Source: Verrucomicrobiales bacterium (lineage in GTDB: Bacteria > Verrucomicrobiota > Verrucomicrobiia > Verrucomicrobiales > SLCJ01). Taken from it: DNA of 24,581 nucleotides. This document shows, piece after piece, positions 1 through 24,581 of the stretch (the stretch's first letter is position 1; every line of letters starts with the position of its first letter). A program made the position numbers and the translations under genes. The stretch lies in the NCBI GenBank assembly GCA_046075565.1, contig JBJTQJ010000029.1:1-24581 (forward strand), read 5' to 3'. The notes below the pieces were generated by a model. The model was not told the DNA's origin, did not search any database, and saw only the letters and a program-made list of their open reading frames with translations.

Positions 1-974
1 CCGGGTTCGGGCGCAGGGGCGATCTCGGCGGGGAGCGGTGCGCCGGCGCGGGCACAGGCGGCCTGAAAGAGTGGTTGGACGAGCGCGACCCATGCGGCAT
101 CGCCTTCGTTGCCCGGACGTGGATTGCGCAAGCGCCGGGCGAAGTCATTGAGGTAAGGATGTTTCGTTTGTCCGGCAGCGAGCAGGAGTGCGACGGGATG
201 CACACCGGCGAAGGCATGGGGCAGCCCATGGCGGGTGGCTCGCATGGCATGGAAGGGCAGGAGCAGGCTGATGATGGCTTCACCCCAGAAGGCACCTTTT
301 GCTTTCGGAAAGATTCGGCCACCAACGACAACCATCAGAACCTGGATGGTCAGAAGCACGGTCAATGTCCACAATCCGAAGAGGGCGGTTTCCTTTCCAC
401 CAACCTTAAAAAACAGAAAGGGCAATACACCGAAAAAGGCGATGGTGAGCAAAGGGCAGAGCCAGAGGAATGGGCCGCAGAAAAGCCTCCACTTTTTCAA
501 AGCGGCACGGGCGCGAGGCAGGGAAAAGGATCGCTCCCATGCGCGTTGGATGGCGGCGGTGCCATCGTTGGCGGCATCGGCTTTGAGGTCGGCGAGAAAG
601 GGGTCGGACTCCGCTGCGGAGAGGAGGGGCACTTTTTGGCCGGACATGACGAGGTCGAGGTGATCCCGGTGGCATTTGGCCCGGTCGAACTTGCCCAGCG
701 TCTTCCATTGGTCATTGCCGAGGTCGAGCCAGACGCGGCCATCCGCGCGTAAAATCAGGGGAAACGGCGTGGCGACGTGGAAACCGGAGTCGGCGAGCAG
801 CGGCCAAGAAAAGACGGCTCCACGGTCGCGCAGCACGAGCACGGAACGCGGGTCGAGCGAGCGCCAACCTTTGCGGCGGGCGCGGAATCCCCTGCCCCGG
901 ACGGGGATCCAGAGGATCAGTTCCCACGCATAGAGCAGGACCGCGACGACGAGAAACTGGTATTCGGCGGGCAT
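1..974 (-). CDS. Hypothetical multi-pass membrane protein, 3' end outside the window
   Basis: Hand translation from the ATG at 974 (MPAEYQFLVVAVLLYAWELILWIPVRG...FCGPFLWLCPLLTIAFFGVLPFLFF...) is open to base 1. It has several hydrophobic segments and starts 19 nt after the DUF2167 stop. It is missing from the ORF track because no stop lies in the window. Confidence 0.85.
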   Translation of the reverse strand, partial: MPAEYQFLVVAVLLYAWELILWIPVRGRGFRARRKGWRSLDPRSVLVLRDRGAVFSWPLLADSGFHVATPFPLILRADGRVWLDLGNDQWKTLGKFDRAKCHRDHLDLVMSGQKVPLLSAAESDPFLADLKADAANDGTAAIQRAWERSFSLPRARAALKKWRLFCGPFLWLCPLLTIAFFGVLPFLFFKVGGKETALFGLWTLTVLLTIQVLMVVVGGRIFPKAKGAFWGEAIISLLLPFHAMRATRHGLPHAFAGVHPVALLLAAGQTKHPYLNDFARRLRNPRPGNEGDAAWVALVQPLFQAACARAGAPLPAEIAPAPEP

Positions 975-993
975 CGCGGGGCACCTGACGGCA

Positions 994-1878
994 TCAGGCG
1001 GCCGACTTGCCGCCGAACAGCCGCTTGATGAAGACCCCGATGATGAGCAGGCCGCCGATGATTGGCTTGATCAGTTTGCTGAGGAGTCCGCTCTTGGCGG
1101 CGGCGAGCAGACCGCCACCGATGATGAGGCCGGTGAGGCCGTATTGGGCGATTTTGTCGCCTTTTTTGTATTCAGCGTAGGTGTTGCCGGGGTTGAAGGC
1201 AAATCCCTTGATCAGGTCCTGGAACTGCGGCAGCACGGTGTCGAGTTCTTTTTCATCGCAGACGAGCACGACGTCCATGACGCCTTTTCGGCCGAGCAGT
1301 TTGGTTTTGTAGTTCAGGGTCTGGCCACCCGAGGCGGTGCGGAGAATGATGGCCCATTCGAGGTTGTTGGTGGCGGGATTGTAGAATGGCGGCGTCTTCC
1401 AACCGACCACTTCGAGGGTTTCCATGCCGCGGCGGGACAATTCCTTGTTCGCCTCCTTCTGCCCTTCCTGCATTTGCTTGAGAATCTCGTTGGCGTCGAG
1501 TTTGTCTTTCTCGTCGTCCTTCACGTAGCCGACTTCATCGAATTCGAAGACGGCGAACCAAGAGTGGTTTTGCGGAGCGAGGTAGCCGCCTTCCTGACCC
1601 GAGGTCAGGTTGCCGTAAAGTTCCATCATCTTGATGGTTCCCTCCCGGCCGGTGAAAGTGAATCCACTCGGGACGCTGATGGTGGCCATGCCACCGATGT
1701 CGCCCTGGCCATCGTTTTTCCAGTCGAGGCCGGCAATGGCTTTTTGGAATTGGCTTTGTGCCTCGGAAACCGGACCGGCTTCAGGGGCGGCGGGGCTGGA
1801 TTCCTGGGCGGTCGTGATGGCAGCGCAGGAAAACACGAGTGCGGGAACGGCGGCGAGGAGAGAAGAGCGGAATTTCAT
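994..1878 (-). CDS. DUF2167 family membrane-anchored protein
   Basis: N-terminal signal peptide; family-typical motifs GYVKDDE, W..PPFY, NLEWA, LNY...LGRKG, F..G..Y..Y..GDKIA.YGL..LI.GG; C-terminal hydrophobic anchor. Confidence 0.9.
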   Translation of the reverse strand: MKFRSSLLAAVPALVFSCAAITTAQESSPAAPEAGPVSEAQSQFQKAIAGLDWKNDGQGDIGGMATISVPSGFTFTGREGTIKMMELYGNLTSGQEGGYLAPQNHSWFAVFEFDEVGYVKDDEKDKLDANEILKQMQEGQKEANKELSRRGMETLEVVGWKTPPFYNPATNNLEWAIILRTASGGQTLNYKTKLLGRKGVMDVVLVCDEKELDTVLPQFQDLIKGFAFNPGNTYAEYKKGDKIAQYGLTGLIIGGGLLAAAKSGLLSKLIKPIIGGLLIIGVFIKRLFGGKSAA

Positions 1879-2010
1879 AAGAGCAAGGTGGTTGGGGAAG
1901 AATCAACCCGCGAACATGCATGCCCCGGTGCGAAATGCAATCAAAAGACCGGGCCGAGCGGGGCGCTGCGGGGAATCCGGATGGTCCGGGGTTTTGGTGT
2001 TGTGCGTCCT

Positions 2011-2111
2011 CTTCCCGGAAGCAGCCGCATTCACCCTGCCGACGAGGACCCGGCCTTCGCCGGAGGCTCCGGCGGGCAGGCTGTCGGCGTTCCCAGGCTC
2101 GGTCCGGGAAG
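2011..2111. repeat. Nested inverted-repeat (REP-like) element
   Basis: CTTCCCGGA 2011-2019 / TCCGGGAAG 2103-2111; GCCGAC 2038-2043 / GTCGGC 2083-2088; inner CGCCGGA-GGC-TCCGGCG 2058-2074. Confidence 0.5.
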
Positions 2112-2232
2112 TCGGGGGTCGACGCGTGGGGATGGGATCACGCGCCGCCTTGCTTTCCCCTTTGCGCTTGGCGGGGCCTGCGTATGTTAGGGTCGCGGTT
2201 GCTAGGACCGCCGAGAGAGATCATCACCCCAC

Positions 2233-4404
2233 ATGTCCCCCGCCCCCGCAGCGCCCGACACGACATCCGAAACACCCGCTTTCTGCCGGCCGCCGCGTCA
2301 GCCGACGAGCGGGCCGGTGAAAATCCTCTTCCGCCTGATCTTTTTCGGAAGCGCGCTGGCCCTGGCCTCCGGAGCGACACTGGTCTTCGCCGATTTGTTA
2401 TGGCGCACTTATGGCACCTTCAGCGGAGCGATGATTCTGCTGGTGATTTTGTTCGGGGCTTTATTCGGGTTGGTTTCGCTGGGCTTCGTGCACGCGTTTT
2501 TCGGATTCCTCGCCCTCCCCTTCCGCAGGGTGAAATCGATCAATATCGCGGCGCGCCTGACCAAGGCGGATCTGCAGGCTCCCTTTGACCGCACGGCCAT
2601 CGTTTTTCCGGTTTACAACGAGGAGGTCGAGCGGGTTTACGCCGGATTGCGGGCGGTTTACCAATCATTGCAGCGGGCCGGGCGTCTGGAGGACTTCGAG
2701 TTTTACATCCTCAGCGACTCAACCAACAGCGATAACTGGGTGCGGGAGGAATTCGCTTGGTCGGAACTTTGCCGCGAACTGGATGGGTTCGGGAAAATCT
2801 TCTACCGCAAGCGTGTGCTCAATACCAATAAAAAGGCGGGCAACATCGCGGACTTCTGCCGGACCTGGGGCGGACGCTACACCTACATGATCGTGATGGA
2901 CGCCGACAGCGTGATGGAAGGCGATGATGTGATCCGGTTGGCCGCGCTCATGCAAAAACACCCGCAAGTCGGGCTCCTGCAAACCGCCCCGCGAGTGGTG
3001 AATGGCGATTCGATCTTCGGGCGCATGCAACAGTTCGCGAACCGGCTCTACGGTCCGATGTTCACGGCAGGCCTGAACCTCTGGCAGCAGTCCGAAGGAA
3101 ACTACTGGGGCCACAACGCGATCATCCGCGTGCAACCGTTCACCGACTGGTGCGACCTGCCGGATCTACCGGGCAAGGAGCCGTTCGGCGGGAAGATCCT
3201 CAGTCACGACTTCGTGGAAGCAGCGTTGATGCGCAAGGCGGGCTGGGAAGTGTGGTTGGCCTGGGATCTGGACGGCACCTACGAAGAGGGCCCGCAATCG
3301 ATCCTCGAAAGCGCGCAACGCGACCGGCGCTGGTTGCAGGGCAATCTGCAGCACACCTGGCTGCTTTTCGCACGCGGGCTGCATCCGGCGAACAAGGTCC
3401 ATTTGTTCATGGGCATCATGGGTTACTTGGCTTCGCCGCTCTGGTTCGCATTCCTGCTGGTCGGGACGCTGGTGATTTACCAGCACAAGGCGAGCGGGCT
3501 GTCGGTTTTCCCGGCGGACGGGTTGTTCTCGCGGTGGTTTCCGGAGATGGACCTGAAGATGCAGGGGCTGGCTCTCTTTTTCGGCACGATGGGGATATTG
3601 TTTTCCCCGAAAGTTTTCGCACTGATCCAAGCCGTCTTCGCGCCGCGGTTCCGCAAGGGCCTTGGTGGATTGGCCGCCATCGCAACGGGCATGGTGCTGG
3701 AGACGATCTTCTCGACGCTCATCGCACCGGTCTTCATGCTTTTCCACTCCAAGTTCCTGCTCTGGATGGTGCTGGGGCGGGCGGTCAACTGGAGCACACA
3801 GGTGCGCGGAGCCGTGGGCACGGGTTGGAAACAAGCAGCCTTGACCCACCTCGGACACACCCTCGTCGGCGTGGTATGGCTGGGGCTGTGCGCGTGGATC
3901 GACATCGGTTTGTTATTGTGGATGACCCCGGTTCTGGCAGGGATGATTCTTTCGATTCCCGTGTCGGTGTGGTCGTCGCGTCCCGGACCGGGACATTTCC
4001 TGCGCCGGATCCGCCTGCTTTTGACCCCCGATGAGACACGGCGCCCGCGCGAATTGATCGAGATCGACGACAGAGTCGAGGCCCGGGCCACGGTGAAAGC
4101 CTCGCGTCCGCGCTTCGACAACCACGAGGGCATCACGCGCGCCGTGATCGATCCTTACGCGAATGCCGTGCACGTCTCGCTGCTCGATGCGAAAATGGCC
4201 GGACCGGAACATGAGGAAAACCTGGCCTTGGCCGAACGTCTCGTGCTCGAAGGACCGTCCAGCCTGAGCGCGACGGAAATCCGCCGGCTGCTCTATGATG
4301 CGGAGGTCATCCTGGCCCTGCATCGGCGGGTTTGGACAACCCCGGATGCCGAACTGGCCTCCTGGTGGTCGAGGGCCATCGCCCAATACCGCAGGGCGGC
4401 GTGA
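2233..4404 (+). CDS. opgH: Osmoregulated periplasmic glucan biosynthesis glucosyltransferase (GT2) OpgH/MdoH
   Basis: Signature motifs PVYNE, ILSDS, KAGNIADFCRTWG, MDADSVM, NYWGHNAIIR, LSHDFVEAALMR, RDRRWLQGNLQH; two N-terminal and several C-terminal TM helices. Confidence 0.95.
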   Translation: MSPAPAAPDTTSETPAFCRPPRQPTSGPVKILFRLIFFGSALALASGATLVFADLLWRTYGTFSGAMILLVILFGALFGLVSLGFVHAFFGFLALPFRRVKSINIAARLTKADLQAPFDRTAIVFPVYNEEVERVYAGLRAVYQSLQRAGRLEDFEFYILSDSTNSDNWVREEFAWSELCRELDGFGKIFYRKRVLNTNKKAGNIADFCRTWGGRYTYMIVMDADSVMEGDDVIRLAALMQKHPQVGLLQTAPRVVNGDSIFGRMQQFANRLYGPMFTAGLNLWQQSEGNYWGHNAIIRVQPFTDWCDLPDLPGKEPFGGKILSHDFVEAALMRKAGWEVWLAWDLDGTYEEGPQSILESAQRDRRWLQGNLQHTWLLFARGLHPANKVHLFMGIMGYLASPLWFAFLLVGTLVIYQHKASGLSVFPADGLFSRWFPEMDLKMQGLALFFGTMGILFSPKVFALIQAVFAPRFRKGLGGLAAIATGMVLETIFSTLIAPVFMLFHSKFLLWMVLGRAVNWSTQVRGAVGTGWKQAALTHLGHTLVGVVWLGLCAWIDIGLLLWMTPVLAGMILSIPVSVWSSRPGPGHFLRRIRLLLTPDETRRPRELIEIDDRVEARATVKASRPRFDNHEGITRAVIDPYANAVHVSLLDAKMAGPEHEENLALAERLVLEGPSSLSATEIRRLLYDAEVILALHRRVWTTPDAELASWWSRAIAQYRRAA

Positions 4405-4480
4405 AGGGGCGGGACTGCTGTCCGGGTGAGGAGTGCAGAGACAGAAGACAGAAGAACCTGCACCCCGAGCAAAGCGCGAT

Positions 4481-5068
4481 TCATCTAATGCGGCGCTGCG
4501 TCGAAAAAAGCGCCGGCCGCCGGAGAATACGGCGCCGCAAAGCGGGCAAGACCGGTCCGCTGGCGACGAGGAAGTCGCGGGGGTCCGGCCAGATTTCTTT
4601 CTGCCAACCCGCCCGCCAGCACAGGTAGAACCAGAAGTTGACCGCCTCCTGCCGGGGAAAAGAAAACGCGGCCAAGGCGACGGCGACAACGGTTTCCGCG
4701 GGGCGAAGTTCGCCCGCATCCCGCACGCGGGAAACCCATCGCGCCAAGGGCCGGGGGTGTGGAGTGGATGCGAGCCAATCGAGGAGCAATCCGACATCAA
4801 TGGGCGCGTCGGCAGTCGTTGGAACATCAGAGGTCGCGTTGGCCAGTTCGAGGAAATGGCCACGGGAGGCGAGCTGATGCGCGGTGGCGACCCGTTGGCC
4901 TTGCTCGCGGGCTTCGGCCCCATTCAGCCAGAACATCCAGGGCGAGCGATTCGCCAGCGGGGCGGGCTCCGGAAGACGGCCGGCGACCCGGAAGATCAGG
5001 TGAGCGCGATGCAGGGAATCCGCAGCGGCGGTCAGATCAGCAGGCAAAAGCGACCGGGATTTCGACAT
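4481..5068 (-). CDS. Hypothetical protein (helical; at most a weak UreF-like resemblance)
   Basis: 195-aa ORF filling the gap between opgH and the SH3 gene, co-oriented 30 nt downstream of the latter; globular-protein composition with aromatics. No firm motif. Confidence 0.65.
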   Translation of the reverse strand: MSKSRSLLPADLTAAADSLHRAHLIFRVAGRLPEPAPLANRSPWMFWLNGAEAREQGQRVATAHQLASRGHFLELANATSDVPTTADAPIDVGLLLDWLASTPHPRPLARWVSRVRDAGELRPAETVVAVALAAFSFPRQEAVNFWFYLCWRAGWQKEIWPDPRDFLVASGPVLPALRRRILRRPALFSTQRRIR

Positions 5069-5098
5069 AAAAGGAATTCTCCGGATTCGAGGGTGGGT

Positions 5099-5446
5099 TC
5101 ATGCGGGATCCAAGACGTAGCCGGGTAGCCAGCCTTCTTCTCCCCGCGGACCGCGTGCCCAATGCCAGCCGTCCACCTCCATGAGGGAAACGATTTTTTC
5201 TCCCTGGCGCACGCTCAGATCGGTGGCATCGAATTTTTCGATAACCACAGCCGAGCCGTCTGCCTCCGCACGGAGGCGGTTGGCCGGGATGTAGGTGAAC
5301 CGCCCGTCATCGGCCACCACGGCAATCCATCCGGTCCACACCCGATCCGTTGGCCCGACTTTCAGCCGCATGCCGGGCTCGAGCACGAGCGGGCTGCGGT
5401 CGATGACGATGTAATCGGCATTGGCGATGAAGATGGGCGCGGGCAT
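5099..5446 (-). CDS. Small tandem SH3-domain protein
   Basis: Two SH3-like units: ANADY...LVLEPGMRLKV...WTGW...GRFTYIP and IEKFDATDLSVRQGEKI...DGWHWARGPRGEEGWLPGYVL. The ATG at 5446 is preferred over the TTG start at 5461. Confidence 0.85.
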   Translation of the reverse strand: MPAPIFIANADYIVIDRSPLVLEPGMRLKVGPTDRVWTGWIAVVADDGRFTYIPANRLRAEADGSAVVIEKFDATDLSVRQGEKIVSLMEVDGWHWARGPRGEEGWLPGYVLDPA

Positions 5447-5453
5447 GGCGCGA

Positions 5454-5481
5454 AAGGTCAACCGCCGGACCCGCTTGTCAA
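5454..5481 (-). promoter_or_regulatory. Putative sigma70-type promoter for the SH3 gene (probably leaderless)
   Basis: Minus strand reads TTGACA-N16-GACCTT-N7-ATG: perfect -35, degenerate -10. Confidence 0.4.
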
Positions 5482-5528
5482 TTCCTGAGTTCGTGCGCAG
5501 AGTCCGAAAAAATCCTTGGAAAATCCGT

Positions 5529-5557
5529 TGTTGAAAACGAAAGAGATCTTTTCAACA
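5529..5557. promoter_or_regulatory. Operator-like perfect inverted repeat
   Basis: TGTTGAAAA-N11-TTTTCAACA in the AT-rich divergent spacer between the SH3 and alpha-2-macroglobulin genes. Confidence 0.5.
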
Positions 5558-5602
5558 TGATGTAATAAATGATAAGGTGGCTTCATGTGTCGCCGCCTAC
5601 TT

Positions 5603-8600
5603 ATGAAATCATTCCGCCTCCCCGTATCGGGCCTGCTTCTATCGTTCACCCTTTGCCTGCAGGCACAACAACCCCCGGCGCCTTCCCTCGAGGCCGCCGC
5701 CCTTCTTGTCAATCAGGAGGAGATGACTCACGAGTTCACGCTTGAGGCCGCGTTTCCCCGCCCGATGGTCGAGGATGCCGCCGTCGGAAAAACCGCCGAC
5801 AGTCCCGCGAAAATCACGCCGGCTTGGGCGGGAAAATGGGTATGGGAAAGCCCGCGGGTGGCGAAATTTGTCCCATCCGAAGCCCCGAAGATGGGCACCA
5901 CCTATGAGGTCGCCATGAAGTCCGGCCTCAAGGATCTTGGCGGAGCGAAGGTGGACGGCGGCAAGGCCGTCAAAGTGAAGTCCCCCGGTTTGCAAATCAC
6001 CAGCGAAAGCCGCCCGATCTATCCGGAAGATCGACCGCCAAACGCGCGCCAGACGCCGACGCTGCTTCTGATGAATGCCCCGGTGTCCAGCGAATCGTTG
6101 CGCAATGCCACCCGTTACGTGGACGCGAATGGCCGCTCCGCCACGGCAACAGCACGTTTCGCTCGCTGGGAAGAACTCTCCACCTCGGCGCGTGCGAATC
6201 TGGTTTTCTCCGACCAAATGGTGCGGCAGCAACCCGCTTTGGCGACCGAGGACATCCCCGAGCGTTCCCTTTCCTCTTCCGTTTCGTGGGCACTGGTCAT
6301 CACACCCGATGCCCCATTGCCAGCCGGTGAAGACTGGGAACTGGCGGTCGATGGCAGCATCAGCGCCGCGGAAAATTCGAAGCTCAAGCTCGGACAAGCC
6401 AGCCGATTCAAGTTCGGCACGATTCTTCCCGGTACGGTGCGTGGCATCGAGCAGTGGGCTCCGGTGGATGGGGAAAATTCCATCACCATCAACTTCGACA
6501 AACGTGTCGAGTTGACTCCGGAAATCGCCGCCAAATTCGTCCGCATCACACCCGCCGTCGAACCCGCTCCCAAAGCCGAAGCCAGCGGGACATCGTTGAC
6601 CCTGACCAGTCCCGGCTTCGCCTTCAATTCCACCTACAAGGTCGAAGTGCTCGAAGGTTTTCCGGCTGCGGACGGACTGCCCATCTCGAACGGACGGGTC
6701 GAGCCGAATCTGGTTTTTGTTCCCAACCGTCCATCCGTGGCCTTGCCATCGACCAACGAAGTCCAGCTCACCAATGGACGGGGCGTTTATCCGATTGATT
6801 ACGTGAACGTGCGGTCGCTGAAGGTGAGAGTTCGGGAAATTCCTTCCGAAGAGCTGCCGAAGGTTCTCCGCAGCTACCAGAACTACACCAATGGCATGGG
6901 CGATGAAGGCGAGGGCCGCCGCTACGGTTTCCCGCTCGCCGCGGAATTGATTCCCGGAACGGAAATTTTCAACGAGACGATCAAATTGGATCCGGTGCCG
7001 GAGATCAACCGCTCCGGCAACTTGGAACTGGAATGGGAAACAATTCTCAAGGGCAAACGCCCCGCCGCGCTGTTCGTGCAAGTGGAAGGTCTGCGGCCAA
7101 TCGGTCGTGATGATGGCGGCGTGGCGCTTGGCCAGTCGGTCGTCCAGATCAGCGACCTCGGCTTGGCGTGGAAAAACGGAGACGAAGACATGCTTGTTTA
7201 TGCCTTTTCCCACACTACCGGCGCACCGGTGCCCGACACGGAATTGAGCATCCACAATCGCGATGGAAATGTCGTCCACTCCGCGCGCACGGACAAAGAA
7301 GGCCTCGCCCGATTCCCCAAGCCGGCCGATGCCGACTACATCCGGGCCCGCAATGGAAAAGACAGTCATGCCACCCTGCTGCAACTCGATGACCCGAACT
7401 ATTCGCCATGGCGTCTGGGTGCCAGCTACTACGACTGGCGGCAACTCAAAGAAGACAAACGCGGAGCTCTGATTTTCACCGACCGTGGCGTCTATCGTCC
7501 GGGTGAGACGGTCCATGTGGCCGGCTTGGTGCGCGATTTCAAAGTGAGCCTGCCCCTGATCGCGGAGGAGAAAACAGCCACCCTCAAATTGCTCGACGAC
7601 AACAATCGTGTTTTCCATGAAGAAGAAATCACCTTGGGCAGTTGCGGGCAATTCGGCGCGTCCGTGAAACTCCCCGAAGCAAGCGTGGGCTACTATCACG
7701 CCAGCATCACGCTGCCGATGCGCAAGGTAGCGGCGAAATCCGAGTCCGAGGATGAAGGATCCGACTCCGGAGATGAGGAAGAAACTGGAGATGAACCGGC
7801 GGTGGATCCAACCCAATCCACGCCGTCCTTCGCGCATTATTTCATGGTGCAGGAGTTCAAACGGAATACTTTCGAACTCTCCATGCCGGTGGCCGATTCG
7901 TTCCTCGCTCCGGCTACCATCGAACTGCCGGTGACCGCCACCTACTACCTCGGGGCGCCGGTTTCCAAAGGCGACCTGCGCTGGTCCGCCCACTTCAGCT
8001 CACAAGGCTTCTATCCCGAGAATTTCCGTGATTTCCTTTTTGCCGACCAACGTGAGTTCGACGGCGGTTACTGGTCCTACTATTATGGATTGGACTATTA
8101 TTATAGCCCGCAACGCTCGACCGCCTACTTGAACGGGGAGATGCAACTCGATGCCGTGGGCGCGGCCAAACTCATCATCGAAGTGCCGGAGGAAAAAGAG
8201 TTCCCCTCCCCCCGCCGGGCCTTCATCACCTCCGAGGTGACGGATGCGAATCAGCAGACCTTGAGCGTGCAGGCCCAGACAATGCTCCACCCGGCTGACT
8301 TCTATCTTGGCATCGGGCGTCCCGGCGAGGTCATCCGCGCCGGTGATAAACTCTCCCTGCCCTTGGTCGCCGTCACGCCGGATGGCAAGAAGGTCCCGCA
8401 ACCGGTGGAAGCCAGCTTGATCATCCAGAAAAAAACCTGGAATACCATCGAAGTGAAACAAGCCGGCGGCGGCATGGTGAAACGCAATGAAGAGAGTATG
8501 GTCGAGACCGCCCGCTCCAGCATCGTCATCACGGAGGGTGCGCGCACCGACCTTTCCTTCGCCGAAACCGGTGAATACCATGTGACCATCGAAGCGAAGG

Positions 8601-11410
8601 ATTCCGCCGAGCGTATCGCCCGCACCACCGTGCAAATGACCGTGCATGGGGCCGATTACTACGCATGGGAAGGACTGGAAGGCGTGCGTGTGGATCTGCT
8701 GCCTGATAAGAAGATCTATCAGCCCGGCGACACGGCACGCCTGCTCGTGAAGACCCCGATCGCGGGCACCGCTCTGGTCACCGTGGAACGCGAGGGCATC
8801 GAACGTGCATTCGTGACGAAGCTGGCCGGTTCGGCTCCGGTCATTGAAGTGCCGCTATCCGACATGGATGCGCCGAATACCCATGTGGGTGTGATGATCG
8901 TGGAAGGCGCGGCGGCAAGTCAACTCAAGTTCCCGATGCCGCGCGCGAAGTTCGGATACACCAGGCTGACCATCGAACAACGCCTGCCCAAACTCACCGT
9001 GGCGGTGCGTCCGATGCGCGAGAGTGTGCGTCCCGGTGGCGAAGCGACCGTGGCCGTGAAGGTGACCGACCACGCCGGCAAGGCGGTGACCGATGCGTCG
9101 ATCATTTTCACCGCCGTGGATGAGGGCGTGCTGGCCGTAACCGGTTTTGAAAATCCCGACCCGCTCGGGTATTTCCATCCCTCCCGCAGCCTGCGGGTGC
9201 GCACCTCGGCCACCTTCCCGAATTTGCTCGCGGAGAATCCGGAGGAGCTGTCTGCCTATAACAAAGGCTATATCATCGGCGGTGGTGATGGCGCAGGCAT
9301 GGGCCGTATGAAGACACGCACGGATTTCACTCCCTGCGCGCATTTCGCATTCAAAGCCCGCACCGATGCCACCGGCCAGGCTTCGATCACCTTCACTACC
9401 CCGGACACGCTCACCCGTTACCGCCTTGTCGCGGTGGTGGCCGCGCCGGACGGCTGGCGGTTCGGCACCGGCACCGCGAATCTGGAAGTGACCAAACCGC
9501 TCATGCTCGAGCCCTCGCCCCCGCGTTTCGCCCACGTGGGCGACATCATGGTCGTGCGGGCGCTCCTGCTCAACCAATCGCCGGTTGATGGCGTGTTTTC
9601 AGTCGTGCTCGAACCGGATAGCTTGGTTGCCTTGCAAAGCACACCGCGCGCGGAAGTGGCCCTAGCCGCCGGCGCGCAACAAACCGTCGAGTTCACGGTG
9701 AACTTCGCCCAAGCGGGCACGACGAAATGGCGTTGGCGGGCCACCCCGGTGCGCTTCAACGGGAACCTTCCTCCGGATCTCGAACCCGAGATGAATGACT
9801 CGGTCGAGACGACTTTCAAAGTGGAACACCCGGTGCCCATCTTGCGGGAAATCTTCCACGCGCGTCTGAATCCCCAAGCCAAGGAAGCGGCGCTGCTGGA
9901 AACCGCCTCGCCGAACTTGCGCGCGGGCGATGGACAGGTGCTTGTTAGCATCGCCAACACCCGGTTGGTCGATGCATTGCCGGCCGTTCGGCATTTGCAG
10001 GGGTATCCCTACGGCTGCGTCGAACAGACGTCCTCCGGCATGATGCCCTGGCTGGTCGCCGATTCCCTGCGCCAACTGCTTCCTGAAACTCCATCTGCCG
10101 AAGCAGGCAAAAAAGCCATCGCTATGGGCGTGCGCCGCCTGACTTCGATGCAGACGAACTCCGGCGGTCTCGGCTATTGGCCGGGCGCGGATGAACCTGA
10201 TTTCTGGGGCAGCGTGGCCGCCGCCCATGTGCTCATGCTGGCCAAACAAGGCGGACACGAGGTCGCCGATTCCCTGCTCGATCCCCTGGTCGAGTATTTG
10301 AAAAACGGTCTCGTCGAAGCGATGGGGAAAAACGACAACTACTATCGCGCCACCAGCGCGAAGGCTTTGTATGTGCTCGCCCTCGCCGGAAAAGCGGATG
10401 TCGCGATCATGAACAAGCTGGCGACCTCGGCTACCTTGAGCAAGGACTACGGACCCGAGAGCGCGCTCTATCTCGCTCTCGCTTTCGCGACCACGAAAGA
10501 CGGCAAGGAAGAAGCCGCTCGTTTGTTGGCCTCTTGGAAAGCCCCTGAGAAGGGGAATTGGACATGGTGGTATGACTCATCGATCCTCGATTCGTTGCGC
10601 GTGCAAGCCATGGCCAGCGCGGGCATGGATCGTTCGGTCGTCGAGCCGGTGGTGGAGGAGATGCTGGCCGCTCGCAACGCCGAAGGAGACTGGGGCAGCA
10701 CCTACACCAACAGCGCGGCCGTATTCGCCCTCGCGGCCTACCACCGCACCTACGAGAAGAATTTCGGGGCCGCCAAGGCCGTGGTAGCATGGGAAGGCCA
10801 GAGCCGTGATGTCACGCTCGATGCGAAACCCCAGAGAGCCACCATCGTGATTGGTCTGCACGAGATGGCGCCCGGCGCTCGTCCGGTGATTCAACTCGCC
10901 GATGGGCCATCGCTTTACGTGCAAACCGAGTTGGCGGCGCGCCCGACGGAAATGCCACGCAAACGCAATAGCCCGGCCTTCTCCATCGAGCGGATTTACC
11001 GCAAGGTCCAACCCGATGGCACACTGGTGCCGGAAGACAACTTCCGCGTCGGTGATCTCGTCGCCGTATCGTTGAACGTGAAGGCGACCGGTTCGCACCT
11101 TTATCTGGCGGTCGATGATCCGCTGCCAGCTTCCCTTGAGGCGGTGAACCCCGAATTCACCTCCCAAGGTGGAAACGAAGCCGCCATGAGCAGCGCGCAA
11201 ACCTGGGCCAGCGACCACACGGAACTCCGTGACAGCCGCGCATTGTTCTTCATGAACAATCTTTACCGGGGCGGAGAATACACCATCACCTATCTGGCCC
11301 GCGTCTCCAAAGCCGGCAATGCCTTCGCGCCTCCGACGAAAATCGAGGCGATGTATGATCCCACCTCGACGGCACTTGGCGAAGGCGGGCCGTTCCGGAC
11401 CAGCCCGTGA
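5603..11410 (+). CDS. Bacterial alpha-2-macroglobulin (YfhM-like, thioester-containing)
   Basis: ~1935 aa. Signal peptide, N-terminal Ig-like domains (G.W.W...FVP....GTTY.V), MG2 motif FTDRGVYRPGETVH, AVDEGVL, thioester GYPYGCVEQ (CVEQ at 10016-10027), C-terminal VDDPLPASLE and EAMYDP; adjacent to pbpC. ATG 5603 is preferred over 5585 because it gives a cleaner signal peptide. Confidence 0.96.
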   Translation: MKSFRLPVSGLLLSFTLCLQAQQPPAPSLEAAALLVNQEEMTHEFTLEAAFPRPMVEDAAVGKTADSPAKITPAWAGKWVWESPRVAKFVPSEAPKMGTTYEVAMKSGLKDLGGAKVDGGKAVKVKSPGLQITSESRPIYPEDRPPNARQTPTLLLMNAPVSSESLRNATRYVDANGRSATATARFARWEELSTSARANLVFSDQMVRQQPALATEDIPERSLSSSVSWALVITPDAPLPAGEDWELAVDGSISAAENSKLKLGQASRFKFGTILPGTVRGIEQWAPVDGENSITINFDKRVELTPEIAAKFVRITPAVEPAPKAEASGTSLTLTSPGFAFNSTYKVEVLEGFPAADGLPISNGRVEPNLVFVPNRPSVALPSTNEVQLTNGRGVYPIDYVNVRSLKVRVREIPSEELPKVLRSYQNYTNGMGDEGEGRRYGFPLAAELIPGTEIFNETIKLDPVPEINRSGNLELEWETILKGKRPAALFVQVEGLRPIGRDDGGVALGQSVVQISDLGLAWKNGDEDMLVYAFSHTTGAPVPDTELSIHNRDGNVVHSARTDKEGLARFPKPADADYIRARNGKDSHATLLQLDDPNYSPWRLGASYYDWRQLKEDKRGALIFTDRGVYRPGETVHVAGLVRDFKVSLPLIAEEKTATLKLLDDNNRVFHEEEITLGSCGQFGASVKLPEASVGYYHASITLPMRKVAAKSESEDEGSDSGDEEETGDEPAVDPTQSTPSFAHYFMVQEFKRNTFELSMPVADSFLAPATIELPVTATYYLGAPVSKGDLRWSAHFSSQGFYPENFRDFLFADQREFDGGYWSYYYGLDYYYSPQRSTAYLNGEMQLDAVGAAKLIIEVPEEKEFPSPRRAFITSEVTDANQQTLSVQAQTMLHPADFYLGIGRPGEVIRAGDKLSLPLVAVTPDGKKVPQPVEASLIIQKKTWNTIEVKQAGGGMVKRNEESMVETARSSIVITEGARTDLSFAETGEYHVTIEAKDSAERIARTTVQMTVHGADYYAWEGLEGVRVDLLPDKKIYQPGDTARLLVKTPIAGTALVTVEREGIERAFVTKLAGSAPVIEVPLSDMDAPNTHVGVMIVEGAAASQLKFPMPRAKFGYTRLTIEQRLPKLTVAVRPMRESVRPGGEATVAVKVTDHAGKAVTDASIIFTAVDEGVLAVTGFENPDPLGYFHPSRSLRVRTSATFPNLLAENPEELSAYNKGYIIGGGDGAGMGRMKTRTDFTPCAHFAFKARTDATGQASITFTTPDTLTRYRLVAVVAAPDGWRFGTGTANLEVTKPLMLEPSPPRFAHVGDIMVVRALLLNQSPVDGVFSVVLEPDSLVALQSTPRAEVALAAGAQQTVEFTVNFAQAGTTKWRWRATPVRFNGNLPPDLEPEMNDSVETTFKVEHPVPILREIFHARLNPQAKEAALLETASPNLRAGDGQVLVSIANTRLVDALPAVRHLQGYPYGCVEQTSSGMMPWLVADSLRQLLPETPSAEAGKKAIAMGVRRLTSMQTNSGGLGYWPGADEPDFWGSVAAAHVLMLAKQGGHEVADSLLDPLVEYLKNGLVEAMGKNDNYYRATSAKALYVLALAGKADVAIMNKLATSATLSKDYGPESALYLALAFATTKDGKEEAARLLASWKAPEKGNWTWWYDSSILDSLRVQAMASAGMDRSVVEPVVEEMLAARNAEGDWGSTYTNSAAVFALAAYHRTYEKNFGAAKAVVAWEGQSRDVTLDAKPQRATIVIGLHEMAPGARPVIQLADGPSLYVQTELAARPTEMPRKRNSPAFSIERIYRKVQPDGTLVPEDNFRVGDLVAVSLNVKATGSHLYLAVDDPLPASLEAVNPEFTSQGGNEAAMSSAQTWASDHTELRDSRALFFMNNLYRGGEYTITYLARVSKAGNAFAPPTKIEAMYDPTSTALGEGGPFRTSP

Positions 11411-11419
11411 GTTTCCATC

Positions 11420-13741
11420 ATGGCGGATTCCCCCGATTCGACCGCTCCGGATAAAAATGTGCCGCGTCGGCGCTGGCTTCGTTGGCCGGGTCGTCGCTCG
11501 CGGCGCGTGCTGCTCGGCGCGATGACGGCGGTAGTGCTCGTTTGGTTCGCCGGACCGTGGCTCACGCCCGTGCCGCCGGCCTTGCTCGAACCATCACCCG
11601 AGCCGGCATTGATTGTCGATCGGCACGGCGCGCCACTGCGGCATCCGCTCGATCCCACCAGCGGCACCCGGCGGGCAGCGGTAGAAGAACCACTGCCCGA
11701 CACACTTGTGAAGTGTTTGCTGGCAGCGGAGGATAGCCGATTCCAGAGTCATGATGGATTCGATTTTCTCGCCGCCGGGCGCGCAGTGTTTCAATTGGTC
11801 AAGGAGGGCGAGGTTGTTTCCGGTGCCTCCACCATCACCCAGCAACTGGTAAAAGTGCGCCTTCACCGCGACCAGCCGCGCACCGCATTAAGGAAAGTCC
11901 GCGAGATCTGGCTCGCCCGCGCCCTCGAACGCAAACTCGACAAAGCAAGTATTCTCGAAGCCTATTTGGAGGAAGTGGACTTCGGCAATCTCAACCGGGG
12001 CGTGCGGCAGGCTTCGCGGGATTATTTCGGCAAACCGCTCGCCGCCCTCTCGCTCGCCGAATCCGCCACGCTCGCCGGATTGCCCCTTGCTCCGAGCCGA
12101 CTCAATCCGCGCAAATATCCGGATCGCGCCCGGCAACGACGCGACACCGTGCTCGATCGGCTCGCCGAAACTGGCAATATCCCCGCCGCCGAGATCGCCC
12201 GAGCCCGCGCCGAGCCAATGGTCATCCGTCCGCCGCGCACGGCCTTTCTCGCCCCCCACTTCGCCGACCTTCTCGCCGCCACTCCACCCGGCGGCATCAC
12301 CCGCACCACGCTGGACTCTGAAATCCAATCCTTCGCCACCGCGCGCTTGCGCCAGCACCTCCGGCGACTCGCCGACCGCAATGTGAACCAGGGCGCGGTG
12401 TTGGTTTTGGAAAACACCAACGGCGGCGTGCTCGCTCTGGTCGGCTCCGGCGACTACCGCGAGGGCACGGCCGGTCAAGTCAATCATGCCCTTTCTCTCC
12501 GTTCACCCGGCTCGACCCTCAAACCGTTCACCTATCTGCTGGGCTTTGAGAATGGTTTCGGTCCGTGGTCGGTGCTGGCCGACATTCCGACCAGCTTTCC
12601 CTCCACCACCGGTCCCTATCGTCCGGCGAATTTCGACAAACGCTTCCGAGGGCCTGTCACCGCCCGAGAAGCTCTGGCCAACTCGCTCAATGTTCCCGCT
12701 GTCCGTTTGCTCAATGACTGCGGCGGAGCACCGGCGCTGGTTGATATGATGCGTCGATTTGGTTTCACCCTGCCGCCGGGAACCGCTGCCACTTGCGGAC
12801 TCGGCCTCACCCTCGGGAATGCCGAAACAACGCTCTGGGATCTCGCCGTCGCCTACGGCACCCTCGCTCGCGGCGGTTTTCCACTCGTGCCAACCCTTCG
12901 GCTCGATGCGCCGGCCAACGTCAAGCCGCCGGTGATCGATCCCGCGCTGGTTTGGCTCGTCACCGATATCCTGCGCGACAATACCGCGCGCTCCGGCAGT
13001 TTTTCCCTCGATTCTCCGCTGCGGCTGCCTTTCCCGGCCGCGGTCAAAACCGGCACGAGCACGGATTTCCGCGACAACTGGACGGTCGGTTACACCCCCG
13101 AATATACGGTCGCCGTCTGGGTGGGAAATAGCGACAACTCCCCCATGCGCCATGTGTCGGGCGTCGATGGCGCCGGGCCGATTTTCGCCGAGGTGATGGG
13201 TCACCTGCACCGCGCGAAAGCACCGGCATGGCCGGATCCTCCGCCGTCGATTCTGGTCCTTGATATCGATCCTTTGACCGGAAAACGGGTTCCCGCGGGT
13301 CATCCGCGCGCGCGCCGCGAGTTCGCCCATGCCTCCCATCTCCCGCCTTCGCTCGCCGAGGCCGACACCGCCGCCAACGGACGCGTTATCCTCCCGGCGG
13401 AATACCGGGCGTGGCTGGCGTCGCCGGAAAACCGGCATCCCGCTCGTTTCGCCGGTGTCACCGCACCATTGGAAAAATCTGTCCCGAGAATCCTCTTTCC
13501 CGCCCCCGGAACCACCATCGTGCTCGATCCGAGTCTCCCGGACAGCGGCGGGAGACTCACCCTTGAGTCGGATTTGGATGAACACCTGCTGGTGGAATGG
13601 ACCTCCCCCACCCTGGCCATCGCAAAGGCCCCAAACCACCGTTCCCAAGCCCGCCTTACACCGGGTCGCCACGAACTCACCGCCACTCACCCCGGTTCCG
13701 GTCAATCGGCTTCCACCTGGATCGAGGTAAAGGAAAGGTGA
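11420..13741 (+). CDS. pbpC: Penicillin-binding protein 1C (class A transglycosylase/transpeptidase)
   Basis: GT51 motifs EDSRF..HDG.D and GASTITQQLVK; transpeptidase motifs STLK, SLN, KTGT; PBP1C-type C-terminal domain; begins 9 nt after the A2M stop. Confidence 0.93.
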   Translation: MADSPDSTAPDKNVPRRRWLRWPGRRSRRVLLGAMTAVVLVWFAGPWLTPVPPALLEPSPEPALIVDRHGAPLRHPLDPTSGTRRAAVEEPLPDTLVKCLLAAEDSRFQSHDGFDFLAAGRAVFQLVKEGEVVSGASTITQQLVKVRLHRDQPRTALRKVREIWLARALERKLDKASILEAYLEEVDFGNLNRGVRQASRDYFGKPLAALSLAESATLAGLPLAPSRLNPRKYPDRARQRRDTVLDRLAETGNIPAAEIARARAEPMVIRPPRTAFLAPHFADLLAATPPGGITRTTLDSEIQSFATARLRQHLRRLADRNVNQGAVLVLENTNGGVLALVGSGDYREGTAGQVNHALSLRSPGSTLKPFTYLLGFENGFGPWSVLADIPTSFPSTTGPYRPANFDKRFRGPVTAREALANSLNVPAVRLLNDCGGAPALVDMMRRFGFTLPPGTAATCGLGLTLGNAETTLWDLAVAYGTLARGGFPLVPTLRLDAPANVKPPVIDPALVWLVTDILRDNTARSGSFSLDSPLRLPFPAAVKTGTSTDFRDNWTVGYTPEYTVAVWVGNSDNSPMRHVSGVDGAGPIFAEVMGHLHRAKAPAWPDPPPSILVLDIDPLTGKRVPAGHPRARREFAHASHLPPSLAEADTAANGRVILPAEYRAWLASPENRHPARFAGVTAPLEKSVPRILFPAPGTTIVLDPSLPDSGGRLTLESDLDEHLLVEWTSPTLAIAKAPNHRSQARLTPGRHELTATHPGSGQSASTWIEVKER

Positions 13742-13914
13742 GCCCGTGAGGGGTTGCGTGGCGATTGTCGCCGCTGCTGCTCGGAAGGCGCGAGATGATG
13801 CCTACACTCTTTCTCAATCAGCCTGCTTTCCCGCGCAGGCATCCGGCCTCCCCGAAGATCGCCATTGAAAGATTCCCCATATGGGCGACGTTCCCTTGAA
13901 TCCAAACCATACCC

Positions 13915-14139
13915 ATGAATACATTCCTTGCTTTCAACCTCGGCGGACCCGAGATGATCATCGTTTTCGTGTTGGTCCTGCTTCTTTTCGGTGCCAAGAA
14001 ATTGCCCGAACTGGCCCGCGGCATCGGCAAGAGCATGGGCGAGTTCAAACGCGCCCGTGAGGACTTCGAACGCGAGATCCACAATGCGGAAGTGGACCCG
14101 GGCTCGAAGCTCGAATCGAAAGACCAGAAGAAGTCCTGA
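13915..14139 (+). CDS. tatA: Twin-arginine translocase subunit TatA/TatE
   Basis: GGPEMIIVFVLVLLLFGAKKLPELARGIGKSMGEFK: TM helix, FG hinge and amphipathic helix. Confidence 0.95.
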   Translation: MNTFLAFNLGGPEMIIVFVLVLLLFGAKKLPELARGIGKSMGEFKRAREDFEREIHNAEVDPGSKLESKDQKKS

Positions 14140-14197
14140 ACCGGAGACTGCCGGAGTGGAAAACCAGGCCGACCTCACGGAACGGCCCGCCGTGCCA

Positions 14198-15274
14198 ATG
14201 AACCGCTTTTTTCTTCCCCTTCTGGCCGTCTTCCACCTCGGATGGACCTGCCAGTGTTCCGACAAACCGAGTTCACCGGATGTCGTGACGACGGATAGCG
14301 CTTCTGGTCCTGCTCCGATTGAAATTGTCGAACCAGCGGCTTCCGTAGGTGCTCCGCAACAGACTGCGGAGGCTGTCGCAACTCCACCCGCCGCACCCGC
14401 GGAATACGCTCCCCGCGCGCGCACCAATTCGCAGCTTGATGAAGGGGTCTTCACCTTCATGTCTTACAATCTGAAGAATTATCTCACGATGGAGCGGGGA
14501 AGCAGCGAAAAGCCGAAGCCCGAGAACGAAATCAAGGCGGTGATTGCCATGATCACCGACGTCAAACCGGACATCCTCGGAGTTTGCGAAATCGGCACGA
14601 AAGAAGATCTTCTCGACCTGCAAAAACGACTCAAAGAAGCGGGCCTGGATCTCCCGAATGCCGACCTCTGCGATGGCCCGGATGCCTATCGGAGTCTCGG
14701 CTTGCTCAGTCGTTATCCCATTGTCTCGACCAACCATCAGACGAATCTCAGCTATCAGATGGCGGGTCAAACCTTCCCCTACAACCGTGGAATTCATGAT
14801 GCTATTGTCGAACCCGCGCCCGGTTACCGTCTGCACCTCCTCGGCACCCATCTCAAATCCAAGCGCCCGGTGGATGAAGGAGATGAAGCGGAAATGCGCC
14901 GCAATGAGTCCCGGCTCCTGCGCAAACACATCGAAGGCATCATGGCCGCCGAGCCCGATACGAATCTGCTCGTTTATGGAGACATGAATGACACCAAGAA
15001 CACCGATGTCATTCTCGACCTCAAGGGCAAGGAAGGACGGCCAGACCATCTTTACGACCTCTGGCTGCGCGACCGTTTCGGCTTCACTTGGACCCATTAT
15101 TGGATCACGGCCGACGAATACGCGCGCATCGATTACATCCTCTATACCAAATCACTCGCGCCCGAGATTCTGAAACAAGACAGCTACGTCCACCACGCGC
15201 CGGAATGGTTCACGGCCAGTGATCACCGGCCTCTGGTGGTGAGGATTTCTCCGAAGGATGTGAAGCCGAAGTGA
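14198..15274 (+). CDS. Exported endonuclease/exonuclease/phosphatase (EEP) family protein
   Basis: Motifs SYNLKNY, PDILGVCEI, THLKS, GDMND, IDYI, SDHRP. The ATG at 14198 gives a signal-like N-terminus and a Pro/Ala linker and avoids overlap with tatA. Confidence 0.9.
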   Translation: MNRFFLPLLAVFHLGWTCQCSDKPSSPDVVTTDSASGPAPIEIVEPAASVGAPQQTAEAVATPPAAPAEYAPRARTNSQLDEGVFTFMSYNLKNYLTMERGSSEKPKPENEIKAVIAMITDVKPDILGVCEIGTKEDLLDLQKRLKEAGLDLPNADLCDGPDAYRSLGLLSRYPIVSTNHQTNLSYQMAGQTFPYNRGIHDAIVEPAPGYRLHLLGTHLKSKRPVDEGDEAEMRRNESRLLRKHIEGIMAAEPDTNLLVYGDMNDTKNTDVILDLKGKEGRPDHLYDLWLRDRFGFTWTHYWITADEYARIDYILYTKSLAPEILKQDSYVHHAPEWFTASDHRPLVVRISPKDVKPK

Positions 15275-15381
15275 TCTCCGCTCCGCCACCGTGGGTGTGA
15301 GGGTGCTTCACTGACCCCTGACTCACGTTGCCACTTGCGCTGGGGACCCGCCTGAGGCGGGGAAAAGGAGTAAAATCTGCC

Positions 15382-15422
15382 GACAAGTTTATCTTGTCCG
15401 GGTCGTAGTGAGGGACCATCTT
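15382..15422 (+). promoter_or_regulatory. Putative promoter with overlapping palindrome upstream of the TraB/GumN gene
   Basis: GACAAG-TTTAT-CTTGTC (15382-15398) overlaps TTGTCC(15394-15399)-N17-CATCTT(15417-15422), which lies 8 nt before the ATG. Confidence 0.4.
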
Positions 15423-15430
15423 ACCCCACT

Positions 15431-16381
15431 ATGAGCCAACTCAAGTTTTCCGCTGCCTGCCTTCTCGCCTTATTGACCATGCCGACGTTTCCCGTTCTGG
15501 CGGAGGATGAGAAGCCGGCCCACCCCGAAAAACCGTTGCTCTGGAAGATCGAGCGGGAAAACGTCCCTCCTTCCTATCTGTTCGGCACCATCCATGTCTC
15601 GGACCCGGGCGTAACAAACCTGCACCCGGCGGCACAGAAGGCTTTTGAGGCATCGAATGCGGTTCACACCGAGGTCTCGATGGATATGAGCGTGCAACTG
15701 GTGGCCACCATGGCCATGCTGCGCAAGGACGGAAAAACACTGAAGCAATCCATAGGACCGGAGTTGTCGGCCAGACTGGATGAGGAGATCGGAAAAATCA
15801 TGCCCGGTTTCAACTCCGCGCCATTCCAACCGATGCGCACATGGGTGCTGCCCATCCTGCTACCGACCATGAAGGAGCAGCTTTCCGGAGCCCAACCCCT
15901 AGACTTGGTGTTGTGGGAGCGTGCCAAAAAGGCGGGAAAAAAGACACGCGGCATCCAAACCACTGCCGACCAGACCAAATCGCTGGACGAACTCAAGGAG
16001 GAAGAACAAATCACTTTCCTCGATCTCTCACTGCAAGCGCTCGCCAAAGCGCGCGAGGACGGCGAGGACCCCATCACCAGCATGATCCAACTTTACCGCA
16101 AGGGAGATCCGGAGGCGCTGTCGAAGTGGTTCCTCGAAGACAAGCAGCGTTCGCTGGACTTGGTCAAAGGCAAACCAGAGGAGGCGCTCTTCGAGAAAAT
16201 CCTCAAGGGTATTCTGAACGACCGCGACGTGGTCATGGCGGACTATGTGAAGAAGACCCTCGAGAAAGAACCGGACAGCACGCACTTCTTCGCTGTCGGC
16301 GCGGCCCACCTCGCCCTCAAGGGCGGAGTGCCGGATACTCTCCGCGAAGCCGGTGTGAAGGTGACTCTTGTCGTCGAGTGA
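15431..16381 (+). CDS. TraB/GumN (TIKI-like) family secreted protein, putative metalloprotease
   Basis: Signal peptide; LLWKI...SYLFGTIHV, LD..L, LNDRD..M, FFAVGAAHL...GV...L...G..V. Confidence 0.92.
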   Translation: MSQLKFSAACLLALLTMPTFPVLAEDEKPAHPEKPLLWKIERENVPPSYLFGTIHVSDPGVTNLHPAAQKAFEASNAVHTEVSMDMSVQLVATMAMLRKDGKTLKQSIGPELSARLDEEIGKIMPGFNSAPFQPMRTWVLPILLPTMKEQLSGAQPLDLVLWERAKKAGKKTRGIQTTADQTKSLDELKEEEQITFLDLSLQALAKAREDGEDPITSMIQLYRKGDPEALSKWFLEDKQRSLDLVKGKPEEALFEKILKGILNDRDVVMADYVKKTLEKEPDSTHFFAVGAAHLALKGGVPDTLREAGVKVTLVVE

Positions 16382-16420
16382 TGCCGAGAACCGGCGCGTT
16401 TTCTGCTTTCCCGATCTCCC

Positions 16421-17428
16421 ATGCCCGAAATTCCCCAATCCAAACGCGGCCCGGTGGACATGCATGTCCACATGATTGGGAATGGACTTTCCGGCTCCGG
16501 TTGCTGGTCGCGCTTGAATTCCTACCGGAAATTCTGCGCCCGCTATCTTCTGCGCGGTATCGGCTTTGATGTCGCGTTGGAGGCGGACGATTTCGATGAC
16601 CAATATGCGGCCTTTCTCGCGTGGCTCGTGCGGGAGTCATCGCTCGGCCACGCCGTCGTGCTTGCCCATGAGGAAGTGTATCACGAGAGCGGAGGCAAAA
16701 TGGATTTCGGGTCATTCCACACCTCGAACGACTGGGTGCTCGAAGCCTCGCGGCGTCATCCCGAGTTGCTGGCTGCGGTATCCATCCACCCCGCGCGACC
16801 CGATGCGATTGACGAGTTGCACCGCTGCGCCGAGGCGGGAGCCGTGATGATGAAACTGCTTCCACCGAGCCAGAATGTGGACTGTTCGCTCCCGGCCTAT
16901 CGGGCATTTTGGGAGACGATGGCCAAACTGCGGATGCCATTTCTCTCCCATACCGGAGGTGAATACACCGTGCCGGTGGTGAGCAGGCGGCTCTTCACTC
17001 CGGAAATGCTGCGGCTCCCTCTCGAGTGCGGGGTGAATGTGATCGCCGCCCACGCGGGCACCCGCAGTGGTCCGCCCGGATTTGAGAAGAACCACGTCTC
17101 GACATTCCTGCGGATGGCCGAGGAATTTCCGAACCTCTTCGCCGACACGAGCGCGCTCAACACACCGAACCGCAGCCACGGCCTGAAAACCTGCCTGCGG
17201 CCGGAAGTGCAGCCGCGCATCGTGCATGGCAGTGACTTTCCGGTGCCCGTGGGGGCAATGTGGCCGCGTCTGCGCGGCCTCGTTACGGGCGAACAGGCTC
17301 GCCACGCTTCCGCGATTGGCAATGTGCTCGAACGCGACTACCGCCTCAAGCTGGACATGGGATTCCAGCCCGAGGTTTTCACGCGAATCTGGGAAATCTT
17401 GCGGGTCTCGGGCTCAACCAATGAATAA
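16421..17428 (+). CDS. Amidohydrolase family protein (amidohydrolase_2-like TIM barrel)
   Basis: Metal-ligand pattern VDMHVH, SIHP.R, LSHTG.E, IAAHAG, ADTSAL, HGSDFP. Confidence 0.88.
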   Translation: MPEIPQSKRGPVDMHVHMIGNGLSGSGCWSRLNSYRKFCARYLLRGIGFDVALEADDFDDQYAAFLAWLVRESSLGHAVVLAHEEVYHESGGKMDFGSFHTSNDWVLEASRRHPELLAAVSIHPARPDAIDELHRCAEAGAVMMKLLPPSQNVDCSLPAYRAFWETMAKLRMPFLSHTGGEYTVPVVSRRLFTPEMLRLPLECGVNVIAAHAGTRSGPPGFEKNHVSTFLRMAEEFPNLFADTSALNTPNRSHGLKTCLRPEVQPRIVHGSDFPVPVGAMWPRLRGLVTGEQARHASAIGNVLERDYRLKLDMGFQPEVFTRIWEILRVSGSTNE

Positions 17429-19315
17429 ATGATGGACGAACCGCCGATATTGCGGAAACTCCCGGCAGTCCCGATGCCCCCCCTCTCCTCTCCAGCCATT
17501 TCAGCCGCGATTCTCGCCGCGGTCCTCTTGGTTCCCGCACTGCGGGGAGCGGAAAGCGATATCGAACGCGCCAACCGCGAAGGGATCCTGCTCGTCGGTA
17601 ACAATGCGGACCCGAAAGCCATCGATCCCCAGCTTGTGACCGGCGTAGTTGAGAGCAAGGTAATCGCGGCATTGTTCGAAGGGCTGTGCGGCGACCACGA
17701 GAAGGACGACAACGCATGCACGCCCGGAGTCGCGAGCCGCTGGGAATCCAACGGGGATTACACCCAGTGGACCTTCCATCTCAATCCGGCGGCGAAGTGG
17801 TCGGATGGGGTTGAGATCACAAGCGAGGATTTCGTTTTTTCCTACCACCGGATGCTCCATCCGGATATGGCGGCTCCCTATGGGGAGATGCTGTATTTCC
17901 TCGAAGGTTCGGAAGACTACAACAAGGATCGCCGTGGCCGGATCCTCTTCCAACGCGCGGGCGTCCCGGGCATCGACTGGGAACAGATCAAGGAAGTGAA
18001 TTTCGAGGCGGAGAACGGTCTCGATAAGAAGAAAAAAGAGGAACTCGAAGCGCTGGCCGCCAATCCCGGAGCCTTCACTTGGCCGGCGGGCGTGCCAGAA
18101 GAAACCCGCAAGGCGATCATCGCGAGGATGCTCGAAATGCACGGCCAAGACCTCTGGGATCTGGCCAAGGTCGGAGTGATCGCCAAAGAAAAACACCTTC
18201 TCGAGCTGCGCTTGCGCGAGAAGACGCCCTTCCTTCCATCGATCACCCGGCATTACACCTGGTTCCCGGTGCCGAAACACATCATCTTGCAACACGGCCG
18301 ATTGCAAGACCGCTTCACCGAATGGACGAACCCGGAGAACATCCAGAGCAACGGCCCATTCAAACTGAAAAAATGGGCCATCAACCATGTGGTGGAAGTG
18401 GAAAAAAATCCAACCTATTGGGATGTGGCGAACGTCCGCTTGAACGGCATCCGCTTTTTTCCCACCGAGAATCCCTATACCGAAGGACGAGCATTCCTTT
18501 CCGGGCAGCTTCACACGACCTACATGTTGCCCGCCGATCAGATTCCCTGGATGAAAAAAAACCGCCCCGAGTGGTTGAAGATGGATCCCTATCTCGGCGT
18601 CTCCTTCTTGCGCATGAATACGACACGCAAGGGACTCGATGACCCGCGCGTCCGCCAGGCCATCGCCTTCGCCATTGATCGGGAGGCGATCTGCAAACAC
18701 ATCCTCGAGGGCTACACACCCGCCGACACCATCACGCCGCCCATGCAAGGCTATCGGTCACAACCGTTTGCGATTTACAATCCGGAAAAAGCCCGCGCTC
18801 TATTGGCCGAGGCCGGCTATCCGGGAGGAAAGGGGTTCCCCACCTACTCGATCATGATCGGAAGGATCACCACGAGGGCCACGGCGGAAGCACTGCAGGC
18901 GATGCTCCAGACCAACCTCGGCATCCGCGTGGAAATCCAGGGCATCGAATGGAGCGCGTTCATCAGTGCCATGCAGGCCTTGAACTTCGACATGGGCCTC
19001 TCCGGTTGGATCGGTGACTACCTCGATCCATCCACCTTCCTCTACATGTGGACGGAAGGGAACGGCAACAACAACACCGGTTGGCACGACAAAAAGTTCG
19101 AAGCCTTGCTCAAGGAGTCCGCCAATCGGCCCGACCCGGCATCACGGCTCGCCGGCTACATGGAAGCCGAGGGCATCTTCATGAACGCCATGCCTGTCGC
19201 TCCCATTGGTTGGCACTCGCGCAATTACCTCCACCACCCGTCCGCGAAAGGTTGGTATCCCCTGCTTCTCGACAACCACCCGTGGAAGAGCATGTATATC
19301 GAATCAACGCCCTGA
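17429..19315 (+). CDS. oppA: Oligopeptide ABC transporter substrate-binding protein (family 5); alternative start at 17474
   Basis: DP..IDPQ, LFEGL, PGVA..W, WTFHL...AKWSDG..IT..DF, SNGPFKL, D.RVRQA...AIDR, GWIGDY.DP.TFL. Confidence 0.92.
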   Translation: MMDEPPILRKLPAVPMPPLSSPAISAAILAAVLLVPALRGAESDIERANREGILLVGNNADPKAIDPQLVTGVVESKVIAALFEGLCGDHEKDDNACTPGVASRWESNGDYTQWTFHLNPAAKWSDGVEITSEDFVFSYHRMLHPDMAAPYGEMLYFLEGSEDYNKDRRGRILFQRAGVPGIDWEQIKEVNFEAENGLDKKKKEELEALAANPGAFTWPAGVPEETRKAIIARMLEMHGQDLWDLAKVGVIAKEKHLLELRLREKTPFLPSITRHYTWFPVPKHIILQHGRLQDRFTEWTNPENIQSNGPFKLKKWAINHVVEVEKNPTYWDVANVRLNGIRFFPTENPYTEGRAFLSGQLHTTYMLPADQIPWMKKNRPEWLKMDPYLGVSFLRMNTTRKGLDDPRVRQAIAFAIDREAICKHILEGYTPADTITPPMQGYRSQPFAIYNPEKARALLAEAGYPGGKGFPTYSIMIGRITTRATAEALQAMLQTNLGIRVEIQGIEWSAFISAMQALNFDMGLSGWIGDYLDPSTFLYMWTEGNGNNNTGWHDKKFEALLKESANRPDPASRLAGYMEAEGIFMNAMPVAPIGWHSRNYLHHPSAKGWYPLLLDNHPWKSMYIESTP

Positions 19316-19324
19316 CATCGCGCC

Positions 19325-20272
19325 ATGTCCAGCCGCCGCCATCCAGCCATCCGCAGCATCATCAGCCGTTCCCTCCAGGGGCTGATCGTGTTGTTCGTGC
19401 TGATGACGTTGACCTTCTTCCTTATCCGCGCCTTGCCGGGCGGGCCGTTCACCCAGGAGAAAGCGATACCGGCTCATATTCTCGAGAAGATCAAAGCCTA
19501 CTACGGTCTGGATCAACCGCTGCATGTTCAGTATTTCCGCAACTTGAAGAACCTGCTGCAAGGCGACCTCGCCTACAGCTTGCGTATGGAAGGCCGCCCG
19601 GTCGCCGACGTGATCTCCCAGGTCTTTCCCGTTTCGCTCACTCTCGGGATCGCGGCCATGACCTTCGCGATGACCCTTGGCATTCCCATCGGAGTGGTCG
19701 CGGCGGCACGACGAAATACCTGGATCGATCACGGTTCCATGGCTTTGGCGATGATCGGCATTTGCTTGCCCACGCTCGTGGTCGGGCCTCTTCTGGCCTG
19801 GTTCTTCGGCGTGTATCTCCATGTGCTTCCTGCCAGCGGATGGCCACCCATTTCCCCGACCGGCTGGGTCCTGCCCGCCGCCACGCTCGGTTTGGGCTAC
19901 GCCGCTTACCTGAGCCGGCTCACCCGGGCCGGCATGCTCGAGGTGCTGAGCCAGGATTTCATCCGCACGGCGAGGGCCAAAGGTCTGAGGGAAAAAACCG
20001 TGCTCGTGCGTCATGGCCTGCGCGGCGGCCTCATCCCCGTGGTTGCCTACCTCGGGCCCGCCTTCGCAGGCATCGTGAGCGGCTCCATCATCATCGAAAG
20101 CATCTTCATGGTCCCGGGCATGGGACTGCAACTCGTCAAAGCCATCGAGGCGCGTGATGCCCCAATGCTGCAAGGTCTCGTGCTGCTCTATGGCACCCTT
20201 ACCGTGGTGGCGAACCTCGCCGCCGACCTCCTGCAAATCTGGCTGAACCCGCGCCTGCGTTCCTCCACCTGA
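19325..20272 (+). CDS. oppB: Oligopeptide ABC transporter permease
   Basis: LPGGPF, YGLDQPL..QY, EAA-type loop LSQDFIRTARAKGL, IESIF..PGMG; multiple TM helices. Confidence 0.93.
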   Translation: MSSRRHPAIRSIISRSLQGLIVLFVLMTLTFFLIRALPGGPFTQEKAIPAHILEKIKAYYGLDQPLHVQYFRNLKNLLQGDLAYSLRMEGRPVADVISQVFPVSLTLGIAAMTFAMTLGIPIGVVAAARRNTWIDHGSMALAMIGICLPTLVVGPLLAWFFGVYLHVLPASGWPPISPTGWVLPAATLGLGYAAYLSRLTRAGMLEVLSQDFIRTARAKGLREKTVLVRHGLRGGLIPVVAYLGPAFAGIVSGSIIIESIFMVPGMGLQLVKAIEARDAPMLQGLVLLYGTLTVVANLAADLLQIWLNPRLRSST

Positions 20273-20275
20273 ACC

Positions 20276-21268
20276 ATGTCGTCCCCCGCTCTCCAGGAAA
20301 TCGAGAAAGGCTCATCGCTCTGGCATGACGCGTGGTTGCGCCTGCGCAAGAACCGCGCCGCCATCTTCTGCCTTGTCTTTCTTTTCTTCATCGCGAGCGC
20401 GTGCGTGATCCTGCCTGTTTTCACCATGCACCCCGGAGATCAGGGCATGCTGGCGAAAATGAGTTTCCTCAAGGATCCATCGCTGATGAGTCTGCCGGAC
20501 AAAAACCTGCCACCCAGTGCGGAGCATTGGTTCGGCACCGACCATCTCGGGCGCGACATCTTTTCCCGTGTTCTTTACGGCGGGCGGGTTTCCCTGCTCG
20601 TGGGTGTCGTTACCACGTGCGTCGCGCTGGTCATCGGGACCATCGTGGGAGCCACCGCCGGTTATACGGGCGGCCGCACCGATACCTTCCTCATGCGGCT
20701 GGTGGATATCCTCTACAGCCTGCCATTTCTAGTCATCGTTATCCTCCTCGCCACCGCCATGAAGCCGGTGACCGACGGGATGACCGACTGGGTGATCAAG
20801 AAAACGAGTTGGGACAGGAAAGCGGTCGAACCCGTCACCACTCTCGTTCCGCTCTTCATGGCCATCGGGGCGCTGTCATGGTTGAATCTTGCCCGTATCG
20901 TGCGATCACAGGTGCTGGATCTCGTGAAACGCGAGTTCGTCGAGGCGGCCCGATCGCTCGGCCTCGGCCATGTGCGCATTCTCTTCCGCCACATCCTTCC
21001 GAATGCCCTTGGTCCAGTGATTGTTTACACGACATTGACCGTGCCGGGTGTGATGTTGTTCGAAGCCGCCTTGTCGTTCCTCGGTCTGGGCATCAAACCC
21101 CCGAACAGCTCATGGGGCACGCTCATCCAGGAGGGCGCCGACCGCATGGTGTCGAATCCATGGCTGCTCGCCTTCCCCGCCCTCTTCTTCTCCTCCACCC
21201 TGCTCGCGTTGAATTTCCTCGGCGACGGTCTCCGCGATGCCCTCGATCCCAAATCATCCAAGGATTGA
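20276..21268 (+). CDS. oppC: Oligopeptide ABC transporter permease
   Basis: SLW.DAW.RL.KN, HWFGTD.LGRD..SR..YGGRVSL, EFVEAARSLG, RHILPN, LGDGLRDALDP. Confidence 0.93.
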   Translation: MSSPALQEIEKGSSLWHDAWLRLRKNRAAIFCLVFLFFIASACVILPVFTMHPGDQGMLAKMSFLKDPSLMSLPDKNLPPSAEHWFGTDHLGRDIFSRVLYGGRVSLLVGVVTTCVALVIGTIVGATAGYTGGRTDTFLMRLVDILYSLPFLVIVILLATAMKPVTDGMTDWVIKKTSWDRKAVEPVTTLVPLFMAIGALSWLNLARIVRSQVLDLVKREFVEAARSLGLGHVRILFRHILPNALGPVIVYTTLTVPGVMLFEAALSFLGLGIKPPNSSWGTLIQEGADRMVSNPWLLAFPALFFSSTLLALNFLGDGLRDALDPKSSKD

Positions 21269-21272
21269 TCCC

Positions 21273-22262
21273 ATGCCTTTGCTCGAAGTCCAGGACCTGG
21301 CTGTCCATTTCCACATGCGCGGTGGCATCGCCCGCGCGGTCGATGGCGTGTCTTTTTCCGTCGAACGCGGCCAGACCGTTGGCATCGTTGGTGAATCCGG
21401 TTCCGGAAAGTCGGTCACTTGTTATTCATTGCTCGGATTGATTCCCAAACCTCCCGGCGTCATCGCCGGAGGGCGGGCGCTCTTCGATGGGCAGGACCTC
21501 CTGAGCATGGACGAGGAATCCTTGCGCCGCACGCGCGGCAAAAAGGTCTCCATGATCTTCCAGGATCCGATGACCTCGCTCAACCCGTATCTGAAAATCG
21601 GGACCCAGGTGGTGGAGCCGCTCGGCCTGCACGAGGGTATCCGCGGGAAGGAAGCATGGAAGCGCGGCATCGCCGCCCTCGAGGAGGTCGGGATTCCCGA
21701 CGCGGCCAACCGCATGCACGCCTATCCGCATGAGTTTTCCGGCGGCATGAGGCAGCGGGTGATGATTGCCATGGCCTTGATTACGAAACCGGATTTGCTC
21801 ATCGCCGATGAACCAACTACCGCTCTCGACGTAACCGTGCAGCGTCAGGTGCTCGACTTGATCCGCAATCTCCAGCGCCAATCCGGCACCGCGGTCATCT
21901 TCATCACCCACGACTTGGCAGTGGTCAGCGAAATGTGCGAGATCGTCAACGTGATGTATGCCGGACGCATCGTCGAACGCGCTCCCGTGACGGAACTTTT
22001 CCGCGCCCCGGAGCACGCTTACACCCGCGCTCTTCAGAAATCCATCCCGGCCATGCATGCGCGGGGAGAGGAACTGCACACCATTCCAGGACTGCCGCCC
22101 GACTTGATGCGCCTGACCACCGGATGTGCGTTCAAAGCACGCAACACCCTTGGCGTAGCCTCAATGTGCCTCACCGACAGACGTCCCGAGTTGGTGGAAA
22201 TTTCCCCGGGTCATTGGGTGCAAGACTGCCCCGGCTGCCGGGCCAAGCTCACCAACCGCTGA
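21273..22262 (+). CDS. oppD: Oligopeptide ABC transporter ATP-binding protein
   Basis: Walker [31 protein letters not shown], Walker [18 protein letters not shown]. The ATG at 21273 lies 4 nt after the oppC stop. Confidence 0.95.
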
Positions 22263-24084
22263 AGGTTGCGCGGATGATACAAGGCCCTTGTGCTGGGGAC
22301 GAACAAACGACCTGAACCTGACGGAGACCGGGATTGGGTGAATCCCACTCGCCGCCGGGCTTTTCCATCGAGACCACTTCGATCGAACTTCCGGGAGGCA
22401 GGTCAAGATCGAGATGCAGCGTTTTGCCGTTTTCGCGCAGACTGACCCGCTGCCCTTCGACGGTGGCCTCGGCCTTGATGTTCATCGTCCAGCGGATTTT
22501 GGTGCCCGGATCCTTCGCGTGAACCACATCTCCTATGGCGACGGACTTTTCCGCCCAAGCAACATGCCGGAATGCGCGTTCGCAGGATGACCCGAGAACC
22601 CCGGAGAAATCAATCACGGCCCCGGTCCCATCGGCGCGGAGAAGTTTCGCGAGTTGATCCGCACGATGAGCCTGACCGCCCACGGTCAGGGTATTGTGCC
22701 CATTATTGTTCAGACGGAACAATTTCCAGCGTTCTGAGTCTTGTTTGAAGTCCCAAAGCGAAAGGTCCATACTTTCGATGCGATAGTAGGGCTCGGCACG
22801 AAGCTCATGAGCCCACCGCACGCCCATGGCATCAAGGATAAACGCGCCGGCGTCCATGTGCCCGTGACTGACAGCTGCACCACCGGCTTTGATACCGAAA
22901 TAGGCTGCTTCGGGATTCTCCCACGAGGAACGCCAGTAGGCGACCGGATTTTCGCCGCGCCCGTGCCAATGCAATGGCAAGGGTTTGGATTCCATCGCCA
23001 AAGCCGACGGCCACCAACGGGCGACCAACGGATCCCAGATGCCAGGCTGGGTAACGGCTCCTTTGGATGCGGCCAGGTTTCTTCGTTCGTGAAACAGATA
23101 CCCGGCGTTCTTCTTCTCCCTTGCCATCCAGACCATGACCGGAGAACCGGCCTTGCCAGTCCCGCAGTCGGCGAAGTTGTGGAAATCGCCCGCAGGCCCG
23201 GAGGAATGGAGGTAAAAATCCGCCGATGCCAGCCAAGCGGGATTCCGGGCAACCCCTCCGTCGTCGCCGAACGCGCTGCGCAAGCCTTCGATGGTAAGAA
23301 CCTGATACATGGAGCCATAGTTCCAATAACCGGGTCCTTCGGGATAAACACCGTCCGGCTCGAGGGGAGCCACCCCCGCCGACATCGTCTCGCGGGCCTT
23401 GGCGATCAATTCCCGCATGATTTCGGGTTGTTCATCACCGATGGCGAGGGCACCGAGAAGAATACCTCCCCAGCAAACCTGGTTCCAGTTGTTGTGCATG
23501 ACGGGGAATCCCTTGCCGCGCCGGGCGAGGTCGAGGGCCGGTCGCAATCCTTTTGTTAGAATCGCATCGGCGATGGTTTCCCGCTCCGCTTTCGTCAATT
23601 CCTCCTGCAGCCAGTCGTAACCCACGGCGAGCGCGGCGGTCATTTCCGCGACATCAAGAAAGTGTGAAGGATTCCAGTCGGTGAACGAGGCGGCCGCCAA
23701 CATCTCATCAATGGCCCGCCGCCCACAACCGCTGGGACCACCCGTGCGGTGGGTGAAGGCGAGATGCACGACTGCCTTTGCCACCTCGCGGGAGACACTG
23801 AGAAGACGTTTGCCTTCCATCACCCGTTTGGCAGGTTCGGATTTCAGCAACTTCGCGGCCGAACCATGGATACTGGTCACCAGTTCTTCCGGGGTCAAGC
23901 CCGCCGATCGATCGCGCGCCAGGGCATCCCAATCTGCTTTCCGCAAAAGCAGGCGCGGATGTTCGGGAAGAAGATCGCGGGAAACGCTGTCGGCCAAGGC
24001 CCGGGTGATTTTTACCGGCATCAATCCGGCTCCCGAGGCCATGAGAAATCGATGGCAGAAGTTACGGCGAGGAATCGGATTCAT
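22249..24084 (-). CDS. Tat-exported heparinase II/III-like polysaccharide lyase family protein
   Basis: Twin-arginine signal PRRNFC; HPRLL, WNPSHFLDVAEM, GYDW, NNWNQVC, PDG.YPEG.GYW.YG, NFAD, HGHMDAG.F, HNTL. The 3' end overlaps oppD by 14 bp. Confidence 0.88.
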   Translation of the reverse strand: MNPIPRRNFCHRFLMASGAGLMPVKITRALADSVSRDLLPEHPRLLLRKADWDALARDRSAGLTPEELVTSIHGSAAKLLKSEPAKRVMEGKRLLSVSREVAKAVVHLAFTHRTGGPSGCGRRAIDEMLAAASFTDWNPSHFLDVAEMTAALAVGYDWLQEELTKAERETIADAILTKGLRPALDLARRGKGFPVMHNNWNQVCWGGILLGALAIGDEQPEIMRELIAKARETMSAGVAPLEPDGVYPEGPGYWNYGSMYQVLTIEGLRSAFGDDGGVARNPAWLASADFYLHSSGPAGDFHNFADCGTGKAGSPVMVWMAREKKNAGYLFHERRNLAASKGAVTQPGIWDPLVARWWPSALAMESKPLPLHWHGRGENPVAYWRSSWENPEAAYFGIKAGGAAVSHGHMDAGAFILDAMGVRWAHELRAEPYYRIESMDLSLWDFKQDSERWKLFRLNNNGHNTLTVGGQAHRADQLAKLLRADGTGAVIDFSGVLGSSCERAFRHVAWAEKSVAIGDVVHAKDPGTKIRWTMNIKAEATVEGQRVSLRENGKTLHLDLDLPPGSSIEVVSMEKPGGEWDSPNPGLRQVQVVCSSPAQGPCIIRATFSGW

Positions 24085-24240
24085 GGGCGGGGACGTTTGT
24101 CTCGCCACCTACGGCAAGCCGTTGGCAGGAGACTAGACGTTCTACGGCCCCGGACACGAGATTCTTTCCCCAGTCCAAGCTTTTGAACCTGCGGCCAAGC
24201 CCCATGCCGTTCACCGGGCACCAGAGTCAAGGAATTGAGA

Positions 24241-24307
24241 TCCGTTTCAGGGCAAGACCGGGCATACTTCGCCAAGGCTTCGAAGGCTTCAACGGTCTCG
24301 CAACGGA
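24241..24307. repeat. Nested inverted-repeat (REP-like) element
   Basis: TCCGTT 24241-24246 / AACGGA 24302-24307; AGACCG 24255-24260 / CGGTCT 24293-24298; core CTTCGCCAAGGCTTCGAAG 24267-24285. Confidence 0.45.
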
Positions 24308-24338
24308 CGTGAGGAGAATCGATTCGGGCAAAGCCAGT

Positions 24339-24479
24339 TTACTGCTGTTGGCGAAGTGCTTCTTCCTGACGGCGCCGCATTTCTTCCTGCTGCTGGCGGC
24401 GTTGCTCCTCCATTTGTTCGCGACGTGCCTCTTCCTGGCGACGCTGCATTTCCTCCTGCTGCTGGCAGCGTTGCTCTTC
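24339..24479 (-). CDS. C-terminal fragment of a Glu/Gln/Arg-rich helical repeat protein (two 23-aa units)
   Basis: EEQRCQQQEEMQRRQEEARREQM / EEQRRQQQEEMRRRQEEALRQQQ then TAA. The 69-nt units differ at several synonymous sites (GAA/GAG, CGT/CGC). No credible start. Confidence 0.65.
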   Translation of the reverse strand, partial: EEQRCQQQEEMQRRQEEARREQMEEQRRQQQEEMRRRQEEALRQQQ

Positions 24480-24480
24480 A

Positions 24481-24581
24481 CAGCACCACATCAGGCCGCA
24501 GCAGGTTGTAGCACGTGTACAGGCAGGCTGCAAAGCACTCCGGCTCCTTGGCCGACACAAACCAGCGCAGCAGCTCCTCCG
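24481..24581 (-). other. Fragment of eukaryotic-type clathrin heavy chain coding sequence
   Basis: Frame from 24579 reads [33 protein letters not shown] then TGA (24480-24478). It matches the remembered clathrin heavy chain segment AEELLQWF......[21 protein letters not shown], including C-x3-C-x3-C. Confidence 0.88.

Follow-up and report, generated by a model that had tools for sequence, protein, structure and literature searches.

Interspecies chimeric contigs are frequent in draft and metagenome-assembled genomes, where foreign sequence sits in a contig that passes marker-based quality checks. For benchmark data, a preprint reports them in 444 of 640 near-complete MEGAHIT metagenome-assembled genomes (69.4%; bioRxiv 10.64898/2026.10.15.759294). 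The stretch of DNA analysed here, in the following termed the window, is the whole of a contig of 24,581 nucleotides (G000:C29, positions 1-24581, hereafter C29) from a Verrucomicrobiales bacterium, and its last 101 bases are an algal piece. It resembles the described chimeras in that the foreign sequence lies in a contig of an assembly that passes such checks (3.9 Mb, 129 contigs, completeness 100, contamination 1.05) and is placed at the contig end beside a repeat. It differs from them in that the foreign part is eukaryotic, measures 101 bases and meets the bacterial DNA at a junction without shared sequence. A eukaryotic tail of this length, attached in this way, suggests that the template was chimeric and speaks against an error in the graph.

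Three further systems invite comparison. The first is the clathrin heavy chain of green algae of the family Scenedesmaceae. The 33 residues encoded at the end of the window are identical to residues 1562-1594 of one such protein (P0152), and the underlying DNA is identical in material from three studies. The difference is one of extent and context: here, 33 of about 1693 codons are present, cut off by a stop codon and joined to bacterial DNA. The second comprises the membrane-coat-like proteins of the Planctomycetes-Verrucomicrobia-Chlamydiae (PVC) bacteria, which are reported to be related to coat proteins by structure, combining a beta-propeller with alpha-helical repeats (PMC2799638). The similarity lies in the host phylum and in the thematic link to coat proteins, whereas the piece in the window copies an algal gene exactly and has no coat-like architecture: it amounts to 33 residues, and no propeller or CHCR domain of the kind that would make up a beta-propeller plus alpha-solenoid protein was found in the assembly. 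The third system is formed by the DUF6600 (PF20245) proteins of Verrucomicrobiales and other phyla. The bacterial gene next to the algal piece shares with them both the domain and a repetitive, charged C-terminal tail rich in E, Q, R, K and A, and is distinguished by being split over two contigs, C29 and C14, since the assembly did not get through its nearly perfect 69-base units.

The algal piece occupies 24481-24581 on the minus strand, forms the foreign tail of C29 and contains the codons for residues 1562-1594 of P0152 plus two extra bases at the contig edge. The corresponding minus-strand frame (24478-24579) is open on its 5' side to the window edge, runs for 33 residues and ends with a TGA codon (24480-24478 on the minus strand) directly after …PDVVL. 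When the 33-mer was compared with all PDB chains by phmmer, all six listed matches were clathrin heavy chains (E values from 5e-12 to 3e-11). It aligns end to end with residues 1551-1583 of the 1675-residue mammalian clathrin heavy chain, that is with a C-terminal, trimerisation-proximal segment, and 23 of the 33 positions (70%) are identical in the printed phmmer alignment. The C-terminal trimerisation region of clathrin starts here. Cysteines occupy peptide positions 15, 19 and 23. Codon choice likewise sets the fragment apart from the genes around it. All six leucine codons are CTG, all four glutamate codons GAG and both phenylalanine codons TTT, with a GC3 of 0.85, as opposed to CTG 0.30, CTC 0.34, GAA 0.57, TTC 0.75 and a GC3 of 0.70 in the 11 long open reading frames of the window. 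Under bacterial usage the joint chance of the fragment's codon choices is 1.4e-6, a value that was calculated post hoc and is indicative only.

These results are in full agreement with much of the initial annotation, which had been made from the letters of the window and had described a minus-strand frame open to the window edge, assigned it to the clathrin heavy chain with roughly 70% identity to the human protein and three cysteines spaced by four, and pointed to a CTG/GAG/TTT bias unlike that of the window genes. The PDB matches, the exact occurrence of the 33-mer in the algal protein P0152, the alignment and the codon counts bear all of this out. The extent given for the clathrin piece, 24478-24581, has to be shortened: the 101 bases from 24481 to 24581 are foreign, while 24478-24480 are not part of the foreign DNA. 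An abrupt stop of the similarity had also been noted, and the TGA indeed sits exactly where the algal gene continues with EVAWMNKLMD.

As to the origin of the tail, 1.84 billion representative proteins were searched exhaustively with HMMER. Of the 365 matches at E values up to 0.001, three, all short gene fragments (P0001-P0003), are 100% identical over the 33 residues. In these fragments the 33-mer is embedded as METVAVSDSPELA–(33-mer)–EVAWMNKLMDYAMPYVIQSVKEY.GKV. When the first 73 residues of one fragment (P0002) were used to look for longer proteins, full-length clathrin heavy chains of 1692-1693 residues were obtained that are 99% identical over the query and have the Pfam domains typical of the family (propeller, linker and CHCR). 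Among named proteins, those of Scenedesmus sp. NREL 46B-D3 (89%), Tetradesmus obliquus (88%) and Monoraphidium minutum (81%) are closest to the 73-residue query, and those of Gonium, Volvox, streptophytes and animals follow further down, all with 71% identity or less. The 33-mer itself gives the same order, with 30, 29 and 25 of 33 residues identical in Scenedesmus sp. NREL 46B-D3, T. obliquus and M. minutum, respectively. An exact copy was present in four of the 267 proteins fetched, namely in P0001-P0003 and in the full-length P0152 (1693 residues, positions 1562-1594). Since the nearest named clathrins are those of Scenedesmus and Tetradesmus, the donor is a chlorophycean green alga (Sphaeropleales) close to the Scenedesmaceae (Scenedesmus/Tetradesmus). 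A green-algal source had already been guessed in the initial annotation, and the closeness of the Scenedesmaceae clathrins along with the identity of the tail DNA to algal contigs speaks for that guess. As a side observation on the algal gene, similarity between the fragments P0001-P0003 and the full-length protein is lost right after …KEY(S/T)GKV, where P0152 goes on with DLLMGERKEAKE…; this suggests an intron in the alga's clathrin gene at that point, which would lie downstream of the piece in the window.

Public sequencing runs yielded insight into how the algal sequence continues. For a look-up of 24450-24581 in a public-run index, seven words were sampled. The best holders carried five of the seven. 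They represent six studies and comprise four polyA 'algae metagenome' libraries, one named organism, and metagenomes from freshwater and other sources; the RNA label of the polyA libraries is a guess, and no holder is on record as RNA. No listed run had more than five of the seven sampled words, and none of the indexed runs was found to contain the junction. Four runs (X1, X4, X6 and X13) were compared with 24000-24581. Contigs of three of them, each from a different study, match 24481-24581 with 0 differences: a 4356-base contig with a depth of 260 from the named organism (X1), a 303-base contig from a freshwater metagenome (X4) and a 2925-base contig from a polyA 'algae metagenome' library (X6). 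Before 24481, all three share the same 30 letters, which are unlike those of the window and translate in the clathrin frame to EVAWMNKLMD. The same ten residues follow the 33-mer in P0002, P0003 and P0152 and thus represent the true clathrin continuation. In the window, the frame lacks the remainder of the trimerisation region (…LEVAWMNKLMDYAMPY…) and meets TGA where the alga has EVAWMNKLMD. Reading the TGA as part of an intron start (CT|GTGAAG) was considered and rejected: the DNA contig from X4 and the polyA contig from X6 share the same coding continuation, so that the break does not mark the border of an intron. X13, the fourth run, is a lake water metagenome with two of the seven words. 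It contributes only short contigs, which show one to three differences in 24496-24581 and of which one diverges past 24541; these pieces are from a relative's gene and do not represent the junction. The bacterial part, 24000-24480, was covered by none of the four runs compared, and a scan of JGI metagenome contigs for the exact 101-base pattern gave 0 matches.

On the other side of the junction lies a bacterial gene that is itself incomplete. The minus-strand segment 24339-24479 holds the C-terminal end of a DUF6600 lipoprotein gene, consisting of its last two 69-base E/Q/R units (…EEQRCQQQEEMQRRQEEARREQMEEQRRQQQEEMRRRQEEALRQQQ) and the stop codon at 24339-24341. The rest of the gene (locus L009) is located at C14:3-2714 on the minus strand, with a frame that is open at the contig start. 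The two parts complement each other: the C14 part is without a stop, and the C29 part has a stop and is without an N-terminus. The former carries a lipoprotein-like signal (…LVLPSC…), a DUF6600 domain that clearly exceeds the family cut-off (PF20245, E 4.9e-35, 120.1 bits against a cut-off of 27) and a tail in which EEARREQMEEQRRQQQEEMQRRQ-type units fill more than 500 residues. Searched alone, the C29 part (24342-24581) matches no Pfam family; it is linked to the DUF6600 gene by its repeat, with 24345-24479 matching C14:7-600 on the same strand at 75-89% DNA identity. This E/Q/R repeat is absent from every contig of the assembly other than C29 and the start of C14. The end of C29 and the start of C14 are thus explained by one DUF6600 gene that was broken by its own 69-base tandem repeat, and the two contigs are probably neighbours joined through this repeat.

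DUF6600 homologues with intact frames of 413-1009 residues occur in 16 of 30 related genomes. At the nine relatives' loci that were examined, the frames are intact (575-1009 residues) and similar charged, repetitive tails are present in every case, E, Q, R, K and A making up a fraction of 0.54-0.83 of the last 200 residues. The closest relative's protein is 48% identical, none of these relatives belonging to the same genus, and the record titles of more distant homologues are from Verrucomicrobiales and neighbouring groups.

With both parents in hand, the junction can be placed to the base. Similarity to the repeat, as judged from an alignment with four repeat stretches of C14, ends at 24479, and identity with the alga starts at 24481. 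The single base in between, an A at 24480, fits neither parent. The algal contigs have a C at this position, as do the C14 repeat units after GCTCTTC, and it is the A in the window that completes the TGA closing the clathrin frame. The junction is blunt, and the 30 algal letters preceding 24481 bear no likeness to the repeat. Clathrin and repeat are read in different frames, and therefore no fusion protein is encoded. The repeat frame does stay open through the tail, giving 80 codons up to the contig edge. Note that this carries little weight because 40% of shuffled versions of the tail also give an open frame of 33 codons. A second irregularity is found a few bases away, in the bacterial repeat: 24467 creates a cysteine (EEQRCQ) where all seven C14 units read EEQRRQ. 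It is the sole cysteine of the repeat, the 505 repeat residues on C14 containing none. Together, 24467 and 24480 look like errors from a read with thin support.

From the evidence on the two sides we consider it very probable that 24481-24581 is an artefactual chimeric contig end and does not belong to the bacterial genome. We infer this from the two parent sequences and not from junction-spanning reads. Each parent continues differently past the junction, the alga with its clathrin gene in three runs from three studies and the bacterium with its repeat on C14, and the tail is terminal, right beside a repeat common only to C29 and the C14 start. C29 ends within a long tandem E/Q/R repeat that the assembler could not resolve, and a 101-base piece of an algal clathrin gene or mRNA would have been joined to this end, be it in vitro or in silico. 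A single chimeric read or template, made up of some bacterial repeat followed by algal DNA, may have been enough to extend the contig, in which case the length of the extension would correspond to about the remainder of one read. Such a molecule could have arisen by ligation of fragments or by template switching during library amplification. A chimeric contig end was also the reading preferred in the initial annotation, and it gains support from the terminal position, from the divergence of both parents, from the closeness of the clathrin to those of Scenedesmaceae and from the algal and freshwater samples that hold it.

In principle, the same arrangement could have come about without a chimeric molecule, if the assembler, a scaffolding, gap-closing or polishing step had connected a path of the bacterium with one of the alga, for example through a shared short word. 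It is true that graph errors gather at contig ends in repeats, which is just where the tail is found. On the other hand, the true algal flank at the junction shares nothing with the repeat, and no tail word of at least 21 bases recurs elsewhere in the assembly, so that there is no shared word through which the paths could have met. As the 21-mers of the tail are found nowhere else in the assembly and the algal flank is unlike the repeat, a de Bruijn graph join through a shared word is unlikely, and the tail comprises merely 101 bases, about the remainder of one read. The blunt junction without a shared word makes a chimeric template the simpler cause, and we regard a pure mis-join as improbable.

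An even smaller chance is left for a real transfer, in which an alga-associated member of the Verrucomicrobia would have acquired DNA or cDNA of the alga, with insertion of a clathrin fragment in the repeat region of the DUF6600 gene. In its favor are the presence of the join in the deposited contig and the occurrence of the alga in freshwater and algal samples, where such bacteria may live too. If it were true, it would be a eukaryote-to-bacterium DNA insertion caught in the act, in a hypervariable repeat gene, and non-functional as clathrin. The tail is, however, 100% identical over 101 bases to present-day algal sequence from three studies, and any transfer would therefore have to be extremely recent. 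Moreover, the piece lies exactly at the contig end inside the unresolved repeat, does not share the reading frame of the host gene and runs into a stop codon at the junction, the 3.9-Mb assembly holds no further clathrin sequence, and the missing part of the bacterial gene is accounted for by C14.

Last, a native PVC clathrin-like gene, descended as an old homologue from the same stock as the eukaryotic coat proteins, would suit a host from the neighbourhood of Verrucomicrobiales and the membrane-coat-like proteins reported for PVC bacteria (PMC2799638), but it can be dismissed with near certainty, as old homology is incompatible with a nucleotide identity of 100% to an alga, the sequence consists of only 33 codons ending in a stop, the codon use is unlike that of the host and no propeller, linker or CHCR repeat was found in the genome. 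With regard to the latter point, PF00637 (CHCR repeat) gave 0 matches in the whole assembly, and the full clathrin architecture (PF01394 propeller; PF13838 and PF09268 linker; PF00637 CHCR) was not found in the genome. When three full-length algal clathrins were used as tblastn queries against the assembly, the 33 residues on C29 (100% identity) were the only match at E <0.04, the next best having an E value of 0.048.

We thus state that there is no bacterial clathrin in this genome and no sign of functional transfer, and that the tail is not a real genomic feature. The biological weight of the observation is small, and its value lies in quality control. Although rated 100% complete and 1% contaminated, the genome contains a eukaryotic tail that a naive reading would turn into a spectacular PVC clathrin. 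The final 101 bases of C29, or 24480-24581 with the junction base included, merit trimming. The artefactual chimeric end also hints weakly at a Scenedesmus-like green alga in the same sample or in the same sequencing batch. That the alga marks the host or habitat of the bacterium is put forward as a possibility only, because a chimera can also form between libraries that were handled together.

Our analysis also covered the bacterial DNA next to the DUF6600 stop, which offers an ordinary bacterial context. An open reading frame of 619 residues (22249-24108, minus strand) has a weak match to a heparinase II/III C-terminal domain (PF07940, E 2.4e-7, 31 bits) and adjoins an open reading frame for an oligopeptide-type ABC ATPase (21237-22262). 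A heparinase-like gene beside DUF6600 was seen in none of 19 relatives' loci, the relatives being at most 50% identical and nine of the loci being represented with 1.5-kb flanks only. A short intergenic element (24218-24306, core about 24247-24298) lies between the DUF6600 stop and the start of the heparinase-like gene. It recurs at 90-98% identity and in both orientations on 15 other contigs, with 20 further HSPs, and is a dispersed repeat, REP- or MITE-like and about 52 bases long.
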